DNA of 64,000 nucleotides from positions 37,644 to 101,643 of the IMG/VR virus record IMGVR_UViG_3300036944_000513; one strand, 5' to 3'. Of this stretch, positions 1 to 64,000 are shown piece after piece. The notes below the pieces were generated by a model. The model was not told the origin of the DNA. It made no database searches and saw nothing but the letters and a program-made list of their open reading frames with translations. The stretch is from a virus. Its lineage: Duplodnaviria > Heunggongvirae > Uroviricota > Caudoviricetes. Made by a program: the position numbers and the translations under genes. How positions within the stretch are numbered: position 1 is the stretch's first letter; each line of letters opens with the position of its first letter.

Positions 1-683
1 ACGTCATCCATTCGTAAAACTCTAACTTCACCACCACCAGCACTTGTGGCAGCAACACGACTCATCCATTGTTCCAGATATTTAATCTTCTGAGTCAATG
101 CATTAATTTCTAACTTAGTAGTATCAAGTTCTTCTTCTACGTTATCATCTGCTCTGTCCGCAATAAACTTAGAAGCAACATCAACTAAAGTATCAATCTT
201 CTCAGGTACAACAGGCTCTACAATTTCTTCTACGGTATCAACAATAACTTCTTCTACGGGTAAACTAGTAAAGAACTCAGTTAATTCCTCTAATGAAGGC
301 GGTGTAGGATAAGAAATCTCTTTAGTTTCAACCAGAGGTACAATAACATCTTCAAATTCTAAATTAACAACATCACTTAAAGATGGTGGTTTTGGATAAG
401 AAGCCTTAGTTTCTTCTATAATCTGCACACGTTTAGCAGCAGTACCAAAGTCTTTAGAGAAATTGGAACGAATAGAAGATTTAAGTTTTTCTTGAATACT
501 ATTATAACGATCAATCTCAGCAACAATTTTAGGATCAGGAACTTCACCAAATTGCTTTGCTAGATTAACTAGTAGTATTTTTTCTTTGATGTTATCTTTA
601 ATGGACACGATGTAAAGGGAATTAGAATTAATTCTATATTTATTAGAATAGAAAACTCTAGAATCATCCTTTACACACCACAT
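1..683 (-). CDS. hypothetical protein, 3' end truncated by the window edge (acidic, PP/E-rich repeats)
   Basis: Open minus-strand frame from the ATG at 683 to position 1 with no stop. It has protein-like composition but is absent from the ORF track because it is incomplete. Confidence 0.45.
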   Translation of the reverse strand, partial: MWCVKDDSRVFYSNKYRINSNSLYIVSIKDNIKEKILLVNLAKQFGEVPDPKIVAEIDRYNSIQEKLKSSIRSNFSKDFGTAAKRVQIIEETKASYPKPPSLSDVVNLEFEDVIVPLVETKEISYPTPPSLEELTEFFTSLPVEEVIVDTVEEIVEPVVPEKIDTLVDVASKFIADRADDNVEEELDTTKLEINALTQKIKYLEQWMSRVAATSAGGGEVRVLRMDD

Positions 684-847
684 AGCGAATTTAACACAGG
701 TGTCAATACAAGTCAATACATAAAGCCCCATTGTCTTTCTATTTCATATAAAGCCTTTTTTTGACGATTTTTTTGGCGGGAAATTTTTTCCAGAAAATCG
801 AGTCCACCTCTTTTTTCAGATTTAAGGGGTAGGGTGCTAAATAAAGA

Positions 848-1441
848 ATGATTAAAACTGACCCTATAGCATACTCCGCATACCCACAGGATTGCCACCT
901 GTATAATAAACTAGCACTGTCACGCATCCTTGGCTATACATGTGGCACAGGACATATTCCTTATAGCGGAACATGGATTGTACGCCCAATAATCAATCTA
1001 GATGGAATGGGACTTGGTGCTGTTATAAAACACTATGAGTATGGTGAAAGTATACCAGAAGGAATGTTCTACAGTGAAGTCTTTAAAGGTAGACATATCA
1101 CGATAGACTATGAGAGAAAAGGCAATGTATGGAAACAAACAGATACATTTGAAGGATTCAATACGCCAGATAATCTAATCCAGTTTAGTCACTGGAAGCG
1201 CGTAGAATTCCCATACCATTTGCCGCTGCTATTACGCTCAGTAGAAGCAAAGCATATCAACATAGAAATTATAGATGGAAATATAATTGAAGTGCATCTA
1301 CGTAGAAATCCAGATCCAGTAATGTATGATGAATTTTGGCCCATCTGGTTAGAAGATCAGAAGCCATTTGATGGATATAAGAGAATCGTAGACGTAGAAG
1401 ATCACATTGGGAGACTTGGATTCTACGTGCCAGCTTCTTAG
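848..1441 (+). CDS. ATP-grasp-like protein (putative)
   Basis: 197 aa; the motif IVRPIINLDGMGLG resembles the ATP-grasp KPxxGSxGxGV loop and IIEVHLRRNP resembles the ATP-grasp E-x-N motif. It is the only plus-strand gene in the region and lies immediately upstream of the iteron array. Confidence 0.45.
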   Translation: MIKTDPIAYSAYPQDCHLYNKLALSRILGYTCGTGHIPYSGTWIVRPIINLDGMGLGAVIKHYEYGESIPEGMFYSEVFKGRHITIDYERKGNVWKQTDTFEGFNTPDNLIQFSHWKRVEFPYHLPLLLRSVEAKHINIEIIDGNIIEVHLRRNPDPVMYDEFWPIWLEDQKPFDGYKRIVDVEDHIGRLGFYVPAS

Positions 1442-1522
1442 AATTACTATGGTATTGGAGAGAAATTTACTATGGTATAGCAGAAAAGGGTGATGGGGAT
1501 AGACTTAGAAGCACCATAGGAT

Positions 1523-1600
1523 GGGCGTAGAGAAGGCGTAGAAGAGCCGCAGTATAGACGTAGAATTGACGTAGAATTGACGTAGAAGGTTTAGAAGTAT
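1523..1600. repeat. iteron-like array: seven 11-bp-periodic copies of (A/G)CGTAGAA
   Basis: gcgtagagaag gcgtagaagag ccgcagtatag acgtagaattg acgtagaattg acgtagaaggt ttagaagtata, in a 250-bp non-coding stretch. Confidence 0.7.
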
Positions 1601-1808
1601 AAAGGTTAAAAGATGTTAAAAATAGGGTGGCACTAAACCCGCCAAAAACGACCCCACCCCGAAATTTCAAAAATGCAGGAGGGTTGTCTTTTTGGCAACT
1701 ATTACCACAATAAAAACCCCACGACCTGTGGGGCTTCTACGTCTCTTTTTTACAACAAAATATATATTTTTTTCTGTTGTATTTTCACCACAGTTCTACG
1801 TTGTATTT

Positions 1809-2048
1809 TTACAACATAGCCTTGAGTTCAGCCTTAACGCGCCGCGCAGTCTCCCCACGGTACGTCCCAGCGTTACCCAGAAAATACGACACCACGGAGC
1901 GCCCAGAATCAAGGCCGTAGGCGTCACTGATGGACTCTAGCCCCATCATGGCATCAAGGTAGGGCTTGGCACTGTAGTGTACCTTAGCGCCCCAATCACG
2001 GCGAATCTCACGGGCAATCGTAGAAATGGTTCGGGAAATGGTTTGCAT
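1809..2048 (-). CDS. hypothetical protein (GC-rich)
   Basis: 79-aa ORF with ATG and an AGGAAC SD; local GC is clearly above the window average. Confidence 0.45.
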   Translation of the reverse strand: MQTISRTISTIAREIRRDWGAKVHYSAKPYLDAMMGLESISDAYGLDSGRSVVSYFLGNAGTYRGETARRVKAELKAML

Positions 2049-2087
2049 TTTATCGTTCCTAATATGGTTGTGAATATGGATTATCGT

Positions 2088-2396
2088 TTAGGCGCGAACA
2101 GTTTGCATATTGATAACTGAATTAAATTCGTTCATGAATGGTGTGTCATCAGTGGCCGACACTGTTTCATCATTCTCGCAGCCGAATGGTATAACCAAAG
2201 CCAACCCCACAGTTTTGCCCGCTGCGTCACGTATGGTCAATCCAGCTTCTTCTACGCTCTCAATGGCTTCAATGATGGCCTTGTAGTCGCTGCTACGCTT
2301 TGCGGCGTAGGCTTCGCCGTCATACACAGAAATGGTGAAATTACGCTCCAGAGCCATGTTGACCAGAGTGATGTAGGATTTTGGGAAGAATTTCAT
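2088..2396 (-). CDS. hypothetical protein (GC-rich)
   Basis: In-frame ATG at 2396 preceded by a PeSL-variant leader; 103 aa. Confidence 0.45.
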   Translation of the reverse strand: MKFFPKSYITLVNMALERNFTISVYDGEAYAAKRSSDYKAIIEAIESVEEAGLTIRDAAGKTVGLALVIPFGCENDETVSATDDTPFMNEFNSVINMQTVRA

Positions 2397-2475
2397 TTTG
2401 TAGTCCTTAGTGAGTAGAAGTCTAGTATAAGCGAAAAGCGATTCTTTGTGTAAATTATTTTGCAGTGTGTTGTAT

Positions 2476-2694
2476 TTACGCAACACACTCAGTGCGACGA
2501 TCAATATACCCTGCACCCTTACGAATCTCAGCAGCCCAGTCGCTGTTAAAAACAATGTCGCGGATTACAACCGAGTAGCCAGCAATTTTATGGTTGCAAT
2601 ATGCGTCAAATGCTTGATCGTAAGTATCAAATTCCATGATGCCGTTTTCAAGGGTTTCAACGCAGGCATAAGAGAGAAAGTAGTTGCAGATCAT
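2476..2694 (-). CDS. hypothetical protein
   Basis: 72-aa ORF with an ATG start downstream of a PeSL-variant cassette. Confidence 0.4.
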   Translation of the reverse strand: MICNYFLSYACVETLENGIMEFDTYDQAFDAYCNHKIAGYSVVIRDIVFNSDWAAEIRKGAGYIDRRTECVA

Positions 2695-2792
2695 TTTAGA
2701 GTTCCTTGTTGGTAGGACTCTAGTATATCAAAAAACAGCCCTTCTACGTAGAAATTTACAAATATATTTGCACTGTTGTTTCTACGTCACAC

Positions 2793-2996
2793 TCAAAAAT
2801 ATTCATTGACATTTGCCGAACGATCCCGTAACTTCTCAGCCTGCTTGATTCTACGTTTAAGCGCATCAATCTCAAAGTCAATACGTTTGTCTTTTTGGCG
2901 AATCTCATCACGTTGGTCAATGAGTGCATTCAGTTCGTCGTACAGTTCTTCAATGTTTTTCATAATGTTAATCGTTGTCAAGGTTGATAAGGTCAT
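2793..2996 (-). CDS. hypothetical coiled-coil protein
   Basis: 67 aa with charged heptad-like sequence. Confidence 0.35.
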   Translation of the reverse strand: MTLSTLTTINIMKNIEELYDELNALIDQRDEIRQKDKRIDFEIDALKRRIKQAEKLRDRSANVNEYF

Positions 2997-3348
2997 CTTT
3001 TGGTTCTACGTATGCAACAGGCTGATTCCACAGCAATTGCACAATGTTATCAGAATGTATACTATTTTGCGTACAGAAATCAATGGCAAGTTGTCTACGT
3101 ATAAACAAATGGGGAACAAAGTCACCCTGATGATTCCTAACAGTATAACCAGCAAATTTAATCATAGTATAAAACGTAGAAACCCATGGAATAATCCAGT
3201 GATAAAACCAGTGAATGCCACAAGTATAATTAGATCAGTGAATGACATAGTTACCATAAGTATAATATTAGAGTTTCTCATTATCGCCCACATGGCGATT
3301 ATTACATAGAGTCAATAGAATGTCAATAGAATCTTTGTAGTGTTGTAT

Positions 3349-3558
3349 TTACGCAACAGAGTCAATTTCGTATACTTCTTCGTCCTCGCAGCCAATCCAC
3401 GTAGAATTAATTGAAGGCCCACCAAAGCCGTGAACGTACTCAGTGGTGACATTGTATTCAGATTCGCCAGTACCAGCGAGTTCCATTGCTTCATGCTTAG
3501 AATCAGCTTCGACTTCGATTTCTACGACGAAATACTGACGAACAATATAAGTAGCCAT
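3349..3558 (-). CDS. hypothetical protein, MATY(I/Y)V...VEVEA(D/E)SK family
   Basis: In-frame ATG at 3558 (MATYIVRQYF...); paralogous to 9755..9946; preceded by a PeSL-variant leader. Confidence 0.5.
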   Translation of the reverse strand: MATYIVRQYFVVEIEVEADSKHEAMELAGTGESEYNVTTEYVHGFGGPSINSTWIGCEDEEVYEIDSVA

Positions 3559-3827
3559 TTTGATATCCTTTGTTGGTAGAATTACAGTATAACACAAAAG
3601 TCAATATTCAGCGTTGTTTTCGCGCAACATTTACGTAGAATAACCTGTCAAGCATTTCGTGGTATAAAAGAGACACATTGACGTAGAATCTTATATAAGT
3701 AATGGCTTATTCAATTGTTTAGTTAAATAGTTAAATAGTTTAATAAGCAAAGACTTATACTTCAAAAACGCCTTATTTATACTACTAAATTCTAGGCCCA
3801 TTTGCACAATTTACCACTTTCACCCAC

Positions 3828-4115
3828 TTATTCTACGTTATTGCCCCGAGTTTTCTTTTTACGAATATTTTCATATAATTTCCATAGTATCGCCCATAAT
3901 GGTAATTGCTTTTCTTTTTCTACGTAGTATTTTCCCTCAATGCCGCATGGATTCTGTGGTATTCTATACCCAAAAACATTTTCCCTATGGTCTGAGCACT
4001 TATAATATACTTTATTACCATTAACCGGATTAGAATACATTGCAGTATACTTGCATATTTCAGTACCGCCACTCATGGAATAATAATACTTACAGTTTAT
4101 ACAGAATTTGCTCAT
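3828..4115 (-). CDS. hypothetical Cys-rich protein
   Basis: 95 aa with multiple CxxC pairs; ATGA stop/start overlap with the upstream gene. Confidence 0.45.
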   Translation of the reverse strand: MSKFCINCKYYYSMSGGTEICKYTAMYSNPVNGNKVYYKCSDHRENVFGYRIPQNPCGIEGKYYVEKEKQLPLWAILWKLYENIRKKKTRGNNVE

Positions 4116-4714
4116 TTTATTCCCTTATAAAATACGTGTGCCCCAGCCGTTGCTACTAATGCGGTTTTATCCCCCCATTTTGGTTGCACGTATGTTGCAT
4201 GATAATGTAGTATTTTAGTTGATGCCAATGGTTCTACGCGCATACCTTCACGCATCATGCCTGTTGCAATGGTCATATAATAGTCTTGCTGCTTTGCTGA
4301 CCAATTGACCACTTTCTTTTCCAGTGTCCAAGAGAATTGTGCCTTAGCAAACACCACTTTGCACATGCTAGAACCCCAATTCCCGGCCTTTAAACGGTTG
4401 ATGTGTACCTGACCCACTGCATACTGGTCTTGGGGCTTCTGGTTGCCTGCTTCCCTGAATATAGAGTATGCCAGACACTTTACATCTTTATTTGTTTGTC
4501 CCTTGATTGGAGTATATCCGGGCTGTATATCATCATCAGTTATACTATGCAGTTTAGCTTTAACTGGTTTTTGTACCGGCTTTTTAAACATTGCATCTAA
4601 TTTGGCTGTGATATCTTTTGATAATGCAAATTCTTTTGCGGTTTCTGTCCACATAGCATTTGCTGTTGTGCATACTAATGCAGATAATAATACTGTTAAT
4701 TTAATAGTTATCAT
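4112..4714 (-). CDS. secreted SleB/CwlJ-like cell-wall hydrolase
   Basis: N-terminal signal peptide (MITIKLTVLLSALVCTTANA); motifs CLAYSIFREAG and GQVHINR are typical of the SleB (Hydrolase_2) family. Confidence 0.6.
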   Translation of the reverse strand: MITIKLTVLLSALVCTTANAMWTETAKEFALSKDITAKLDAMFKKPVQKPVKAKLHSITDDDIQPGYTPIKGQTNKDVKCLAYSIFREAGNQKPQDQYAVGQVHINRLKAGNWGSSMCKVVFAKAQFSWTLEKKVVNWSAKQQDYYMTIATGMMREGMRVEPLASTKILHYHATYVQPKWGDKTALVATAGAHVFYKGIK

Positions 4715-4952
4715 GGTTTTTTACCGCTTTATCCATATCATCATAGATTCGGTCATAATCTTCTTGAGTTATCTTTTTTTCTAACCACTTCGCTGGCTTT
4801 CCCTTTGTGGTCAGCACTTCAAAAGTATTATCATTGATATAGTCGCCGAATGAAGTAATCTCAATGATGCAGGGAATTCCTTGGATTTTAGAATCAAACG
4901 GTATCATTTGGTTATACTTTGAAAAACGATTTAATCTGATCTGATGCGGCAT
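4701..4952 (-). CDS. hypothetical protein
   Basis: 83-aa ORF. Confidence 0.4.
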   Translation of the reverse strand: MPHQIRLNRFSKYNQMIPFDSKIQGIPCIIEITSFGDYINDNTFEVLTTKGKPAKWLEKKITQEDYDRIYDDMDKAVKNHDNY

Positions 4953-5166
4953 TTAATACTGCACTATCGCCGCCTTCTACATCTTCCAAATTAGTATTGC
5001 GGACAATAGACGCGCATTGGGCAATGATTAACTCAGCGAATTTCTGAATTTGCTCTAATTGCGCTTGTTCTGTTTGAGTTAACGCATTAACCGTGCCATA
5101 GTGGTTCAGCGCGATGACTGACCCAAATTTGGCTTGTAGAGCAAGTTGTTTGATTTGCTGGTTCAT
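4912..5166 (-). CDS. MNxRIKELAEQAG / FAELIVKEC / FGVEE family small protein (paralog)
   Basis: In-frame ATG at 5166 directly after the PeSL leader ...CACTTCAAG-ATG; sequence MNQQIKQLALQAKFG...KFAELIIAQCA...SFFKV. Confidence 0.55.
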   Translation of the reverse strand: MNQQIKQLALQAKFGSVIALNHYGTVNALTQTEQAQLEQIQKFAELIIAQCASIVRNTNLEDVEGGDSAVLNAASDQIKSFFKV

Positions 5167-5257
5167 CTTGAAGTGTCTTTTCGTTGCGATAACTGATTGT
5201 AACCGATTTTCTGGGTGAAACACCAAAATATTTTTTAGTGTCTCTTTTTTACAACAG
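5167..5257 (-). promoter_or_regulatory. PeSL-like early promoter cassette
   Basis: Conserved TTGTTGCGATAACTGATTGTAACCGAT (plus strand; equals -10 TACAAT plus leader on the minus strand) and a TGTTGTAAAAAAGAGACAC box at the upstream stop codon. Confidence 0.6.
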
Positions 5258-5482
5258 TTATACTCCGAAAAACTCTTTGATTTTGTTTTGTACCTGAGTT
5301 GCTGCCGCATACGTCAATTCCGAATCTTCATCACGCAATACGTCCCTGACGCATTCAGTGGCGTGATTTATAATTAACTCAGCGAATTTATTACTGTCAA
5401 AGCCTGATGTAAGTAATTCACCGTTGATGCCGTGAATTTCAATCTGACATTGGTCAGCGAGTTCTTGGATTCTATTTTGCAT
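5258..5482 (-). CDS. MNxRIKELAEQAG / FAELIVKEC / FGVEE family small protein (paralog)
   Basis: MQNRIQELADQCQ...KFAELIINHATEC...EFFGV. Confidence 0.55.
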   Translation of the reverse strand: MQNRIQELADQCQIEIHGINGELLTSGFDSNKFAELIINHATECVRDVLRDEDSELTYAAATQVQNKIKEFFGV

Positions 5483-5483
5483 A

Positions 5484-5927
5484 TTAGTCCACGTAGAATT
5501 TAAATACTGCCAGAATGCGTGTGCCCGCTTTCATGCGTCCGGTATCAACTAATTGACCATTTTCGACTACCGTAGCATGACCGCGCACAATCACGATAAA
5601 CTTACCAAAAGGATTAGCTTCCATGAACGATTTGATGGTCATACTTTTGTCATGGAATACACCGCTGATTTTGCGATACTTTGCCCAAATCACAGTTTTT
5701 GCGCCGTAGAATTCGGTGCTGATTGCGCCGTTACGCTTATAGCATTCGATCACGTTTTCTATGGTCATACCGCGATTTTTGGTGCGGTATTTCATGGTAG
5801 CTTTGTGCGCTTCTGGGTACTCGATTTCCAGAGCATTTGCCAATGCACGAACTGTGCAGTCACGGGTTTCGCTGATGCCGTGAGAGGAAGGATTTTCACC
5901 GCGAGAGACTGGAGCAATGTAGGCCAT
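5484..5927 (-). CDS. hypothetical protein (GC-rich island)
   Basis: 147 aa; start directly after a PeSL cassette. Confidence 0.5.
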   Translation of the reverse strand: MAYIAPVSRGENPSSHGISETRDCTVRALANALEIEYPEAHKATMKYRTKNRGMTIENVIECYKRNGAISTEFYGAKTVIWAKYRKISGVFHDKSMTIKSFMEANPFGKFIVIVRGHATVVENGQLVDTGRMKAGTRILAVFKFYVD

Positions 5928-6019
5928 AATTCAGTACCGTTTTTTGTTGCGATAAGGTATTGTAACCGATTTTCGGGGTCTTTTTACAGTTTCCCCGAAA
6001 ATATTTCTAACCGTTGTTT
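5928..6019 (-). promoter_or_regulatory. PeSL-like early promoter cassette
   Basis: Box GTTGCTTAAAAACAAC overlaps the upstream stop codon; a 10-bp-stem hairpin ATTTTCGGGG/CCCCGAAAAT carries TGTAAAAA in its loop; -10 TACAAT; leader TTATCGCAACAAAAAAC. Confidence 0.65.
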
Positions 6020-6850
6020 TTAAGCAACTTCTGCAACTTCCACTTGCTTTTTGTACGATAAGCGAGTAATGATGGTCTGATTCACGCCATCATAGACATT
6101 GTGTTCTTTAACGCTGAATGAAGCGGTCTCAAATGCCTCATACGCGGGTTCGCCGTTAGTGGTGTACCAAGTCAACACATTGCCCTCTGCGGTCTCCAAT
6201 TTGACCACATAGCGCGTCAGAAAGGGGTAGAAATCAGTCTTACCAATTGCAAAGCAGGCGGTCACGCGAACCTGAGCATCTTTAACACGTTTGCCAATTT
6301 GACCAACGTGTTTGCTGTTGGCGCGTTGGGCTTCGATGCGCTCAGTGGCTGCAAAGCTGGACGCTACGGCGCTGGCGTGGCGGTCAGTCAATCGCCCCCA
6401 CAATGCCAAGCTGGCTTGCGAATCGAGCAAGAACTGATTGATGCCATTGTATGCGCGTAAACGCGCCACTAATGCCGCATTCCCATTGCGCCATTGCTCG
6501 GTGGCTTCCAAGCGAGTGTGCAGGCGCTCAAGGCGTTCTGCTGCCACTTTTGCAGCGCGTTGCTCACGGCGTACAACTGCACCAGCTTCGCGGCGGGATT
6601 TGATGTTGGCTTTGCGAACCGTATCAAAATCTTCAATCATTCCCGTTTTTTCTACGCAGTCGCAGCCAACATGAAAATGTGCGCCATCAGTGGATTTGAT
6701 TTGATACGCCCAGCGAATTCCAGTACCGCAATACTGACAAGCGCCACCGGCCTTAGATTCACCACCGGGCATAGTGAACACCATTTCTTCTACGCCAATG
6801 CACCGAAAAGGTGCTTTACCGAGACCAGCTTTTTCAAAGGGGTGTGTCAT
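6020..6850 (-). CDS. hypothetical Cys/His-rich (zinc-binding?) protein (GC-rich island)
   Basis: 276 aa with CQYCGTG...HFHVGCDC and an Arg/Ala-rich coiled middle; elevated GC. Confidence 0.5.
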   Translation of the reverse strand: MTHPFEKAGLGKAPFRCIGVEEMVFTMPGGESKAGGACQYCGTGIRWAYQIKSTDGAHFHVGCDCVEKTGMIEDFDTVRKANIKSRREAGAVVRREQRAAKVAAERLERLHTRLEATEQWRNGNAALVARLRAYNGINQFLLDSQASLALWGRLTDRHASAVASSFAATERIEAQRANSKHVGQIGKRVKDAQVRVTACFAIGKTDFYPFLTRYVVKLETAEGNVLTWYTTNGEPAYEAFETASFSVKEHNVYDGVNQTIITRLSYKKQVEVAEVA

Positions 6851-6924
6851 AATGTCAGTACCAATTTTGTTGCGATAAAGAATTGTAACCGATAAATCAG
6901 AGTAAAAGTGCAGTTGTAGTAAAT
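6851..6924 (-). promoter_or_regulatory. PeSL-like early promoter cassette
   Basis: AATTTTGTTGCGATAAAGAATTGTAACCGATAAATCAGAG...AAATTTACAACAA. Confidence 0.6.
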
Positions 6925-7227
6925 TTACAACAATTCTGCTGGAATATCAACTTCTTCGCCCAGCTTGGACGCTACGTAGCAGCGCATTGCTGCAATCAGG
7001 GGTGTGGGGCCGTCCTCTTGATACAGCGGTGTGTCAAGGTCTGTCGAGTCTTGCGTTGTAGCTGTCCAGCAGTCGTGCTTGGGGTGCGTCAGCACAATGA
7101 TCTCCCTTTCAATGATCGGGCCGCCGTGTGACCAATTGGTGGAGGGACTGAAATAGCCCCAAACATTCGCTTCGATCTTTGCCACCGCCCAGTCAAGGGC
7201 AATGTCTGTTAGTTCTGATGTTTTCAT
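6925..7227 (-). CDS. hypothetical protein (GC-rich island)
   Basis: 100-aa ORF. Confidence 0.5.
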   Translation of the reverse strand: MKTSELTDIALDWAVAKIEANVWGYFSPSTNWSHGGPIIEREIIVLTHPKHDCWTATTQDSTDLDTPLYQEDGPTPLIAAMRCYVASKLGEEVDIPAELL

Positions 7228-7328
7228 AATGTCAGTACCAATTTTGTTGCGATAACTGATTGTAAGCGATTTCCGAGACTTTTTTAACTTTTTTACAGAA
7301 ATATTTTTTCTGTTGTTTTTTTGCTACT
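7228..7328 (-). promoter_or_regulatory. PeSL-like early promoter cassette
   Basis: The same conserved core is present, with a G in place of C in the TTGTAACCGAT element (TTGTAAGCGAT). Confidence 0.6.
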
Positions 7329-7637
7329 TTAGAAATTGTAGTCGTAGAATCGGCGTGGAGCATCAGCAAGACCGAATTTGCGACCATTGGCGTCTTTCCA
7401 AGTACCAGCTTTATTCAAACGAATACGAACAACCGGATTATTTTCATTTTGGGAAATAACCCACTTTTGCTCATTCTGATTAGTACAATGACCAGCAAAG
7501 CCGCCAACAACCCAATTCAATTCTACGCTTGCGTCTTTTTCGGCGTCCATTTCACGCACTTCAACGCATTTGTCGCTGATCTTGCGAACTACTTCGTAAG
7601 GATAAACATCAGAGTAACCGTATTGATTTGCGTACAT
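7329..7637 (-). CDS. hypothetical protein
   Basis: 102-aa ORF; leader ...ACTTCAAA-ATG. Confidence 0.5.
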   Translation of the reverse strand: MYANQYGYSDVYPYEVVRKISDKCVEVREMDAEKDASVELNWVVGGFAGHCTNQNEQKWVISQNENNPVVRIRLNKAGTWKDANGRKFGLADAPRRFYDYNF

Positions 7638-7740
7638 TTTGAAGTCCAGTTTTGTTGCGATAACTGATTCTAGTTGATTTTCAACTCTTTTTTACAAAAA
7701 AATAAAAAATAATTTATTCTGTTGTATTTTTACAACAACC
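7638..7740 (-). promoter_or_regulatory. PeSL-like early promoter cassette
   Basis: TTGAAGTCCAGTTTTGTTGCGATAACTGATTCTAGTTGA...TGTTGTATTTTTACAACAA. Confidence 0.6.
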
Positions 7741-7850
7741 ATAAAAAAACACACTGTAAGAATTGCACCCCCCAAGTTCCTACGCTTGGTTACGTCTAGG
7801 GGTTACAGACCGATTCGGCAGTCCTGCAAGAAATGTGTTTTTGTATGTAA

Positions 7851-7883
7851 AGACCCCACGCCATGCAGGGTCTTTGTTTTTGT
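7851..7883. terminator. hairpin terminator (GC stem agaccc/gggtct plus T-run)
   Basis: agaccccacgccatgcagggtct followed by ttgtttttgtg, just downstream of the end of 7885..8151. Confidence 0.4.
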
Positions 7884-7884
7884 G

Positions 7885-8151
7885 TTATACAATCACTGCG
7901 AGTTGATTTTCCATTGCTACCGAAATGATAGCATCACGATCAATTGCGCGATAGCCTTTTTTGGTCATGTCGTAAACGATAACGAATTTGTCAGCGTCCA
8001 ATGTAGACTGACCACCACGCAAATCTTTTGTCACACCAGTGCGGCAATTCATTTTGCGAATGCTACCGTCTTTTTTAACGAAATTCACTGTGAGAAATTT
8101 GCCCTTAGAGTTAGCAATTGCGGATGCGAGAGAGCGGGATACTGCGTTCAT
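7885..8151 (-). CDS. hypothetical protein
   Basis: 88-aa ORF; PeSL leader upstream. Confidence 0.5.
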   Translation of the reverse strand: MNAVSRSLASAIANSKGKFLTVNFVKKDGSIRKMNCRTGVTKDLRGGQSTLDADKFVIVYDMTKKGYRAIDRDAIISVAMENQLAVIV

Positions 8152-8242
8152 TTTGAAGTCCTGTTTTGTTGTCGATAAGTAATTATAAGCGATTTCGGGG
8201 TCTTTTTACCGATTTCCCGAAAATAAATTTCTTTTGTTGTTT
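8152..8242 (-). promoter_or_regulatory. PeSL-like early promoter cassette
   Basis: TTGAAGTCCTGTTTTGTTGTCGATAAGTAATTATAAGCGAT...TTGTTGTTTTTAAGCAAC. Confidence 0.6.
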
Positions 8243-8440
8243 TTAAGCAACAGTCTCTTTGATAGTCACTTCTACGTCTTGTTTCAGTGCGCGAATCATG
8301 CAGTCCATTGCCACTCTGCCCGGAATTGCGTCGAGTTTACGATCAAATTGTCCGCTGTTAAGTTTGAGTTCGTCCACAATTCCAAATAAAATAGTCATTG
8401 CTTTGTGGGCTTCGATCAAGTCAAGTGAAGAAATTTTCAT
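8243..8440 (-). CDS. hypothetical protein
   Basis: In-frame ATG placed after the stop of the upstream gene; the longer track ORF overlaps 8451..8633. Confidence 0.3.
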   Translation of the reverse strand: MKISSLDLIEAHKAMTILFGIVDELKLNSGQFDRKLDAIPGRVAMDCMIRALKQDVEVTIKETVA

Positions 8441-8450
8441 TTTAGTCCAA

Positions 8451-8633
8451 TCAGCAAACTTGATGCAGTTTTTGGACTTCATCAAAATAAAAATCATACA
8501 GTTTAATGGCACTGCCCCAAACTGCCAGCTTCTTCGAATCATATTCGAATTGGTTGTTCCAAGTTTCCTCGTCATCCCACGTTGTGAGATCAACAACCTT
8601 GCCTTCGCGTAGATAGATGATGTAGTATTTCAT
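8451..8633 (-). CDS. hypothetical protein
   Basis: Canonical PeSL leader GGACTTCAAA-ATG at 8633; 60 aa. Confidence 0.5.
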   Translation of the reverse strand: MKYYIIYLREGKVVDLTTWDDEETWNNQFEYDSKKLAVWGSAIKLYDFYFDEVQKLHQVC

Positions 8634-8723
8634 TTTGAAGTCCTGTTTTGCCGTCGATAAGTAATTATAAGCGATTTTCAGGGAATTTTTAGAGTTCCCC
8701 GAAAATAAATTTAACTGTTGTTT
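8634..8723 (-). promoter_or_regulatory. PeSL-like early promoter cassette
   Basis: Conserved core plus hairpin CAGGGAA/TTCCCCG. Confidence 0.6.
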
Positions 8724-8987
8724 TTATGCAACTTCGTACATATAATTTTTAACGCTTGGGTCAAGTGCGATCAATTCTTTTACTGCGCCCATCAAAGCCT
8801 TATAATTCGCATTCACTTGGCTTGCAGACAATTCGCCGTCACAAGTGAGATTCTCAGGGCTCAAATCTGAATCAAGAGATTGTGCAATAGATTTGCGATC
8901 ATCCGCATTTTGAATACTAAGTTGCTTGGAACCAACCAATTTGGCAAATGCGTTCTTGCGGTCTACGTAGGCGGTGAGTTTAGACAT
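8724..8987 (-). CDS. hypothetical protein
   Basis: 87-aa ORF. Confidence 0.5.
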   Translation of the reverse strand: MSKLTAYVDRKNAFAKLVGSKQLSIQNADDRKSIAQSLDSDLSPENLTCDGELSASQVNANYKALMGAVKELIALDPSVKNYMYEVA

Positions 8988-9078
8988 TTTGCGAATCCGT
9001 TTTTTGTTGCGATAATGTATTCTAGTTGATTTTCAGGGAATTTTTACAGTTCCCCGAAAATAAATATTTCTGTTGTTT
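8988..9078 (-). promoter_or_regulatory. PeSL-like early promoter cassette
   Basis: Conserved core plus hairpin. Confidence 0.6.
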
Positions 9079-9486
9079 TTACGCCACAAGTTCGTATGGC
9101 TTGTCCCATTTGCCAATGTTTACGCCAACATACCAACCCACATCAAAGTAATCAGATTGAATGTCAGAACGATTATGATTGCCAACATTCATTGCTTGCA
9201 ATACTTCATTCAAAAACGCCACAGCTTCGCCATCAAACTGCTCATGATACCAGTAAGGATTAACGCCGATATATTTTATATCTTTATTATTGTGATAATT
9301 ATACTCAGGACGCTTTGATGTGACATTGACAAAGCTATTGATAAAGTCAATACTTCCAGCTTTGACATTCAATTGCAAGCTAGAATGATTGTCGATTGAC
9401 AACGTAGCCTTCACGCCGTACTTGGCGCAAATTGGCTTGATGACTGCTGCAATTTGCTTCTTTTTGATTTGGTCAATGTATGCCAT
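9079..9486 (-). CDS. hypothetical protein
   Basis: 135-aa ORF. Confidence 0.5.
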   Translation of the reverse strand: MAYIDQIKKKQIAAVIKPICAKYGVKATLSIDNHSSLQLNVKAGSIDFINSFVNVTSKRPEYNYHNNKDIKYIGVNPYWYHEQFDGEAVAFLNEVLQAMNVGNHNRSDIQSDYFDVGWYVGVNIGKWDKPYELVA

Positions 9487-9572
9487 TTTAAAGTTCCAGT
9501 TTTTGTTGCGATAAAGAATTATAACCGATAAATCAGAATAAAAACGCCATTGTGGCGAAAATACAACAAATC
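9487..9572 (-). promoter_or_regulatory. PeSL-like cassette with terminator hairpin followed by a TATAAT -10
   Basis: Minus-strand reading: GCCACAATGGC hairpin, then TTTTTATT, then GGTTATAAT, then leader TTATCGCAACAAAAACTGGAACTTTAAA-ATG. Confidence 0.6.
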
Positions 9573-9754
9573 TGTTTATGCGTCAAAAGTGTGGTAGCGT
9601 TTCTGTGTGTCATTGACCAAACGCTCATGTTCTGCTTTTTCCAATGATGATTTCAATTGTTTGAACAATTCCCGATTGAAGTAACTCATTTCTGCCAAAA
9701 AAGTATCCATTTCTTTTTTTGACAAGTTATTCAATTTGCGAATGATTTCTTCCA

Positions 9755-9946
9755 TTAGATTACATCCATATTAGAATTGACAACGATTGGGTCATCATAC
9801 TCATTGAGTTCCATTTGTGCGCCTGAATCACTATCATCAACGAAATCATATTCAATATCAAGAGCTTTATCAATTGCTTCTGCTTTTGATTCTGCTTCCA
9901 CTTCAACCCAAACCGTATAGGTGCGACCCACATAATATGTTGCCAT
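9755..9946 (-). CDS. hypothetical protein, MATY family paralog
   Basis: In-frame ATG (MATYYVGRTYTVWVEVEAESKAEA); paralog of 3349..3558. Confidence 0.45.
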   Translation of the reverse strand: MATYYVGRTYTVWVEVEAESKAEAIDKALDIEYDFVDDSDSGAQMELNEYDDPIVVNSNMDVI

Positions 9947-9965
9947 TTTTATATCTTTCAGTAAA

Positions 9966-10160
9966 TTAGCAAACTTCGCACATATCAATGGAAACTTCTT
10001 CCATGATATAACCTTTGGCAATGATTCTAGCGTCTGCTATGCTATCAGCGCAGCCAATCCAAGTAGTACCCCTAGCATCAGAATAAATCTCATACACCCA
10101 TGCAACATCATCATAGCTGCAATAGATTTGATAACCATCTAAATCAAGTAGTAAGAACAT
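9966..10160 (-). CDS. hypothetical protein
   Basis: 64 aa; PeSL leader upstream; shares a TWIGC motif with 3349..3558. Confidence 0.45.
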   Translation of the reverse strand: MFLLLDLDGYQIYCSYDDVAWVYEIYSDARGTTWIGCADSIADARIIAKGYIMEEVSIDMCEVC

Positions 10161-10234
10161 TTTGAAGTTCCAGTTTTTGTTGCGATAAGCTATTGTAACC
10201 GATAAATCAGGGTAAAAACGCTACTGTGGTAAAT
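10161..10234 (-). promoter_or_regulatory. PeSL-like early promoter cassette
   Basis: Conserved core. Confidence 0.6.
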
Positions 10235-10423
10235 TTACAACACCGTCAGAATTACTTCATCATTCAATTCAAATGGGCAATCCATTTCAGTTTGGAAAGC
10301 ATTGCCACCAGTTATAAAGATTGCTGTGGTATCGCCCGTCTTTTCAAAGTATTCACCAGAAAAGGGGTCAAAGAAAGTGTCACCCGTATTGAGTGTTTGG
10401 AATTGGGTCAGTGTATCGGTCAT
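10235..10423 (-). CDS. hypothetical protein
   Basis: In-frame ATG with an AGGGGG SD, placed after the stop of 10434..10688. Confidence 0.45.
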   Translation of the reverse strand: MTDTLTQFQTLNTGDTFFDPFSGEYFEKTGDTTAIFITGGNAFQTEMDCPFELNDEVILTVL

Positions 10424-10433
10424 GTGTTCCCCC

Positions 10434-10688
10434 TTAAATTTTGATGCCCGAATAGCTGAATACACGGCGCATTTCTGCGACTGTTTCGGCTTGCGCAATA
10501 CTTCCCAAAAGAGAATTCATATATCCGGTCATGTAGGCAAATTTATCTGATGGCTGACTTGTTGGGTGTGCTGCATCATACTCTTGCATTTTAGCTGCAA
10601 TGGCAGCGTTAACAATTTCACGGCGCTTTTGGGCGCGATCAATGGATTTGTTCAGTTTGTCATTGGTGGAGAATGCTGCTTTGGACAT
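10434..10688 (-). CDS. hypothetical protein
   Basis: 84-aa ORF after a PeSL cassette. Confidence 0.5.
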   Translation of the reverse strand: MSKAAFSTNDKLNKSIDRAQKRREIVNAAIAAKMQEYDAAHPTSQPSDKFAYMTGYMNSLLGSIAQAETVAEMRRVFSYSGIKI

Positions 10689-10792
10689 TTTAAACTTTCG
10701 TTTTTTGTTGCGATAACTGATTGTAACCGACTTCCAATGCTTTTTTCCAAAAAAACTAAAAATAACTTTCTTTGTTGTTTTTATGCAACAAG
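10689..10792 (-). promoter_or_regulatory. PeSL-like early promoter cassette
   Basis: Conserved core. Confidence 0.6.
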
Positions 10793-11134
10793 TTACGCAA
10801 AATTATAGTAAGCGAATTTTGTATTAACTACTTGCCCAATACCTTCAACGATTCGATTATAAACTTCCTTTTTGCTCATGTAATAAGCATAATCAGAATC
10901 AGATGGATTAAAATTCTGCCATTGATTATATCGTTGATTTTGGAGAATATCACGCACAAGTGAATGAGTATCGTAATAATCAATGAAACCATTAAGGTTA
11001 TAGTGAGCAATAAACCCACTTGCCAAATTGATAAATTTGTAACCCGTAGAATTCAGTTTTGTAATATCCTGCACAGCCTTGAGGACATTTGACACAATAA
11101 GGTCTTGCTGGCGCTGAGAGAGAGGTTCAATCAT
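10793..11134 (-). CDS. hypothetical protein
   Basis: 113-aa ORF. Confidence 0.5.
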   Translation of the reverse strand: MIEPLSQRQQDLIVSNVLKAVQDITKLNSTGYKFINLASGFIAHYNLNGFIDYYDTHSLVRDILQNQRYNQWQNFNPSDSDYAYYMSKKEVYNRIVEGIGQVVNTKFAYYNFA

Positions 11135-11219
11135 GATAAAGATTCCGTTTTGTTGTCGATAAAGTATTGTAACCGACTCTCAGCACTTTTTGTAAAAAAT
11201 CTTCTACGCTGTTGTTTTT
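11135..11219 (-). promoter_or_regulatory. PeSL-like early promoter cassette
   Basis: Conserved core (TTGTTGTCGATAAAGTATTGTAACCGAC). Confidence 0.6.
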
Positions 11220-11495
11220 TTACAACTGCACAGCAGCGTAATAATCGGCCAATGCTGCGTCCATACCAATGCCTTCTTCCCCTTCCCATACCCACACGAT
11301 ATCGGCGTCAGGTTCGGCGTTTAAACACTGTTCTTCGGCGTGATCTACATCTTCCGCCCAGCACTGAAACCCAAATGGAGAATCAGTTGCACACATAATG
11401 GATTCAATACGAAAGAGTACGATATAATTTTGCATTTGATTTTCCTGTTGCAGTTGATCTTGTTTGAATTGACGTTTTGAATTAAATCCGGTCAT
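11220..11495 (-). CDS. hypothetical acidic protein
   Basis: 91-aa ORF. Confidence 0.45.
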   Translation of the reverse strand: MTGFNSKRQFKQDQLQQENQMQNYIVLFRIESIMCATDSPFGFQCWAEDVDHAEEQCLNAEPDADIVWVWEGEEGIGMDAALADYYAAVQL

Positions 11496-11645
11496 TTACT
11501 TTTTTCCAATCTACTCATTGCAGTTTGTAATTGCTGCTCATACTTTTCAAGGTTTTCACCTAGTTGCAATATTGCACTCTGAGTTTCTTCGATGCACATT
11601 TTCCAATGTGCAATCTCTGCGTTTAGAATATCTGCGTCCATTATA

Positions 11646-12086
11646 TCACCAAGACGCCTGATACTCAAAATCGAATCCTTTGAGCAATGGATTATTAATT
11701 AGCGCAGTCAATTCATTTTTGGTGCGCTCCAATTCTTCAAAATAATAATCATCATACTCAGTTGAACCAAAAAAGAATCCTGAGCCAGTTGGTAGAATTT
11801 CTTCTGCTTTGCCTCGGTTTTCCAATACAGTTGCAATATCATTAATCAATTGCTCAATATTTTCTTGACTAACATTATATGGCGCACAATTATCTTCACC
11901 ATCTTGAACATTTTCCACAAACCAATTATGGATTGCGTTTGCCTTGCGCCAGTACATAGCGCGGACACTAATTTCTTTTACATCAAGTCCACCAAAAATT
12001 TCGCATACTGCTACGCGCTTTTCTGCGACTGCATCATCATATTCAGACAAATATTTCTTTGCGGTCAAGTACATATCCAAACCCAT
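11646..12086 (-). CDS. hypothetical protein
   Basis: 146-aa ORF. Confidence 0.5.
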   Translation of the reverse strand: MGLDMYLTAKKYLSEYDDAVAEKRVAVCEIFGGLDVKEISVRAMYWRKANAIHNWFVENVQDGEDNCAPYNVSQENIEQLINDIATVLENRGKAEEILPTGSGFFFGSTEYDDYYFEELERTKNELTALINNPLLKGFDFEYQASW

Positions 12087-12110
12087 AATATTCTCCTAGT
12101 TAAAATAAAA

Positions 12111-12377
12111 TTATACTGCTTTGTAGCTGTTATAGCTACGAATTTTGCTGCTTTTGTTGCTAGATTTCTCAACAAATTTTACACCAATGTTTCGCGTAGT
12201 CAACTCACGCGCCAACAATCCCAAATCACAATCTTCTTCCAAGTATACATGATTTTTGCGCTCATAACTGTAACGGCTGATTTTATTTGCAATGCCAAGA
12301 AAATCAATCACGCTGCGTTCAACTTTGCCCCATGCGTGGGCTGGGTCTTGGTATACTGTGATGGTCAAATTTTTCAT
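12111..12377 (-). CDS. hypothetical protein
   Basis: 88 aa; PeSL leader ACTTAAAA-ATG. Confidence 0.5.
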   Translation of the reverse strand: MKNLTITVYQDPAHAWGKVERSVIDFLGIANKISRYSYERKNHVYLEEDCDLGLLARELTTRNIGVKFVEKSSNKSSKIRSYNSYKAV

Positions 12378-12445
12378 TTTTAAGTCCAGTTTTTGTTGCG
12401 ATAACGTATTGTAACCGACTTCCGAAACTTTTTGTAGAAAATCTT
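12378..12445 (-). promoter_or_regulatory. PeSL-like early promoter cassette
   Basis: Conserved core. Confidence 0.6.
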
Positions 12446-12787
12446 TTAATCGTTGTTTTTACGCAACGCCACACGCTCTTTGAGTTCTTCGAGTTCAATT
12501 TCCAGCGCAGCATTTAGCATTTCGACAAATATTTTCAATTCCGTTTTTTTCATACATGCAACAACAACTTCCCCCATCATATCGGTGACTTTAATAGCAA
12601 CGCCATAATTTTCTTTTGTCCATGACGCTTCGATAATGCCATCACCCTCGGAATCTGTGATATAAACCCTTCGCTGAGTATTATCAGAATAATCTTCATC
12701 AATTTCATCTGTCATATCACAATATGATGTAAATCCCATTTCATCAGTAATAATCAATGGTGAAATCATTTCAATTAATTTTCTCAT
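12446..12787 (-). CDS. hypothetical protein
   Basis: 113 aa; ATGA overlap with the upstream family gene. Confidence 0.5.
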   Translation of the reverse strand: MRKLIEMISPLIITDEMGFTSYCDMTDEIDEDYSDNTQRRVYITDSEGDGIIEASWTKENYGVAIKVTDMMGEVVVACMKKTELKIFVEMLNAALEIELEELKERVALRKNND

Positions 12788-12993
12788 TCTTCAACTCCAA
12801 AATGTTCTAAAATACCACGGGGGCCGTCATATGCAAGTGTGGCGCATTCTTTAACAATCAATTCGGCAAACTTTTGATCATAAACATGAAGGAAAGTATA
12901 ATCTATTTCTCCGCCATCATCAAAAAAACTACCAAATTTTTCTTCGGTGTCATCCCACGCCTGTTCAGCAAGTTCTTTAATTCGTTCGTTCAT
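12784..12993 (-). CDS. MNERIKELAEQAG / FAELIVKEC / HFGVEE family small protein (paralog)
   Basis: MNERIKELAEQAWDD...KFAELIVKECATLAY...EHFGVEE. Confidence 0.6.
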   Translation of the reverse strand: MNERIKELAEQAWDDTEEKFGSFFDDGGEIDYTFLHVYDQKFAELIVKECATLAYDGPRGILEHFGVEE

Positions 12994-13002
12994 GCGCTTC
13001 CC

Positions 13003-13233
13003 CTAGTTTTTAACGGTGCGGCGCACAGTACAAAGACGATCATGCACAGTCTTTTCCACTTTTGCATCATTGACCATCATAAACCCGATAAACCCCGCCA
13101 AATAGCCAAGAGTCATTTCTGCAATATCATGATTGCTGGTCTCTGGACTACGATTCTTTTCGCGTTCTTTGAGGGTTTTAATCAACTCGGATGCCATTTG
13201 CAGACATTTATCGTCGTGGGACATTGTGGTCAT
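13003..13233 (-). CDS. hypothetical protein
   Basis: 76-aa ORF. Confidence 0.4.
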   Translation of the reverse strand: MTTMSHDDKCLQMASELIKTLKEREKNRSPETSNHDIAEMTLGYLAGFIGFMMVNDAKVEKTVHDRLCTVRRTVKN

Positions 13234-13234
13234 A

Positions 13235-13417
13235 TTAAGTATTCCATTCAGTTACTAGGGATTCTTTGAAGTCATCAAACAACTCATGGTTTTCCATTGC
13301 ATTGATGAGCATTGTACCATTTCCGATACTCATGTGTTCCATGATATACTCGGCATATTGGTCATCGAGTTCATATCGGTCATACATATCTTCAAATTGA
13401 TCTTCTGTCATGGTCAT
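13235..13417 (-). CDS. hypothetical acidic protein
   Basis: 60-aa ORF. Confidence 0.4.
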   Translation of the reverse strand: MTMTEDQFEDMYDRYELDDQYAEYIMEHMSIGNGTMLINAMENHELFDDFKESLVTEWNT

Positions 13418-13488
13418 CCTTTGTTGCTATGAAAGTATTGTAACCGATTTTTAGACTTTGTGCGCGTTTGTTGCGAATTTACAACAAC
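13418..13488 (-). promoter_or_regulatory. PeSL-like early promoter cassette (degenerate)
   Basis: GAAAGTATTGTAACCGATTTTTAG...GAATTTACAACAA. Confidence 0.5.
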
Positions 13489-13677
13489 TTAAATATATCC
13501 AATGTGGCGCTGAAATACCATGTCGTATACTTCAATGCACCGCTTATTGGTGATTTCATCATATGCAACATCTAAAATATATTCTTCGCAAGTATCTTTA
13601 TCAACCTTATCAATAAACTTATTTGCCAAATCAATAGTGGCAAAAAATGTAGTTGGGTGTGGCTTTACTTTAATCAT
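13489..13677 (-). CDS. hypothetical protein
   Basis: 62-aa ORF. Confidence 0.4.
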   Translation of the reverse strand: MIKVKPHPTTFFATIDLANKFIDKVDKDTCEEYILDVAYDEITNKRCIEVYDMVFQRHIGYI

Positions 13678-13830
13678 ATTCTGCTGGTGCGTAGTGGTCT
13701 TGAATATAATCCATTAGGTGGATAATACCATCAATCAATTCTACATTTGCCAATTGACCAGCAGGTGGATTGTCTGCCAATGATACAAGATATTGCTTTT
13801 GTACTTTAAACATTTCCCAATCAATATTCA

Positions 13831-14016
13831 TCATACAACTGCCCCATAATTTAGTGGATTAACATTATATGCAATTGCTTTATGAATTGCATTATTTAAA
13901 ACTTGATAAGTTCCAATTGCTTCACTGCATTCTGGATAATTGTCAAAAAGAGAAGTTGCTTCAATGCAAGCCGCCAGCAACTCGGATGCAATTTCTTCAA
14001 TGGTTGGAGTTTTCAT
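13831..14016 (-). CDS. hypothetical protein
   Basis: 61-aa ORF. Confidence 0.35.
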   Translation of the reverse strand: MKTPTIEEIASELLAACIEATSLFDNYPECSEAIGTYQVLNNAIHKAIAYNVNPLNYGAVV

Positions 14017-14309
14017 GTAATTATCTCTACTGTTTTTGGGTTGCCAGTCTCGCCGTCAAAGGTGATTTTGAGATTGTGTTCGTTGTATTGTTCTTCGCAA
14101 AAGCGCAGCCATTTGCCTTCATGGGCATAAGCATAAGAAACAATATCAGGTTTCGGCTCGGGCTTGATGCGGTAGTCTTGATATTCTTCCCATGTTGGTG
14201 CGGAACCTCCACATTCAACCCACTGTGCGCCGTATTTTTCCCAATATTCAATTTCAGCGCCATCTGCCCATGCTTTGATGAGGGCTGCGTGTTTGTGTGG
14301 TGTTTTCAT
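14013..14309 (-). CDS. hypothetical protein
   Basis: 98 aa; ATGA overlaps. Confidence 0.45.
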   Translation of the reverse strand: MKTPHKHAALIKAWADGAEIEYWEKYGAQWVECGGSAPTWEEYQDYRIKPEPKPDIVSYAYAHEGKWLRFCEEQYNEHNLKITFDGETGNPKTVEIIT

Positions 14310-14310
14310 A

Positions 14311-14571
14311 TTAATGTTGATTCAGTTGAATTTGATGTTGTGACCAAGTTCCTGCAATTCCGACTGTGCATTGATCTGCAATCCCCGCGCCGCCCTTGCT
14401 GTTTTCAAGCGCAGCCAATGCTTGCTGAATGCCAAGATTAACACTTGTAAAATCACCTACGCCATCACGAATTGCTTTTGCAGTAGTGTAAAAAGACACA
14501 CCATTGATAACTACCCGAAATTTTTGTGTTTGCTTAAATTTCATAACAGTCCTTCGTTGTTGATGTGTCAA
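14311..14571 (-). CDS. hypothetical protein
   Basis: 86-aa ORF. Confidence 0.4.
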   Translation of the reverse strand: MTHQQRRTVMKFKQTQKFRVVINGVSFYTTAKAIRDGVGDFTSVNLGIQQALAALENSKGGAGIADQCTVGIAGTWSQHQIQLNQH

Positions 14572-14622
14572 GTATACACGACTTTTTACTAAAAAACTGG
14601 CTTGTGGTAAAAATACAACAAA

Positions 14623-15549
14623 TTATGCACCAGCAGTCAAGACGTATTTTGCCAAGTTTTTCCAGTCGCCACCATCATCTTCTGCGCGAATTTTTACAGT
14701 AGAAATCAGTGAGCGCAAAGAAAGATTGTCAATTTTATCAGCAACTGATGTAATAAAATCTAGTGCGTCCATCTTGCATTCTAGCGAATACTCGGGCATA
14801 AAATCATCATCCAGCAAAATAGATTCCATGCGCTCAATTTTTTGTGCATCCGTCATGCCCACATCAACGCACATTGCCCGACTGCGAACAGCTTGGTCAA
14901 TTTGCTCGGGCATCATGTTACTGATAAAAATAACCGACCCAGTAAACAAAAAACTACGTGGCAAATCTTCATCTTTCATGTCGGCATTCCATGAAATGTA
15001 ACGCTCACCATAAGAGTCAAGCGCACCCTTCAATAGATTGAGTGCCTTAGAATCTTCCAATACGCTATCGCAGTCATCAAAGATCAAAGTCATTCCATTG
15101 CCCTCAAAAAGAGTGCGATACAATCCTTTTGCAGAACTATAACCCTTAATGAAACGATAACTATTTGAACTTTGAAGTTTGGTTCCTTCTTCAAATTTTG
15201 ATAGATCGCTAACATCTACCATGTTTTGTTTCTTTAACGCTTTGGTAACAGTATGCGTCTTGCCAAGTCCACCCTGACCAGTAATGATTGCTGATGCAAT
15301 AGTTTTCTTTGAAACCATTGTAACCATTTTGGAAACGAACTCGAATCGTTGCGTAATTGAAAACTCTGAGTTTACTTTTTCAGGGGCAACTTTTGTTTGC
15401 ATTTGATCGGCTGGAATGCTTGCACCCAGAGACAATACTTTGCTTTCTACGTGCTGGCGTGATGCCGACCACGATACAATTTTGCCATTAATAAAACCAT
15501 CGTAACGACCTTTTGCGTCATTATAAACTACTGTGCCATTCAATTGCAT
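14623..15549 (-). CDS. P-loop NTPase (AAA-type ATPase) with an N-terminal extra domain
   Basis: Walker A GQGGLGKTH and Walker B LIFDDCD; 308 aa. Confidence 0.6.
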   Translation of the reverse strand: MQLNGTVVYNDAKGRYDGFINGKIVSWSASRQHVESKVLSLGASIPADQMQTKVAPEKVNSEFSITQRFEFVSKMVTMVSKKTIASAIITGQGGLGKTHTVTKALKKQNMVDVSDLSKFEEGTKLQSSNSYRFIKGYSSAKGLYRTLFEGNGMTLIFDDCDSVLEDSKALNLLKGALDSYGERYISWNADMKDEDLPRSFLFTGSVIFISNMMPEQIDQAVRSRAMCVDVGMTDAQKIERMESILLDDDFMPEYSLECKMDALDFITSVADKIDNLSLRSLISTVKIRAEDDGGDWKNLAKYVLTAGA

Positions 15550-15782
15550 ACGATTCCTAAGTTGTTATGGATGAAGTATAACAGAAAAACAATAACCCTT
15601 TACTTAAAGGGGTCATAGGGAATAATGTTGTGTTTGCCTTTATATTTTGTAGCTGCTTTGATCTTCAATGCTTCGATGTGCTTGATGTTGTCTGCGTATG
15701 CGACTTTCTTTGCGCCAGCCAAAATTGCAATCATGTTTTCCCAAGGGGTCATTTTAAATCTCCAGTTGTTGATGATGAACGA

Positions 15783-15812
15783 ATTGTATCAGACTTCTAA
15801 TACCCAAGTCAA
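15783..15812 (-). promoter_or_regulatory. sigma70-type promoter (-35 TTGACT, 18 bp, -10 TACAAT)
   Basis: Read on the minus strand, immediately downstream of a terminator; it drives a 49-aa ORF and the ATPase gene. Confidence 0.5.
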
Positions 15813-15832
15813 GCGTAGGGGCATTACAAACA

Positions 15833-15868
15833 AAAAAGCCCAACTACGTGTGCGTTGGGCTTTTTCAT
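15833..15868. terminator. bidirectional rho-independent terminator
   Basis: aaaaaagcccaac-tacgtgtgcg-ttgggcttttt: an 8-bp GC stem flanked by an A-run and a T-run. Confidence 0.6.
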
Positions 15869-15881
15869 GGGCATACACTAA

Positions 15882-16082
15882 TCAATAGGTATCGTCGTAG
15901 TCATCCGAGTAGCTATCGGTATCCTCTGCCATTTCAGGGATAAAGTCATTGGACGCAAGCATATCTTGCACATCAGCAAGTGACATATACTTTAGACACG
16001 CCGTAAGCATATCTTCTGCGCTCACAATACCATCATTGACCAGTTCATGTGCCAAGTCGCGGGAATGTTGATTTTTTGCCAT
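15882..16082 (-). CDS. hypothetical acidic protein
   Basis: 66 aa; GGAG SD. Confidence 0.45.
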   Translation of the reverse strand: MAKNQHSRDLAHELVNDGIVSAEDMLTACLKYMSLADVQDMLASNDFIPEMAEDTDSYSDDYDDTY

Positions 16083-16110
16083 ATAGTTAGCTCCGGTGGT
16101 TGAAAATTAA

Positions 16111-16139
16111 ATTTTAAGGGAAAATCAAATCGGTGTCAA
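16111..16139 (-). promoter_or_regulatory. sigma70-type promoter (-35 TTGACA, 17 bp, -10 TAAAAT)
   Basis: The -35 element overlaps the stop of the upstream gene, within the recurring AAAAATGCTTGAC motif. Confidence 0.5.
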
Positions 16140-16486
16140 GCATTTTTGAAAGAAAGAATTTTTTCTGGCGACACTTCAATAAATTTGTAGTCATCAATTG
16201 ATTCTTCAAATTCAACTTCTTTTTCGGTACACTCTTTCATGTATGCTTCAACGAAATCGGGGGAAATCCAGCGAAATTGTTGACCATTAATCCATGCTTG
16301 CATTTCATAGACAAATTGCGTTTTCTTATCAAAAACGATTGTAAAAATTCGTTCATCGCTAAAATGGCTACCATTCCAAGAATCCAATGAATAAGCATTT
16401 GGGCCATATGAATTCCAATGATACTCACTTCCTTCGGTAATTTTGTAATCAATTGATTCAAACCAGTCTTTTAGCGTGGGGGTCAT
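16136..16486 (-). CDS. hypothetical protein
   Basis: 116-aa ORF. Confidence 0.5.
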   Translation of the reverse strand: MTPTLKDWFESIDYKITEGSEYHWNSYGPNAYSLDSWNGSHFSDERIFTIVFDKKTQFVYEMQAWINGQQFRWISPDFVEAYMKECTEKEVEFEESIDDYKFIEVSPEKILSFKNA

Positions 16487-16776
16487 TTCAAATTTCCTTT
16501 AATATTGTTAATTACATCATTTGCATCGGATAAATCGGAATAAAATACTGATTCATCCTGCAACTCTCCGAGAGAATTTTCATAGCGTCTTAGCAACTCC
16601 TGTGCATAGATAATATCGTCTGCATCTGCCTGAGCATACCATCGCTTAATTGTATCCGTGCTTGATTCAATGAGGAACTTTAAATTATCTGCATCGCGTG
16701 GATTCAAAATATGGTTCCTTAAAATATCGTTTTCCGAAATATTGTTTTTGAAAGTCAACGAAATATGGGTTATCAT
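16483..16776 (-). CDS. hypothetical protein
   Basis: 97-aa ORF. Confidence 0.5.
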   Translation of the reverse strand: MITHISLTFKNNISENDILRNHILNPRDADNLKFLIESSTDTIKRWYAQADADDIIYAQELLRRYENSLGELQDESVFYSDLSDANDVINNIKGNLK

Positions 16777-17002
16777 TTCTGATTACCGGTAATATCCGAC
16801 TTAAACAGCAATCCACACAAAAACATAATACCCCATGCTTGCAGCCACTCAATTTCATGAATGGATGGAATTGCGGGAACAAGACAGGCATTCCATAGCA
16901 GCATAATTGGATATGACATAATCAATCCAAGTACAACCATCAGCACAAGAATACCAAATAATTTTAAGAATAATTTCCATGATTTCTCCAGTTAAAAAAT
17001 AC

Positions 17003-17032
17003 AGTTTACCAAAATATCGTTTCGTTGTCAAG
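17003..17032 (-). promoter_or_regulatory. sigma70-type promoter (-35 TTGACA, 17 bp, -10 TAAACT)
   Basis: Immediately downstream of the macro-domain gene stop; followed by a GGAGA SD and an ATG. Confidence 0.5.
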
Positions 17033-17495
17033 CAAATTCTACGACAGTTACACTTCCAAAAAAATTACTTTCAATTTTTTCAGAAAATGATTCAAGTAGT
17101 GCCATGATTTTTTCTGAATCGCCGCCAGCCAATCCCATTCCAATCATTGGAAATCCAATCTTTTTATCGTTATAGCGAACAATAAGTTTATTGAGAATTT
17201 TTTCAAATGAATCATATTCAAAAAGGTCTTTCATATCATCGCCACGATTCATGCCATATTGAGTATATGCGTTAACGATAACCAAGTCATGCCAATTACC
17301 AATAGTATAGCAGCCAAGTTTATCGGTATCGCCCCATACACTATGCTGATCTGCTAACCAAGCATCGGGAAAATGCTCTTTAATTTGACGCGCAATGCCA
17401 CCGCCCATTGTATTAAAACAATTTGCGCCATGCACGATAACATCGAATCTACCCTCTTTTGCGAGAGCAATCAAATCACCTTTAATTTTATTCAT
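17028..17495 (-). CDS. macro-domain protein (ADP-ribose / ADP-ribose-1''-phosphate processing)
   Basis: GDLIALAKEGRFDVIVHGANCFNTMGGGIA matches the macro-domain GD...NAAN...GGGV signature. The in-frame ATG at 17495 was used, because the track start is TTG. Confidence 0.65.
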   Translation of the reverse strand: MNKIKGDLIALAKEGRFDVIVHGANCFNTMGGGIARQIKEHFPDAWLADQHSVWGDTDKLGCYTIGNWHDLVIVNAYTQYGMNRGDDMKDLFEYDSFEKILNKLIVRYNDKKIGFPMIGMGLAGGDSEKIMALLESFSEKIESNFFGSVTVVEFA

Positions 17496-17691
17496 CTTTA
17501 AGCTCAAATATTGATTTAATTAAATCCACGCATTCTTGTGGAGTTCCATCTGCAATTTTTACAACATTGCAAGCTATTATTGCATGATCTAAAATATTAA
17601 GTGCAAAATATTCAAGTTCTTCTACTTTAATCCATTTTCCACTGGTATCAGTAGGAACCAGTGAAATGTATTCTTTCAATTGTTTATTCAT
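17488..17691 (-). CDS. hypothetical protein
   Basis: 67-aa ORF. Confidence 0.4.
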   Translation of the reverse strand: MNKQLKEYISLVPTDTSGKWIKVEELEYFALNILDHAIIACNVVKIADGTPQECVDLIKSIFELKDE

Positions 17692-17698
17692 AATATCC

Positions 17699-18163
17699 TT
17701 AATTAATTATAATAATTTCTGAGTAACCTTCATCGGTGGTTGGCATCTGAAATTGAGAAATCATTGAGTCTACCACATTTTTTGGAATATGCTTTCCTGC
17801 CCGACCAGACAATCGTACATCCAATTCATCACGCCTTGGAGTAGGAAATACTACTGCAATATGAGTATATCGTTTCAACATATTGAATTTCTTTTTGCGA
17901 CTGGCAATTGTCGTAGAAGTTTGATCCCAAATAATATCTTTCCCTGTAATGCGCGCATTGATAACATCATCCATCATCAAATCAATTGCAGTTGGCATAT
18001 ATTCAGCAAACACTTCATTATAGGTAAGATCAAGTTTTTTTGCTTGGGCTTCAATATGATGGTCAGTTGAAATATAAACGTAATCCTTCGTGAGAGTTTG
18101 ATTCTTAACCCACGTAGATTTACCAGCAGCAGGGACACCAACTAACACGTATACTTTCAACAT
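17699..18163 (-). CDS. P-loop kinase (polynucleotide-kinase-like / AAA_33)
   Basis: VLVGVPAAGKST Walker A close to the N-terminus; 154 aa. Its size and position next to a phosphoesterase and an RNA ligase suggest a Pnk kinase-domain analogue. Confidence 0.55.
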   Translation of the reverse strand: MLKVYVLVGVPAAGKSTWVKNQTLTKDYVYISTDHHIEAQAKKLDLTYNEVFAEYMPTAIDLMMDDVINARITGKDIIWDQTSTTIASRKKKFNMLKRYTHIAVVFPTPRRDELDVRLSGRAGKHIPKNVVDSMISQFQMPTTDEGYSEIIIIN

Positions 18164-18171
18164 ACTTTCCT

Positions 18172-18717
18172 TTAATGATTATGACGTTTAATTTCGCCCT
18201 TTAATGCCATATCAATCGCCGTACTTAATTGAATTGGATAGCAATTATGATTATCCATACCAACATCAATGCAACGATATTGTTCCATTCCACTTTTGCC
18301 GCCATGCAAATGTCCATGAAAATGAACAGACCCACGATGCATCTGATCCCATTCGCATATGGGGTAATGAAACATTATAACTTTAGTTTTATCAATTGTC
18401 AACGAATAATAATCTTGAATTGCATCAAACTCATTGCAAAATGCTCTGTCGTTTATCAGTTTAACATCATGATTGCCACGAATCAAGGTTTTATTACCAT
18501 TGAGCCGCTTCAAATATCGTACTGCTTTTTCTGCATTACAAAAAGCCACATCACCCAAAATATAGGTATGGTCATTGGGCTGAACTACTGAGTTCCATCG
18601 CCGAATAATTTCTTCATCCATTTTATCCGCATCACCTTCGCCAAATGCCCGTGATACAGGACAAAAGCTCATGATGTTTTTATGCGAAAAATGAATATCG
18701 CTTGTAATAAAATCCAT
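18172..18717 (-). CDS. calcineurin-like metallophosphoesterase
   Basis: Motifs DIHFSH, GDVAF, GNHD and HGHLH. Confidence 0.65.
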   Translation of the reverse strand: MDFITSDIHFSHKNIMSFCPVSRAFGEGDADKMDEEIIRRWNSVVQPNDHTYILGDVAFCNAEKAVRYLKRLNGNKTLIRGNHDVKLINDRAFCNEFDAIQDYYSLTIDKTKVIMFHYPICEWDQMHRGSVHFHGHLHGGKSGMEQYRCIDVGMDNHNCYPIQLSTAIDMALKGEIKRHNH

Positions 18718-18728
18718 AACTATCTTTC

Positions 18729-19097
18729 TTATTTTTGCTCTAATGCCTTAAAAAGCATTTCCCATTTTTCGGCTGGAGTAATTGTACCCATTGCCATTTC
18801 CTTTAATACTTCTTTCATTTCTTCTGGATGTTTAAAGTAAATGTTTGCATAGGTGCAATCAAAATCATCATCATCATCGTAATCATACAAAGGATGCTCT
18901 GACATTTCATCAAAAACATCTTCATAATCCTCGCGGTTTCCACCGCCATTGCGGGTATGAATAACGATATGAGTATCGGTAACATAGGCATCACGATAAC
19001 GACCAAAGTCTCCTTGGGTCTTGCCAAGCAATTCAAGGAGAAATTGAGAATGGTCAAAATTCTCACCAAACAACATATTATACAAACTCATTTTCAA
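18729..19097 (-). CDS. hypothetical acidic protein
   Basis: 122-aa ORF. Confidence 0.45.
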   Translation of the reverse strand: MKMSLYNMLFGENFDHSQFLLELLGKTQGDFGRYRDAYVTDTHIVIHTRNGGGNREDYEDVFDEMSEHPLYDYDDDDDFDCTYANIYFKHPEEMKEVLKEMAMGTITPAEKWEMLFKALEQK

Positions 19098-19145
19098 TCC
19101 TCCAAAAAGTTACGAACCCAAGATAAACGCGAAAATTGCATTTTA

Positions 19146-19153
19146 TATAAATA
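19146..19153 (+). promoter_or_regulatory. T4-type late promoter box TATAAATA
   Basis: Exact TATAAATA about 95 nt upstream of the plus-strand homing endonuclease gene. Confidence 0.4.
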
Positions 19154-19247
19154 AGTATAGCACAACATTTTGTGCGTGTCAACAAAAATGTCCATCGCCG
19201 TACTGGTAATACGCATGGACTCTAACAGTTTAAAAGGAACTATCAGC

Positions 19248-19919
19248 ATGACTATTTATTGCGTCTATCTAACCATATACCGAGGAATAAGACTTCCCCC
19301 ATTTTACATTGGTTCAAGTTCAGTAGAAAAAGTTCAAACCGGCTATCATGGATCAGTATGTTCCAACGAGTATAAGTCTATTTGGAAATCGGAACTTAGA
19401 TTTAACTCTAACTTATTTGAAACAAAAATAATTTCCATTCATTCGAACAGAAAAGAAGCAACTCTTAAAGAACATACGCTTCAAAAGAAAGTCGATGCTG
19501 TTAAAAATCCTCTTTATATTAATAAATCATTTGCTGTATATGATGGTTTTACAGATATGGATCAGTCTGGCAAAAATAACCCAATGTATGGCACCTCCCG
19601 CACCGGAGAAGCAAATCCGTTTTATGGGCAAAAACACACAGAAGAAGCTATTGCTAAGATGAGAGGAAGAAAATGTTCAGATAAAAACAAAAGGTTATAT
19701 AGCAAACTCAAATCGGGCATTACTGACTCTGCGGAAACTAAACAAAAAAAGAGTATATCCAAAAAAGGGAAGCCGCCAAACAGTTCCAAAGTTCTCAACT
19801 TGATATTAAAACAGAAGTTTATCTGTATGCTTGATACTAAGAAAGAATATACCTATGTAAATGCTTGTCAACGGCTCCCTGAGATTAAACATCTTTTTTG
19901 GAAAAAAAAGTTAGTTTAA
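19248..19919 (+). CDS. GIY-YIG homing endonuclease (Seg-like, with NUMOD3 repeats)
   Basis: TIYCVYL...FYIGSS is a GIY-YIG signature; two NUMOD3-like NPMYG / NPFYGQKHTEE motifs. It is on the opposite strand to its neighbours, with an AAAGGAA SD before the ATG at 19248. Confidence 0.7.
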   Translation: MTIYCVYLTIYRGIRLPPFYIGSSSVEKVQTGYHGSVCSNEYKSIWKSELRFNSNLFETKIISIHSNRKEATLKEHTLQKKVDAVKNPLYINKSFAVYDGFTDMDQSGKNNPMYGTSRTGEANPFYGQKHTEEAIAKMRGRKCSDKNKRLYSKLKSGITDSAETKQKKSISKKGKPPNSSKVLNLILKQKFICMLDTKKEYTYVNACQRLPEIKHLFWKKKLV

Positions 19920-20810
19920 AAACTCTCGAACCCACTTCAATTTTTCTTGTTCAGTCTTTGTGGTGTATGCGTCAATATTTTCACGAATCGCAGAAAGCAA
20001 CGGGTAATATTCCTCATCAATTTGTTCTTTAAACTCCTTGGTGAGCAATTTTTCAGTTTTAGGATTGCGTGCTACCCATTTACTTACTAAATAGTAAGGG
20101 CTTTTAATTTTAAAAGACTGACTATCTTCTGTGTATGCAATGAATCCTTCGTGCTTAACCTTCTTTGATTCAGCAATCAATTCACCCACGGTCATACGAT
20201 AAGATTCTACCGGATGACATTTAATTGTATCCTCAGAAAATATCTTCCATACTACATCACAAACAAAGCCGTTAACCTTAGACTCCCATGAGTTTTCACG
20301 CCAGCCAAGAAAATACATTCCTGCTTTTTCTGGGACAATGTGTGGGTCACTTGGATGCACACATTCAAACATGAAAGTATGACCTTCATTGCTGGCAATA
20401 TTGATAACCCAATCCTCCCAGCACATATGCTTTAACATCATTTCTTTTGCATAGTCAACGTAATCGTTGGCAGTGCTTCCAGTGGTGGATATTAAAATAT
20501 CGTTATTGTGCCAAGTCATCGCAATCATAAAGCCATTAACTTTACGATATGCAATTACCGGAGTATCATCCGATAAAATAGGAGATTTATCTTCTACGCC
20601 ATAATTATAGATTTTCGTGAATGGGCGTGATATTACATTGAAATCTTTATCAATGATTGTACCACGACATTCCTCAAGAAAATCGTTCCATAAATTATCA
20701 TAAAATACTTTTTTAGAATATTTTAGTACAAAAATTCCATCACCGGCTGGCTTCATTGAAACCAGAGTTGGATTAGATTCTACGAAATGTTTTAGTGCAG
20801 CTTTGTTCAT
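19911..20810 (-). CDS. RNA ligase 1 (T4 RnlA-like)
   Basis: ECRGTIID / SRPFTKIYN / YRKVNGFM (motif I KxNG) / TTGS align with T4 Rnl1 ECRGIMF / SRPMEKFFN / KEDGSL / SKGS; HEGFIAY (motif IV) and FKIKSP (motif V). Confidence 0.6.
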   Translation of the reverse strand: MNKAALKHFVESNPTLVSMKPAGDGIFVLKYSKKVFYDNLWNDFLEECRGTIIDKDFNVISRPFTKIYNYGVEDKSPILSDDTPVIAYRKVNGFMIAMTWHNNDILISTTGSTANDYVDYAKEMMLKHMCWEDWVINIASNEGHTFMFECVHPSDPHIVPEKAGMYFLGWRENSWESKVNGFVCDVVWKIFSEDTIKCHPVESYRMTVGELIAESKKVKHEGFIAYTEDSQSFKIKSPYYLVSKWVARNPKTEKLLTKEFKEQIDEEYYPLLSAIRENIDAYTTKTEQEKLKWVREFLN

Positions 20811-20816
20811 GGATGC

Positions 20817-20845
20817 AGTATAACGTAGACTTTACTATGCGTCAA
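20817..20845 (-). promoter_or_regulatory. sigma70-type promoter (-35 TTGACG, 17 bp, -10 TATACT), near-leaderless
   Basis: The -35 overlaps the TGA stop of the upstream gene; the ATG of the ligase gene lies 6 nt after the -10. Confidence 0.45.
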
Positions 20846-21324
20846 GCATTTTTTGATTTTAGTTTGGCTTCGATGGCTCGGGCACGGCCCTCTGCTGTGA
20901 GGTAGCTATCTAAAATTTCATCGCGTTCCTCATCCGTCAGCCCTACCCACGGGCGCGGTTGTGGGGTGGTGTAGAGTTTGGTTCCCACAGGCAAATCCTT
21001 GAACAACATACCTTCATTTGGTCGATCCTCACCGACGTACTCAACGACGGCCACCGGCTCCTGCGCTGACCTCAATTCGTGGGGCGCATGTTGTTCAAGC
21101 CAAGCAGTGCCTAGCAGCGCCATTGCCTTAGCCTGTTCTATTGTGGTTGGCATTGAAATGCGGGCGACTGGCTGTGATAGCCCATCGGGGCGGTAGGCCA
21201 TATCACTGGATTTCCACTCTTGGCGCATACGCTGCTCCATTTCAATGCGGGTAAACTCATCATCTTCATCGTCTTTAGTCATTTTAAATCCAATATTAAA
21301 ATTTGTCAATCTGTCATTTATCAA
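20842..21324 (-). CDS. hypothetical protein (GC-rich island)
   Basis: 160 aa with clearly elevated GC. Confidence 0.45.
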   Translation of the reverse strand: MINDRLTNFNIGFKMTKDDEDDEFTRIEMEQRMRQEWKSSDMAYRPDGLSQPVARISMPTTIEQAKAMALLGTAWLEQHAPHELRSAQEPVAVVEYVGEDRPNEGMLFKDLPVGTKLYTTPQPRPWVGLTDEERDEILDSYLTAEGRARAIEAKLKSKNA

Positions 21325-21520
21325 ACTCGTCTGCTGGATAGTAACGACCCATCTTCAAGTCATCAATATCAACTTCCATGCGCAAAACATTTTCATGGCT
21401 AGATTCGTACATACACAGCAGCCATTCTACGCGCTCAACTACGCTTCCCTCGCGCCAGTCTTTGCTATCCTCAAATAGCTCAGTTGGCAGCAGTTTTTTG
21501 ATTCGGTCTAGTTCGTTCAT
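21314..21520 (-). CDS. hypothetical protein
   Basis: 68-aa ORF. Confidence 0.4.
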   Translation of the reverse strand: MNELDRIKKLLPTELFEDSKDWREGSVVERVEWLLCMYESSHENVLRMEVDIDDLKMGRYYPADEFDK

Positions 21521-21936
21521 TTTAAAAAAGAATTTCTAATTGCAACTGCATCATGGAGAGCATTATGTGGGATTCTTGACTCATATTCAATAGCAAGATT
21601 CAACTCAAAATTAATTTTTGTGGGCATCAAAATTCGTTCACCCGGCCCCGTAATCAAAGACTCACAGAAATATTTAATATCATCGGGCCAATCCGCAACA
21701 ATGGTGCATTTATTGAACATGAAAAGATAGGATGATAGTTTGGATTGGAACTCACCCCTTGAAAGTGGAACATGAAACATATGCGGCACGACATTATCCC
21801 GAACCCAAGGGTCAAGTTGATCTGTCATTTCCAACTCACAATAAAATACTGGAATATTTACATCTTCTGGCACAAGCGCCATAGACATTAGTTTACCACC
21901 AAATCCATTAAATTCTGTATCTAAAAATAGTTTCAT
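21517..21936 (-). CDS. DEDD-family 3'-5' exonuclease (DnaQ/RNase T-like)
   Basis: Exo I LDTEFNG and Exo III HNALHDA motifs. Confidence 0.6.
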   Translation of the reverse strand: MKLFLDTEFNGFGGKLMSMALVPEDVNIPVFYCELEMTDQLDPWVRDNVVPHMFHVPLSRGEFQSKLSSYLFMFNKCTIVADWPDDIKYFCESLITGPGERILMPTKINFELNLAIEYESRIPHNALHDAVAIRNSFLK

Positions 21937-22268
21937 TTTTCTATCCTATCATATTTAAATTTTTCATGCAACATAATAATATAATTTGCTTTAGCAAAAA
22001 CCCATGGATTTCGATGCGGAAGATGGTTTCCGGTTGCGCCAGTCCAATCTTTAAATTCCCAATCGTAAAAATCAATATTACAATCCTTTGGATTTTCTTT
22101 CTGCAAAGTTTCTAATTCATCTGCCCATTTTTGCCATAAGTGGTCACTCACTATTTCCGTATTCAGTTCATAGTAGATACATGAATGAATAAGCATTTGT
22201 GCCCTTCGCTGCCGTATCTTATCTTTAATGCTTTGCTGCATACTCATTTCAAAAATATCGACTATCAA
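21933..22268 (-). CDS. hypothetical protein
   Basis: 111-aa ORF. Confidence 0.45.
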   Translation of the reverse strand: MIVDIFEMSMQQSIKDKIRQRRAQMLIHSCIYYELNTEIVSDHLWQKWADELETLQKENPKDCNIDFYDWEFKDWTGATGNHLPHRNPWVFAKANYIIMLHEKFKYDRIEK

Positions 22269-22655
22269 TTAGTAAGACATATTTCCCATGCGATCAAATG
22301 CAGTTTCACCTTTAGTCTTTGCATTCAAAATATAAATATTTTTTACATTGTACCGCTTTTCGTTAACATCGTCAAGATAGACGTATGGATTAAGTTCCCA
22401 TTTACAGACTTTATTATAGTTTTTCTTTAGATCAGCGAGTTCTTCTGGGGGGAGTTGATAGTCCCAATCTTTACGATCAATGCATTGTTCTAAGCGACAT
22501 GATTCCAGCCAATATTTCTCAGTCATTTTTACAAGGTCAGATTCAGCCAACTCTGGGTTAATATCCATCCAGTCTCCAACCATGCCATTCCATAGTTTGA
22601 TTTCTGGGTCTCCTTTTAAGGAATTCAATATTTCAATCAATTTAGATTTCTTCAT
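22269..22655 (-). CDS. hypothetical protein
   Basis: 128-aa ORF. Confidence 0.45.
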   Translation of the reverse strand: MKKSKLIEILNSLKGDPEIKLWNGMVGDWMDINPELAESDLVKMTEKYWLESCRLEQCIDRKDWDYQLPPEELADLKKNYNKVCKWELNPYVYLDDVNEKRYNVKNIYILNAKTKGETAFDRMGNMSY

Positions 22656-22879
22656 TCTTCAACTCCGAAATGTTTATCAACCTCATCAAAGATATCATCA
22701 ATGTCTCGTTCAGGGTCATGAGGATTCATTTCCTCAATAACGCTTAAACATTCCTTCACAATCAACTCGGCGAATCTAACTTCTTTTGGCATATACGTCA
22801 GCATATCAAAATCATCAAGATTGCCCTGCCCATAAATCATACCTGCTTCTTTAGCAAGTTCTAAGATTCGTTTGTTCAT
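22652..22879 (-). CDS. MNxRIKELAEQAG / FAELIVKEC / HFGVEE family small protein (paralog)
   Basis: MNKRILELAKEAG...RFAELIVKECLS...KHFGVEE. Confidence 0.6.
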   Translation of the reverse strand: MNKRILELAKEAGMIYGQGNLDDFDMLTYMPKEVRFAELIVKECLSVIEEMNPHDPERDIDDIFDEVDKHFGVEE

Positions 22880-23385
22880 TTTTCAACTCCAATATATCGT
22901 TTAGCTTCTGCCATGAGAGTTGCATCGCCCTTAGTTAATACTTCAAGGAGCAATCTTTTTTCTTCAAGATATACAACTGCAAAGTTTGGGTCATACTGCA
23001 TAATACTTTTCGTATTACTAATCAAGTCTGCAAGTTTAACTGTTTGCGCTTCTGCTGGAGCATTGAAAATATACTCTCTGTCCATGCGCTTGCGAAATTC
23101 TCTGTTACCATATTCTGGTTTAGAGATATCGGTCAACCAACCAACCAATCCAGCAATAATACTGCCAAATTCTTGGGTAATAATTTCGTTGGTAACTTTA
23201 GTATCTTCTACAACATCATGCAGCCATGCAGCAGCAATCATATCAGGAGTGCCACCCACACGTTTTACGATGCTGGCAACTTCTGCTGGATGGACGATAT
23301 AAGGCGCACCAGTGTATTTCCTGCGCTGGTCAACGGCTGCGTGTGCAGCGGTGGCAAAAATCCTTGCCTTTTCCACTTTGTCCAT
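22876..23385 (-). CDS. HD-domain (p)ppGpp hydrolase-like protein (small alarmone hydrolase, RelA/SpoT HD family)
   Basis: ATAAHAAVDQRRKYTGAPYIVHP...AAWLHDVVEDT matches the SpoT/Mesh1 HD hydrolase signature. Confidence 0.65.
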   Translation of the reverse strand: MDKVEKARIFATAAHAAVDQRRKYTGAPYIVHPAEVASIVKRVGGTPDMIAAAWLHDVVEDTKVTNEIITQEFGSIIAGLVGWLTDISKPEYGNREFRKRMDREYIFNAPAEAQTVKLADLISNTKSIMQYDPNFAVVYLEEKRLLLEVLTKGDATLMAEAKRYIGVEK

Positions 23386-23416
23386 TACTATTCTCCATAT
23401 GAATGTCTATAAACGT

Positions 23417-23446
23417 AGTTTACAACAACATTGGAGTCTATGTCAA
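23417..23446 (-). promoter_or_regulatory. sigma70-type promoter (-35 TTGACA, 18 bp, -10 TAAACT)
   Basis: Upstream of the HD hydrolase gene; GGAGAA SD. Confidence 0.45.
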
Positions 23447-23568
23447 GCATTTCTTCTGGTGTTCTATAAGAAAATGCTTTATTTTGACTTTTCCACCACA
23501 ATTCTATTAAAGCATTGCTGCCAAGTAATGCTAATAGATACGGTTGCAATTTTTCTTTAATTGCAATA

Positions 23569-23814
23569 TTATTTCTGAGTATATTCTTTGCCATCAATAA
23601 TAACTGAGGTGGTGCGAGCTTTATTGCCCATTTGTACCGTAGTTGAACTTTCTGGGCAGCGACCAACGGTAATGCGGGAACCGGTGCCGTTGACTATCTC
23701 ATAAAACTTACAATCCTTTAGCTCATCAGGTACGGCAGGAAAGTTTATTTGTGTTGCGCTTGGTGTACATCCAACCAATAATGCTAGGGTTGATACTAAG
23801 ATAAATCGTTTCAT
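23569..23814 (-). CDS. lipoprotein (signal peptide with lipobox LVGC)
   Basis: MKRFILVSTLALLVGCTPS. Confidence 0.55.
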   Translation of the reverse strand: MKRFILVSTLALLVGCTPSATQINFPAVPDELKDCKFYEIVNGTGSRITVGRCPESSTTVQMGNKARTTSVIIDGKEYTQK

Positions 23815-23817
23815 TCT

Positions 23818-23940
23818 TCAACTCCAAAACATTTTTTTAACAAAACTAAAGATAATCATAAAAATTGTAAAGTAAGCAGCAACACCTATCATCAATAAAA
23901 ATAAAGTAGCCAACCAACCTGCTTTATCGCCTTCACTCAT
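23818..23940 (-). CDS. small membrane protein (40 aa, single TM)
   Basis: MSEGDKAGWLATLFLLMIGVAAYFTIFMIIFSFVKKMFWS; ATGA overlaps at both ends. Confidence 0.4.
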   Translation of the reverse strand: MSEGDKAGWLATLFLLMIGVAAYFTIFMIIFSFVKKMFWS

Positions 23941-24197
23941 TCTTCAACTCCGAAATGTTCTTTAATCCGATATGCTGACCAATTTGCCCCATGACCAAAC
24001 TCTGGACTACCATCTAACTCATCGCTTATATGAGCATGGCCTATTTCACTGCAAATTTTAGCACATTCTTTAACAATCAACTCGGCGAAATTTGCAATTT
24101 GATTCTCGCCCCAGAGCACATTTTCAGGCATACCATAACCTAGCGAACACTCTCTCATTCCAGCCTGTTCAGCCAGTTGTTTAATTCGTTCGTTCAT
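23937..24197 (-). CDS. MNERIKELAEQAG / FAELIVKEC / HFGVEE family small protein (paralog)
   Basis: MNERIKQLAEQAG...NFAELIVKECAKIC...EHFGVEE. Confidence 0.6.
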   Translation of the reverse strand: MNERIKQLAEQAGMRECSLGYGMPENVLWGENQIANFAELIVKECAKICSEIGHAHISDELDGSPEFGHGANWSAYRIKEHFGVEE

Positions 24198-24394
24198 ACC
24201 TTCGCCACCTGTTCAGGAAATTTCAAACATTCATCGGCAGAATAAGACCAACATTTATTAGTAAGTTTTATCTTCACCTTCATCGGCGTAAATCCAATAA
24301 TGACTCCCATTGACAACTCGTGTGTATAACCATTTTGCGGAATCAACACGATCTTGTCGCCTACTGCCAATTCTTTACCGGTTACGTCTTTCAT
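24194..24394 (-). CDS. hypothetical protein
   Basis: In-frame ATG at 24394 with an ATGA overlap to the upstream 57-aa ORF; the track start is TTG. Confidence 0.45.
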   Translation of the reverse strand: MKDVTGKELAVGDKIVLIPQNGYTHELSMGVIIGFTPMKVKIKLTNKCWSYSADECLKFPEQVAKV

Positions 24395-24564
24395 TCTTTT
24401 ACTCCCGTTTCCCAAAGACCATTACTAATCATCAAGCGCAACCAGTATGTAAACTTACGATTGCCAAACTTTCGGCGATACTTGTTTAGCATGGCCTTGG
24501 CTTCAACATACTCATTGCTATTGATAGCGTCCGCAATTCTTTCAACTGCTGTTTTGACTTTCAT
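24391..24564 (-). CDS. hypothetical small protein (57 aa)
   Basis: MKVKTAVERIADAINSNEYVEAKAML...; below the track's size cut-off; ATGA coupling at both ends. Confidence 0.4.
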   Translation of the reverse strand: MKVKTAVERIADAINSNEYVEAKAMLNKYRRKFGNRKFTYWLRLMISNGLWETGVKE

Positions 24565-24836
24565 TCTTCAACTCCGAAATGTTGTTTCATTTTGAATCGC
24601 AATATGTCACAAGCCGCTTCACCCTCTGTATAGATTTTCTTCATCTTAAGGTCTGTTTGTTCTTTTCGATTATTAAAGTATTGTGCTTCCAGTTCGGTTG
24701 CCATTCCCATACATTCTTTCACAATCAACTCGGCGAACTTTTCAGCAAAGTCTTTACTGTATGGAATAGTCACAGGATATCCATCAGGACTTTGATGTGA
24801 AGCCTGTTCAGCCAGTTCTAGAATTCGTTCATTCAT
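24561..24836 (-). CDS. MNERIKELAEQAG / FAELIVKEC / HFGVEE family small protein (paralog)
   Basis: MNERILELAEQAS...KFAELIVKECMG...QHFGVEE. Confidence 0.6.
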   Translation of the reverse strand: MNERILELAEQASHQSPDGYPVTIPYSKDFAEKFAELIVKECMGMATELEAQYFNNRKEQTDLKMKKIYTEGEAACDILRFKMKQHFGVEE

Positions 24837-24999
24837 TCTTCAACTCCGAAATGTTGTTTCAAGACCAACTTAAATTCAATCTCCGGCGTGAGCATTGGAT
24901 GCTCAACTTTGTCTTGGATTAGTTGGTGTCGCCCTTCGGTATTTGATCTACCAAGCAACACACCATTATAGTATACTTCCCACTCATAATTTTCGTAAA

Positions 25000-25239
25000 T
25001 CATTCCTCAACTCCGAAATGTTCTTTTACTCGTCTTGCCGCATTTTGAACAGCATTGGCGCTTTCAAATTCATCTTTATCCCAGTACCACTTTGATTCTT
25101 TAAGAATAGTGGTCATACATTCTGCCACAATCAACTCGGCGAACTTTTCTAATTCATTGTTACGAAATACAAGCCCGCTAATGCCTGCCCTTCGTCCAGC
25201 GCCAGCCTGTTCGGCAAGTTCTTGTATTCGTTCGTTCAT
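25000..25239 (-). CDS. MNERIKELAEQAG / FAELIVKEC / HFGVEE family small protein (paralog)
   Basis: MNERIQELAEQAGAG...KFAELIVAECMT...EHFGVEE. Confidence 0.6.
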   Translation of the reverse strand: MNERIQELAEQAGAGRRAGISGLVFRNNELEKFAELIVAECMTTILKESKWYWDKDEFESANAVQNAARRVKEHFGVEE

Positions 25240-25721
25240 TCAATCCGTTCCTCATATACAGTTGTTGGCGTATATGGGAATTCTACTGCAACTCGGCTCT
25301 CTCTGCAAGTAAAATGTGATTTACTTTTTACGCCTGTTTCTGGGTCGGTATACCAATCCCAAAAAACTTTACCGTCAATATCATATGCGCTGCCATCGGC
25401 ATCTTTAAAAACCCTACTGGCGCGTTTATTTTGATAGTGAGGTGTGCCATCGCCATACCCTGAAACATCTACCCATTCGTCATCTTCACCAGTAAGTGGG
25501 GTCAATGGATCAAATCTAAGGAGTTTTTCAAGCACATTAACAGCATAACTTGCAGAGAATCCAGAAAATCCAGAATTACTAAATACTAATATGATATTCA
25601 AAATAGATTCCCGCATCATGCGATTTATTTCATCGGGAGAATCTTCGGTCATTCCAATAATATCCAACTCTCGCTTACTAAATTCAATCATAAAACTATG
25701 CCCCATATAAAAATTAAACAT
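25236..25721 (-). CDS. hypothetical protein
   Basis: 161-aa ORF. Confidence 0.45.
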   Translation of the reverse strand: MFNFYMGHSFMIEFSKRELDIIGMTEDSPDEINRMMRESILNIILVFSNSGFSGFSASYAVNVLEKLLRFDPLTPLTGEDDEWVDVSGYGDGTPHYQNKRASRVFKDADGSAYDIDGKVFWDWYTDPETGVKSKSHFTCRESRVAVEFPYTPTTVYEERIE

Positions 25722-26642
25722 ACTTGCACGGATAGAACACCATATACCTATTTAATTGGCTGGTCAAACATGAATATATATTATTATGGTAGACGAACCG
25801 CAAAAAATTGTCATCCCAGTGATCTATTTGTGACTTATTATACATCATCAAAATATGTCTGTCAACATATAAAAGACCACGGAATCCCCGATATTATTAA
25901 AATTAGAAAAACATTTAATTCAATAAAAAAATGCATTCGTTGGGAAGAAAAAGTTTTAAAAAAATTAGATGCAAAAAATCATAAGCAATTTTTGAATCAC
26001 TCAAATGGGCCAAATGATTTTCATAGCACCAATAAAGTAGCAGTTAAAGATATGAATGGAAATATATTTTTTGTATATACAAATGATCCAAAATTTATAT
26101 CAAAAGAATACGTTGCACTATCAAAGGGAAGAAAATATTCTAAAGAAATTAATTCAAAAAAGGCGTGTGCAATTGGAAAGGTTGCGGTTAAAGATAAGGA
26201 TAATAATTATTTTCAAGTGTTAAAGACCGATCCCCGATATATTTCAGGAGAATTAATCCCAGTTGCAACTGGAAATAAAAGGACTAAAGATCAAAATAAA
26301 AATTGTGGAAAACATATGGTTGGATTTCTTCTTGCAAAAGATTTAAATGGGGATACACTAAAAGTAAAAAAAGATGATCCATTAATTATTTCCGGAGGTT
26401 TAATTCCAATTGGAACTAATATGCCAATGGCAAAAGATTTAAATGGAAAAATATTTAGAACTACGCGAGATGACCCAAGGTGGCTCACTGGAGAAATAAT
26501 AAACCCAAATACAGGAAAAAGTTTTAATAAGGGCATATCAAAACCAAAATTATTATGCCCACACTGCGATAAATTAATTGCAATTAATATGTTCAATAGG
26601 TATCACGGGGATGCATGCAAATTAAAATCAATATTTGAATAA
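25698..26642 (+). CDS. repeat protein, possible degenerate GIY-YIG-type homing endonuclease with five ~35-aa tandem repeats
   Basis: N-terminal YTYLIGWSNMNIYYYGRR (GIY...YIG-like spacing); five repeats of KD(L/M)NG......DP(R/K)(Y/F)ISGELIP..TG; opposite strand to its neighbours. Confidence 0.4.
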   Translation: MPHIKIKHTCTDRTPYTYLIGWSNMNIYYYGRRTAKNCHPSDLFVTYYTSSKYVCQHIKDHGIPDIIKIRKTFNSIKKCIRWEEKVLKKLDAKNHKQFLNHSNGPNDFHSTNKVAVKDMNGNIFFVYTNDPKFISKEYVALSKGRKYSKEINSKKACAIGKVAVKDKDNNYFQVLKTDPRYISGELIPVATGNKRTKDQNKNCGKHMVGFLLAKDLNGDTLKVKKDDPLIISGGLIPIGTNMPMAKDLNGKIFRTTRDDPRWLTGEIINPNTGKSFNKGISKPKLLCPHCDKLIAINMFNRYHGDACKLKSIFE

Positions 26643-26939
26643 TTATCCTTTTCTTTCATTCATATTGATTATATCAAGGTCTAAGTTTGGATGGACTTCA
26701 AACGAATCTTGAATATATTGTTCCAGTCTTTGAATCTCATTAGCAGCTTCTTCAAGCAAATCTGAAATACGATCAGGCTTACCTTCTTCTACGCTTTTAC
26801 GACTTTGAATCTGTCTGCGTATCTCTGCGCGTTTACGCAGACGAAATACTAGGCTTTGTTCTGAAACTGGCAAATGACTCTCATCTTTTAAAATATCGTT
26901 TGCCATATGTTCTTCAAAGCGATCAAATTCTTCCTTCAT
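26643..26939 (-). CDS. hypothetical protein
   Basis: 98-aa ORF. Confidence 0.4.
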   Translation of the reverse strand: MKEEFDRFEEHMANDILKDESHLPVSEQSLVFRLRKRAEIRRQIQSRKSVEEGKPDRISDLLEEAANEIQRLEQYIQDSFEVHPNLDLDIINMNERKG

Positions 26940-27138
26940 CTTTTTTCGCTAAAGAGTGGAGAAAGTGTTCATATACGCTACGTAAAATGAGATAAAGCAT
27001 TCCAATTAGTAGACCAAATATAATAAAATTGACTCCAAAATATTGAATTGCAGAACCAATCACCAATGAAAGCAAAAGCATCCCAAAAAACACCAGTGCA
27101 GTAAAAAACGCAGCAGTGAGTTTATCATTTTTAAACAT
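26923..27138 (-). CDS. small membrane protein
   Basis: 71 aa with two hydrophobic segments. Confidence 0.4.
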   Translation of the reverse strand: MFKNDKLTAAFFTALVFFGMLLLSLVIGSAIQYFGVNFIIFGLLIGMLYLILRSVYEHFLHSLAKKDEGRI

Positions 27139-27157
27139 AAAATATCCTTTATAAAAA

Positions 27158-27532
27158 TTAATCTAGGGTAACGTCAAACATTTTCTTTTCCATCGCATGC
27201 AACTGAACTCGCGCAGTTTCAACATCACTATCATATAGACTACGTTCAATATTTCGGAAGTCTTCCCTAAACTCTCCAAATATGGCTTCAATTACTTGGC
27301 GCTTGGTGCGCTGAACCGCCAACTCAATCGCATTATCATTTCTTATTATTGCAAGGTCATCAACCCAACATTGTGAACCTAGAGTAATTCCAATCCTATA
27401 TTGCGTCTGAGTCATGGCTTGCACTTCTGCAATATCTTCTCTTACAGAAAATACATCTTGAAATAGCCTTGTTTGTTTAAGTCGGCGGCGATCACCTTTA
27501 ATTGCCGTGATTGCGTTTACTACTTGGCTCAT
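27158..27532 (-). CDS. hypothetical protein
   Basis: 124-aa ORF. Confidence 0.45.
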   Translation of the reverse strand: MSQVVNAITAIKGDRRRLKQTRLFQDVFSVREDIAEVQAMTQTQYRIGITLGSQCWVDDLAIIRNDNAIELAVQRTKRQVIEAIFGEFREDFRNIERSLYDSDVETARVQLHAMEKKMFDVTLD

Positions 27533-27795
27533 ACTTTATCTTTCTCTTGAGTGAATACAATATCCCACATCTTATACTTGTCAATACAATCATTCAAATC
27601 AACATCAATAATAGTTGCATCTTGTTTCAAGATTTTATTGATATAACCAGCAGGTTCTCTGCTCATGTAGCAGTCATCATATTCGCGTTCATAAACGACA
27701 ACTTTACCAACCATATCCCGATACCACATGAGTGAATCGGAACACTGTTTGATTAGGATTGCTTTAATGAAAGATGAGTAGTTGTGAGTGGTCAT
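27529..27795 (-). CDS. hypothetical protein (leaderless mRNA predicted)
   Basis: The second ATG, at 27795, lies 6 nt downstream of the TACAAT -10; the first track ATG overlaps the -10 itself. Confidence 0.45.
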   Translation of the reverse strand: MTTHNYSSFIKAILIKQCSDSLMWYRDMVGKVVVYEREYDDCYMSREPAGYINKILKQDATIIDVDLNDCIDKYKMWDIVFTQEKDKV

Positions 27796-27801
27796 AATAT
27801 G

Positions 27802-27830
27802 ATTGTACCTCAAATATCGTTCTGTGTCAA
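27802..27830 (-). promoter_or_regulatory. sigma70-type promoter (-35 TTGACA, 17 bp, -10 TACAAT)
   Basis: Read on the minus strand. Confidence 0.5.
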
Positions 27831-28087
27831 GGAGTTTTTACCCAAGTGCAGCCAAGGCAAATTTTCATCATCCAGCGAATGAACCAGTTTGGTACTTTGC
27901 CTTCAACTGGCTGATATGTAATGCCGTTAGTGCCATCGCTGCCAAACAGGTGACACTTCCAGTTAGCGTGTTTTGGGGTTTCAAAGAAAGAATATTTGGC
28001 ATTTGATGGATCAATATAATGATCTGGGTAATGATCTGGGGTTTTAATATCTGCTGTAAAAAATTCGGGGGGTATACCAGTGGTCAT
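27827..28087 (-). CDS. hypothetical protein
   Basis: 86-aa ORF. Confidence 0.4.
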   Translation of the reverse strand: MTTGIPPEFFTADIKTPDHYPDHYIDPSNAKYSFFETPKHANWKCHLFGSDGTNGITYQPVEGKVPNWFIRWMMKICLGCTWVKTP

Positions 28088-28356
28088 AATTTTAATTCTG
28101 GGTTATCGTTCACCAACGCCAAAATTGCATGTGATGCAAACGTGACTTGTTCATGAGACAATTTTAGATTATATGCCATATCAATGATGTGCAATACTTC
28201 ATGATACAGTGCTAGGTTTTGAGATTGTTGAGTAATCTCCAAGTTAATGGAAATCTCTTGTTTATTGAAATCTGCTAAACCAAGAGTGCCATTCATTTCA
28301 GCGGAAGATTTATAAACAATATCATAAATCATTCCGCATATTTTTATATTTTTCAT
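28084..28356 (-). CDS. hypothetical protein
   Basis: 90-aa ORF. Confidence 0.4.
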   Translation of the reverse strand: MKNIKICGMIYDIVYKSSAEMNGTLGLADFNKQEISINLEITQQSQNLALYHEVLHIIDMAYNLKLSHEQVTFASHAILALVNDNPELKL

Positions 28357-28571
28357 AGTCTATCAAATTTAGTTGTTGCTCCATGATATAAATCATATTC
28401 TTTAATTGGAACCCATTCTTCAATTGGTTGTTTTCCATGAACATTGAGCAACAAGAATTTATGATTAGTTAAATCGGCATCTATCTTTTTTTTAATAGAT
28501 ACTTCTATCGTAATCGGATTTCCTTCGTTATCGGTTCTTGGGCCGAGCATTACAATATATTCAGTTGTCAT
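28353..28571 (-). CDS. hypothetical protein
   Basis: 72-aa ORF. Confidence 0.4.
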   Translation of the reverse strand: MTTEYIVMLGPRTDNEGNPITIEVSIKKKIDADLTNHKFLLLNVHGKQPIEEWVPIKEYDLYHGATTKFDRL

Positions 28572-28786
28572 TCTGTTATTCCGAAATTCTTTTTAATCAT
28601 AAACTTAGCAAAGTCAATATCACCATCTTCCATATATGACATACATTCTTTCACAATCAACTCGGCGAACTTTTCTTGAAAATCATCATCAAAAGAATAT
28701 TCATAATCTTCATCATCGCCTTCATTGGATTTATCCAAAGCATATTGTACAGCCTGTTTAGCATGTTCTTGAATTCGTGCGTTCAT
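28568..28786 (-). CDS. MNxRIKELAEQAG / FAELIVKEC family small protein (paralog, divergent C-terminus NFGITE)
   Basis: MNARIQEHAKQAV...KFAELIVKECMSYM. Confidence 0.55.
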   Translation of the reverse strand: MNARIQEHAKQAVQYALDKSNEGDDEDYEYSFDDDFQEKFAELIVKECMSYMEDGDIDFAKFMIKKNFGITE

Positions 28787-29049
28787 AGGTTTACTCCAAG
28801 TCGTTGCTGAATGCGTTTGTTGATGGCGTGTGCAGTGTTAATTGGTTCCGCTGTGTTAGTGTTTGCTCGACCTACCCATGTGGCGCAACTCATGCATTCC
28901 TGAACAATCAACTCGGCGAACTTTTCTAAGGCATCTTCGGTAAACTCAACTCCCATCTTGCCACTCTCATATTCTATGGTATATACACCCGGCATTAAAA
29001 GGGCAGTTTTATCGGCTAAAGATTTAATTCGTTTGTTCAATTGTATCAC
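28783..29049 (-). CDS. MNxRIKELAEQAG / FAELIVKEC family small protein (divergent paralog)
   Basis: LNKRIKSLADKTA...KFAELIVQECMS...RLGVNL. Confidence 0.5.
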   Translation of the reverse strand: MIQLNKRIKSLADKTALLMPGVYTIEYESGKMGVEFTEDALEKFAELIVQECMSCATWVGRANTNTAEPINTAHAINKRIQQRLGVNL

Positions 29050-29236
29050 CCCACGCTTTCTGGTATTTTTCCATCACATACTCTCGTTCCCAAAGACCAG
29101 CATACTTTTTTAGCAGCAACAGATATGCCTTCGTTTCTTCAACAGATAGGTATTGTTTCATATTTGTAAGCTGATACTCAATCTCCATCAGTACCACTTG
29201 CTCACGTTGATAATGTGATAATTGTAGTTCAAACAT
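29024..29236 (-). CDS. hypothetical protein
   Basis: 70-aa ORF. Confidence 0.35.
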   Translation of the reverse strand: MFELQLSHYQREQVVLMEIEYQLTNMKQYLSVEETKAYLLLLKKYAGLWEREYVMEKYQKAWGDTIEQTN

Positions 29237-29490
29237 TATTCTATATCTTCCAACTGATTACTGACCAACTCAAGCTGTGCAATTAAATCTTTGCAGAGCT
29301 GCTTGCTCATTGTGAATGTTGTATGGCCAAGATTGAGTGTCATATGCGTATCGATATCAGTTCTACCAATACTATACCATACTTCTGGCTCTTTTAGTTC
29401 TGGTTTAATATACTCAGTTGGTTCAGGCAAGTTATACTCGCGTCTATTGAAGAAATTCATCATTCGTTCTTTCATCTGGGTCTTTCTCAT
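29236..29490 (-). CDS. hypothetical protein
   Basis: 84-aa ORF. Confidence 0.4.
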   Translation of the reverse strand: MRKTQMKERMMNFFNRREYNLPEPTEYIKPELKEPEVWYSIGRTDIDTHMTLNLGHTTFTMSKQLCKDLIAQLELVSNQLEDIE

Positions 29491-29662
29491 AACAAGTTAA
29501 ACATACTGCATCATAACATGGGCCACCCATAGATGCAATAGCTCCACGACAATATTTGCATAAAATAAATGCCGCAGTTACAATATAACCGCGAGGTATT
29601 TCATATAAAGGATAAAATCCTTCTTCTCGCTCAGTATACCCGATTAGTTTGCGTTCGCTCAT
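29444..29662 (-). CDS. hypothetical Cys-rich protein
   Basis: 72 aa; CKYC...C...CLTC. Confidence 0.4.
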   Translation of the reverse strand: MSERKLIGYTEREEGFYPLYEIPRGYIVTAAFILCKYCRGAIASMGGPCYDAVCLTCYEKDPDERTNDEFLQ

Positions 29663-29830
29663 CGCAATTCTTCCAATGCTTTCTTTACATGCTTCTTTTT
29701 GTAGTGTGAAAAATATTTTATGATATCCTCATCAAACAGATAGTGAGGATTGCTAAGATTGTGCTCTCCAATAAACTCTTCTATCTCATCTTTTAGTTTA
29801 TCGAATTTCTCTTGCCTCATACTTCAATCC

Positions 29831-30151
29831 TTAAAAAGGGATGTCATCATCCATCATATCAACAAACACCACTGGCTCACGTTTAGGTGCAACATAGTCA
29901 ACATTATCAAAATTATTGAACACCTCTTGATATTCACCACGCAACCTATCTTGATTGTCTGACAGAATCTCTACTCGATCAAGTGAACTGAAGTCGCCCC
30001 CCGGTGCTCCGTAGATTGTGATCCATCCATCAATGTACTTGCCTTTCCAAGCACCATTGACGACCCAGAATTCAAATATGTCAAGATCAAAGTCTTCGGA
30101 TACATCGACCAACAGACTTGGATTGTCTTTGGTGCCTAGCATAAGTCTCAT
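29831..30151 (-). CDS. hypothetical protein
   Basis: 106-aa ORF. Confidence 0.45.
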   Translation of the reverse strand: MRLMLGTKDNPSLLVDVSEDFDLDIFEFWVVNGAWKGKYIDGWITIYGAPGGDFSSLDRVEILSDNQDRLRGEYQEVFNNFDNVDYVAPKREPVVFVDMMDDDIPF

Positions 30152-30387
30152 ACTTCATGCTCCCAGTATAATGGTTCTTGTTTTATAATTTTCCATTGAA
30201 GATTCCGGCGATAATATCCATCGCCATAATTCGTGGGAATATTTTTGTACTCTTCGGTTATTTCATAAGTCTCAAGCCAAACATAATACAATTCAGTGTC
30301 GATATAGAAATGCACTGGTAGCCAAGCGAACTTACGGCGAACTCGAATAGTGCCTTCTTTTTTATTTGATTCTGCTTTCCATTTCAT
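30148..30387 (-). CDS. hypothetical protein
   Basis: 79-aa ORF. Confidence 0.4.
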   Translation of the reverse strand: MKWKAESNKKEGTIRVRRKFAWLPVHFYIDTELYYVWLETYEITEEYKNIPTNYGDGYYRRNLQWKIIKQEPLYWEHEV

Positions 30388-30587
30388 CCCTCAACTCCAA
30401 AGTGCTTCTTGGCAGCATTCCAGCCGGTTTGGAAGGCATCCCATTCAACTTCATCATAACCAACCGCACCACTATGATGCCTTTGCCTATCGTAGAAGTC
30501 AGCCGTTAGCTTAGTCCACTCATCAAATGCATTACATTGTTCTTCGGTATCATAATCATCATTCTGATTTATCATGTTCAACCTCAA
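30384..30587 (-). CDS. hypothetical protein sharing only the family's C-terminal KHFGVEG tail
   Basis: The C-terminus KKHFGVEG resembles the HFGVEE tail, but the N-terminal and FAELIV motifs are absent. Confidence 0.4.
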   Translation of the reverse strand: MRLNMINQNDDYDTEEQCNAFDEWTKLTADFYDRQRHHSGAVGYDEVEWDAFQTGWNAAKKHFGVEG

Positions 30588-30753
30588 TCACTTCTGACCA
30601 AAATATATAAGATTCCGATTTACCAAACAGACCAAATTTGCCAAAATCAGATTGTAGTTTGGCGTGATCTTCACAATATGGCTGGCTTCCCTCAAGCTCA
30701 GTGAATCGAATGTGTTTAGCGGGTTTGGCGCATTCTACGCATACTATTACCAT
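30559..30753 (-). CDS. hypothetical zinc-ribbon protein
   Basis: CVEC...C.DH. Confidence 0.4.
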   Translation of the reverse strand: MVIVCVECAKPAKHIRFTELEGSQPYCEDHAKLQSDFGKFGLFGKSESYIFWSEVIEVEHDKSE

Positions 30754-30947
30754 GATGATTCATCCACAATGATTTTACTAATGGTCACTTCATCCCCATT
30801 TAGTTCAGTGGAAATATTGGCTTTAATAATAGAACCAATTCCAGAGGATGAATCAGTAGTAATTTCAACATAACTTACATGCGGATACTTATCCATGAAA
30901 CGTATAATTTCAATTAAGGCATCTTTTCTCAACGTAACTTCTTGCAT
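30747..30947 (-). CDS. hypothetical protein
   Basis: 66-aa ORF. Confidence 0.4.
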   Translation of the reverse strand: MQEVTLRKDALIEIIRFMDKYPHVSYVEITTDSSSGIGSIIKANISTELNGDEVTISKIIVDESSW

Positions 30948-30950
30948 ATA

Positions 30951-31235
30951 TTATTCCTGTGTTTCAGTTTTATATTTCTCATCTAATTGTTTAATATTGG
31001 TGAATCCAACTTTAAACAAAAAACTTTCGACTATTGTAAGCCAATGTGGAGTACCGTCGGAGCAAATTAATAGAGGGCCGTCAACATGATACCAATTGAT
31101 ATGTGGTTCACCATCTTCTGGATAACTAAACATTATTTGACCTAATCTTACGCCATACGATCTGAAATGTATCTGCTTTAAACAGCACTTCCCATCCAGC
31201 GGGAATATGTTCTGGAAAAAGACTACGAGTACCAT
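30951..31235 (-). CDS. hypothetical protein
   Basis: 94-aa ORF. Confidence 0.4.
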   Translation of the reverse strand: MVLVVFFQNIFPLDGKCCLKQIHFRSYGVRLGQIMFSYPEDGEPHINWYHVDGPLLICSDGTPHWLTIVESFLFKVGFTNIKQLDEKYKTETQE

Positions 31236-31253
31236 TACTATGTGTATATAATT

Positions 31254-31475
31254 TCATTTTCTATCCAATCCATTCCAACAGTTAATCAATTGCGCTTGGG
31301 CATTACGTATATTCCAGAAGTCAGCATTAAGGCACAAATCCATTCCGCAGTTCTCATCTTTCTCTTTAGTACATTCAATATAAAGAGTTTGCCAATCATG
31401 ATGAGCTTCCATTGTACCAGTTGCATCTAAAATTGCAGGCGACCCACACATCGGGCATGGCAATATTGAGTGCAT
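31254..31475 (-). CDS. Lar-like restriction-alleviation family protein (putative)
   Basis: An N-terminal LPCPMCGSPAIL resembling the CPFCG signature of Lar-family proteins, plus further Cys/His residues; 73 aa. Confidence 0.4.
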   Translation of the reverse strand: MHSILPCPMCGSPAILDATGTMEAHHDWQTLYIECTKEKDENCGMDLCLNADFWNIRNAQAQLINCWNGLDRK

Positions 31476-31699
31476 TATTTTACTTTGAACTGTTTTTTTA
31501 ATTCTTTAACATACACATCATACTGTTCGCCATTATCAATAGACCAGTATATACGGGCACATTTTCGTATAATCAACTCGGCGAACGTTTCCAAATCTTC
31601 TCCCCATGCTTCAACAAACACTCTCGTTGGTGTTTCAGTTGGGTCATAAGTAAATTCTAGTCCAGCTTGTTTAGCAAGTTCTTTAATTTGTTTGTTCAT
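31475..31699 (-). CDS. MNxRIKELAEQAG / FAELIVKEC family small protein (paralog)
   Basis: In-frame ATG at 31699 with an ATGA overlap to the upstream paralog; MNKQIKELAKQAGLEF...TFAELIIRKCARIY. Confidence 0.55.
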   Translation of the reverse strand: MNKQIKELAKQAGLEFTYDPTETPTRVFVEAWGEDLETFAELIIRKCARIYWSIDNGEQYDVYVKELKKQFKVK

Positions 31700-31899
31700 T
31701 CTTTGACTCCGAAATGTTCTACCAATGCAATATATGCCGTAGGACTTGCACACTTTTTAGCAACAACATCCATACATTCACCCACAATCAACTCAGCAAA
31801 CTTTTCAATTGCTGCGCGATCATATGCGTCCATTGTATCCCAACAACCGGCTGCTGTCAACCCCGCGTGATACATTAAATCTTCAATTTTTTTGTTCAT
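31696..31899 (-). CDS. MNxRIKELAEQAG / FAELIVKEC / HFGVKE family small protein (paralog)
   Basis: MNKKIEDLMYHAG...KFAELIVGECMD...EHFGVKE. Confidence 0.55.
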   Translation of the reverse strand: MNKKIEDLMYHAGLTAAGCWDTMDAYDRAAIEKFAELIVGECMDVVAKKCASPTAYIALVEHFGVKE

Positions 31900-32039
31900 C
31901 TTTCACGCTCATCATAAATAAAATTGCCAGCAGATATGTCCACATACTCCAATTGTAATTAATTACAACATAAGTAGTTCCTGCAACTATTGCAAAATTA
32001 TATAGTAAAACTCCGATAATTTCAACACTTTTCATAATA

Positions 32040-32507
32040 TTATTTTAGTTTAGATATTGGTAAATTGTAGCAATTACTTTTTACTTTAAAATTATTTGAT
32101 GGGTCAACTTGACCCTTGATTAAATATGTCGCATCACGATAATAGTTATCTTTTTTATAGACGCCCAGAAACCATCCGACATTGCGTTCTACGTTTACTC
32201 GAACAAATGCGTAATAATCGCAATCTTGTTTGGTATTAAGTTCTGCAACACTGCATTCATAATGTGGTAACGGCGCAACTGTTGTGCGCTTAGTTTTAAC
32301 ATCTACCTTGAATCCGGTTTTGCTAACTAAATCATAATCATATGTGTTAGTTATTTTGCCACCGATTATACTTAATGCAATTTCTTCACCTATGAATCCA
32401 GCAAGGTTGCCTTCGCCATCGGTAATACTATTTCGCAGAGTTCCCATTTCAAATGCCTTTGCCTTGGCATTTGAAATCATATTTGGGGTAATGGATACTT
32501 CAATCAT
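32040..32507 (-). CDS. hypothetical protein
   Basis: 155-aa ORF. Confidence 0.5.
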   Translation of the reverse strand: MIEVSITPNMISNAKAKAFEMGTLRNSITDGEGNLAGFIGEEIALSIIGGKITNTYDYDLVSKTGFKVDVKTKRTTVAPLPHYECSVAELNTKQDCDYYAFVRVNVERNVGWFLGVYKKDNYYRDATYLIKGQVDPSNNFKVKSNCYNLPISKLK

Positions 32508-32573
32508 TGGGTTATCGAAACGGACTTATTGACATTGCCGTTACGCACACCGCAGGGATTTATTGTGACAATC

Positions 32574-33371
32574 TTACTTGTTCATCATCAAAGCATTGAA
32601 GTTTGATGGCACAACAATTGTTTGTACTTTACCAGTCTTAATACCTTCTGAGATATTCAACATAGCTTGGGCTTGCATGAATGCAATTGAAGAACCGGAG
32701 TTGTTAGCTAGTGCAGCCATACGACGAGATTCGGCTTCGGCAGTTTTAACTTCAACTTCCTTTTGTTTCAGTTCGTTCTTAGCCTTCACCAATTCGTTAG
32801 CACTTGCTACAACTGAATCTGCGGGCACTACATTACGAATCAAAACCTGACTGATAGTGATAGAACCATCCAGCTTTTCTTCGGTGAGGTTACGGACAAT
32901 TTCTTCCTTGATAAAGTTTTCCATATCGGAACGAGCATCTGCCATATCCAAGGCTTCGTATTTACGCGCTGCCTTGTAAATGGAGTTACGAGCATTTTGT
33001 ACAATGTAGTTATACATCACATAGGTATCACCTTTGGCTTCGGCATGGAAGCTCTTGTTCTTGGTGGAGTAAAGTTCAGCCACTTGTTGTGGGTTGATAT
33101 TATAAACAACCACCGCATCAAAGTCTTTCATGGTGGAGTTGTCTTTAGCAACCGGAGTCATGTTCTCCAAAACTACATTAACATCTTTGATAGGGAAAGT
33201 TAGCACATTACCAATCAATTCTTGATTAAAAGACCCCGGCAAGAGTTCACCACTTTGAACTTGCTTATCAAAACCAACACGAACACCAACTTGGCCGGTT
33301 TCAATACGAGTACATGCGGAAGTCAAAGCAACGGCAGCAACAACCAAAAACAATTTTACAAAACGATTCAT
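32574..33371 (-). CDS. SPFH/band-7 domain lipoprotein (HflK/C-prohibitin-like)
   Basis: Signal peptide with lipobox LTSAC, an SPFH-domain-like region, and a C-terminal coiled coil (KAKNELKQKEVEVKTAEAESRR). Confidence 0.55.
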   Translation of the reverse strand: MNRFVKLFLVVAAVALTSACTRIETGQVGVRVGFDKQVQSGELLPGSFNQELIGNVLTFPIKDVNVVLENMTPVAKDNSTMKDFDAVVVYNINPQQVAELYSTKNKSFHAEAKGDTYVMYNYIVQNARNSIYKAARKYEALDMADARSDMENFIKEEIVRNLTEEKLDGSITISQVLIRNVVPADSVVASANELVKAKNELKQKEVEVKTAEAESRRMAALANNSGSSIAFMQAQAMLNISEGIKTGKVQTIVVPSNFNALMMNK

Positions 33372-33383
33372 TTCAAATTTCCT

Positions 33384-33560
33384 TTAGAATAAATTAACAA
33401 TAACAAACAAAATTACAAACGCAATGGATGCGAACACAGTAGCTTTAAACAGTGCTATTAAAACAAAAGCACGTTCTTCCTTACCTGCTTGCGACCACAT
33501 ATTATATGTGAAAGCAATAACCACGATCAACACTGAAAAAATAAAAGCCATACCAATCAT
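33384..33560 (-). CDS. small two-TM membrane protein (NfeD/YqiJ-like partner of the SPFH protein?)
   Basis: 58 aa: MIGMAFIFSVLIVVIAFTYNMW...FVILFVIVNLF; GGAGAA SD; located immediately upstream of the SPFH gene. Confidence 0.4.
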   Translation of the reverse strand: MIGMAFIFSVLIVVIAFTYNMWSQAGKEERAFVLIALFKATVFASIAFVILFVIVNLF

Positions 33561-33561
33561 A

Positions 33562-34101
33562 TTACTTTTCTCCTTTTGCTAAAATTAGATTTTTACCAGT
33601 CTGCCAAATGCATTCTTCCAGAATTAAACCTTGTTTTACCGTTCCATCACATAAAATATGATATAAAGATTGAACAGTAATTTCAAATTCAACTCCCCGT
33701 GGATCTAAAATTTTAAACAATTTATTTCCACGATAACGATTCACTGTGTCAATCAATTTAAATCCACTGAGAGGAACATTATCCCATATTCGGGGAGCAT
33801 AGTCAAGCTCAATTGGTCTATCAAACTTAATTTCATTGCGTTGGCGAGTAACGGAGTCATATGCAAATGTTGATCCCCTTTCCCACCATTCGTTTCCATT
33901 TTTATATGCAGTTCCAGTATAAGCCCAATGCATTTGCGTTTCTTTACGCGCAGCATCGGTTTTTTTATTTGGTTCATGTGGATGAAGAAACCCAAAATTA
34001 TGGGATTCTTCATTATATGTATTCCAATCACCTTTAATTGGATAACTACGCTCAGAACGATTCTTTGAAACTACAAATATTTTATCTGGAATTTTAGTCA
34101 T
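33562..34101 (-). CDS. hypothetical protein
   Basis: 179 aa; ATGA overlap with the ligase gene. Confidence 0.5.
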   Translation of the reverse strand: MTKIPDKIFVVSKNRSERSYPIKGDWNTYNEESHNFGFLHPHEPNKKTDAARKETQMHWAYTGTAYKNGNEWWERGSTFAYDSVTRQRNEIKFDRPIELDYAPRIWDNVPLSGFKLIDTVNRYRGNKLFKILDPRGVEFEITVQSLYHILCDGTVKQGLILEECIWQTGKNLILAKGEK

Positions 34102-35144
34102 TGCGTTTCTCCAAGCAAATATTTGTTGCTGATGCTTTTAAAAGTCATTCCCCCCGCAACATGCTTAAACACAATACCTTCACGCTCCACACTAGGATTC
34201 AGTTTAGACTTATCCTCCGCCCATTGTAGAATTTCTTCCACTGAACCAACGCCAAGGTCTTTATCTACAAACAATACGGGGACATGAAGTAGTTCAAGAG
34301 AATCTACAAAATGACGCCTTACTGCTGGCTCAAAATATTTGCCGCTATTGATATGGTAGCAATCAAATACGCGAAACTCTGGCTTAGATAGCTTATAGAT
34401 ATTACCCTGAATTCCGGGGCCAATCAATTCACCTTGAATAGCAATATCATATGGCAAAGACATAATCTTTTCCTTAATATTGTTTTCAATTGCAGCTTTC
34501 CAGAATGCGTTATTCTCATCTTCCTTCAAGTCAAGATTGCGTGAGCATACACCAAATGTATCACCAATCTTATATACAGTCATCGAAGAGCCTTCCAGCT
34601 TTTCAGTGACTTCAAAGTGCATAGTCTTACATGCTGCAATTTCTTTGGTAAGATTTTGGGCACGTTCTTGATCGGTCTTAGGAATCAGTGATGGGAAGTT
34701 ACCCTTTGCCATGCCAGCCAACTGAGCATTCATAGGCTTTTCCCACTTTTGAATGCCAAGCAGTTCAGATACATCTTGCTCCATAGTAACTGTCCATTTG
34801 TGCGGGCTACCGTTGGCGTCAATGCCATGGATGAAGTTGCCAACTGATGTTTGATAAACCGGTAGCAACAGACCCTGAGACAATTGACCGCGCAACTTTA
34901 CAGTACGCAGACGTTCGCCTTTCACTCCATCGTATTCCCGTGGTTCTTTGCCTTTGCTAAGAAAAGGCGCCAACGCTGTAGGCACCCATGAATCGATCTC
35001 CAAATAAACTGCAAGCTCTCCAACATTATATTCGCCTTTTTTAACAACAACTTTCCAACCACCCACGGTTGCGCATTCAATAGCATCTGCACCCTCGATA
35101 GGATTCAGTGCATCAATCTTTCTAATAGTAGCTAATTTTCTCAT
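34098..35144 (-). CDS. RNA ligase, Rnl2/DraRnl-type (second RNA ligase)
   Basis: N-terminal MRKLATIRKIDALNPIEGADAIECATVGGWKVVVKKGE resembles the N-domain of DraRnl-type ligases; motif-I-like EVTEKLEGSSM (KxxG[ST]). Confidence 0.5.
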   Translation of the reverse strand: MRKLATIRKIDALNPIEGADAIECATVGGWKVVVKKGEYNVGELAVYLEIDSWVPTALAPFLSKGKEPREYDGVKGERLRTVKLRGQLSQGLLLPVYQTSVGNFIHGIDANGSPHKWTVTMEQDVSELLGIQKWEKPMNAQLAGMAKGNFPSLIPKTDQERAQNLTKEIAACKTMHFEVTEKLEGSSMTVYKIGDTFGVCSRNLDLKEDENNAFWKAAIENNIKEKIMSLPYDIAIQGELIGPGIQGNIYKLSKPEFRVFDCYHINSGKYFEPAVRRHFVDSLELLHVPVLFVDKDLGVGSVEEILQWAEDKSKLNPSVEREGIVFKHVAGGMTFKSISNKYLLGETQ

Positions 35145-35351
35145 AATATAATCCTCAATAACAAATCATGATGCAAGTATAACACATTCAATAAAAAAAG
35201 CAACTGGCTTGTTGCATTTATACCACACTAAAATGGTGCATCTTCTAATTCATTCCAGTTAATAGGTTCTGGCTTATCTGGAAAATATGGTACATGCTCA
35301 AGTTTTTCTGGCAACTTAGACGGAAAAGGCCATGTAACTTTTTTCGGAACT

Positions 35352-35579
35352 TCATTCATATTTGACTCCCAATGTAGCTGGATTGTGATCTAACAACAAT
35401 GTTTCTCCATCTTCATAGAGAGTTGCATCTTCATCATCAATTGTAACATACAAATCAGAGTGAAGCAACTCATAATCCTTGAAGCTAAAAGTTTTTTCGG
35501 TATAAACACGAAAGAAATATTTACCGCCCATTGTGCGAATTAAATGACCGGAAACGCCATTTGCCGATTTAATTTTCAT
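35352..35579 (-). CDS. hypothetical protein
   Basis: In-frame ATG at 35579; the track start is GTG. Confidence 0.4.
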   Translation of the reverse strand: MKIKSANGVSGHLIRTMGGKYFFRVYTEKTFSFKDYELLHSDLYVTIDDEDATLYEDGETLLLDHNPATLGVKYE

Positions 35580-35745
35580 CTGGTTGTTCCTCACTGAACC
35601 AGAAAACTATACGGGCAAATGCTGCCGTGATAGAAACATAGCAAAATGCTTCAAAAAATAAAGCTGGATTATGCCATGCATAGTTTCCACTGAAAATGAA
35701 TAATATTACTGCGGAAAGCCATACGCTAATTGGGATACTTTTCAT
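35569..35745 (-). CDS. small membrane protein (58 aa)
   Basis: MKSIPISVWLSAVILFIFSGNYAWHNPALFFEAFCYVSITAAFARIVFWF; below the track cut-off. Confidence 0.4.
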   Translation of the reverse strand: MKSIPISVWLSAVILFIFSGNYAWHNPALFFEAFCYVSITAAFARIVFWFSEEQPDEN

Positions 35746-35748
35746 AAT

Positions 35749-36168
35749 TTAATTCCTGTTAAGATAATCAACTGCCTTCATCACGCCTTCAAGTGTATCA
35801 CCAAGAGACCCAATAGATTTATTACAATCATCGCATAACCAGCCCCTGAATGTTTTAGTAATCGGGTCATGATCTAGAACAAGTCCCCGTATTCTTCTAT
35901 TCGGATTTGCATTTGGGCCACTGTTTGGGGCTTTGCCACAACACTCGCACACACTTGTTTTTGGTGGCGCGGTTAGTCTAATTTTCTCTACTTCTTTACT
36001 TCGCGTTTTAATGCATACCCGGCATCGAGTATCATGCCCATCGGAAATATGTGAATGCTTTGGAAAATCAGTTAACGGCTTATCTTCTTTACAGTATATG
36101 CAGGATTTGGTTGTAACTTCATGTTCTCCAAATACTGTATTAACTTTCAACTGCGCCACCAATAACAT
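35749..36168 (-). CDS. endonuclease VII-family protein (T4 gp49-like Holliday-junction resolvase)
   Basis: LVLDHDPITKTFRGWLCDDCNKSIGSLGD matches the EndoVII signature (LDHDH...RGLLC..CN...G), with an N-terminal Cys cluster. Confidence 0.6.
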   Translation of the reverse strand: MLLVAQLKVNTVFGEHEVTTKSCIYCKEDKPLTDFPKHSHISDGHDTRCRVCIKTRSKEVEKIRLTAPPKTSVCECCGKAPNSGPNANPNRRIRGLVLDHDPITKTFRGWLCDDCNKSIGSLGDTLEGVMKAVDYLNRN

Positions 36169-36649
36169 GATATTTCAACTTAGCTGCTTGATATGCTTCA
36201 CTGGCTAGTTCTGGGGTTTCATAGTGACCAAGGCAAATATCCTTGCCATTCAACATAATTCGTGCCCGCCAAGAACGAGATTTATATTTAGACACACCCA
36301 AATATCCAGATTTTGCTAAAATCTTGTTGATATTAAATTGATTTTCCTGATTGGTAACATCCCGCAAATTACTGAGTTTATTATTTGATCTATTTCCGTC
36401 AATATGATCAATATGATTGGTAGGCCATTTTCCATAAGTAAATAGCCAAGCCAAACGATGGGCGCGATAACTTTTAAAATTAAACTTAATACCAATATAC
36501 CCACGGCTTAAACTACCAATAATATCACCCACTTTAGATTTAGATTTCAATTTAACTTTAATCCAAGTAAAATGACCCGTCTCTGGGTCATAAGACAAAT
36601 ATTGTTTCATTTCTTCCAACAGAGCCGTAACATCATCAACTTTATCCAT
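36140..36649 (-). CDS. HNH homing endonuclease with an AP2 DNA-binding domain
   Basis: HRLAWLFTYGKWPTNHIDHIDGNRSNNKLSNLR (HNH) and GYLGVSKYKSRSWRARI (AP2-like). The in-frame ATG at 36649 has a GGGGGA SD. Confidence 0.6.
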   Translation of the reverse strand: MDKVDDVTALLEEMKQYLSYDPETGHFTWIKVKLKSKSKVGDIIGSLSRGYIGIKFNFKSYRAHRLAWLFTYGKWPTNHIDHIDGNRSNNKLSNLRDVTNQENQFNINKILAKSGYLGVSKYKSRSWRARIMLNGKDICLGHYETPELASEAYQAAKLKYHVIGGAVES

Positions 36650-36712
36650 GCGTCCCCCAATTTTATAAGATTCCAAAGTGTATACTAATTTTACCCGATT
36701 GTCAACTACTTT

Positions 36713-37075
36713 TTAGAAATCGTTATCAACTTCCCATATGCTTCCATCTGCAACATAGGTTGATGGTTCAACATCATAGCCAAGTTCCGGTAACATAAAA
36801 AAATCTTCCGCTGTAATTTCTTCCGCATCAAGTTCAGGATTCAGCCCAAATAATCTTTCGTTTTTAATTATCTGTGTCACTTTCCATTTATGCAATTCAA
36901 CTTCTGGCGTATCCTTTGCCATGTATTCAGTCTGCTTCTTTGAAAAATTAGCTTTCTGTTCATCTGACCAAGTTCTTGAAGCATTGGAGCAAGATTTTGA
37001 ACAAAATGGCCCACGCTGACGGTGCATCAGACTACAAGTAGGACAAGGTTTTTCTAATTTTTTTCTGCGGCCCAT
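36713..37075 (-). CDS. hypothetical zinc-finger protein
   Basis: CPTC...C.KSCSN. Confidence 0.45.
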   Translation of the reverse strand: MGRRKKLEKPCPTCSLMHRQRGPFCSKSCSNASRTWSDEQKANFSKKQTEYMAKDTPEVELHKWKVTQIIKNERLFGLNPELDAEEITAEDFFMLPELGYDVEPSTYVADGSIWEVDNDF

Positions 37076-37292
37076 ATTATTTCTCTATGCAAAAAGCGCC
37101 GAGTGGCGCTTTGTTTTATTCCTCTGTTTCAATTATTCCTTCATCCTCAAGATATTCTATCGTATCTTGAACTCCCTTTACGTGACCAGCTTTGTAACAT
37201 GCATAACATGCTCCGAGCATTAGAAAAATTTGGCCCATATCTAACCAAGAAAAGACATTTTGTGACATTGGTATATTCCTTATATTTTTTTA

Positions 37293-37934
37293 TTATCTTG
37301 CATGGGGCAACCACTTGGTTACTTGTTCTAGCAAGTTTGGCTTTACTGCACTCCACCCTTCCTTTTTAAAAGATTGTTTGTAATAGTTATATGAATTGAG
37401 TTTTCGCTTTTTATCTATGTTATTTAACACTTCATACGGGTCTTGGTTTTTATAATAAAATTTTATCTCCATTGCAATATCATGTCCACGCGCATCCATT
37501 TCATCTGGGTCAATTAAGTATTCAAGCGTATCTTTTTCAGATACTTCATAATTTAAATATAGCTTCTTAAAATTGATTTTCTGAATTGGTTCTCTGCGTT
37601 TAACTCTTTTCCATTGGTCTGAGTGTATTGTTTCATGTTGTATTGTCTGGGATATAGAAAAATGAAACTCTTTAAATTTAGTTGGGGGTAATCTAAGATC
37701 ATCTACATGTTCTGAAAAAAATAAAACTACATGTCTAATGTTTCTATAAGAATCATATACTCCCCCAACTGCATATTCATCTGGGGGAAGATTTATCTTT
37801 TGGAAATTAAACTTCAATGTTTCACTGCCCAATTCAGACTTGAGTAGTTTAACTATTTTTTTATATGAATTTGTCCCAATTAATTCTGGTTTAATATTAC
37901 GAATTCCTTCGTTTATTTTATCAGCAAAATGCAT
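37293..37934 (-). CDS. hypothetical protein
   Basis: 213-aa ORF. Confidence 0.5.
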   Translation of the reverse strand: MHFADKINEGIRNIKPELIGTNSYKKIVKLLKSELGSETLKFNFQKINLPPDEYAVGGVYDSYRNIRHVVLFFSEHVDDLRLPPTKFKEFHFSISQTIQHETIHSDQWKRVKRREPIQKINFKKLYLNYEVSEKDTLEYLIDPDEMDARGHDIAMEIKFYYKNQDPYEVLNNIDKKRKLNSYNYYKQSFKKEGWSAVKPNLLEQVTKWLPHAR

Positions 37935-37988
37935 ATAGTTCTCCCAAACTTTATAAACTTATTTATCGCTTATAAAGTTTAGGAGAAT

Positions 37989-39392
37989 TTAAAACTTAAT
38001 CCCAGAGAAATCTGCCGCTGGTTTGCGACCAAAATCTAATTGACTATTGTGTTCCTTTGCAATTGGCTTTTCTGGCAGTGGTTGCCCAGAATCGGTCAAT
38101 CCTTTTTGTGCATCCGGCTCCAGATCATACAATTTCATTTTTGCTCTATCAATCCCAAGAACAAATCGCTTATAACTATTTGGATCACCATAACGATTTT
38201 TCAATTGCTTAACCATAATCTGATTCATTGCATCCAATTCCTCTGATGCAATCAATGCAAACATCAAGTCAGCAGTAGCAGGGAGTCCAAACGATTCTGA
38301 GGTATCAGTCAATTCAACATCGGTGTTACCATAGCCACCACGAGTAGTTTGTGTAGCACTTAGAATTGGGACATTCATTTCAACCGCAAGTCCCCGCAAT
38401 TCTTCTGCAATGGATTTAATAATGGTGTAACTGTTTACGTTTGATCCACCTTTAAATCTAGAACTGGTACAAATGTTCAAATAGTCAACAATAATAATAT
38501 CTGGCTTAAATGATCGCTTCATGGACAATTCTGTTAGAAGACCTTTGAAGTGTCCAACGTGAGCACCAGCAGTTGGATATTCCTTGATAATCAATCTGCC
38601 TTCGGTTTTATTGCGAATCTTCTCAATTCTACTATCAAATACTTCCCGTGGAATTTCTCTCAACTGATCTAATGTAATATTCATTAGATTGGCATCAATA
38701 CGTTCTGCAATGCGTTCCTCTGCCATTTCAAGGGTAATGTATAGAACATTTCTTCCTTGCGTCAAACAGGCTGCTGCTTGGTGACACATGAATAGAGATT
38801 TTCCTGCACCAGTTCCAGCAAGAATAATATTAAGGGTTTTGTTTGGCATTCCCCCGTTAGTAATCTTGTTCAACAACTCCAAGTCAAATGGAATTCTGGT
38901 TGTTAACTTGTGGTAGAAATCGTAACGACTTTCGGCATTATCAATATAATCGTGTCCAATATTTGTATCAAAGCAAACACTGAGTGCAGCTTGTAGAATT
39001 GATGGAATTCCATCTTTAGATGCAGTGGAATTCTTTTCGTCAATGAGACTAATTGATTCTAAAATTGCATTGTATAATGCCTTATCTTTGCAGAATTTTT
39101 CGCTCTCGACAATCAACCACTCCAAATTATTATCAGTTGGCTCCAGTTGATGAATGATATCCACTACTTGCGCATATTGCATCTCTGCAATCTTTTTATC
39201 ATTTTGAACTGAAATAATCAACGCATCTTGGTCAGGCAATGCATTATATTGATTTATAAAATGAACAATTTTATCAAACACTACCTTCTCATTACTATCA
39301 CTAAAATACTCCCGTGTTAAAAATGGGAGTACCTTTCTCATGTAAATTTCGTTATTAACTAGATTCGCTAAAATTACCTGTTCGATTTTCAT
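37989..39392 (-). CDS. 41: replicative DNA helicase gp41 (DnaB-like)
   Basis: N-terminus MKIEQVILANLVNNEIYMRKVLPFL aligns with T4 gp41 MVEIILSHLIFDQAYFSKVWPYM; Walker A AGTGAGKS; length 467 aa. Confidence 0.9.
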   Translation of the reverse strand: MKIEQVILANLVNNEIYMRKVLPFLTREYFSDSNEKVVFDKIVHFINQYNALPDQDALIISVQNDKKIAEMQYAQVVDIIHQLEPTDNNLEWLIVESEKFCKDKALYNAILESISLIDEKNSTASKDGIPSILQAALSVCFDTNIGHDYIDNAESRYDFYHKLTTRIPFDLELLNKITNGGMPNKTLNIILAGTGAGKSLFMCHQAAACLTQGRNVLYITLEMAEERIAERIDANLMNITLDQLREIPREVFDSRIEKIRNKTEGRLIIKEYPTAGAHVGHFKGLLTELSMKRSFKPDIIIVDYLNICTSSRFKGGSNVNSYTIIKSIAEELRGLAVEMNVPILSATQTTRGGYGNTDVELTDTSESFGLPATADLMFALIASEELDAMNQIMVKQLKNRYGDPNSYKRFVLGIDRAKMKLYDLEPDAQKGLTDSGQPLPEKPIAKEHNSQLDFGRKPAADFSGIKF

Positions 39393-39672
39393 GCTCTTTA
39401 ACTACCTCTTTAATCAGTGTTGCAACTATGTCTTGTAAGATATATTGGAATTCAGTATCAGCATAAATGCTTTCATCAATTCCTTCTGGCTTGTTTACAA
39501 CATGGTAGTTTAGTTGCACTTCATTATCATCGCCAAAGTCAAGTTGTTGAATTTGGATAATTGTTCCATTAAATTTACCCGCAGCCGTTAAAGTTACTCC
39601 CCAATCAGTTTCGCTTACATACCACGGCTCAAAGTTTTCAGACATTTTTAAGTTCATCATCCAGTTCCTCAT
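39355..39672 (-). CDS. hypothetical protein at the T4 gene-40 position
   Basis: 105-aa ORF between gene 41 and uvsX; the start is probably the internal MSENF (39645); no recognisable similarity. Confidence 0.4.
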   Translation of the reverse strand: MRNWMMNLKMSENFEPWYVSETDWGVTLTAAGKFNGTIIQIQQLDFGDDNEVQLNYHVVNKPEGIDESIYADTEFQYILQDIVATLIKEVVKEHENRTGNFSESS

Positions 39673-40729
39673 CGGTCATAGTTCCACCACTTTCAATTTC
39701 TTCATTAATCATCAATCCGCCGTTACTTAGCTGGTATTTTTGTTTAACAAACTCATTAAATCTTTTATCAGCAAGGATAGAAGTCCAGAAATCAGATGTG
39801 TTCGTATCTGCTTCACGATATTTCTTTGCTTCCATTTCTCCGGTTTCCAAATCTACTTTTGAATACCAACCATTGCTTGGCTTTATGACATGCTTTGATT
39901 CAAGAGCAATGTCAAGTAAGCCAGACCACTTGCTGATGCCACCATTATAAGATAGAGAGACAGGTATTTTAGATTTTTCTTTAACATAGCGAGATTTTTC
40001 TACATTGATAATAAAATTGTAACCAGTAACTTCTGTGCCATCTTTTTCTTGCTGGCGACCAAGAATAAAAATATTGTCTGCGCTGTAATAACTTCCAGTG
40101 CCACCACCAACAACATCTTTTGCATATAGCTCAAGAGTTTTATAGGTATGGTTCACCACAATCATTGGAATATCCTTCAATGATAGATGCGGAGTTATCA
40201 TGCGAAACAATGACTTAACTTGTTTTGCTCGGGACATGTCTGCAACAGATTTCCCATCCATTGCATCATCAACTTCCTTCTTGGATGCAAGATTGCCAAT
40301 AGAGTCGATGACAATGATTAGATTATCTCCGCGCTGAACTTCACTTAGCTGCTTCATGATATCAAACTTCAACTGTTCAATGTCGGTGAGCGGCGTATGC
40401 AAAACCCTGCTTGTATCAATTCCAAATGCATCAAAATAACTTTGTGGAGTTCCAAACTCCGAATCATAGAATAGCAATGCTGCTTCTGGGTACTTGTCCA
40501 AATAAGACTTTGCCATCAACAACGAGAACCCGGTCTTAAAGTGTTTTGATGGGCCAGCCCACATAGTAAGTCCCGGAGTCAATCCACCATCCAATTTACC
40601 AGACAATGCAACATTGATGATTGGAATTGATGTTGGAATCATATCCTTCTGATTGAAGAACTTTGACTTTGATAGAATGGCAGAATCCTTGATGCTGCTA
40701 TTCTTTTTAATTTTATCTAGTATGCTCAT
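39638..40729 (-). CDS. uvsX: UvsX recombinase (RecA-like)
   Basis: Close alignment to T4 UvsX throughout, for example VNHTYETQE / GGGTG / FIINVEKSR. Confidence 0.9.
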   Translation of the reverse strand: MSILDKIKKNSSIKDSAILSKSKFFNQKDMIPTSIPIINVALSGKLDGGLTPGLTMWAGPSKHFKTGFSLLMAKSYLDKYPEAALLFYDSEFGTPQSYFDAFGIDTSRVLHTPLTDIEQLKFDIMKQLSEVQRGDNLIIVIDSIGNLASKKEVDDAMDGKSVADMSRAKQVKSLFRMITPHLSLKDIPMIVVNHTYKTLELYAKDVVGGGTGSYYSADNIFILGRQQEKDGTEVTGYNFIINVEKSRYVKEKSKIPVSLSYNGGISKWSGLLDIALESKHVIKPSNGWYSKVDLETGEMEAKKYREADTNTSDFWTSILADKRFNEFVKQKYQLSNGGLMINEEIESGGTMTDEELDDELKNV

Positions 40730-40780
40730 AATTTTCCTATAAAGCTGAATTCTAACTGACTATTATAAAAAATGCAATAC

Positions 40781-41221
40781 TTAATCGCACCAGCTTTTCT
40801 TCGCATCGCCATAATATTCTCTAGCATATCCTTTTTTGATTAGCATTTCGCGTAGACTTTTTCCATCAAGAAAAACATCACCTAAAACTCTGCCGCCGTA
40901 CTTATCCCAATCAATAATGACAATCTCGGTTTTTTTACTATCACGGATAGTTTGCTTGGTAAACTCAGTCGCAGTTTGCCCCAATGTATTTTCCTTTGGA
41001 CACTTTGCTCTAAATCCTTTTTCTGGTGTATCGACACCAAATACTCGAATAGATAATTCTTTCTTCAATGGCTCTGGTAGAAAGTTTGCTTGAAATGCAA
41101 CAGTATCCCCATCAATTACGCGGGTCAAAGGATAGTCATATGTTACTCCATCTTTTTGCTTTTGTGCAAATGCAGATGTTGCCAATACGGCAAGTAAGAT
41201 AAATGTTAGTAATTTTTTCAT
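40781..41221 (-). CDS. secreted thermonuclease (staphylococcal-nuclease/SNase-like)
   Basis: Signal peptide MKKLLTFILLAVLATSAFA; SNase-like RVIDGDTV...VFGVDTPE...YGRVLGDV. Confidence 0.6.
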   Translation of the reverse strand: MKKLLTFILLAVLATSAFAQKQKDGVTYDYPLTRVIDGDTVAFQANFLPEPLKKELSIRVFGVDTPEKGFRAKCPKENTLGQTATEFTKQTIRDSKKTEIVIIDWDKYGGRVLGDVFLDGKSLREMLIKKGYAREYYGDAKKSWCD

Positions 41222-41409
41222 TCTGATAATCCTTTAATTAAATTTTGTATTTCTTCTTGGGTTAGATAGTATTTTTGTACCGTAGGTGCATCTTTTAATC
41301 CCAAATTTTCAGAGATTAATTTAACCTCTTTAATATTGAATTTTGGTATTTCACTGACTACCATTGTAAAACGGTATGCTGGGGTTTCACTGATAATAAA
41401 ATGTTTCAT
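41218..41409 (-). CDS. hypothetical protein
   Basis: 63-aa ORF coupled to its neighbours. Confidence 0.4.
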   Translation of the reverse strand: MKHFIISETPAYRFTMVVSEIPKFNIKEVKLISENLGLKDAPTVQKYYLTQEEIQNLIKGLSE

Positions 41410-43898
41410 GTAAATAATCCTTCAAGGGTTGCTTTGGGTTTGGCTGACCATTTGATGCCTTCCAAAATGGTGTTCAATGGTTCAATGAATGATTTTTCAA
41501 ACATCAAATCATAATCAATATATTTGTGAATATCGAATTCTGCGGGTATGTTATTTATAAATGCAATGCAGTTTTCTCCAATAGTATTTGGCTCTCTCAA
41601 GTAAATAAACTTAACTTTACTCCCTTCTTTAATTTCCTCATAAGTCATATCTAGCTTATGCTTCTTTAGATGGAAATTATAAAGCAATGATCCCCTTACA
41701 TGAATCGGAGTTGCTTTTTTGTATATCATTGAAGAATCGGTATACTTCATCAATCCATTAACGCCACGGGGAAATGCAATATTCTCAGGAGTCATTTTCA
41801 TATACTCAGCTTCAAACTTGGAGATATATTTCTGCAATTCGCTTTCGGTGGATGTTAAAGCCAGATTAACTGCCTTTTTTAACCCTTTACGGATTGGCTC
41901 AGGCGTAGACGATCTAACAATCTCCAATCCCATGACCTTCAATTTTGGTTCAGCGTATTGCACACCTTCATTGTTATAAACATTTAATGCGTATCGTTTC
42001 TTTGCTACCCAAATTCCTCTATCCGCAATTGCTTCGCGCTTAAAGAAAATCTTATTCTCAAATGCATTAGTATTATTTGCAAGTTTCTGACATGCAATAT
42101 TCAATTGCTTCTCAATCTTTTCTTTGCAAATCTTATCAAGAATTTCAATGATCTTTTCTTTGCTGGCATCTTTATAATACTTATCAACCAATGGGCCAAA
42201 TGTTACATAGCATGAATCGGTGTCTGAGTAGAATACATAATCGAACCCAACAGTACCACAGACACCATTCAAATAGTCATTCAATGCCGCAGCAACTTCA
42301 CGAATGATATATTGCCCAGTCATTGTAATACCTTCTGCGATATATGAATCATAGAATCTAAAGTATTCATTGGAGAATGCCCCGAACAATGAGTTAAGCA
42401 AAATCTTGTATGCCATTTGCTTATTATTGAACTTGGAAATCTCATTCAAATACTTTTTGTCCTTAGTATCCTCATACTTAGTCTGTGACGCAAGCATCAG
42501 CTTCTTTGCAGTCTGCCTATTACCAAATAGCTTTGCAGTAATCTCTGGAAACAATCCTTGCTTATCTCTGGAATAGCATCGACCATTTGACGCCATTGCA
42601 TAATCAACTTCTGTTAAGTCACTTAGATCAACATTATTTTTCAATAGCTGTTCAACGGTAATATCAAAGTGTTTAGTATAATTAGGAATTAATGTCTCGG
42701 GAGACATATTATATTGCATAATAATACTTGGATACAAACTTGTTGCATCAAATGATACTACCCAATCATACTGACCGGGAACTGGAGTCTGAACATATGC
42801 ACCAACAATGCTGCGAGAAGGCTTGTGATCCTTCTGCGGAATCATGATATTCTGTTTCCATAGGTGATTATATAAAATACAATCCCACGTTCTAACCGCA
42901 GAAAAGATATCCACGAAATTGCACTTGGCATCATATGCCATAGTCATAATCAAGTCAATAAGACGCATCTTATCTTCAAGTTGATCGACTCGTTCAACGT
43001 CAACAATATTGTATTCTACGAATAGATTCCAATCTTTTGTATAGAATTCCTTGAATGTGGAATATGGATTTTCAAGTTTACCTGCCCCCAATTCAAGTTT
43101 TGCAATATGATCTAGCTTATAACTTTCTTGCACGTTATAAGTAAACTTCTTATACAATTGCAGATAGTCTAGAATAGAAATGCCAAAAATATCATAAACG
43201 ATATCAATGGATTTTCCGCGTTCTATTTCTCTACGATTAACATTTTTCCACGGTGACAATCTATTAAGAAAATCTTTTCCAAGCATCTTCTCAATTCTGG
43301 CACATAAATAGCCAATGTCAAATAGTTCAACATTCCAGCCAGTGACAATATGCGGATAATCTCCCTCAAAGAACTCAATGACGCGCTTCAATAAACCAAT
43401 TTCACTGTGGCAGTTAATATATGTTTTATTCGGGTGAGTTTGCTCATATGGCTTTATGCCAAATGTAGTAATAGCCTTGGATACATTATCCTGAATAGAT
43501 ACCAGAATAACTTCTTCCATGGGGTCGGAAACATCGGGAAACCCATGCTCGACAGTAGTTTCAATATCGAGTGTCCAGATTTTCATCTGTGACGAATCAT
43601 ATTCTATTTCTTCGGGGAAAGTCTCGGTGATGTACTGATATGCGTAATTAGTATTCCCAAAGACTGGGAAGTTAGAAACTTCGCTGTACGTTTTCACATA
43701 TTCTTTGGCATCATTGATATCCGTAAACTTAATAGAATCAAGAGTATCGCCAAAAAGTGATTTGTATTTTGTTTGTTCTTTTGTTTTAACAAACAGGCTT
43801 GGGCGAAAGCCTACCTTTTCATGGACTTGCTTTCCTTCATTGATTCCGCGAACAAGAATCTTGTTTCCATACTGTATGACTGACGTATAAAATCGCAT
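41406..43898 (-). CDS. 43: DNA polymerase gp43 (family B, with 3'-5' exonuclease domain)
   Basis: Exo I DIETT; polymerase motifs DFTSLYPSI and YGDTDS-like (YSDTDSCYV); N- and C-termini align to T4 gp43. The start was moved to MRFY (AAGGA SD) at 43898. Confidence 0.9.
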   Translation of the reverse strand: MRFYTSVIQYGNKILVRGINEGKQVHEKVGFRPSLFVKTKEQTKYKSLFGDTLDSIKFTDINDAKEYVKTYSEVSNFPVFGNTNYAYQYITETFPEEIEYDSSQMKIWTLDIETTVEHGFPDVSDPMEEVILVSIQDNVSKAITTFGIKPYEQTHPNKTYINCHSEIGLLKRVIEFFEGDYPHIVTGWNVELFDIGYLCARIEKMLGKDFLNRLSPWKNVNRREIERGKSIDIVYDIFGISILDYLQLYKKFTYNVQESYKLDHIAKLELGAGKLENPYSTFKEFYTKDWNLFVEYNIVDVERVDQLEDKMRLIDLIMTMAYDAKCNFVDIFSAVRTWDCILYNHLWKQNIMIPQKDHKPSRSIVGAYVQTPVPGQYDWVVSFDATSLYPSIIMQYNMSPETLIPNYTKHFDITVEQLLKNNVDLSDLTEVDYAMASNGRCYSRDKQGLFPEITAKLFGNRQTAKKLMLASQTKYEDTKDKKYLNEISKFNNKQMAYKILLNSLFGAFSNEYFRFYDSYIAEGITMTGQYIIREVAAALNDYLNGVCGTVGFDYVFYSDTDSCYVTFGPLVDKYYKDASKEKIIEILDKICKEKIEKQLNIACQKLANNTNAFENKIFFKREAIADRGIWVAKKRYALNVYNNEGVQYAEPKLKVMGLEIVRSSTPEPIRKGLKKAVNLALTSTESELQKYISKFEAEYMKMTPENIAFPRGVNGLMKYTDSSMIYKKATPIHVRGSLLYNFHLKKHKLDMTYEEIKEGSKVKFIYLREPNTIGENCIAFINNIPAEFDIHKYIDYDLMFEKSFIEPLNTILEGIKWSAKPKATLEGLFT

Positions 43899-43946
43899 AA
43901 TATCCTTAGACTCAAATTCATATCTTACCACACCCCAACACGAATG

Positions 43947-44774
43947 TCAACTGATCGCACATGGAAATACCAATTCCTGAACAATTTCTTCTGCGGAGTA
44001 GCTGCTATAATAGCCCAAGTTTTTAAGTTTAGAATTATCCATGTACATTGACTTCACCTGTACAATTTTATGGAAGTCTGCCTGCGGAATATTCTTGATC
44101 TGAGATGTTGACAATGATATTTTTTTAGCATATCTAATAATATCACCAAAGTTCACTGGAATCCCATTGCCAACATTATAAATTGTATTATACTCGCCAA
44201 CAGTTACAATCATGTTGATTGCTCTACACAAGTCTGATACATGAATATAATCACGATAAAAATCACCGTTATCGTATAATTCAATATCTCTATTTGCGCT
44301 AATTTCATTAACAAGATATGTTAATGCATTTTTCTTTTTCGATACTTTTTTATCGTTTCCACCAACTACATTTGCAAATCTCAAAATGCGATACTTTATA
44401 TTAAAGGTTTCGCAGTATGAGATAAGCAACTGTTCAGCGGTGCGTTTGGTGATGGAATAAAATCCTTTTGGATTACATGGTGATGTTTCTTTTGCTGGCA
44501 ATTCGGTATCACCATAAACAAACCATGAACTAACAAAATTGAAAACTGTGTCAGGATTATCCTTACACTTTTCTAATACTCGCATGAGAGTTGTTAGATT
44601 AGTTTCAATATCTATAAAAGGATTTGTTGAAACCGAATAGTTATCAACTGTAGAAATCATGTATAAAATATCATTTAACTTTGGGGTCAAATCATTTCTA
44701 TCATTGACGATGCACATATACTTAGAAGCATATGCTGAACCAACATACCCCTTTCCACCAAACACATTAATCAT
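43947..44774 (-). CDS. NAD(P)-dependent SDR epimerase/reductase (nucleotide-sugar modifying)
   Basis: GGKGYVG Rossmann motif and a YSITK catalytic YxxxK. Confidence 0.55.
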   Translation of the reverse strand: MINVFGGKGYVGSAYASKYMCIVNDRNDLTPKLNDILYMISTVDNYSVSTNPFIDIETNLTTLMRVLEKCKDNPDTVFNFVSSWFVYGDTELPAKETSPCNPKGFYSITKRTAEQLLISYCETFNIKYRILRFANVVGGNDKKVSKKKNALTYLVNEISANRDIELYDNGDFYRDYIHVSDLCRAINMIVTVGEYNTIYNVGNGIPVNFGDIIRYAKKISLSTSQIKNIPQADFHKIVQVKSMYMDNSKLKNLGYYSSYSAEEIVQELVFPCAIS

Positions 44775-44783
44775 AATAAAATC

Positions 44784-45038
44784 TTATTGGTTAATAAATT
44801 CCATAAATGCAGTTTTAGTCATTCCACCAATCTTACGATGAGTCTCGACTCCATTTTCATCAAGTAAAACCAATGCAGGAATACTTCTGATATTGAATTT
44901 ATTTGCCATTTCAGTATTTTCGTCAATGTCAATATTTTCAAGTTCTACTGGCAACTCTTGAGAAATTCCGGCAATAGTATCTGACAACATTTTACATGGT
45001 TGGCACCATGTTGCATGGAACTTTAAAACTTTTTTCAT
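44784..45038 (-). CDS. thioredoxin-like protein
   Basis: WCQPCK active site; in-frame ATG with an ATGA overlap to the upstream gene. Confidence 0.65.
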   Translation of the reverse strand: MKKVLKFHATWCQPCKMLSDTIAGISQELPVELENIDIDENTEMANKFNIRSIPALVLLDENGVETHRKIGGMTKTAFMEFINQ

Positions 45039-45481
45039 ATCTTTTCCTCTATAATTTTTACATAATCGCTGCAAATAGCATAGCAATTGGTGGGTAACTT
45101 TTTAAATTCTGGATCATTCCATTCGGGTAAAACTGCAATGCTTTTTTGTGTCAACTCTTTATTTGGATATGCCCATATCCATTTATGGCTGGTTATAACA
45201 TAATCGTCATTTTGATGCCAAAAATAATTGTAGGAAGTATCGGTTAGCCAACGTAATGCGCCCAAGTTTTTTGCATGTATCCAAAATCCAATATCGTTTA
45301 AAAACTCCATTGATATTGGATATGTTGGTTCATCATGCCCCAAATAAAGTTCGGAGTGTATTACCCATAAATCTATTTCACAATCAAACCCAAGTTTTCT
45401 TGCTAACAAAATTTGTGCTGGGCTATTTTCTATGGCGGGATTTGGGCCATCAATTAAGCCACGATGGGCAATCAATTTCAT
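45035..45481 (-). CDS. glycerophosphodiester phosphodiesterase-like (GDPD) protein
   Basis: N-terminal IAHRG...EN...E.D..., characteristic of GP-PDE. Confidence 0.5.
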   Translation of the reverse strand: MKLIAHRGLIDGPNPAIENSPAQILLARKLGFDCEIDLWVIHSELYLGHDEPTYPISMEFLNDIGFWIHAKNLGALRWLTDTSYNYFWHQNDDYVITSHKWIWAYPNKELTQKSIAVLPEWNDPEFKKLPTNCYAICSDYVKIIEEKI

Positions 45482-46845
45482 TTTGTATTATTTAAGAAAT
45501 AATTCAAATCCTCTGGAGTACCAATTCCCCACATATTTTCAATTTCTTTGATTCTAATCTTTTTATTATCTTCAATTGCTTCATTGAAAACTGGACACAC
45601 ATAAAATTCATTGTTGACCCGAATATTTTTCTCGATCATTTTTTCCGCATATTTTACATAATCCGAGCCCTTAGACCAATAATATACCCCAACGGTTGCA
45701 TTATCGGAGATTGGTTTTTTCTCTGCAACTTCTGCGACAAACCCATCATCGCCAAGTCTTGCATAACTCCATTTTGGATGAGTGGATTTAAATGTTAACA
45801 TACCAGCATCTATTCCATCTGCTTTAAATGCATACATTACATTGTTGCTGTTCCATTCAATATACTGGTCACTGTTTGCAATGACAAGTGGATCATCGTT
45901 ATCAATCAAATCCTTTGCCAACAAAGTAGTACACGCTGCACCCTCAGTTATCCCATCCAATTGAACAATTTTACAATTTGGAGCAATTAGATTAAGCAAA
46001 TATTGCAAATTATACTTTTCATAATGTGATTTTTGAACTAAGAAAATATAGTTTGCTTGGATATTGAGATTCTCAACAACCACCTGAATCATCGGCTTAC
46101 CTCTAACATCAATTAAAGGCTTTGGAAATGTGTAGCCCTGAGTCTGGAATCTAGAGCCAGCCCCCGCCATAGGAATTAGCACATTTAACTTACTATCTTT
46201 CCATGGAATGGAAGTATTAACAGAATTTTTCATATCATTTATTTTATTAAATATTTTCTCAAATGTAACATCATGGCTATTTTCAACTGCCAATAAATTA
46301 GCGCCGCTATTTAATGCGCCTTCTCTTCCAATGTGACTATCTTCTACGATAATAGTATCTTTGGGCAATACATGCAATGCAGTCATACATTTCCAGTACA
46401 TTTCTGGATATGGTTTTGGGTGTTTAACGTCCTGATTACTTACAAAATAATCAACATACTCAATTACACCAATTTTTAGTAAACTTAATTTTACTGTTTC
46501 TCTGATGCTATTACTTGCAACGGCAATTAAATATCCGGCACTTTTAGCATACTTAAATATATCAATTAATTTTTTATCTATTGGAAAATTAGAAATCAAT
46601 TCCAATGTTGCAGATTGCTTCATTTCCCAAATTAAATTGTGGGAAGAGCTTGGCAATCCTTTTAACTTTGTTAAAATTTCTAATTTTTTAGTAGTATTTA
46701 ATCCATCATATGTAGAAAGATGTTCTTCTCTAGTAATTATATACTTCTCATCAATTTTAGCCAATGACATATTGAGTGTTTGGTAATGTAATTCTCTGCT
46801 TTCGATTAGAACTCCATCCAAATCAAATATTATAAGTTTATTCAT
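45478..46845 (-). CDS. bifunctional HAD-family phosphatase / sugar-phosphate nucleotidyltransferase
   Basis: N-terminal FDLDGVLIES (HAD motif I, beta-PGM-like); C-terminal LIPMAGAGSRF...PKPLIDVRGKPMI (NTP-transferase G-x-G-x-R motif). Confidence 0.6.
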   Translation of the reverse strand: MNKLIIFDLDGVLIESRELHYQTLNMSLAKIDEKYIITREEHLSTYDGLNTTKKLEILTKLKGLPSSSHNLIWEMKQSATLELISNFPIDKKLIDIFKYAKSAGYLIAVASNSIRETVKLSLLKIGVIEYVDYFVSNQDVKHPKPYPEMYWKCMTALHVLPKDTIIVEDSHIGREGALNSGANLLAVENSHDVTFEKIFNKINDMKNSVNTSIPWKDSKLNVLIPMAGAGSRFQTQGYTFPKPLIDVRGKPMIQVVVENLNIQANYIFLVQKSHYEKYNLQYLLNLIAPNCKIVQLDGITEGAACTTLLAKDLIDNDDPLVIANSDQYIEWNSNNVMYAFKADGIDAGMLTFKSTHPKWSYARLGDDGFVAEVAEKKPISDNATVGVYYWSKGSDYVKYAEKMIEKNIRVNNEFYVCPVFNEAIEDNKKIRIKEIENMWGIGTPEDLNYFLNNTK

Positions 46846-46851
46846 AATTAA

Positions 46852-47595
46852 TTATCTATGTAATGCCAATAGACGCATAGGATATCCAATAATATTATCG
46901 GTAGCGAATCTTTTAGCAAAAGTTGCAAATTTATATTTCTCTGGAATTGGGTCATCAATATCTTTATAAACATGATTTACATCATCAAACATATTGCTAG
47001 TCCATTCAAGGTATTTAGGATTAAATACTAATAGATTATCATCAAATGTTTTTCCATCAAAATCTACTCGTTGAGTATATAATTTATTCGGGTCAATTGT
47101 ATTTAAATTGGGAAGATCCCAAATCTGTGAATCATATCGTGTCATAACAACCGCATCATATTTAACCGAATTTTCAATTGAATATTTTTCAACTAGTTTT
47201 GATGCCTGCGAAATAGAATATAGTTGAGATAAAACATTACTATGATTAACTGTCCCAGCAGTCCACCACAAAGTTTTTGTTAAATTTTCATCGTGATATT
47301 TTTTAATCTCAGTATCATATTCAAATATTCTAGGCGGTTCAATCGTTAATATTTTAGGACGAAATACACTATTCAATACTAAAATTGAATCAGATAATTC
47401 GACTGGAACTTTTGAAATCTGTGACCAAGTAGAATTGACATATGTTTTATTCTTTCCAGACCACCATACATGCCCAAACACATCAGTATTATATTTTGAT
47501 AATATCTCATGATGCAATGTATTAACTACACTCCCATATTCAGGAGTATTGCTAACATGTCTAGCTTGCCCATAAAATAGTAGAGCAACTCTCAT
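46852..47595 (-). CDS. hypothetical protein (associated with the sugar locus)
   Basis: 247-aa ORF. Confidence 0.45.
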   Translation of the reverse strand: MRVALLFYGQARHVSNTPEYGSVVNTLHHEILSKYNTDVFGHVWWSGKNKTYVNSTWSQISKVPVELSDSILVLNSVFRPKILTIEPPRIFEYDTEIKKYHDENLTKTLWWTAGTVNHSNVLSQLYSISQASKLVEKYSIENSVKYDAVVMTRYDSQIWDLPNLNTIDPNKLYTQRVDFDGKTFDDNLLVFNPKYLEWTSNMFDDVNHVYKDIDDPIPEKYKFATFAKRFATDNIIGYPMRLLALHR

Positions 47596-47598
47596 ATG

Positions 47599-47892
47599 TT
47601 AGAGTTTACCGCCAACGATCTGAATGCCAGAACCAAAAATTCCGTTATATTGATTGTAAATTTCTTCGATGATATCGCCTTGCCAAATCACATGATTGGC
47701 TGAGATTTCAATTGAGTGGTCTTTGGTATATGGGCCATATGGAACCATTCCCATTGCTTGCTGTCCCGGCTGATCGCGGGATGGTACATATGCTAATGCG
47801 ACTGGCTTATCAATTCGCATTCTGTTATCTGGCAATGGAGTAACATCACCGATAATTTCTTCGCCGCTAATCAATTTAGTAATTTTAATCAT
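47599..47892 (-). CDS. hypothetical protein
   Basis: 97-aa ORF. Confidence 0.45.
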   Translation of the reverse strand: MIKITKLISGEEIIGDVTPLPDNRMRIDKPVALAYVPSRDQPGQQAMGMVPYGPYTKDHSIEISANHVIWQGDIIEEIYNQYNGIFGSGIQIVGGKL

Positions 47893-48101
47893 TTCATCAA
47901 TTCCTCTAATAATTCAAACGCTACATCTTCATTGTAGCACATTTTAAACATAATAATATTGCTATTACTATCTACGCATAACACTAATACTTGATCGCCA
48001 TAGGTGCTAACTTTTAAAATCCGAGAGCCATATCTAATAGCCCTCAGATCACAAAATTCTATGTGCTCACGCGCATTAGTCTTTTTTGGATACAAATCCA
48101 T
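47889..48101 (-). CDS. hypothetical protein
   Basis: 70-aa ORF. Confidence 0.4.
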   Translation of the reverse strand: MDLYPKKTNAREHIEFCDLRAIRYGSRILKVSTYGDQVLVLCVDSNSNIIMFKMCYNEDVAFELLEELMK

Positions 48102-48312
48102 ACATTTCTGTGGCTTTTTTAGTCAACTCATCAATTGAATATTGTGCTGGCGTAAAATCTTTCCATGTTTCAGCGGTGACTTTTCCGGCACTCAATGCAA
48201 CATCATATGCACGTTGTGCAAATTGCATATTGATTTCTTGTTGACGATCCATATAATCTTTAGCCATTGCCAAGATATCGGTACGAATTTCGAATGGGTT
48301 TTTATTTGACAT
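48076..48312 (-). CDS. hypothetical protein
   Basis: 78-aa ORF. Confidence 0.4.
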   Translation of the reverse strand: MSNKNPFEIRTDILAMAKDYMDRQQEINMQFAQRAYDVALSAGKVTAETWKDFTPAQYSIDELTKKATEMYGFVSKKD

Positions 48313-48555
48313 ATTTTTCCTTGTGTAGTGTGTTGTGATTATAGACCAAATTGTCTATTATGTCGATTCTTTTCATATTGATTTATCCAATATTCCACTT
48401 CATGAGTGGTAGTTGGATGCTTACTCGCAATGTATAGCTCAAGGTTATACTGTGAGTTCTGGTCTGGAAATATTTTATTGAATAATTCCGATAGATATTT
48501 TAACATGGTAATGTTTCTTTCTGTGATGTGTGTGTGATGTGTACGACATAGATAT

Positions 48556-49023
48556 TTATGCCTTAGTGGATTCAGTCAACAACTGTTTTTTAGATGTTGG
48601 CTTATAGTCACTAACTCCAATAGAAATTTTGCGTGGCTTCTTTTCTTCTGGTATAATCTTCTCGACATTGATTACGAGAATACCATTAGTCAATTCAGCA
48701 CTATTCACGACTACATGTTCTGCTAGTCTGAATGAACGCGAAAATTTGCGGGAAGAAATCCCTCTATGGGCATATGTTCTAGTATCTTCTTTTTCACCTG
48801 ATACAACCAAAGAATCATTTTCAACCTGAATGGTTAAATCTGATTCGGCAAATCCAGCAACAGCTAATTCAATAGCAAATTGGTTTTCACCAAGTTCTAT
48901 GATATTGTGTGGGGGATATGTTTCTTTTGCTGCGGTTGCAGATGATATTCGTTCAATTTCTTGGAACAATTGTTCAAAGCCGACGAATGAAGAACGTGGA
49001 ACGTAAAAATGATCTCTAGTCAT
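48556..49023 (-). CDS. small heat-shock protein (Hsp20/alpha-crystallin family)
   Basis: Alpha-crystallin-domain pattern FAIELAVAGF...L.I..........V.GE; 155 aa. Confidence 0.65.
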   Translation of the reverse strand: MTRDHFYVPRSSFVGFEQLFQEIERISSATAAKETYPPHNIIELGENQFAIELAVAGFAESDLTIQVENDSLVVSGEKEDTRTYAHRGISSRKFSRSFRLAEHVVVNSAELTNGILVINVEKIIPEEKKPRKISIGVSDYKPTSKKQLLTESTKA

Positions 49024-49120
49024 GAGAATCTCCTTAAAAGCAAGATTAAAAATGCCACCCCGAAGGCATGGCGGTAAATTCCAGCTTACTGTATACTGGG
49101 ATAGATATAAATTATACCCA

Positions 49121-49723
49121 TCAGATATGCTGAATTGTTCTTTTCAGCATTTTATTTATATTGACATAATCATCAATATAAAGATTTTTTCTCTGCGTAT
49201 TATTTACGCCTTCATCTAAATTAACTAACCAACCACCAAATGATACTAATCCAAATATATCAATGAGTTTTGATTCTAGACATAATGCTTCTTTTTCGGT
49301 AAGAGATGTTTTTAATATTTTTATTTGAATCTCTTTGCCGGATTTTTCTATCATTTGTCGCTTTTTACGATGACCATCATTGCGATTTATATTGTATGCC
49401 CGATCACCTTCGCCTTTACCGACATAAAATGGCAAATGCTCTATTCCCAATGTTGAAGCAAATGCAATTTTACCATTGGCATCTGCTTTCAATTTAAAAA
49501 ATGGATCGCAATGAACATAAACATAAAATTTTCTTTCATCAGACGATTCAATATCATTATAAAGATGAGCTATATCATATTCATGGATATAATTACATGA
49601 ATCAAAAACAGATGAATGCATTTTTTTCTGCACTTTATCTACTACTATTAATTGATTTAGCCGTCGATCTATTTTAGATCGCAGCGCCTTTAAATGTTCT
49701 ATCGAATCCCAATCTATATGCAT
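49121..49723 (-). CDS. GIY-YIG homing endonuclease (free-standing)
   Basis: FYVYVHCDP...PFYVGKGEGDR is a GIY-YIG signature; conserved E and N residues occur downstream. Confidence 0.6.
   Translation of the reverse strand: MHIDWDSIEHLKALRSKIDRRLNQLIVVDKVQKKMHSSVFDSCNYIHEYDIAHLYNDIESSDERKFYVYVHCDPFFKLKADANGKIAFASTLGIEHLPFYVGKGEGDRAYNINRNDGHRKKRQMIEKSGKEIQIKILKTSLTEKEALCLESKLIDIFGLVSFGGWLVNLDEGVNNTQRKNLYIDDYVNINKMLKRTIQHI
49153..49160 (-). promoter_or_regulatory. T4-type late promoter box TATAAATA (minus strand)
   Basis: Exact box about 130 nt upstream of the sHSP start, embedded in the 3' end of the endonuclease gene. Confidence 0.35.
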
Positions 49724-49985
49724 ACAGCTTCCTTTAAGAAACCGGTTACAAATCCGGTGATGCCTTATCGGAGCATCTGCTCGATTTTCCCGCTATATGT
49801 TAATCAAGTGGCGTTGATATTTTTTTACGTTACATATAGTACAACGGACGCCTGAAATTGCCATTGCTGGCAGCTTCTAACCGTTAGCATCAAACGGCCC
49901 CAAGGTAGGGTGAATCGGCACCGCTGGATAATTTTACTAGCCTTCAACGGTATGCTAGTTCCCATCCCTGAGAATATTTAACTAT

Positions 49986-50273
49986 TTAGCAATTCCACTT
50001 TTTCAGTGCCAATGCTTTGCGGGTCGGTTTCCCGTTTTCATCCTTCATTGGCCCATCTACGCCACTCATACGGGCACAAAAGGATTTACGGCGATTATAT
50101 GCCTTACTTCCTTTTTTCAACTCCGACGGCGGTGTAGTAACTGCCATTTTTAAATTTCCACCAGTTTCTCTATTATAAGCATCAACGCCTTTTTGCGTCA
50201 ACCCACCCTCAGAGGACTTATGCCCCTTAGAGTCGATTGCATATTCTGTAATGAATTCTTTAAAACTTTGCAT
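49986..50273 (-). CDS. hypothetical basic protein
   Basis: 95-aa ORF between regA and the endonuclease. Confidence 0.45.
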   Translation of the reverse strand: MQSFKEFITEYAIDSKGHKSSEGGLTQKGVDAYNRETGGNLKMAVTTPPSELKKGSKAYNRRKSFCARMSGVDGPMKDENGKPTRKALALKKWNC

Positions 50274-50283
50274 AGTGGATTAT

Positions 50284-50721
50284 TTATACTGAATCTTGTT
50301 TCTTTTTACCAATATTATATTTAGTTTCAAGTGTCCAATCATATTTTTCTTTGAAAGAAATAACTTTGATCTGGGATAATGGAGCAGTATCTTCAAAATC
50401 CTTTGCATCAATAATGGTGATTAATCCCCAATCAACGAGCAATTTTGCAATTGTATTTCTACGTTGAATGTCATTCTCAGCCAAATCAGCAACTTTTCCA
50501 TCAAGCGCAAAAAGTTCTTTAAAGTGAACAATAAAGTAGCGACCTTGTTTATGTAAAATATGGCAAGACTGAAATAAAGTCTTATCCTTACGAGAAGCTA
50601 CACCAATTCTAGTAAGCGTTTCACGCACCTTTAAGAAATCATCTGGTTCTTTTAATACTATTTCCAACGGCTTATAGCCGGGGAAATTAATGTGAAATAC
50701 ATCATCTGCCATTACGTCCAC
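50284..50721 (-). CDS. regA: RegA translational repressor
   Basis: LKEPDDFLKVRETLTRIGVASRKDKTLFQSCHILHKQGRYFIVHFKE aligns closely with T4 RegA. Confidence 0.9.
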   Translation of the reverse strand: MDVMADDVFHINFPGYKPLEIVLKEPDDFLKVRETLTRIGVASRKDKTLFQSCHILHKQGRYFIVHFKELFALDGKVADLAENDIQRRNTIAKLLVDWGLITIIDAKDFEDTAPLSQIKVISFKEKYDWTLETKYNIGKKKQDSV

Positions 50722-51151
50722 CCTTTATTGTTTTTATTCTCAAATTATCTAATTCTTGGTCATTGAATAATGGCAAAATTTGGCGAGCTTTTTCAGTGCT
50801 ATAACCATAATATTCCTTTATCACATCAATTCCATCTAGTTTTTCAGCCTTGATCCATTTGTTGAATCTTTTCTTAGCTCTCAAACTATTTATAAGAAAT
50901 AGAAATTTGAATTTATTATCAATATGGGGACGAGAATTCATCTCATTTGCATAAATTACAGTGTCATTTCCAAACGACAATCCTCGATTAACCAAGTAAG
51001 AATTGTACTGTTTTTCTGACCAGTCATCTACAATTAAGTTTTCCTTTGTAAAATGGATTGCATTAATGAAATCAAATGGGCTGATTGCTACTTCTTTTAC
51101 CTTTTCTACGGTATATTCTTTAACGGGCAATTCCCCAAATAAGGTATTCAT
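50702..51151 (-). CDS. 62: clamp-loader small subunit gp62
   Basis: Position between gene 44 and regA; RAKKRFNKWIK...LRIKTIKGG aligns with T4 gp62 PRGKRYGKWAK...LVLKELKG. Confidence 0.75.
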   Translation of the reverse strand: MNTLFGELPVKEYTVEKVKEVAISPFDFINAIHFTKENLIVDDWSEKQYNSYLVNRGLSFGNDTVIYANEMNSRPHIDNKFKFLFLINSLRAKKRFNKWIKAEKLDGIDVIKEYYGYSTEKARQILPLFNDQELDNLRIKTIKGGRNGR

Positions 51152-52092
51152 TTTTTAAACGAGCATCTAGCCATAATTTCAGTTAAACATGCGACCAAGT
51201 TAATTTCTTGATCTGATACGAATGCACTTTTATATGAGTAATCTGCCAGTATAAGAATTAGCTGTGGAATCTCTGCGACTTCTGTTGTGAGGGTATCATA
51301 CAACTTTCTAAAAATTGCGGATGGCTCACTGTCGATATTATTAACTACCCACCCACGCATCTTTTTCCAGTCCTTTTCCCGCAGAGAAGCAATCAATTCA
51401 TTGATATTTGTATCTGCCATATTAACAAGGATTCCCTCATCAATAACGCCAGATGAAGAATATCGTTGCAACTCATTAAGAATTCGACGATAATCTGGGA
51501 AATGCTTCTCAACGACCTTCGCAACTACCTTTTGGTCAAATTGAATTCCTTGGTGAGTTAGAATGCCACATGCACGTTTAAAGAATTGACCGGCAATCTT
51601 TGGCTTATCTTCTTTTAGTAATTTAAACTCAATTACTGCACAGCGAGAATGCAATGCAGGAATGATTCTGTGTTTGTAATTACAAGTTAAAATAAAGCGG
51701 CAGTTTGACGAGAATTCTTCAATAAATGCACGTAGTGCTGGCTGAAATGAATTGGGATTCAGATAGTCAGCTTCATCTAAAATTACGACCTTTGGATTTC
51801 CACTGAATGATACAGTGGATGCAAACTGCTTAATTTTTGTACGTAGAACATCAATGCCAGATTCCTCTGATCCATTGATAATCATGTAGTCAGTATTCAA
51901 TTCTTCACATAATGCACGAGCAACAGTGGTTTTACCCATTCCTGCACCGCCACACAAGAGCATATTCTGAATCTCGCCCTTCTCCAGCATTTCCTTAAAG
52001 ATATGCTTTTGATCTGCTGGCAAAACGCAGTCATCAATTGTGCGTGGACGAAATTTCTCTACCCACAAAAACTCTTCTTCACGAATATCCAT
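51148..52092 (-). CDS. 44: clamp-loader ATPase gp44 (RFC-like AAA+)
   Basis: GGAGMGKTT Walker A; DEAD-like VVILDEAD; SRC-like motif; conserved gene order. Confidence 0.9.
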   Translation of the reverse strand: MDIREEEFLWVEKFRPRTIDDCVLPADQKHIFKEMLEKGEIQNMLLCGGAGMGKTTVARALCEELNTDYMIINGSEESGIDVLRTKIKQFASTVSFSGNPKVVILDEADYLNPNSFQPALRAFIEEFSSNCRFILTCNYKHRIIPALHSRCAVIEFKLLKEDKPKIAGQFFKRACGILTHQGIQFDQKVVAKVVEKHFPDYRRILNELQRYSSSGVIDEGILVNMADTNINELIASLREKDWKKMRGWVVNNIDSEPSAIFRKLYDTLTTEVAEIPQLILILADYSYKSAFVSDQEINLVACLTEIMARCSFKK

Positions 52093-52110
52093 AATAATAT
52101 AATTTCCAAA

Positions 52111-52767
52111 TTAGATTGAAGAATCGGGTTCCATCGCAATAAAGTATTCAAGTTCCTTTGCAGAATTTTTAAAGTGCAGTAGTTTCTTTTTGGATACAGT
52201 CACAGTATATGCACCGGGAATAATCTTAAAGTTCTCAACTGCAACATGGCACTCAAAGTCGTTTTCTGCATCGCCAATAGTTTTGCGATATGTATTTGCA
52301 GTGTCGTTCTTTTTGTCGCCAACAACCAATACAACTTTTTCATCGCTGGACACGATGGAAATTGTTGGTGCTGCTGTAATTGCAGCCGCTTTCATAAGCA
52401 TATTAACTTCTTCTGCCGACAACTTAAATTCAAAGTAAGAATCCAATTCAATGGTCTTATCTGGTGCAGCAACAATAACATTCAAGTTAGAGTAGAAATA
52501 TTCAAATTTGCCATTATCTTTGGAGATAGTCAATGATTTTGCACCGAAGTCTACGTTTTGATTTTCCATCAATGTAAGCAAAGCAAGCAATGAATTAAGA
52601 TCATAGATTGCGACTTCCATTGGAAAATCTTCTGCAACAGTTGCTTTAGCAAAGATGTTTTTAGCAGTGCTAATTGTGGAAAGGGATTTGCCCTTACGGA
52701 TAAGAATGTTACCATTGATGGAGGCAAAATTCTTTAGGATTTGGATTGTTTCAGTGCTGATTTGCAT
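52111..52767 (-). CDS. 45: sliding clamp gp45
   Basis: Size (218 aa), position and the N-terminal MQISTETIQILKNFASING resemble T4 gp45. Confidence 0.8.
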   Translation of the reverse strand: MQISTETIQILKNFASINGNILIRKGKSLSTISTAKNIFAKATVAEDFPMEVAIYDLNSLLALLTLMENQNVDFGAKSLTISKDNGKFEYFYSNLNVIVAAPDKTIELDSYFEFKLSAEEVNMLMKAAAITAAPTISIVSSDEKVVLVVGDKKNDTANTYRKTIGDAENDFECHVAVENFKIIPGAYTVTVSKKKLLHFKNSAKELEYFIAMEPDSSI

Positions 52768-52783
52768 AATATAATTCTCTTAG

Positions 52784-53083
52784 TTAAACGGGGTGATAGT
52801 CTACGGTTTTTGTTTTGTGCTCTTCATCATGAACATGCAATAGCATGATTGCATAGTGTAACACCTTTAAAATGTCTTTTCTATTTGCACCTTCTTTTTT
52901 ACCATATCTTTGTGCATATTTCATGACATTACCAACAGTAAATCCAACTCCATGCCCAGAGTCAATGATAAACTCCGTTGCTTGAAATTTATCCTGTGAG
53001 TAATGTTCGCCATATGTTTTATCAATATATTCAGTCAATTCTTTGAGTAATTTGTCCTCATTGTATTTGTATTTTATAGCCAT
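52784..53083 (-). CDS. DUF3310-family phage protein
   Basis: GFTVGNVMKYAQRYGKKEG matches the DUF3310 signature. Confidence 0.5.
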   Translation of the reverse strand: MAIKYKYNEDKLLKELTEYIDKTYGEHYSQDKFQATEFIIDSGHGVGFTVGNVMKYAQRYGKKEGANRKDILKVLHYAIMLLHVHDEEHKTKTVDYHPV

Positions 53084-53096
53084 AATAAAAGTTCTT

Positions 53097-53792
53097 TCAA
53101 GTATTTAAAAGCGATTGGCATTTTTCATAAAAACGCTTTTGATTTCCGGGCATTCTGATTTGGAAATTATGATAAGACATTTCTCCAATAGAATCATTGC
53201 CATACGTTGTTCCAATGCCATATACTGGCATGCCATCGGCTAGGGGCCAATTGGGAGCTTCTCTGGGAGCAGCTTCAAATTTGATGGGCATAAACAACTC
53301 AATAGGTATATTACACTCTTCTGCCTTAAAAGTCAATTCTTCTGCCATATCTCCGCGATAAGTTTCTCTAAAAGATGGGCGACCAATTTTATTATAAGTT
53401 TCCATACTAAATGCAATCAAACTTGGAGCAGCAAATACGTGTTGATTATTTTGAATATGATTTGATCGTTGAGCATTACCAATTAAAATTCCTGATGCAG
53501 ATTGGGTGGCGAGGTAATCCAATGTTTTATCGGACAATGGAACACAATCAATATCAAGAATGATAATATTATCATATCCCATATCGTCTCTGGAATCATT
53601 AAGTTTAATAAATTCATCTACTCCATCTCCATTGTTATCAACCGTGGGCATTGGGCATTGCACCCGAATATGTGGAAATTTAGATACATTAAATTTTTCA
53701 ACCACCTGTCGTTGAGCCTCAACTGTTGCCTCATGAATGTTTGGCATAAAAAATGATACGATGCAAGTTCTCATGTGTTTTCTTCTTTCCAT
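53097..53792 (-). CDS. putative GT-A-fold glycosyltransferase (DxD motif)
   Basis: IIILDIDCVP is DxD-like; 231 aa. The start may instead be the second ATG, at 53774. Confidence 0.4.
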   Translation of the reverse strand: MERRKHMRTCIVSFFMPNIHEATVEAQRQVVEKFNVSKFPHIRVQCPMPTVDNNGDGVDEFIKLNDSRDDMGYDNIIILDIDCVPLSDKTLDYLATQSASGILIGNAQRSNHIQNNQHVFAAPSLIAFSMETYNKIGRPSFRETYRGDMAEELTFKAEECNIPIELFMPIKFEAAPREAPNWPLADGMPVYGIGTTYGNDSIGEMSYHNFQIRMPGNQKRFYEKCQSLLNT

Positions 53793-54619
53793 TGTTTAAT
53801 GTGTTCAATAACGTCAATTTTTGGGTTCCAGTTAGGAACATTATTCTTTGTACAAATTGTATCTTGCAACTCATACTTTCTATCCTCGATAAGCTGCAAT
53901 GGATGGGTAAATGCTCTAGCCAATTCCATAATAGATACATTTTTACCGGTTCCAAGATGATATGCATCTTCATAATCAGTAACATTAACTAAAATGTTCA
54001 ATGCGTCAACTGTATCTTCGACTGAGGTAAAATCGCGTTTACGAGTACCATCGCCAACAATTGTAAGTGGCTTATTTTCCAATACTAGCTGCTTGAATTT
54101 TCTAATGACGGTGGTATGTTCTCCGAGATCTTTTTCTCTCATTGAACCATATACGTTGTAGAATTTAACCAGACTATTTTGAATTTTGAATACTGTGCGA
54201 TAGAATTCTAATAGATAATCACACATATATTTTGAGAACGTATATGGATTATTGAATCTATCGGTAAATTCGGTAGTAGAAGATGACGCAAAGAATAAAT
54301 GACCTGAGCCAGTACGTCTAATATATTCACATAATGCAACAGTGCTGTTGTAATTATTTAATAGAGTTTCCTCTGTATATTCAAACGATCTAACAATTCT
54401 GGCACAGTTTGCAAGATGAAAAATCTTATCATACTTATAATCAAACTTGTGGCAAAACTCATCAACGCCCATTACAAAGGTTATGGCTTTATCATTTCTA
54501 TTTTCGAGTTTACCTGTGCTAATATTATCGACTACATGAACTTCATGTCCGCCATCAATAAATTTATCAACAAGATGACTTCCAACAAAGCCAAGCCCAC
54601 CTGTCACTAAAATTTTCAT
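53771..54619 (-). CDS. NAD-dependent sugar epimerase/dehydratase (SDR extended family)
   Basis: MKILVTGGLGFVGSHLV (GxxGxxG) and a YxxxK motif (YTFSK). Confidence 0.7.
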   Translation of the reverse strand: MKILVTGGLGFVGSHLVDKFIDGGHEVHVVDNISTGKLENRNDKAITFVMGVDEFCHKFDYKYDKIFHLANCARIVRSFEYTEETLLNNYNSTVALCEYIRRTGSGHLFFASSSTTEFTDRFNNPYTFSKYMCDYLLEFYRTVFKIQNSLVKFYNVYGSMREKDLGEHTTVIRKFKQLVLENKPLTIVGDGTRKRDFTSVEDTVDALNILVNVTDYEDAYHLGTGKNVSIMELARAFTHPLQLIEDRKYELQDTICTKNNVPNWNPKIDVIEHIKQWKEENT

Positions 54620-55368
54620 TATTTACTTTCTTTCACCCAAGGTAATTTGCCGTTTAAATAATTCGACATTACCTTATTACCATTTATAAAAAATTCTTTT
54701 TGCACAGAATTTGGAGTATTACCTGCTCGGTAATTAACTGAGTATTTATACGTAGAATCAAAATCCAGATACTTATTACTCAAGAAATTATAAATTGCCC
54801 TATCAATTTCCATGACTCCCGGCTGTCTAAATTTCCTATACCAAATTGGCGACATTTCTATTGCAATATTTTTTGGAATAATGTAACAATTTACATCAAC
54901 AAAAAAGTCATTTGAATTTATAACAGTATGCCATTGCCCAAGACTTTCACAGTTATCTTGGCACAAGAAATTGCTATCTGCATCAATGATGTTTCTAAGG
55001 GAATATGCCCATACATTAGGCTTCTTAGTCACTGCATGTACCATTGATGCTACGTGGCCTCTTTCTAACGTGTTATCGTCATCCAGATAGATGACATAAT
55101 CACCTTTCATTAGATAAGTACACGCACCATAAATTCGATGCCCATTGTATCCATCTTCGCCAACTGAATATGGCAAAATAATGAATTCAGTATTTGCGTT
55201 ACCATACTTATAGATAGCGCTCATGGCATCGCCTTGGCGGTGTTTACCATCAACTACTACCAGATGTTGTATGTTCTTATATGTTTGCTCTGCAACGCTT
55301 TTAAGAGTGTACTCCAGAAATTTGGAGCCAGTGGTCGCAGTTATAATTGTTACTAATGGTTCAGACAT
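54619..55368 (-). CDS. family 2 glycosyltransferase
   Basis: TIITATTGSKFLEYTLKSVAEQTY...VVVDG...YLDDDN (GT2 DxD). Confidence 0.65.
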   Translation of the reverse strand: MSEPLVTIITATTGSKFLEYTLKSVAEQTYKNIQHLVVVDGKHRQGDAMSAIYKYGNANTEFIILPYSVGEDGYNGHRIYGACTYLMKGDYVIYLDDDNTLERGHVASMVHAVTKKPNVWAYSLRNIIDADSNFLCQDNCESLGQWHTVINSNDFFVDVNCYIIPKNIAIEMSPIWYRKFRQPGVMEIDRAIYNFLSNKYLDFDSTYKYSVNYRAGNTPNSVQKEFFINGNKVMSNYLNGKLPWVKESK

Positions 55369-56074
55369 TTGATTTATATCCCTTTATCATTCTATCATCA
55401 AAGACCCAAAGATGGTCTATATCATATTTTTTTCTGTAATGCCAAATATCAGGCTCAGAAATTTCAAGTCGCGGCGTAACTGGTTTGGTATGCTTTACTG
55501 GATACTTATCAATGAATGCAACCCAGCCACCTAACTCAGTTCTACCAGTATAAGATTCTAGCACCCATTGCCAAGAATATTCTAATCCATATCCCATACT
55601 ATATGGAGCAGTATCAAAGTCAAATACGCAATTAGCAAATGCTTTTTGCGAGAAAAATGGACACATGATTTCAACAGTATTAGTTATCCTAAAATCATAT
55701 CCTTCATGTTTCAATGTCTGGGGATGCGATATGTAACTATCATGAGTCAAAGTTGGCTGGCATAAATCAAATTTATGATACTTTGCCATTTTAAAAATAT
55801 TGTCTATTGTTTCTGGCGTAGTTTCAATATCATCATCAATATTTCCAATAAACTCATACTTAGAATATATTTCAGGAGTTATATGACGCTTCATCAATGG
55901 GAATTTATATCCCTTGTCTTTTATTACCCACTTTGCTTTATTAATAACTTCGGGTGAGTAATCCGCATCATCATAAATCAATAAAAAAACATCAAAGTTG
56001 TATTGAGAATAATCTCCCCACTTTTGATGTAATGCATCTTTACCGCAACATATTACTAGTAAATTTGGCTTCAT
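55361..56074 (-). CDS. putative nucleotide-diphospho-sugar transferase-like protein
   Basis: LLIYDDAD and GNIDDD acidic motifs; 237 aa. Confidence 0.4.
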   Translation of the reverse strand: MKPNLLVICCGKDALHQKWGDYSQYNFDVFLLIYDDADYSPEVINKAKWVIKDKGYKFPLMKRHITPEIYSKYEFIGNIDDDIETTPETIDNIFKMAKYHKFDLCQPTLTHDSYISHPQTLKHEGYDFRITNTVEIMCPFFSQKAFANCVFDFDTAPYSMGYGLEYSWQWVLESYTGRTELGGWVAFIDKYPVKHTKPVTPRLEISEPDIWHYRKKYDIDHLWVFDDRMIKGYKSNV

Positions 56075-57069
56075 AAAAATACATCCTTAAATTTGCTCAT
56101 TACCAACTCAGGGGAGAATGATTTAACTCTTTTACTCCATTCAATATTAGTCATGCTAGGCAACTCTTGAATTTTATCAATTAAATTTGATTCTTCATAA
56201 AGAAGTCCAGAGTTATTTAACATCAAAAGATGATTTAAGTCATGTCCACCATTAAATGCTAATATCGGCTTATTTAAGTATAGAAATTCTGCAATGGATA
56301 GTCCAAAAGATTCGCCCCGCATTCTAGCATGAATTCCCGCATCGCATGAATTGATAATATCAGTTTTTAATTGAACATCATGAATCTCTTGCGTAAATTT
56401 TACATTTGGATGATTTATCCATGGAGCAGTGCCAATAAACAAGAATACAAATTTATCGGTTTTAGATACCAAATATTCAATTTGCTTTTTAACAAACTCA
56501 ATATCAAAAGTATAATATCCACCAATTCTACCAATTAAAAATTGATCAGGTCTTACGCCAAGCATATCTCTATAATTCTTGGTTGGCTCCGGCAACTTTA
56601 CAATATGTGGAACATATGGAACTTTTTGTTTTGTGATAGAATATACATGCCTAGATAGCCATTCTGAAATATATGCATACCTATCTCCATGCGGCTCAAA
56701 TTCTTGAAACACGCAATGCACAGCAGTCTTGGCAGTATTAATAACTTTCTCATCAAATGCATCATATGGAAGTTCTTGTGCTTTGCAACCAGCCTTAATA
56801 AAATATGCAAGATCGAGATTTTCTTTCTCGCATATGTTACTAACTTCTCTGAATGCATGATCGCCATTATAACCAATAACTTCAAATTCTTCTTTGAATT
56901 TATCTATTACTGCTTGCTCGTTGCCTTCATCTTTTACATATTTGTGATTAGAATTATATAAGATTACGCTTTCATTCCCCAATATTTCTTGGTTATATCT
57001 AGCGTAATCTCGTACTGCAACAGCAACACCTCTATAATTTAGAGTATGTGTATGAAACAGAACTTTCAT
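56071..57069 (-). CDS. GT-B glycosyltransferase (GT4-like)
   Basis: The C-terminal GESFGLSIAEFLYLNKPILA matches the GT4 E-x7-E region. Confidence 0.55.
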   Translation of the reverse strand: MKVLFHTHTLNYRGVAVAVRDYARYNQEILGNESVILYNSNHKYVKDEGNEQAVIDKFKEEFEVIGYNGDHAFREVSNICEKENLDLAYFIKAGCKAQELPYDAFDEKVINTAKTAVHCVFQEFEPHGDRYAYISEWLSRHVYSITKQKVPYVPHIVKLPEPTKNYRDMLGVRPDQFLIGRIGGYYTFDIEFVKKQIEYLVSKTDKFVFLFIGTAPWINHPNVKFTQEIHDVQLKTDIINSCDAGIHARMRGESFGLSIAEFLYLNKPILAFNGGHDLNHLLMLNNSGLLYEESNLIDKIQELPSMTNIEWSKRVKSFSPELVMSKFKDVFL

Positions 57070-58361
57070 CAGTTATCCCATTTTTCCAATACAGACTCGA
57101 TATATGAAAATACCGCATCATTATAATGAGGTGGGCAACCAACAAAGAATACATGACTCAATGCCCGATTTGCATTTGGATATTTTGTATAGTCATCTAG
57201 ATGTTTGTAACCGGGATGCATTAGAATATTGCCAGCAAAATAGTTGCGAGTTTGAATCTTATTTGCTTCTAAGTGTTTTTGCAAACGTTCTTTTTGAATT
57301 TGGCTACGGCAAATAATAGGAACTCCAAACCAACTTGGATCAGCTAGATCATGATGTGATGCAACACGAATTCCGTTGACATGATTAGTCAAAATACTTT
57401 GAAACTTAATTTTATTCTCTCGGCGAGACTTGTCAACAATTTCCATTTTGTCAAGTTGTGCCAATCCGATGGAACCTTGCATATCCAATGGCTTTAGATT
57501 GTATCCCATGTTTGTAAATAGATACTTGTGGTCAATGACGCCCTCATAGCCATCAAGCCACTTATCAAAGCGTTTGCCGCATGTGCCACATGGCAATAGA
57601 TTATTAGCACCTACGCAGTAGCAATCACGACCCCACCATGCAATGCTTCTAACAGTATTCATGAAATCTGCATCATTGGAGCAAATCATTCCACCTTCAC
57701 CCGTAGTAATATGATGAGCAGGATAGAACGAAGTTGTCCATGCAGTATAATATTCAGTTAGAAATTCACCATTCCAGCGTGAACCAAGACTATCGCAGTT
57801 ATCACCAATCAACATGATATCATGGTCAAATGCAAGTTGTTGCAAATAATCCATATCAGGAGGATTGCCCAATACTGGAGACACGAAAATAGCTACAGTT
57901 TTATCAGTAATCTTTTCTGCAATCTTTGTTACATCAAAGTTTAATGTATTGAGTTCAATATCAACGAATACTGGAGTAAGATTGTTTTGTGCAATTGGCG
58001 CAATTGTAGTTGGGAATCCAACGGGAGAAACAATAATCTCTGCACCATCTTCCCATTTATAGAATTTTTTAAGTGCAGTAATAAGCACTAGATTGGCTGA
58101 ACTGCCAGAGTTAACCATGTGTGCATGTTCGACATTGAACATGGTAGCAAACTTCTCTTGAAACTTCTGAACTTGTTCACCTGATGGCAACCATGCACCA
58201 GTTAGAAAAGTCTTCATTGCACCATAAATTTCATTATGATCCCACAATGGGCCAGCATAATAAACGGGACTTACTCCGGGAACAAATGTTTCTTGATTGT
58301 AGGTGTATGGAGGCTTAACAGTTTTGCTAATTTCCATGAGAATTTCATCTAGATTTTCCAT
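57069..58361 (-). CDS. DegT/DnrJ/EryC1-family PLP-dependent enzyme (CDP-4-keto-6-deoxyglucose 3-dehydrase DdhC/RfbH-like)
   Basis: 430 aa with N-terminal region and overall length typical of E1 dehydrases and sugar aminotransferases; SGSSANL. Confidence 0.6.
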   Translation of the reverse strand: MENLDEILMEISKTVKPPYTYNQETFVPGVSPVYYAGPLWDHNEIYGAMKTFLTGAWLPSGEQVQKFQEKFATMFNVEHAHMVNSGSSANLVLITALKKFYKWEDGAEIIVSPVGFPTTIAPIAQNNLTPVFVDIELNTLNFDVTKIAEKITDKTVAIFVSPVLGNPPDMDYLQQLAFDHDIMLIGDNCDSLGSRWNGEFLTEYYTAWTTSFYPAHHITTGEGGMICSNDADFMNTVRSIAWWGRDCYCVGANNLLPCGTCGKRFDKWLDGYEGVIDHKYLFTNMGYNLKPLDMQGSIGLAQLDKMEIVDKSRRENKIKFQSILTNHVNGIRVASHHDLADPSWFGVPIICRSQIQKERLQKHLEANKIQTRNYFAGNILMHPGYKHLDDYTKYPNANRALSHVFFVGCPPHYNDAVFSYIESVLEKWDN

Positions 58362-58439
58362 AATTTTTCATTCTGTAGTCAAAGGGGGTTAATGTAAGCG
58401 TCAATTATAATATAGCTTTAATATAATATCAATACATAT

Positions 58440-58634
58440 TTATATTCTTCCAAGTAGCCAATCTAACATTTCGTCTTCTTGGAGCGCGTAGCCTTGGTCT
58501 TGGTAATATTCTTTACAGTCTTTGCAGTAGTGACCGTATTTGGAGGTGCGATTTTTGTTTTCGTCGAACGATTTGATAGAGAGATAAAAGCCGCCCCCTT
58601 CTTTGATATCGTGACCACAGGTTCCAGTGAGCAT
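58440..58634 (-). CDS. hypothetical Cys-rich protein
   Basis: CGHD...YCKDCKEYY. Confidence 0.4.
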   Translation of the reverse strand: MLTGTCGHDIKEGGGFYLSIKSFDENKNRTSKYGHYCKDCKEYYQDQGYALQEDEMLDWLLGRI

Positions 58635-58819
58635 GAATGATAATCCTCGTATTCTTGTTTTGTTATTTTCTTATACGTGGTATTATTTATCCATTCTATG
58701 CTTTCATTAGTTCTTAGCATACTGGTCAACTCAAATCCTCTACAATAAAGATCATGGGTGAATCCATGTTTCCATACTGTAGTTAAACAAATATAATCGT
58801 CGCGGGTAACACTATCCAT
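58463..58819 (-). CDS. hypothetical protein (frame conflict with 58440..58634; possible frameshift)
   Basis: The in-frame ATG at 58819 avoids overlap with the tRNA. The N-terminal half looks protein-like, whereas the C-terminal half is low-complexity and overlaps the Cys-rich ORF in another frame. Confidence 0.3.
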   Translation of the reverse strand: MDSVTRDDYICLTTVWKHGFTHDLYCRGFELTSMLRTNESIEWINNTTYKKITKQEYEDYHSCSLEPVVTISKKGAAFISLSNRSTKTKIAPPNTVTTAKTVKNITKTKATRSKKTKC

Positions 58820-58837
58820 ATTATTTTTATTATATTT

Positions 58838-58912
58838 TGGTCCGGGATGACGGAATCGAACCGCCATTTAGGGAGTAGAAATCCCCTGTATTATCCATTA
58901 TACGAATCCCAG
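58838..58912 (-). tRNA. tRNA-Arg (anticodon UCU)
   Basis: 75-nt cloverleaf: 7-bp acceptor stem, GTAT/ATAC D-stem, anticodon loop TT-TCT-AC, T-arm GGCGG-TTCGATT-CCGTC, encoded CCA. Confidence 0.85.
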
Positions 58913-58967
58913 ATAATTTATTCCGCTTACGTTTATGCGGAAACACCTAAGTGTTCGTGGGGTCTAA

Positions 58968-59213
58968 TTACTTAGAAAATACGTCTGCACCAAACATTTT
59001 GTATGCCAATGCAACCGCAGTTGTGCTATCACCGAGTTGGTAAAAAGTTCCGGTCTTGGTTTTGGTGGTATAGATTGCGTGACCCTCTGAGCGGAGTTCG
59101 CTAATGCGACCATGAACGGAATGACTTCCACCCGCAGCAACCATCGATACCAATTTAGCAGCACTAACTTGTTTACCGCTCTTCAAGACTTTCAAAATTT
59201 TTGCTTTAAGCAT
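58968..59213 (-). CDS. hypothetical winged-helix-like DNA-binding protein
   Basis: 81 aa; an HTH-like segment AAKLVSMVAAGGSHSVHGRISELRSEGH. Confidence 0.4.
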   Translation of the reverse strand: MLKAKILKVLKSGKQVSAAKLVSMVAAGGSHSVHGRISELRSEGHAIYTTKTKTGTFYQLGDSTTAVALAYKMFGADVFSK

Positions 59214-59270
59214 AATATAACTCCATAAAATAAATTAAAAAATATGCAGTAGCTACCGCATGCTCACATT

Positions 59271-59477
59271 CTACAACAATTCATCTTCATTGTCAAGAGA
59301 AATTTTATCTAAAGTTGATTTTAATTTATCTCGGTAGTCCATCCCACCAGTTTTAATTTGTAATCTTATAGGATGCAATAACACATTTACTAACTTATTT
59401 GAAAAATCTTCTAACACAATGTTAGCATCTTTTCCGTTCTTTAATTGTATTATTGCCTTCTCTATATGATTACTCAT
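59271..59477 (-). CDS. hypothetical protein
   Basis: 68-aa ORF. Confidence 0.4.
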   Translation of the reverse strand: MSNHIEKAIIQLKNGKDANIVLEDFSNKLVNVLLHPIRLQIKTGGMDYRDKLKSTLDKISLDNEDELL

Positions 59478-59667
59478 TCAATAGAGTTTTATTTGCTGGG
59501 ATTGAATTTTCTGGCATAGTTTCAGTCAATGGCTTATATTGAGTATTGTCAATATATTCAACCATTACTTCTTTTCCAAAAATTTCATTCCATCGTGTAG
59601 CATATTCTAAATTAGAAACGCTAAATGGTCTAGGAGAACTGCCTTTTCCGCCGTCTGATGTTGCCAT
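59470..59667 (-). CDS. hypothetical protein
   Basis: 65-aa ORF. Confidence 0.4.
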   Translation of the reverse strand: MATSDGGKGSSPRPFSVSNLEYATRWNEIFGKEVMVEYIDNTQYKPLTETMPENSIPANKTLLNE

Positions 59668-59683
59668 ATAATTACCTTAAAAA

Positions 59684-59760
59684 TGGTGCGACTTGTTGGG
59701 CTCGAACCAACGACCAATCGATTATGAGTCGAATGCTCTGACCAACTGAGCTAAAGTCGC
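59684..59760 (-). tRNA. tRNA-Met (anticodon CAU; elongator-type, or a lysidine-modified tRNA-Ile2)
   Basis: 77-nt cloverleaf: acceptor GCGACTT/AAGTCGC, D-arm GCTC/GAGC, anticodon loop CT-CAT-AA, T-arm GTTGG-TTCGAGC-CCAAC, encoded CCA. Confidence 0.85.
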
Positions 59761-59805
59761 ATAGAGAACCAGTCCGTACCAAATGAGGCAGAGGGACTAG
59801 CCGTG

Positions 59806-60300
59806 TTAAACTGCTGCTTCTGCTTGCTCCTGTTCAGCCAGAATACGTTTCAATCTATCAGCACAGAAGCTGGCTGCGGGAGCATCTGGTTTAACCATTG
59901 GTGTCATGTTACATGTACCTTTGATATAACCAATTGCTTGCTGAACCACGCAAGAGCTTCCATGCTCATCGGATTTGTTCAAATCCAAATGAACTTCTAC
60001 GTGACGATCTTCAAGAACATCTTGCAATTCTTGGAACAATTCAGAAACTTTATAGACTTCTGACATTAAACGCAAAGCTGGCTTAGATTTTTTGTGGTCG
60101 TAGTCAATTTCACGTTGAACATAACCAAAAATCTTGCAACCATGTTTGCCATCAATATGAACAACTACCGCCAAAGCATAGTCCGCATACCAAACTCCAT
60201 CAATGCGGATTCTTTCCGAATCTGCCCCAAGATAGATTTTTGTTTCTGGCCCCTGTGCCAAGATGAACTCTTTAGTTTTAGCTATGTCGAAGGTTTTCAT
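59806..60300 (-). CDS. conserved hypothetical protein (possible RNase-H-like fold)
   Basis: In-frame ATG at 60300 (the track start is TTG); 165 aa; KIYLGADSERIRIDGVWYADYALAVVVHIDG. Confidence 0.45.
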   Translation of the reverse strand: MKTFDIAKTKEFILAQGPETKIYLGADSERIRIDGVWYADYALAVVVHIDGKHGCKIFGYVQREIDYDHKKSKPALRLMSEVYKVSELFQELQDVLEDRHVEVHLDLNKSDEHGSSCVVQQAIGYIKGTCNMTPMVKPDAPAASFCADRLKRILAEQEQAEAAV

Positions 60301-60331
60301 TTCATGTACCAATGTAGTTAATGTGTGACGG

Positions 60332-60360
60332 ATTGTACCATCGTTTTTCAATGTTGTCAA
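60332..60360 (-). promoter_or_regulatory. sigma70-type promoter (-35 TTGACA, 17 bp, -10 TACAAT)
   Basis: Read on the minus strand, upstream of 59806..60300. Confidence 0.45.
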
Positions 60361-60399
60361 GCATTACATGTATTTATACGACTTTGAAGATAAAAAACA

Positions 60400-60407
60400 T
60401 ATAAATA
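60400..60407 (+). promoter_or_regulatory. T4-type late promoter box TATAAATA
   Basis: Exact box in the divergent intergenic region, heading the plus-strand block 60495..64000. A second box lies on the minus strand at 60371..60378. Confidence 0.45.
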
Positions 60408-60494
60408 TAGGGAATAAGTAAAATTAAATTATAGTGATTGCAGATTTATACTATTGGTTGATTATATCATCTAATCCATTAAATCCGCCCTATA

Positions 60495-60713
60495 ATGTTT
60501 GCACATATTCTAGCATTTCAGCTTTCATCTGTCCACGTTTTACCATATGAAAATTATAATCATTGGTCAAAATTAAAGGAAGTCTGCGAAAGTAAATCGT
60601 CAATCAATGGTAAACCAGTAACCTATTCCGCAAATGAATATGTTAAATCTGGTAGTGGAAATTCGTTCGTTATTTGCAGATGGGCATTAGTGCCATTAAA
60701 GGATAAAAAATGA
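60495..60713 (+). CDS. hypothetical protein
   Basis: 72 aa; ATGA coupling to the next gene. Confidence 0.4.
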   Translation: MFAHILAFQLSSVHVLPYENYNHWSKLKEVCESKSSINGKPVTYSANEYVKSGSGNSFVICRWALVPLKDKK

Positions 60714-61201
60714 TAGATCCATTTACCGCTTTCGCTATGGCTCAGGGGGCAGTTAAAGGAATTAAGGCAGCAATTGCATTGGGCAAAGATGTTAAAGGTC
60801 TTATAGACGATTTTAGCAAGTTTTATTCAAGTGCAGATGCGGTGCATGCGGCAAGCACCAAAATGAAAATTGATAATATCGGGAAAACCGATGCCCAAAT
60901 AAGTTCAGATGCTTTAAAAATTGCAATGGCATCTAAAGCATTAAGAGAGCATGAGAAAGAATTAAAGGATATTTTATTTTGGTCAGGTAATGCGCCGGTA
61001 TGGGAAGAAATGATGGCAGAGCGCACACGTATGACCAAAGAACGTAATGCAGCAGAAAAAGCAATTGCTGATAAGAAGCAAAAAGATAGAGAAGCAATGT
61101 ACAATTTATTCATGAATATGTTAATTTTTATTGCATGCGTTGCACTCTCTGCGCCTATTATATGGCTAACTTTTTATGTAATAACGAATCGAGGATTTTA
61201 A
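60710..61201 (+). CDS. hypothetical protein with a C-terminal TM anchor
   Basis: AAGGA SD; C-terminal LIFIACVALSAPIIWLTFYVI. Confidence 0.5.
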   Translation: MIDPFTAFAMAQGAVKGIKAAIALGKDVKGLIDDFSKFYSSADAVHAASTKMKIDNIGKTDAQISSDALKIAMASKALREHEKELKDILFWSGNAPVWEEMMAERTRMTKERNAAEKAIADKKQKDREAMYNLFMNMLIFIACVALSAPIIWLTFYVITNRGF

Positions 61202-61202
61202 A

Positions 61203-61811
61203 GTGGCAATATATATGCAAATTGGTGCGGGGGCAGGGGACAGAGATTCTAGATTAGATTTCAGAGACGGATTTACTGAGTTAGTTAAAAAACAAGATAA
61301 AAGTACAATTGATAAAATAATTTTAATCGAGCCCAATTTAACAAATATTCCAGAATTAACCGTATGCTGGAAAGATTATCCACAGGCAGTTATTTATCAA
61401 ATTGGTATATGTCTAGAATCTGCAATGGAAAAGTCTATAACATTTTTTTATGTAGAAGAAGATGCGCCACATTTTCAAGTATTTTCCATGAATAAAGAAC
61501 ATGTCCAAAAACACTATCCAGATAAAGAAATTAAATCAAAAATTGTTCAATGCAAAACGTTAATAGAATTTTTAAATGAAAATTTAAATGGGGCGTCTAT
61601 TGATACATTGGCAATAGACATTGAAGGAATAGACGCCGAATTAGTTTTAGAAACAGATTGGACTAAAATAGATTGCAGATATATTTCCATTGAGCATTTA
61701 CATTTAGGAGATAATTCAGAAAAAGTAAAACAGAAATTGATAGATGCGGGATACAAATATAATGGAGATGGAATAGATCATAAAGGGTATGATTGGTCAT
61801 TTATAAAATAA
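61203..61811 (+). CDS. FkbM-family methyltransferase
   Basis: MQIGAGAGD (SAM-binding glycine loop) and AIDIEGIDAELVL (the FkbM DIEG.E motif); GTG start with a GAGGAT SD. Confidence 0.6.
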   Translation: MAIYMQIGAGAGDRDSRLDFRDGFTELVKKQDKSTIDKIILIEPNLTNIPELTVCWKDYPQAVIYQIGICLESAMEKSITFFYVEEDAPHFQVFSMNKEHVQKHYPDKEIKSKIVQCKTLIEFLNENLNGASIDTLAIDIEGIDAELVLETDWTKIDCRYISIEHLHLGDNSEKVKQKLIDAGYKYNGDGIDHKGYDWSFIK

Positions 61812-61829
61812 ATAATAAAGGATTTTAGA

Positions 61830-62624
61830 GTGAAAAAATATAAAACAATTTTTATATCGGATATCCATTTAGGAACGCGGGATTGTAAAGCAGATAAATT
61901 AATTAATTTCTTAAAAAATAATAGCTGTGAAACATTATATCTAGTCGGGGATATTATTGATGCTTGGAGAATACAGCAAAATAAATGGCAGTGGAAACAA
62001 AGTCACACCAATGTAGTTAGAAGTATACTTAATCATGCTAAAAAGGGAACTAAAATCATTTATGTGACAGGGAATCACGATGAGTTTCTAAGACCACTTA
62101 TTCCTTATAGCATTGGATTTGGTAATGTAGAGATATTAAATCAAGTCACACATGTGGGAGTGGATGGTAAAAAATATCTCGTAATACACGGTGATTTATT
62201 TGATGGCATTACTAAACTGGCTCCGTGGATATCTTTCCTTGGAGATAAAGCGTATGACTTTATTTTAGGAGTTAATAATAAATACAACTGGATTCGCCAT
62301 AAATTTGGATTTGGATATTTTAGTATCAGTCGATATCTAAAGCATAAAGTAAAAACTGCGGTTGATTTTATTTTTAAATTTGAAGAAAATCTTACTAAGT
62401 ATTGTAAGAAACGTGGATTTGATGGCGTGATTTGTGGGCATATTCATCATGCTGAAATAAAAGAAATCGATGGAATTGCTTATATGAATGATGGTGATTG
62501 GGTTGAATCTTGTACCGCTTTGGTAGAACACCATGACGGAAGATGGGAAATTATTACTTGGACATTGGAAAAAGATAATGAAAAGAATTCTAATAATAAC
62601 GGACAATCTACCGGGCCAAATTAA
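61830..62624 (+). CDS. LpxH-family metallophosphoesterase (UDP-2,3-diacylglucosamine pyrophosphatase-like)
   Basis: FISDIHLG, LYLVGDIIDAWRI, YVTGNHDEF, LVIHGDLFDG, ICGHIHHAEIKEI and DGDWVESCTALV track the E. coli LpxH motif order (FIADLHLC, LYILGDLFEAWIGDD, FIHGNRDFL, LIMHGDTL, LIHGHTHRPAVHEL, GAWHTEG). Confidence 0.6.
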   Translation: MKKYKTIFISDIHLGTRDCKADKLINFLKNNSCETLYLVGDIIDAWRIQQNKWQWKQSHTNVVRSILNHAKKGTKIIYVTGNHDEFLRPLIPYSIGFGNVEILNQVTHVGVDGKKYLVIHGDLFDGITKLAPWISFLGDKAYDFILGVNNKYNWIRHKFGFGYFSISRYLKHKVKTAVDFIFKFEENLTKYCKKRGFDGVICGHIHHAEIKEIDGIAYMNDGDWVESCTALVEHHDGRWEIITWTLEKDNEKNSNNNGQSTGPN

Positions 62625-63579
62625 TGGCGTAGTTACTACATTTAGCAATATTGAACGCATCGCTAAGGAAGATGGGTATGAATTTTTTTATATCAATCCT
62701 GAGCAATTTACATATATAAATGCATATGGATATCCAGAAGTAAAATTATCTTTCCCATGGAGAATTGGGAAGAAAATCAGGGAAATAAATCCAGATTATA
62801 TTCATATAGCAACTGAGGGGCCAATAGGTCTGGCTGCAAGTCTATGGTGCTGGAAATATGATTATAAGTTTAATACCAGCTATCACACAAAATTTCCCGA
62901 ATTTTTAAAAGAAGTTTATGGAATACCGACATGGATAACATATCGGTATGTCAAGTGGTTTCATAGACATTCTGGCAAAGTATTAACAACGACTCAGACA
63001 ATGGTCGATGATTTACATGCACATGGATTTAAAACAAATATAATCCCATGGACACGCGGAGTTGACAGAAATATATTTAGAAGCGAGTTACGAAACGTAG
63101 AGAAAGTACATCCACCCGTATTATTAAGTGTTGGCAGAATAAGTAAAGAAAAGGGGCTCGATGATTTTTGTGAATTGAAATATCCAAAGGCAAAAAAGAT
63201 TATAGTTGGTGATGGGCCATATCGCAATGAATTGCAAGAAAAGTATCCAGACATAGAATTTGTTGGAACTAAAACTGGCGTAGAACTTGCAACTTATTAC
63301 GCAAATGCTGATGTGTTTGTATTTACTAGTAAACATGATACATTTGGGATAGTGATGATAGAAGCATTGGCAGTCGGCACACCAGTGGCGGCATATCCTG
63401 TTGCTGGCCCAAAAGATATTATACAGAATAGAAAGACTGGATATATGCACAGTGATTTAAAGTATGCGGTGAAACAGTCTCTTAGTATAAATAGAAAATT
63501 GATTGAATCCGAAAGTTTAAAATGGTCTTGGGATAATTGCTGGAAAATATTTAAAGAAAATTTAATAAAGGTAAAATAA
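62578..63579 (+). CDS. GT4-family glycosyltransferase
   Basis: N-terminal KRILIITDNLPGQINGVVTTFSNI is typical of GT4 (SqdX- and glycolipid-synthase-like); the C-terminus has E-x7-E (TFGIVMIEALAVGTPV). Confidence 0.65.
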   Translation: MKRILIITDNLPGQINGVVTTFSNIERIAKEDGYEFFYINPEQFTYINAYGYPEVKLSFPWRIGKKIREINPDYIHIATEGPIGLAASLWCWKYDYKFNTSYHTKFPEFLKEVYGIPTWITYRYVKWFHRHSGKVLTTTQTMVDDLHAHGFKTNIIPWTRGVDRNIFRSELRNVEKVHPPVLLSVGRISKEKGLDDFCELKYPKAKKIIVGDGPYRNELQEKYPDIEFVGTKTGVELATYYANADVFVFTSKHDTFGIVMIEALAVGTPVAAYPVAGPKDIIQNRKTGYMHSDLKYAVKQSLSINRKLIESESLKWSWDNCWKIFKENLIKVK

Positions 63580-63932
63580 TGGCAGAAAAAACAGCAGAAT
63601 CAGCACACGAAAAAGGTGCATTTATAGAGAAATTATTATTTGCTCTATTACCATTGTTAGTAGGATCAGTTGGATATTTAATATCTGCACTGGGCGCATT
63701 ACAGCACGATGTAACTATTCTAAATCAAAAAGTAAGTCTTGTTGTCACAACAGATAACAAACAAGCTAGTAACACTGGTGCAGAACTTGCACGTGAAAAA
63801 TTACGTCAAGATTTAGAAAAAGAAATCCAAAAGAACCGCGATATGATTGGTGAAAATCGTCAGCACATTGCTATTTTAGAGGAAAAAATAGGTGCTTCGA
63901 AAAAAATAGGATCAATATCTAGTAAGGATTGA
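63579..63932 (+). CDS. membrane-anchored coiled-coil protein
   Basis: TM segment LLFALLPLLVGSVGYLISALGAL followed by coiled-coil sequence; TAATG overlap. Confidence 0.45.
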   Translation: MAEKTAESAHEKGAFIEKLLFALLPLLVGSVGYLISALGALQHDVTILNQKVSLVVTTDNKQASNTGAELAREKLRQDLEKEIQKNRDMIGENRQHIAILEEKIGASKKIGSISSKD

Positions 63933-63934
63933 GA

Positions 63935-64000
63935 ATGACAGAAGAAAAATTATCACGCAGCGAACGTGAAGCAAAGATCAAAGATAAAGCGGGATGGGTA
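63935..64000 (+). CDS. hypothetical protein (5' fragment, runs off the window end)
   Basis: ATG with an AAGGA SD; the frame stays open to the end of the window. Confidence 0.35.
   Translation, partial: MTEEKLSRSEREAKIKDKAGWV

Follow-up and report, generated by a model that had tools for sequence, protein, structure and literature searches.

The stand-alone HD protein of a deep-branching T4-like, lytic-type myovirus is probably an early counter-defence 3′-pyrophosphohydrolase, a small alarmone hydrolase (SAH) of the PaSpo type that would act against RelA–SpoT-homologue (RSH) toxins. Homology, an intact active site, a predicted fold, gene context and gene fusions were observed, and from these we infer its metal, its substrates and its role in vivo. 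By analogy with characterised relatives, the substrates are read as (p)ppGpp and (p)ppApp, and probably also pyrophosphorylated tRNA 3′ ends. The enzyme itself belongs to a known and quite ordinary class, as experiments on phage SAHs date from 2020 and their annotation is now routine. What this analysis adds is the context, a linkage between the SAH gene and a cassette of RNA-repair enzymes.

The gene was recovered in the window, by which we mean the whole 64,000-nucleotide stretch of DNA that was analysed, at exactly the coordinates given by the first-pass annotation, as a reading frame of 169 aa with an ATG start on the minus strand, which that annotation had left unstated (Table 1). Its product carries the H...HP...AAWLHDVVEDT signature attributed to it, in the form of H15, H32-P33 and the uninterrupted run A51-A52-A53-W54-L55-H56-D57-V58-V59-E60-D61-T62. 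By sequence comparison, its match to the family is far above chance: Pfam HD_4 (PF13328) is hit at E=2.5e-16 (60.2 bits vs a cut-off of 27.2) and PHROG 990 at E=3e-39, solved Rel, SpoT, MESH1 and SAH chains in the PDB are matched at E=7e-16 to 1e-10, and more than 5,000 homologues are found at E≤1e-10. The spoT_relA model TIGR00691 is matched at E=1e-23 through its N-terminal part, positions 3–125 of 687, with a score of 83.5 bits against a cut-off of 499. Congruent with this partial match, Pfam detects HD_4 and HD only, without synthetase, TGS or ACT domains. The AlphaFold2 (AF2) model (pLDDT 97.7) has the all-helical Mesh1/SAH fold across the whole 169-aa protein, and its best Foldseek matches, at full length and TM 0.82–0.87, are MESH1 and the SAHs of Leptospira, P. 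aeruginosa and C. glutamicum. Domain content, residues and predicted fold all agree with the earlier proposal of a stand-alone RelA/SpoT/Mesh1-type HD hydrolase.

Table 1. Features in and around the SAH gene (window coordinates)
Feature	Position	Strand	Details
AAA_33 P-loop kinase, polynucleotide-kinase-like, cassette partner	17699..18163	-	Pfam AAA_33
Calcineurin-like metallophosphoesterase, cassette partner	18172..18717	-	Pfam Metallophos
Macro-domain protein, borderline	17028..17495	-	Pfam Macro, 22.7 bits vs cut-off 22
T4 Rnl1-type RNA ligase, cassette partner	19911..20810	-	Pfam RNA_lig_T4_1
Stand-alone Nlig-Ia (NAD+-binding domain of DNA ligase) protein	21933..22268	-	Pfam PF22745, 92 bits
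Downstream 75-aa gene, 'HFGVEE' paralogue family	22652..22879	-	start overlaps SAH stop by 4 nt
PaSpo-type SAH gene, HD_4 single domain	22876..23385	-	169 aa, ATG start
Preceding 68-aa ORF	23388..23594	-	stop 2 nt before SAH start
Shine-Dalgarno GGAG	23393..23396	-	7 nt 5′ of SAH ATG, read from sequence
Sigma70-like promoter candidate	23417..23449	-	TGC-TTGACA, 18-nt spacer, TAAACT; 10/12 consensus
Tad3 (type I Thoeris inhibitor) homologue	25236..25721	-	Pfam PF25185, E=6.6e-37, 126 bits

The active site is complete. In the alignment, the metal-ligand tetrad H32, H56, D57 and D120 corresponds to H53, H77, D78 and D144 of RelSeq, the catalytic pair E60-D61 to E81-D82 of the HDxxED motif, and the substrate-contact residues R22, K23, Y29 and N124 to R44, K45, Y50 and N148; the metal-binding HD residues on which the first-pass assignment depended are all intact. 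Across 57–60 diverse homologues the catalytic residues, including the tetrad and E60-D61, are invariant, as are K23, Y29 and N124, and R22 is at least 90% conserved. By homology, the tetrad would hold a divalent metal (Mn2+ in characterised members), and the E60-D61 pair would activate a water that cleaves the 3′-pyrophosphate from the ribose. The earlier substrate claim stands insofar as the alarmone-hydrolase residues are present; it overlooked pyrophosphorylated tRNA as a possible alternative or additional substrate. An Aph1-type, (p)ppApp-specific hydrolase was considered and rejected, Aph1 (7SMG) matching at a sequence E of 6e-4 and a TMq of 0.56–0.65, below every SAH or Rel match.

The similarity to MESH1 raises another substrate. 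MESH1 hydrolyses ppGpp and, in vitro, removes the pyrophosphate from tRNA CCA ends; it has also been reported as an NADPH phosphatase. Human MESH1 complexes, MESH1–NADPH among them, are the top structural matches, and NAD-related genes (Tad3, the stand-alone Nlig-Ia and Macro) lie near. A phage enzyme converting NADP(H) to NAD(H) against NAD+-depleting defences is nonetheless very improbable, since bacterial SAHs are structurally just as similar and the conserved gene partners described below are RNA-end enzymes rather than NAD-salvage enzymes.

Within the SAHs, the closest characterised relative is PaSpo of Salmonella phage SSU5, at 48% identity over 154 aa (E=7e-46), and assignment to the PaSpo subfamily is by proxy, that is, by similarity to this reference rather than by a subfamily HMM or tree. 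PbcSpo membership is unlikely, as its representative, gp220 of Salmonella phage PVP-SE1, is only 34% identical over 124 aa. Five toxic small alarmone synthetases (toxSAS) were tried against SSU5 PaSpo in vivo, namely CapRel, PhRel, PhRel2, FaRel2 and FaRel, and it neutralises every one of them (Jimmy et al. 2020, PMC7229694); its co-expression is a routine means of detoxifying CapRel and PhRel2. PVP-SE1 gp220 likewise neutralises all tested toxSAS (PMC7229694). The first-pass interpretation of a phage alarmone hydrolase that neutralises a toxin or defence system gains support from the behaviour of SSU5 PaSpo, the activity of the present protein being predicted. In the proposed mechanism, the SAH would counter infection-aborting toxins such as CapRel, PhRel, FaRel and similar enzymes.

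The protein falls into a tighter clade (55–74% identity) with abundant members in large phages from metagenomes, several homologues of ~70% identity residing on contigs of 180–360 kb. A scan of viral contigs with the single SAH sequence retrieved none of these relatives, for which an alignment query was needed. Megablast of the 2.5-kb SAH region against 50,697 phage records gave no match, so that the region has no annotated near-relative there. Phage records that carry the gene number 321, most of them not T4-like, vs 2,676 for gp43, in keeping with the earlier statement that the gene is accessory rather than part of the T4 core. Among 185,579 cellular species the best match is at most 52% identical, and the clade is essentially phage-borne.

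The SAH gene is embedded in what its gene content suggests is an anti-defence and RNA-repair island, surroundings that fit the counter-defence reading of the first-pass annotation. The Tad3 anti-Thoeris gene, 1.9 kb upstream, is preceded by a perfect sigma70 consensus promoter (12/12; 25865-25837). The 68-aa ORF immediately before the SAH gene scores 21.9 bits against Pfam PF09722, the Xre/MbcA/ParS antitoxin C-terminal domain, a weak likeness that falls short of the cut-off of 24.5; it is kept as coding in relatives, being annotated as a gene in one of them (L096) and not in another (L001). The 'HFGVEE' gene on the other side has no Pfam or PHROG match. Farther downstream, a 139-aa neighbour (21517-21936) has no PDB sequence match; judged by eye alone, it looks DEDDh-exonuclease-like.

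Such a neighbourhood invites the question of whether the SAH is itself half of a defence system. FaRel-type SAH antitoxins exist (PMC7229694), and an ATfaRel-like type IV antitoxin of a phage-borne toxSAS pair could guard the phage, or a lysogen, against the toxin of that pair. That the present gene serves in this way is scarcely credible: the flanking ORFs of 68, 75, 81 and 128 aa have no RelA_SpoT match, no synthetase-like family is found among the annotated recurrent neighbour clusters of 74 related loci, and the phage is a lytic-type T4-like myovirus. A toxSAS–antitoxin operon was rejected because no synthetase gene is adjacent. PADLOC returned no match for the SAH gene or five neighbours, on which grounds the gene is not regarded as a defence-system component.

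What recurs next to the HD gene is a set of RNA-end enzymes. Across the 74 related viral loci, the commonest neighbours are a Metallophos phosphoesterase (45 loci), an AAA_33 kinase (34), a 70-aa protein of unknown function (30), a DSP phosphatase (29) and an Rnl1 ligase (21), all five families on the same strand, and the next family is present in only 8 of the 74. These loci belong to related phages, so common descent, and not independent selection, accounts for part of their synteny. Once they are de-duplicated at 90% identity, at least one cassette partner remains in 24 of 44 clusters, in many gene orders. Three of the four cassette partners (the kinase, the phosphoesterase and Rnl1, not the DSP phosphatase) are found in the window, on the same strand and within 5.7 kb, so that it holds the co-oriented kinase, phosphoesterase and RNA ligase that define a heal-and-seal cassette. 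The arrangement is looser here, with six small genes between the HD gene and the ligase and a homing endonuclease breaking the run. The partners are nevertheless those of the relatives. The ligase, which matches T4 Rnl1 structures at E=4e-10, shares 57% identity with the ligase found after the HD gene in related loci; the phosphoesterase is ~52% identical to the family that directly precedes the HD gene in 45 of the 74; and the kinase, whose best solved relative is Pnkp1 of a bacterial RNA-repair complex (a weak match, E=1e-3), is 56–63% identical to their cassette kinase.

Beyond this clade the association takes other forms. Distant phages carry different RNA genes near their SAH, Thg1 in Viktualia, RtcB in RHph_Y2_11 and RnlB in PVP-SE1, and no repair genes are annotated near the SAH in OLIVR5, JA11, Bas82 or SSU5; in phiKM1, the SAH gene adjoins HicAB. 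The cassette families are absent from all 80 cellular genome loci of the closest homologues (best identity at most 52%).

Gene fusions point in the same direction as the linkage. Members of the HD clade are fused with a CCA-adding enzyme, with RlaP and with the cassette phosphoesterase, and one is found inside a polyvalent protein; the two fusions traced to contigs, those to the CCA-adding enzyme and to the phosphoesterase, come from only one contig each. In one such locus (L098), the gene order is kinase, two small genes, the phosphoesterase–HD fusion and ligase. Together, linkage and fusions tie a phage-borne SAH clade to enzymes of RNA end-healing and sealing. Biochemical precedent comes from the SAHs MESH1 and ATfaRel, which restore aminoacylation of pyrophosphorylated tRNA in vitro. 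The SAH would then join the heal-and-seal toolkit of PNK-like kinase, metallophosphoesterase and Rnl1 as an added 3′-end healing activity. We tentatively extend this to the whole clade: PaSpo-clade SAHs may constitute a fourth, dedicated healing activity of tRNA repair, a 3′-de-pyrophosphorylase for CCA ends damaged by toxSAS such as CapRel, and may not be primarily alarmone enzymes, a suggestion to which we give somewhat less than even credence.

The same cassette could also be explained by more conventional chemistry. Conceivably, the HD protein is a generic RNA 3′-end phosphatase or 2′,3′-cyclic phosphodiesterase, comparable to the T4 Pnk phosphatase or to the HD domain found in the CCA-adding enzyme of E. 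coli, that repairs tRNAs cut by anticodon nucleases and removes no pyrophosphate. Its conserved company of kinase, phosphoesterase and Rnl1 ligase and the fusions to a CCA-adding enzyme and RlaP would suit such a role, and Iyer et al. describe HD-like domains as occasional RNA-repair phosphatases. However, the metallophosphoesterase of the cassette already covers this chemistry, and the protein retains the complete RSH-specific residue set, its nearest characterised relatives being 3′-pyrophosphohydrolases. We regard the generic phosphatase as improbable.

We infer that the SAH gene lies in an early region, as the first-pass annotation did, because a long same-strand run of small genes with sigma70-like promoters adjoins the T4-type replication module. 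Host sigma70 RNA polymerase would transcribe the SAH gene early in infection, the start being at a candidate promoter just 5′ of the gene or at promoters farther upstream in the same gene run. This candidate has its TTGACA at 23446-23441 on the minus strand and a −10 TAAACT ending at 23417, 31 nt upstream of the SAH ATG. The extended −35 motif TGCTTGAC occurs six times in the window, always on the coding strand, vs 2.1 expected, and only 1 of 100 shuffles reached six; a −10 element follows in five of the six, and the candidate shares its architecture with other sites upstream of genes. Five relatives keep its −35 unchanged and have TAAACT or TACACT as their −10. The candidate falls, however, within the 3′ end of the conserved, coding 68-aa ORF, and in alignment the 183 bp upstream of the SAH are conserved as coding rather than intergenic sequence, so that conservation of the promoter is inseparable from protein constraint. 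Of the claim that the gene has its own sigma70 promoter, the 10/12 element survives; its overlap with the ORF makes it a plausible candidate.

A rival reading is a takeover of host physiology, in which the SAH mainly degrades (p)ppGpp made by RelA and SpoT and keeps rRNA, tRNA and nucleotide synthesis and translation going, independently of any defence; the tRNA-repair linkage would then reflect the triggering of RelA by tRNA damage. Indeed, Rel, SpoT and Mesh1 hydrolyse (p)ppGpp with an identical active site, the predicted structure matches ppGpp-hydrolysing Mesh1, the location is of the early type with sigma70 promoters, and the 'HD-alarmone PDEases' of jumbo phages have been interpreted as an alarmone-acting counter-nucleotide defence (Iyer et al. 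2021, PMC7824862). Yet a role in host takeover leaves the fusions to a CCA-adding enzyme, RlaP and an RNA-end phosphoesterase unexplained, the closest homologue with experimental data has been shown to neutralise toxSAS, and such a gene is missing from most T4-like phages. We therefore consider takeover rather unlikely, and prefer the counter-defence 3′-pyrophosphohydrolase.

With a PaSpo-type SAH and Tad3 close together in a T4-like phage that branches deeply, this segment stands out as an anti-defence island that merits mining. If the proposed dedicated healing activity is true, tRNA 3′-end pyrophosphorylation would be anti-phage RNA damage of a widespread kind, countered by a repair pathway of its own.

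Comparison with known systems places the protein more precisely. Like SSU5 PaSpo (SSU5_099), it is a phage-encoded single HD_4 domain, and all catalytic motifs are common to both. SSU5, however, is a temperate plasmid-like siphovirus, its 213-aa protein has a C-terminal tail, and no RNA-repair genes are annotated adjacent to it, whereas the window SAH belongs to a T4-like myovirus, a repair and anti-defence island and the tighter 55–74% clade. PVP-SE1 gp220 is also a stand-alone phage SAH of 169 aa, with an RnlB RNA ligase ~7 kb off, but its 34% identity places it in a different SAH subfamily. MESH1 and Drosophila Mesh1 (3NR1, 5VXA, 3NQW) share the catalytic residues and superpose closely (TM 0.85–0.87, rmsd ~2 Å, 27–31% identity), yet are eukaryotic housekeeping enzymes without phage or defence context. 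Long RSH enzymes (RelSeq 1VJ7, Rel Bsu 8ACU, SpoT 7QPR) give the best PDB sequence matches (E=7e-16 to 1e-12) and differ in being multidomain (synthetase, TGS, ACT) and allosteric, the window protein being the hydrolase domain alone. The jumbo-phage 'HD-alarmone PDEases' are of the same domain type and likewise from large phages, but were filed by Iyer et al. under nucleotide-signal degradation, without a link to RNA-repair cassettes.

With T4 Pnk plus Rnl1 and bacterial Pnkp the resemblance lies in the surroundings, the window neighbours amounting to the Pnkp domain set as separate genes. To our knowledge, neither T4 Pnk–Rnl1 nor Pnkp includes an RSH-type HD hydrolase, and our literature searches found none in either. 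Here, by contrast, such a hydrolase stands beside the cassette and may take part in it. On this hypothesis, phages would repair toxSAS-pyrophosphorylated tRNA within their RNA-repair programme, and, if confirmed, the T4 Pnk/Rnl1 paradigm would gain a second type of tRNA damage.

The RelA/SpoT/Mesh1 HD hydrolase signature claimed in the first-pass annotation is present in the 169-residue product of the small alarmone hydrolase (SAH) gene, as H15, H32-P33 and AAAWLHDVVEDT at residues 51–62. The protein matches Pfam HD_4 (PF13328; E = 2.5e-16, 60.2 bits against a cut-off of 27.2) and PHROG 990, "metal-dependent phosphohydrolase" (E = 3e-39), and reaches Pfam HD (PF01966) just at its cut-off. Against TIGR00691 (spoT_relA) the match is confined to the hydrolase part at the N-terminus (E = 1e-23), with a score far under the full-length cut-off, as expected of a single domain. 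Its closest solved structures by sequence are B. subtilis Rel (E = 7e-16), RelSeq, Lmo0812, SpoT, MESH1 and several bacterial SAHs. At the level of sequence, the feature is real and a chance match is ruled out. Alignment to RelSeq, the structural archetype, assigns the metal ligands to H32, H56, D57 and D120 (RelSeq H53, H77, D78 and D144), the catalytic pair to E60 and D61 (E81 and D82), and the substrate contacts to R22, K23, Y29 and N124 (R44, K45, Y50 and N148). The HD metal ligands on which the earlier assignment depends are thus in place, and the mapped positions show little or no variation across alignments of 23, 57 and 60 homologues (32–91% identity). An AlphaFold2 model from the 57-sequence alignment is all-helical (mean pLDDT 97.7, pTM 0.92). 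Foldseek against the PDB placed full-length stand-alone SAHs on top, namely human MESH1 (TMq 0.85–0.87, rmsd 1.8–2.3 Å), Drosophila Mesh1, Leptospira SAH, P. aeruginosa SAH and C. glutamicum RelH, with the hydrolase domains of long Rel/SpoT proteins next; in contrast, the (p)ppApp-specific hydrolase Aph1 ranked only 36th among the PDB matches. In type, the window protein is an SAH: a single RSH hydrolase domain, intact and very probably active. Human MESH1 being among these matches, a MESH1-like NADPH phosphatase is one reading of the protein, though a highly improbable one.

The window has 37% GC and carries 118 of its 136 crude ORFs on the minus strand; it holds tRNA-Arg and tRNA-Met genes, the T4-type gp43 polymerase, gp41 helicase, UvsX and gp44 clamp loader, and two RNA ligases. 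Because none of the 2,676 phage records that match its gp43 reaches 50% identity (cyanomyoviruses come nearest) and megablast of the SAH region found no match among 50,697 phage records, the virus is a deep-branching, uncultured T4-like myovirus. No more than 321 phage records have an SAH homologue, mostly those of jumbo and non-T4-like phages, so the gene is accessory and lies outside the T4 core, as first proposed. The family comprises 5,266 proteins at E ≤ 1e-10 in a 90%-clustered database and, among 50%-cluster representatives, 21,992 at E ≤ 1e-3 and 713 at E ≤ 1e-30. Within it, a tight clade of ~167 residues, 55–74% identical to the window SAH, is abundant on viral contigs and also occurs on phage-like metagenomic contigs of 180–360 kb. 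Across 185,579 bacterial and archaeal species (one genome each), no match exceeds 52% identity, and the majority of hits are to long RSH proteins, at their N-terminal HD domain; the clade is therefore essentially phage-borne.

This HD clade is recurrently linked or fused to RNA-end enzymes. When ORFs were called in 74 related viral loci and those up to four genes away from the HD gene, on either side, were clustered, the five commonest neighbour families all shared its strand: a calcineurin-like phosphoesterase (~182 residues, 45 loci), usually immediately upstream; an AAA_33 P-loop kinase (~154 residues, 34 loci) and a DSP/PTP-type phosphatase (Tc-R-P, PTP-SAK; ~159 residues, 29 loci), both usually upstream; an RNA_lig_T4_1 ligase (~301 residues, 21 loci), usually immediately downstream; and a conserved unknown protein of ~70 residues (30 loci), one to four genes downstream. 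The sixth family appears in only 8 of the 74, indicating that other neighbours turn over quickly. At least one of phosphoesterase, kinase and ligase is kept in 24 of 44 HD clusters (collapsed at 90% identity), in many gene orders, and none of the cassette families was found in 80 cellular loci of HD homologues. Bacterial RNA repair enzymes of the Pnkp type combine the same three domains, kinase, metallophosphoesterase and ligase. The best solved relative of the kinase, a weak match (E = 1e-3), is Pnkp1 of an RNA-repair complex, and the ligase matches T4 Rnl1 at E = 4e-10. All three have homologues in the window (Table), with six small genes between the ligase and the HD gene. A NUMOD3 homing-endonuclease-like gene breaks the minus-strand run between the ligase and the phosphoesterase–kinase pair; it shares 9 nt with the 3′ end of the ligase gene.

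Table. Features in the window, by window position
Feature	Position	Strand	Remarks
Extended −35 sites (examples)	3654, 16142, 17034, 20848, 23449, 60363	−	
HFGVEE paralogues (six)	12784–12993, 22652–22879, 23937–24197, 24561–24836, 24833–25003, 25000–25239	−	
Macro-domain protein	17028–17495	−	Borderline, 22.7 bits (cut-off 22)
Kinase	17699–18163	−	56–63% identical to cassette kinase
Phosphoesterase	18172–18717	−	~52% identical to cassette family
NUMOD3 gene	19188–19919	+	
Rnl1 ligase	19911–20810	−	57% identical to cassette ligase
139-residue protein	21517–21936	−	PHROG 2259 ("RNase H"); between SAH and Rnl1
Nlig-Ia	21933–22268	−	92 bits, 111 residues
SAH	22876–23385	−	ATG start at 23385, 169 residues
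GGAG before SAH	23396–23393	−	
Candidate SAH promoter	TTGACA 23446–23441; TAAACT ending 23417	−	18-nt spacer, 10/12 consensus
68-residue ORF	23388–23594	−	Directly before SAH; kept as coding in relatives
81-residue protein	23569–23814	−	Lipoprotein-type signal (MKRFILVSTLALLVGC); weak DUF4884 match in source annotation
Tad3 homologue	25236–25721	−	PF25185, E = 6.6e-37, 126 bits
Candidate Tad3 promoter	25865–25837	−	TTGACA-N17-TATAAT, 12/12
~70-residue family homologue	26643–26939	−	3.3 kb upstream of SAH

Fusions were surveyed in 42 longer 50%-cluster representatives of the family, several of which carry extra domains. In P0189, a complete CCA-adding-type nucleotidyltransferase (PolyA_pol head, 120 bits; RNA-binding; tRNA_NucTran2_2) is followed by HD and then an NT5C nucleotidase; P0157 joins RlaP, an RNA-repair Pol-beta nucleotidyltransferase, to HD; and P0171 fuses the cassette phosphoesterase to HD in a locus ordered kinase, two small genes, fusion, ligase. 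The P0189 and P0171 fusions, each found on a single contig, are provisional. P0155 is a polyvalent protein with HD, transglutaminase and ART domains, and nine representatives (P0149, P0172, P0175, P0186, P0204, P0219, P0228, P0244 and P0257) share a C-terminal extension of about 100–300 residues with weak similarity to HEPN_Swt1. Unrelated cultured phages give no uniform result for RNA-repair neighbours: Pseudomonas phage Viktualia has Thg1 three genes away from the HD gene, Rhizobium phage RHph_Y2_11 has RtcB at 2.5 kb and PVP-SE1 has RnlB at ~7 kb; HicAB adjoins the HD gene in phiKM1, and the annotated genes near it in OLIVR5, JA11, Bas82 and SSU5 include none of relevance. The candidate fusions and the neighbourhood point one way, toward RNA, and specifically tRNA 3′-end, chemistry. 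A reading of the SAH as a generic RNA 3′-phosphatase or cyclic phosphodiesterase is unlikely.

Within the window, the SAH gene belongs to an unbroken series of small genes on the minus strand. Tad3, an inhibitor of type I Thoeris, has a strong homologue 1.9 kb upstream, behind a candidate promoter of perfect sigma70 consensus, and Tad3 is likewise near the SAH in two close relatives (L092 and L094). The product of the 68-residue ORF shows a weak likeness, sub-threshold at 21.9 bits (cut-off 24.5), to PF09722, the C-terminal, toxin-binding domain of Xre/MbcA/ParS antitoxins; it might serve as a decoy antitoxin for toxins that target NAD. The Macro protein may process ADP-ribose derivatives tied to RNA repair or NAD-based defence. 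With these three, the RNA-repair genes and a stand-alone Nlig-Ia (the NAD+-binding N-terminal domain of NAD-dependent DNA ligases) as its neighbours, the segment reads as an anti-defence and RNA-repair island, which fits a counter-defence interpretation. An SAH serving as antitoxin of a phage-borne toxic small alarmone synthetase (toxSAS) was rejected, with next to no likelihood, since no synthetase gene adjoins it.

Several smaller features accompany the island. Nlig-Ia is a separate protein downstream of the SAH, conserved near it in relatives (L092), and the Macro gene lies downstream of the kinase with one 67-residue ORF between. The 139-residue protein has no Pfam or PDB sequence match; DEDDh exonuclease-like motifs (DTEF ... 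HNALHDA) were seen by eye. The 3′ end of the 81-residue gene overlaps the start of the 68-residue ORF. The HFGVEE paralogues, which have no Pfam or PHROG match, mostly start with MNERI.ELAEQA and all end in HFGVEE; five of the six cluster around the SAH gene, and their GVEE codons double as the Shine–Dalgarno of the overlapping next gene. The SAH protein ends in IGVEK.

The first-pass annotation also gave the gene its own sigma70-type promoter. A sigma70-like element does lie upstream, and in five relatives its −35 is invariant and its −10 reads TAAACT or TACACT; however, the element falls inside a conserved coding ORF, so that this conservation is not attributable to promoter function and an own promoter is plausible only. 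Promoter-like sites with at least 10 of 12 matches number 53 on the minus strand versus 19 on the plus strand of the whole window. There are six copies of the extended −35 motif TGCTTGAC, all on the coding strand (2.1 expected; six reached in 1 of 100 shuffles), with a −10 element at the right distance (17–18 nt) in five; a candidate phage promoter class, (A/T)(A/T)TGCTTGAC(A/G), is confined to the coding strand. The gene layout also suits read-through and translational coupling: the upstream ORF stops 2 nt short of the SAH ATG, and the SAH stop and the start of the gene after it overlap by 4 nt.

On balance, a combined role in counter-defence and tRNA repair is favoured. The SAH would cleave ribose 3′-pyrophosphates in a Mn2+-dependent manner, with (p)ppGpp, (pp)pApp and tRNA-3′-PP as probable substrates, and would defeat toxSAS-type abortive infection and restore tRNA function. 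Pure blunting of the stringent response, for which (p)ppGpp would be the substrate that counts, is a rather doubtful account; since SAHs are promiscuous, the roles are not mutually exclusive.

Phage SAHs are a kind already known. New genomes now carry the annotation, as does the jumbo-phage survey by Iyer et al., and a further example is in itself no surprise to the specialist. Two stand-alone examples, PbcSpo of PVP-SE1 and PaSpo of SSU5, were tested and each neutralised all five validated toxSAS toxins, and it was explicitly proposed that phages bypass alarmone-based abortive infection via SAHs (Jimmy et al., 2020; PMC7229694); CapRel and PhRel2 are routinely detoxified by PaSpo co-expression. 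FaRel2, PhRel, PhRel2 and CapRel pyrophosphorylate the tRNA 3′-CCA end, MESH1 and ATfaRel, both SAHs, allow tRNA so modified to be aminoacylated again, and RSH hydrolases were suggested to be RNA-modifying enzymes akin to the T4 Pnk 3′-phosphatase (Kurata et al., 2021). The literature searched makes no mention of the PaSpo-like clade in kinase–phosphoesterase–Rnl1 cassettes or in CCA-adding/RlaP fusions. Tentatively, PaSpo-clade phage SAHs may primarily be tRNA CCA 3′-de-pyrophosphorylases of phage tRNA repair; the cassette linkage and these fusions make tRNA de-pyrophosphorylation as RNA repair directly testable. By sequence identity, the window SAH is closest to PaSpo (SSU5_099; 48% over 154 residues, E = 7e-46) and only 34% identical to PbcSpo (PVP-SE1 gp220), and is thus best described as PaSpo-type.

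What the first reader, a model, noticed from the sequence alone, without database searches (positions are those of the whole stretch)
32574..33560. SPFH/band-7 lipoprotein with an upstream NfeD-like mini membrane protein
A 265-aa lipoprotein with an SPFH (HflK/C, prohibitin-like) domain and a C-terminal coiled coil is preceded by a 58-aa two-TM protein. This mirrors the bacterial SPFH-NfeD operon architecture. Phage SPFH proteins could form membrane microdomains, or shield phage membrane proteins from FtsH-type proteolysis.
Basis: partly seen in the sequence, partly recalled or inferred. Interest (0 to 1): 0.5.

Follow-up and report, generated by a model that had tools for sequence, protein, structure and literature searches.

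The report
Phage SPFH lipoprotein with hairpin partner
A T4-like freshwater phage carries a strongly conserved two-gene membrane module: an exported, lipid-anchored SPFH (prohibitin/HflK-like) scaffold protein and, just upstream, a 58-residue two-helix membrane protein that is a dedicated partner but is not an NfeD protein.

Summary
Both ORFs are real, on the minus strand. The 265-aa gene (32574-33371) is a Band_7/SPFH protein (Pfam E 4.5e-15, above the curated cut-off). It has a conserved lipobox cysteine, Cys20. Its AlphaFold model (pLDDT 89.7) matches full-length cage-forming prohibitin, HflK/C, stomatin, erlin and QmcA.

The 58-aa gene (33384-33560) is a genuine, unnamed gene family. It comprises 344 clusters, nearly all exactly 58 aa, with a conserved motif, an SD site, and its frame kept across saturated synonymous divergence. 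It sits directly upstream of the SPFH gene in about 80 of 82 related viral loci, although the flanking genes belong to more than 30 different families on each side. The pairing persists in relatives with only 28-47% SPFH identity and in Roseateles/Mitsuaria chromosomes.

It is not NfeD. It is an all-helical hairpin with no OB-fold, and 0 of 29 members hit Pfam NfeD. The SPFH protein is exported, whereas NfeD-paired SPFH proteins face the cytoplasm.

Phage SPFH genes have been catalogued since 2006, but no functional study was found. Verdict: a new variant of a known kind, of moderate interest. The physiological role (membrane proteostasis/FtsH, superinfection exclusion or lysis timing) is not resolved.

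The parts
33384..33560 (-). Gene for a 58-aa two-helix membrane hairpin, the dedicated partner of the SPFH lipoprotein. The family is unnamed and has no Pfam domain.
   Evidence: ORF. AlphaFold predicts helices 2-24 and 27-57, pLDDT 90.6. The family has 344 clusters, nearly all 58 aa. I2, V55 and F58 are invariant, and R23, G27, E29, T34 and K35 are at least 90% conserved. A Band_7 gene always follows it in independent contigs. dN/dS is 0.22-0.40 against the closest relatives.
33570..33575 (-). Shine-Dalgarno site AAGGAG, 9 nt upstream of the small gene's ATG. The stop codon of the preceding 179-aa ORF (33562-33564) lies 1 nt before that ATG.
   Evidence: Read from the sequence. SD-like motifs occur in 40 of 57 unique upstream contexts of the family, against a 6% background.
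33380..33384 (-). Shine-Dalgarno-like AAGGA in the 12-nt spacer, 8 nt upstream of the SPFH ATG. No terminator lies between the two genes.
   Evidence: Sequence. The terminator scan finds nothing in 33372-33383.
32574..33371 (-). Gene for a 265-aa SPFH/Band_7 lipoprotein.
   Evidence: The AlphaFold model has pLDDT 89.7. Foldseek matches PHB1/2, HflK/C, stomatin, erlin and QmcA over the full length, E 1e-13 to 5e-9.
33312..33371 (-). Type II (lipoprotein) signal peptide, residues 1-19, plus the lipobox cysteine Cys20 (codon 33312-33314). The first SPFH strand (TRIETGQVGV) follows directly with no linker.
   Evidence: Sequence. Homologues read L[TA][ST][AG]C-TR. The Cys is at least 90% conserved in alignment A1. 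The model shows the first strand starting at the Cys.
32730..33308 (-). SPFH (Band_7) domain, residues 22-214.
   Evidence: Pfam PF01145 envelope.
32634..32819 (-). Two long C-terminal helices (CC1/CC2, residues about 185-246). In solved SPFH cages these form the wall of the dome.
   Evidence: DSSP of the model. Aligned with the coiled-coil regions of the solved cages.
32598..32633 (-). Conserved C-terminal motif GKVQTIVVPSNF, residues 247-258. It is inferred to be the strand that closes the cap of an oligomeric cage.
   Evidence: The consensus GKVxxIVVPxxF is kept across the diverse alignment A1. pLDDT is low in the monomer model. The cap role is inferred by analogy with HflK/C and prohibitin structures.

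Best explanation
This is a two-gene, co-transcribed and probably translationally coupled membrane module of a T4-like freshwater phage.

Gene 2 encodes an SPFH protein that is exported and lipid-anchored through Cys20. Its SPFH domain therefore sits flush on the periplasmic face of a membrane. Like HflK/C, prohibitin, stomatin and flotillin, it is expected to oligomerise through its coiled-coil helices and C-terminal strand into a ring or dome that fences off a membrane patch.

Gene 1 encodes a 58-aa helical hairpin in the inner membrane. Its loop is basic and cytoplasmic, and both termini end at the periplasmic surface. It is the dedicated integral-membrane partner of that scaffold, either as an adaptor/anchor or as the enclosed client.

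The hairpin is a functional analogue, not a homologue, of the membrane partners of other SPFH proteins (NfeD, or YdjG/H in Bacillus subtilis).

My commitment on physiological role has low confidence. The pair acts as a phage-supplied envelope-proteostasis or protection scaffold of the HflK/C-prohibitin type during infection, for example by restricting access of FtsH-type quality control to membrane proteins or by stabilising the inner membrane.

Shown: fold, lipobox, hairpin, obligate linkage, purifying selection. Inferred: oligomerisation, which membrane is targeted, physical contact between the two proteins, expression timing, physiological role.
For: - Family and fold: Band_7 scores above the Pfam cut-off. 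The AlphaFold model is confident, and full-length Foldseek matches reach PHB1/2 (9o9z, 1.2e-13), HflK/C-FtsH (9cz2, 7vhq, 7wi3), stomatin, erlin and QmcA-YbbJ (8z5g).
- Lipoprotein: the lipobox Cys is conserved.
- Hairpin structure. The positive-inside count is 3.4 K/R in the loop against 0.8 at the N-terminus.
- Linkage in close relatives: a strict screen finds the hairpin gene upstream of SPFH in 74 of 82 viral loci, and most of the rest hold it in longer or truncated ORFs. The flanking genes fall into at least 33 upstream and at least 34 downstream families.
- Reverse test: starting from the hairpin protein, a Band_7 gene is always next.
- Linkage in distant relatives: the pairing is kept in BUCT-ZZ01 at 47% identity. 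It is kept in L173 at 44%, L175 at 35%, L177 at 35% and L180 at 28%. It is also kept in Roseateles/Mitsuaria chromosomes.
- Selection: synonymous sites are saturated in both genes (pS about 0.66). pN is 0.105 for SPFH and 0.41 for the hairpin.
- Expression signals: SD sites are present and there is no terminator between the genes.
- Precedents: flotillin cages are lipid-anchored and lack a TM helix (PMC12624060). YdjG/H are non-NfeD membrane partners (PMC8581546).
Against: - No experiment or complex model shows that the two proteins touch. Co-variation of their distances is weak (Mantel r 0.23) and could reflect shared ancestry alone.
- Most bacterial homologues (Bdellovibrio, Rhodoferax, Polaromonas, Massilia) lack the hairpin. 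It is therefore not needed for the scaffold as such.
- Two deep relatives (L176, L179) lack the hairpin, and one close locus (L040) has none.
- Thr at +2 after the lipidated Cys would send the protein to the outer membrane under the E. coli Lol rule (my own knowledge). That would separate it from an inner-membrane hairpin.
- No evidence ties the module to FtsH.
- The genomic context hints at other roles. A 'superinfection exclusion' gene lies next to the Kuttervirus homologue. An endolysin-like gene and a holin-like gene lie just upstream in L173.
Confidence: 0.5

Rival explanations
1. A genuine SPFH-NfeD operon: the small protein is a minimal NfeD that regulates or anchors the SPFH protein as YbbJ does for QmcA.
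For: The gene order matches: a small membrane protein is encoded immediately upstream of, and tightly coupled to, an SPFH gene. QmcA of the QmcA-YbbJ complex is among the structural matches.
Against: The C-terminal OB-fold beta-barrel that defines NfeD (PMC2636767) is absent. The protein is 58 aa and all-helical. None of 29 members hits Pfam NfeD at E<=1, and there is no NCBIfam hit. NfeD pairs only with the SPFH1/2/5 subfamilies (PMC2636767). These face the cytoplasm (my own knowledge), whereas this protein is an exported lipoprotein.
Confidence: 0.05
2. A superinfection-exclusion or envelope-immunity device. The periplasmic lipoprotein scaffold and the inner-membrane hairpin block DNA entry or envelope damage by later-arriving phages, in the manner of T4 Imm/Sp or the T5 Llp lipoprotein.
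For: The module is carried by a lytic T4-like phage among replication-region genes on the same strand. Both products are envelope proteins. In Vi01-like phages the SPFH gene sits next to a gene annotated 'superinfection exclusion' (PMC3220722). The SPFH protein is under very strong purifying selection while the hairpin evolves fast, which is a pattern compatible with conflict.
Against: There is no sequence similarity to Imm, Sp, Llp or Cor families: the hairpin gave no PHROG hit and nothing in PADLOC. Free-living bacteria carry close homologues in ordinary chromosomal contexts. The neighbouring annotation in Kuttervirus is itself unverified.
Confidence: 0.2
3. A lysis-related module: the hairpin is a holin, antiholin or pinholin-like protein and the lipoprotein modulates lysis timing or acts in a spanin-like way.
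For: A small two-TM protein next to a lipoprotein with coiled coils superficially resembles holin/spanin cassettes. In L173 the pair directly follows a Hydrolase_2 (endolysin-like) gene and an 85-aa two-TM protein with a charged tail. In Salmonella phage 38 an Rz-like spanin lies about 2.4 kb away.
Against: By my own knowledge of these families, the products do not fit. The hairpin lacks the hydrophilic charged C-terminal tail typical of holins; it ends ...VNLF at the membrane surface. The lipoprotein is a 265-aa SPFH fold, not a short proline-rich o-spanin, and has no C-terminal TM as a u-spanin would. The hairpin has no periplasmic domain, so it cannot be an i-spanin. In the window and in most loci no lysis gene is adjacent.
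Confidence: 0.1
4. The SPFH lipoprotein is sorted to the outer membrane and works there on its own. The hairpin is merely a co-transcribed neighbour with an unrelated function.
For: The residues after the lipidated Cys are Thr-Arg, with no Asp at +2. Under the E. coli Lol rule (my own knowledge) this means outer-membrane sorting. A prophage-encoded SPFH protein of Pasteurella is found in outer-membrane vesicles and signals through TLR1/2 (PMC9872710). Most bacterial homologues lack the hairpin.
Against: The linkage of the two genes survives saturated synonymous divergence and complete turnover of the flanking genes. It is also kept in lineages with only 28-47% SPFH identity. This is hard to explain without functional coupling. 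Lol sorting rules differ between bacterial groups (my own knowledge).
Confidence: 0.12
5. The 58-aa ORF is a chance ORF or is not translated, and only the SPFH gene is functional.
For: The ORF is short and hydrophobic, has no database domain, and is only 17-33% identical to most relatives.
Against: The length is fixed at 58 aa in 344 clusters, with invariant or nearly invariant positions. The SD motif is enriched. pN is below pS, with dN/dS 0.22-0.40 against the nearest relatives. The reading frame is retained although synonymous sites are saturated.
Confidence: 0.03

Closest known systems
HflK/HflC (bacterial SPFH3) and mitochondrial prohibitin PHB1/PHB2 cages
   Same: These are the best full-length structural matches. 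They share the same order of parts: membrane anchor, SPFH domain, long coiled-coil helices and a C-terminal strand. They share the same topology, with the bulk of the protein on the periplasmic or intermembrane-space side. No NfeD partner is known for them (PMC2636767).
   Different: There is no detectable sequence similarity to any PDB chain. The anchor is a lipidated cysteine rather than an N-terminal TM helix. There is one gene rather than a paralogous heterodimer pair. A dedicated 58-aa hairpin partner is present. Any relation to FtsH is unknown.
SPFH-NfeD operons (QmcA-YbbJ, YqiK-YqiJ, FloT-YuaF, PH1511-PH1510)
   Same: A small membrane protein is encoded immediately upstream of an SPFH gene in one operon. 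The partner evolves together with the SPFH gene.
   Different: The partner has no OB-fold domain and no protease domain. The SPFH protein faces the opposite side of the membrane. There is no sequence relationship.
Bacillus subtilis YdjG/YdjH-YdjI (SamG/H-SamI) and lipid-anchored flotillins
   Same: The SPFH protein has no TM helix of its own. It depends on, or is accompanied by, small integral membrane proteins encoded upstream (PMC8581546), or is held by lipid modification alone (PMC12624060).
   Different: Those systems are cytoplasmic. YdjG/H are unrelated in sequence and size, and they link to PspA. Here the scaffold is periplasmic and the partner is a minimal hairpin.
Previously catalogued phage SPFH/Band 7 proteins (phrog_200 'lipoprotein'; T4-like 44RR, Aeh1, RB43; Vi01-like/Kuttervirus; Acinetobacter phages; giant viruses)
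   Same: They share the same superfamily and, for phrog_200, the same lipoprotein architecture (PMC1524935; PMC3220722).
   Different: Identity to the cultured examples is only 23-27%, except BUCT-ZZ01 at 47%. The hairpin partner has not been described. It is absent from the Kuttervirus and Herod loci inspected.

Membership tests
SPFH / Band_7 superfamily (PF01145) | Sequence match to the Band_7 profile above the curated threshold | tested here: met
   56.6 bits against a cut-off of 23.6, E 4.5e-15, residues 22-214. All 120 close homologues carry a precomputed PF01145 hit.
SPFH / Band_7 superfamily (PF01145) | SPFH alpha/beta domain followed by long coiled-coil helices and a C-terminal segment, as in solved cage-forming members | tested here: met
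   The AlphaFold model has pLDDT 89.7. Foldseek gives full-length hits to PHB1/2, HflK/C, stomatin, erlin, QmcA and flotillin, probability 1.00.
SPFH / Band_7 superfamily (PF01145) | Assembly into a large membrane-attached ring or cage | not testable with these tools
   Only monomer prediction is available. Conservation of the C-terminal GKVxxIVVPxxF motif is suggestive only.
Bacterial lipoprotein (signal peptidase II substrate) | Positively charged n-region, hydrophobic h-region and a lipobox ending in an invariant Cys | tested here: met
   The signal is MNRFVK-LFLVVAAVA-LTSA-C20. It fits the permissive PROSITE-type pattern as I recall it. Position -3 is Thr rather than the usual Leu. Homologues vary at -1 to -3 within the allowed residues while the Cys is kept. 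Bacterial and Kuttervirus homologues have canonical L-[SAVG]-[GA]-C. Lipidation itself was not tested.
NfeD (PF01957) | C-terminal membrane-anchored OB-fold beta-barrel domain | tested here: not met
   The protein is 58 aa, predicted as two helices with no strands. There is no Pfam NfeD hit for the window protein or for any of 29 family members at E<=1. There is no NCBIfam hit.
NfeD (PF01957) | Encoded in an operon directly upstream of an SPFH gene | tested here: met
   There is a 12-nt spacer, an SD site and no terminator. The linkage is conserved.
NfeD (PF01957) | Partner SPFH belongs to the NfeD-paired subfamilies SPFH1/2/5 | tested here: not met
   The partner is an exported lipoprotein. 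The subfamily rule is from PMC2636767. That SPFH1/2/5 face the cytoplasm is my own knowledge.
HflK/HflC | N-terminal TM anchor, paralogous K/C gene pair, binding of FtsH | tested here: not met
   The anchor is a lipobox instead of a TM helix, and there is a single SPFH gene. No phmmer similarity to any PDB chain, including HflK/C, was found. FtsH binding cannot be tested here.
Holin | Small membrane protein with one or more TM segments and a hydrophilic, charged C-terminal tail, encoded in a lysis cassette | tested here: not met
   The protein ends at F58 with no tail. One of 29 members gave a weak Holin_SPP1 hit, E 0.058. No endolysin gene is adjacent in the window.
Spanin (Rz/Rz1 or u-spanin) | An i-spanin with a periplasmic coiled-coil domain plus a short o-spanin lipoprotein, or a lipoprotein with a C-terminal TM | tested here: not met
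   The hairpin has no periplasmic domain. The lipoprotein is a 265-aa SPFH fold without a C-terminal TM.

The most novel reading that the evidence does not exclude
Phages, and a few Burkholderiales, use a previously unrecognised two-component periplasmic SPFH machine: a lipid-anchored cage plus an obligate 58-aa hairpin subunit, sometimes with a third 28-aa micro-protein. During infection it takes over inner-membrane quality control (for example by sequestering FtsH or its substrates) or seals the envelope against superinfection. This would be the first functional role for a virus-encoded SPFH cage, and a new class of SPFH partner distinct from NfeD.
Probability: 0.22. Interest if true: 0.7.

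Novelty: new variant of a known kind. Interest (0 to 1): 0.45.

Why it matters
SPFH proteins (prohibitins, stomatins, flotillins, HflK/C) are now known to build membrane cages, yet what most bacterial members do is unclear, and no function has been assigned to any viral one. This module is abundant in freshwater T4-like phages: 471 related viral loci were found, and thousands of metagenomic proteins match. The SPFH protein is under very strong purifying selection. The module has a minimal, genetically tractable partner that has escaped annotation.

The partner family gives a specific handle for asking three questions: what an exported SPFH scaffold encloses, whether phages manipulate host membrane proteostasis, and how SPFH cages are coupled to integral membrane proteins without NfeD. 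A cultured system exists (Synechococcus phage BUCT-ZZ01 on S. elongatus PCC 7942), as do chromosomal copies in culturable Roseateles.

Tried and rejected
- Megablast of the region and of 25 kb around it against phage genomes found essentially nothing. The phage is uncultured. Its DNA polymerase is about 49% identical to those of cyanomyoviruses.
- BLASTP between the window hairpin and the BUCT-ZZ01 hairpin gave no alignment. tblastn with the hairpin found only 2 of 82 loci. The family became visible only through position, length and a profile.
- phmmer of the SPFH protein against PDB sequences found nothing meaningful. The relation to solved structures is visible only through the fold.
- PADLOC gave no defence-system hit. 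NCBIfam gave no hit for either protein. PHROGs gave none for the hairpin.
- The search for related loci with the wide SPFH alignment and with the hairpin alignment failed because no conserved stretch was available.
It was redone with database members.
- A complex prediction (SPFH plus hairpin) could not be run or evaluated with these tools.
- Programmed readthrough fusion was considered because the two ORFs are in the same frame in the window. It was rejected because the spacers in other loci are 7-12 nt or about 95 nt, not a conserved multiple of three.
- Recent horizontal sweep of the SPFH gene was considered as the reason for its high identity. It was rejected because its synonymous sites are as saturated as those of the hairpin gene.
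- Literature searches found no functional study of a phage SPFH protein or of SPFH lipoproteins.
Full report
**1. The observation**

The window holds two adjacent minus-strand ORFs exactly where the finding places them: 33384..33560 (58 aa) and 32574..33371 (265 aa).

- They are separated by 12 nt that contain an AAGGA Shine-Dalgarno-like site.
- The small ORF has AAGGAG 9 nt upstream of its ATG. It starts 1 nt after the stop codon of the preceding 179-aa ORF (sequence).
- No terminator-like site lies between the genes.
- All neighbouring genes run on the same strand. These include an RNA ligase at 34098..35144 and T4-type replication genes further on: gp43 polymerase, gp41 helicase, UvsX and gp44 clamp loader.
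- The polymerase is about 49% identical to those of T4-like cyanomyoviruses. There is no nucleotide-level match to any sequenced phage.
- The window therefore comes from an uncultured T4-like myovirus. The related contigs come from metagenomes. Their freshwater origin is my reading of the IMG sample numbers and was not checked with a tool.

**2. The large protein**

- It is a Band_7/SPFH protein: Pfam E 4.5e-15, 56.6 bits against a cut-off of 23.6. It belongs to phrog_200, annotated 'lipoprotein'.
- The N-terminus is a lipoprotein signal, MNRFVKLFLVVAAVALTSA followed by Cys20. The first SPFH strand follows the Cys directly.
- In the 120 nearest database homologues the residues before the Cys vary within lipobox-permitted residues, while Cys-Thr-Arg is kept. 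In a 47-sequence alignment reaching down to 23% identity, the Cys is at least 90% conserved.
- An AlphaFold model built on that alignment is confident (pLDDT 89.7). It shows the SPFH alpha/beta domain, two long helices and a less ordered C-terminal segment carrying the conserved motif GKVxxIVVPxxF.
- Foldseek against the PDB gives full-length matches to the cage-forming SPFH proteins:
  - human PHB1/2 (1.2e-13)
  - HflK/C with FtsH
  - stomatin
  - erlin
  - QmcA of the QmcA-YbbJ complex
  - flotillin
- Sequence search against the PDB finds nothing. An exhaustive HMMER search of 1.84 billion cluster representatives finds only 313 relatives. This is a compact, divergent SPFH subfamily.

**3. 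The small protein**

It is not a chance ORF.

- A strict screen finds a 50-62-aa hydrophobic ORF directly upstream of the SPFH gene in 74 of the 82 viral loci examined.
- Of the other eight, six hold it inside a longer ORF call, at a contig edge or as a shorter variant. One (L061) has only the C-terminal half and one (L040) has none.
- The length is 58 aa almost without exception. The pattern is MI[KR]...FGI..R...GKE.W.LTK...YS...IV.LF.
- A profile search of 5.8 billion proteins finds 344 clusters. Nearly all are 58 aa, independent pipelines call them as genes, and none has a Pfam domain.
- Starting from two such proteins, the next gene in every contig read was a Band_7 gene.
- SD-like motifs precede the start in 40 of 57 unique upstream contexts, against a 6% background.
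- dN/dS against the nearest relatives is 0.22-0.40.
- AlphaFold predicts a helical hairpin, helices 2-24 and 27-57, pLDDT 90.6.
- The loop is basic (3.4 K/R on average against 0.8 at the N-terminus). By the positive-inside rule, the loop is cytoplasmic and both termini end at the periplasmic surface. This topology is inferred.

**4. Linkage**

- The pair stays together while everything around it changes. In 72 loci the gene upstream of the pair belongs to at least 33 unrelated families, and the gene downstream to at least 34. None of the window's own neighbours recurs beside it.
- Synonymous sites are saturated in both genes (pS 0.67 and 0.66). The SPFH protein is held at pN 0.105, while the hairpin drifts to pN 0.41.
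- The high SPFH identity (83-95%) therefore reflects strong purifying selection rather than a recent sweep. The hairpin is constrained mainly in length, hydrophobicity and about ten positions.
- The pairing extends deep into the subfamily:

| Locus | SPFH identity to the window | Partner |
|---|---|---|
| Synechococcus phage BUCT-ZZ01 | 47% | 58-aa hairpin |
| L173 | 44% | 62 aa |
| L175 | 35% | 58 aa |
| L177 | 35% | 64 aa |
| L180 (no lipobox Cys) | 28% | 57 aa |

- The hairpin is absent in two TM-anchored relatives (L176, L179). It is also absent from the Kuttervirus and Acinetobacter phage Herod loci.

**5. Bacteria**

- Chromosomal homologues with 50-67% identity occur in Bdellovibrio/Bacteriovorax, Comamonadaceae, Massilia and Roseateles/Mitsuaria.
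- Their contexts are ordinary and not syntenic.
- Most lack the hairpin. Roseateles/Mitsuaria have a 60-aa hairpin of the same design directly upstream, for example in L152 after what looks by eye like a ComM/YifB-like gene.
- The module is therefore not phage-specific, and the scaffold can exist without the hairpin.

**6. Is it NfeD?**

No.

- NfeD proteins are defined by a membrane-anchored C-terminal OB-fold beta-barrel, sometimes with a ClpP-type protease domain. They accompany only SPFH1, SPFH2 and SPFH5. No NfeD was found for HflK/C, the p-prohibitins or the small subfamilies (PMC2636767).
- That SPFH1/2/5 face the cytoplasm is my own knowledge.
- The 58-aa protein is all-helical and has no room for such a domain.
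- No member hits Pfam NfeD, even at E<=1.
- The SPFH protein here is exported.
- What is shared is the operon logic only.
- Closer functional precedents are the non-NfeD membrane proteins YdjG/YdjH, which anchor the TM-less SPFH protein YdjI in B. subtilis (PMC8581546). Another is flotillin, which forms cages held by lipid modification alone (PMC12624060).

**7. Mechanism**

- Shown: fold, lipobox, hairpin, operon signals, obligate linkage and selection.
- Inferred: the lipoprotein is anchored by its acylated Cys20 with the SPFH domain flush on the periplasmic face of a membrane. It oligomerises into a ring or dome as its structural relatives do. The hairpin, whose termini end at that same surface, is its integral-membrane partner, either as an adaptor or as the enclosed client.
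- The closest structural and topological analogues, HflK/C and prohibitin, both cage FtsH-type proteases. I therefore rank a membrane-proteostasis or membrane-stabilising role first, with low confidence.
- Superinfection exclusion is the main rival. It is supported only by gene neighbourhood in Vi01-like phages (PMC3220722) and by analogy with T4 Imm/Sp.
- A lysis-timing role is hinted at by the endolysin-like and holin-like genes just upstream in L173. The proteins do not meet holin or spanin criteria.
- Which membrane the lipoprotein reaches is open. Thr at +2 would mean outer membrane by the E. coli Lol rule (my own knowledge). A prophage SPFH protein of Pasteurella is found in outer-membrane vesicles (PMC9872710).

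**8. Novelty**

- SPFH/Band 7 ORFs in T4-like phages were listed in 2006 (PMC1524935) and in Vi01-like phages in 2011 (PMC3220722). They are also common in predicted viral structures, including giant viruses. The SPFH gene as such is therefore known.
- I found no functional study of any phage SPFH protein.
- New here are three things:
  - the unannotated hairpin family and its near-obligate pairing with an exported, lipid-anchored SPFH subfamily
  - the demonstration that this is not an NfeD system
  - the scale and selective constraint of the module in freshwater T4-like phages
- I rate it a new variant of a known kind, of moderate interest.

Noticed in passing
L005 2914-3000; L031, L048 2005-2091 and about 25 further related viral loci (not in the window): A third conserved micro-ORF of 28 aa with one TM segment (MINDRWLRPLYFALGFVVCFYLFSTGVI) lies between the hairpin gene and the SPFH gene and ends exactly at the SPFH ATG. 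Gene callers leave this stretch as a 96-nt gap. The window has the 'tight' form without it.
   Followed up: partly
L002 2310-2447 (Salmonella phage 38, Kuttervirus): An unannotated 45-aa ORF with one TM segment and a TTG start ends at the start of the Kuttervirus SPFH lipoprotein gene. It may be a different small membrane partner in that lineage.
   Followed up: no
L173 1085-2804: In a relative with 44% SPFH identity, four genes stand in a row: a Hydrolase_2 (endolysin-like) gene, an 85-aa two-TM protein with a charged tail (holin-like), the 62-aa hairpin and the SPFH gene. This suggests a lysis-cassette context in that phage.
   Followed up: partly
L084-L094 (Bdellovibrio and Bacteriovorax genomes): The closest cellular homologues of the phage SPFH lipoprotein (59-67% identity) are in predatory Bdellovibrionota. 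They are closer than the Burkholderiales copies (50-59%). They are single genes without the hairpin.
   Followed up: partly
L105, L107, L109, L112, L121, L127 (Rhodoferax): The SPFH lipoprotein gene directly follows a gene whose C-terminus looks like GspF/PilC (type II secretion or type IV pilus platform protein).
   Followed up: no
window 31883-32035 (-): Another small membrane ORF (50 aa, two hydrophobic segments, charged C-terminal tail KDEQKN) lies two genes downstream of the SPFH gene.
   Followed up: no
window 33371-33560 (-): The hairpin ORF and the SPFH ORF are in the same reading frame, separated by TAA plus 12 nt. Spacer lengths in other loci argue against a readthrough fusion.
   Followed up: yes
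window 25698-26642 (+); 58838-58912 and 59684-59760 (-): An HNH-endonuclease-like ORF lies on the opposite strand to the surrounding genes. Two tRNA genes (Arg-TCT, Met-CAT) are also present.
   Followed up: no
L148 (contig binned as a Saccharibacteria MAG): This locus carries a 58-aa hairpin plus an SPFH pair typical of the phage form, among small phage-like genes. It is probably a phage or prophage contig that was mis-binned.
   Followed up: no
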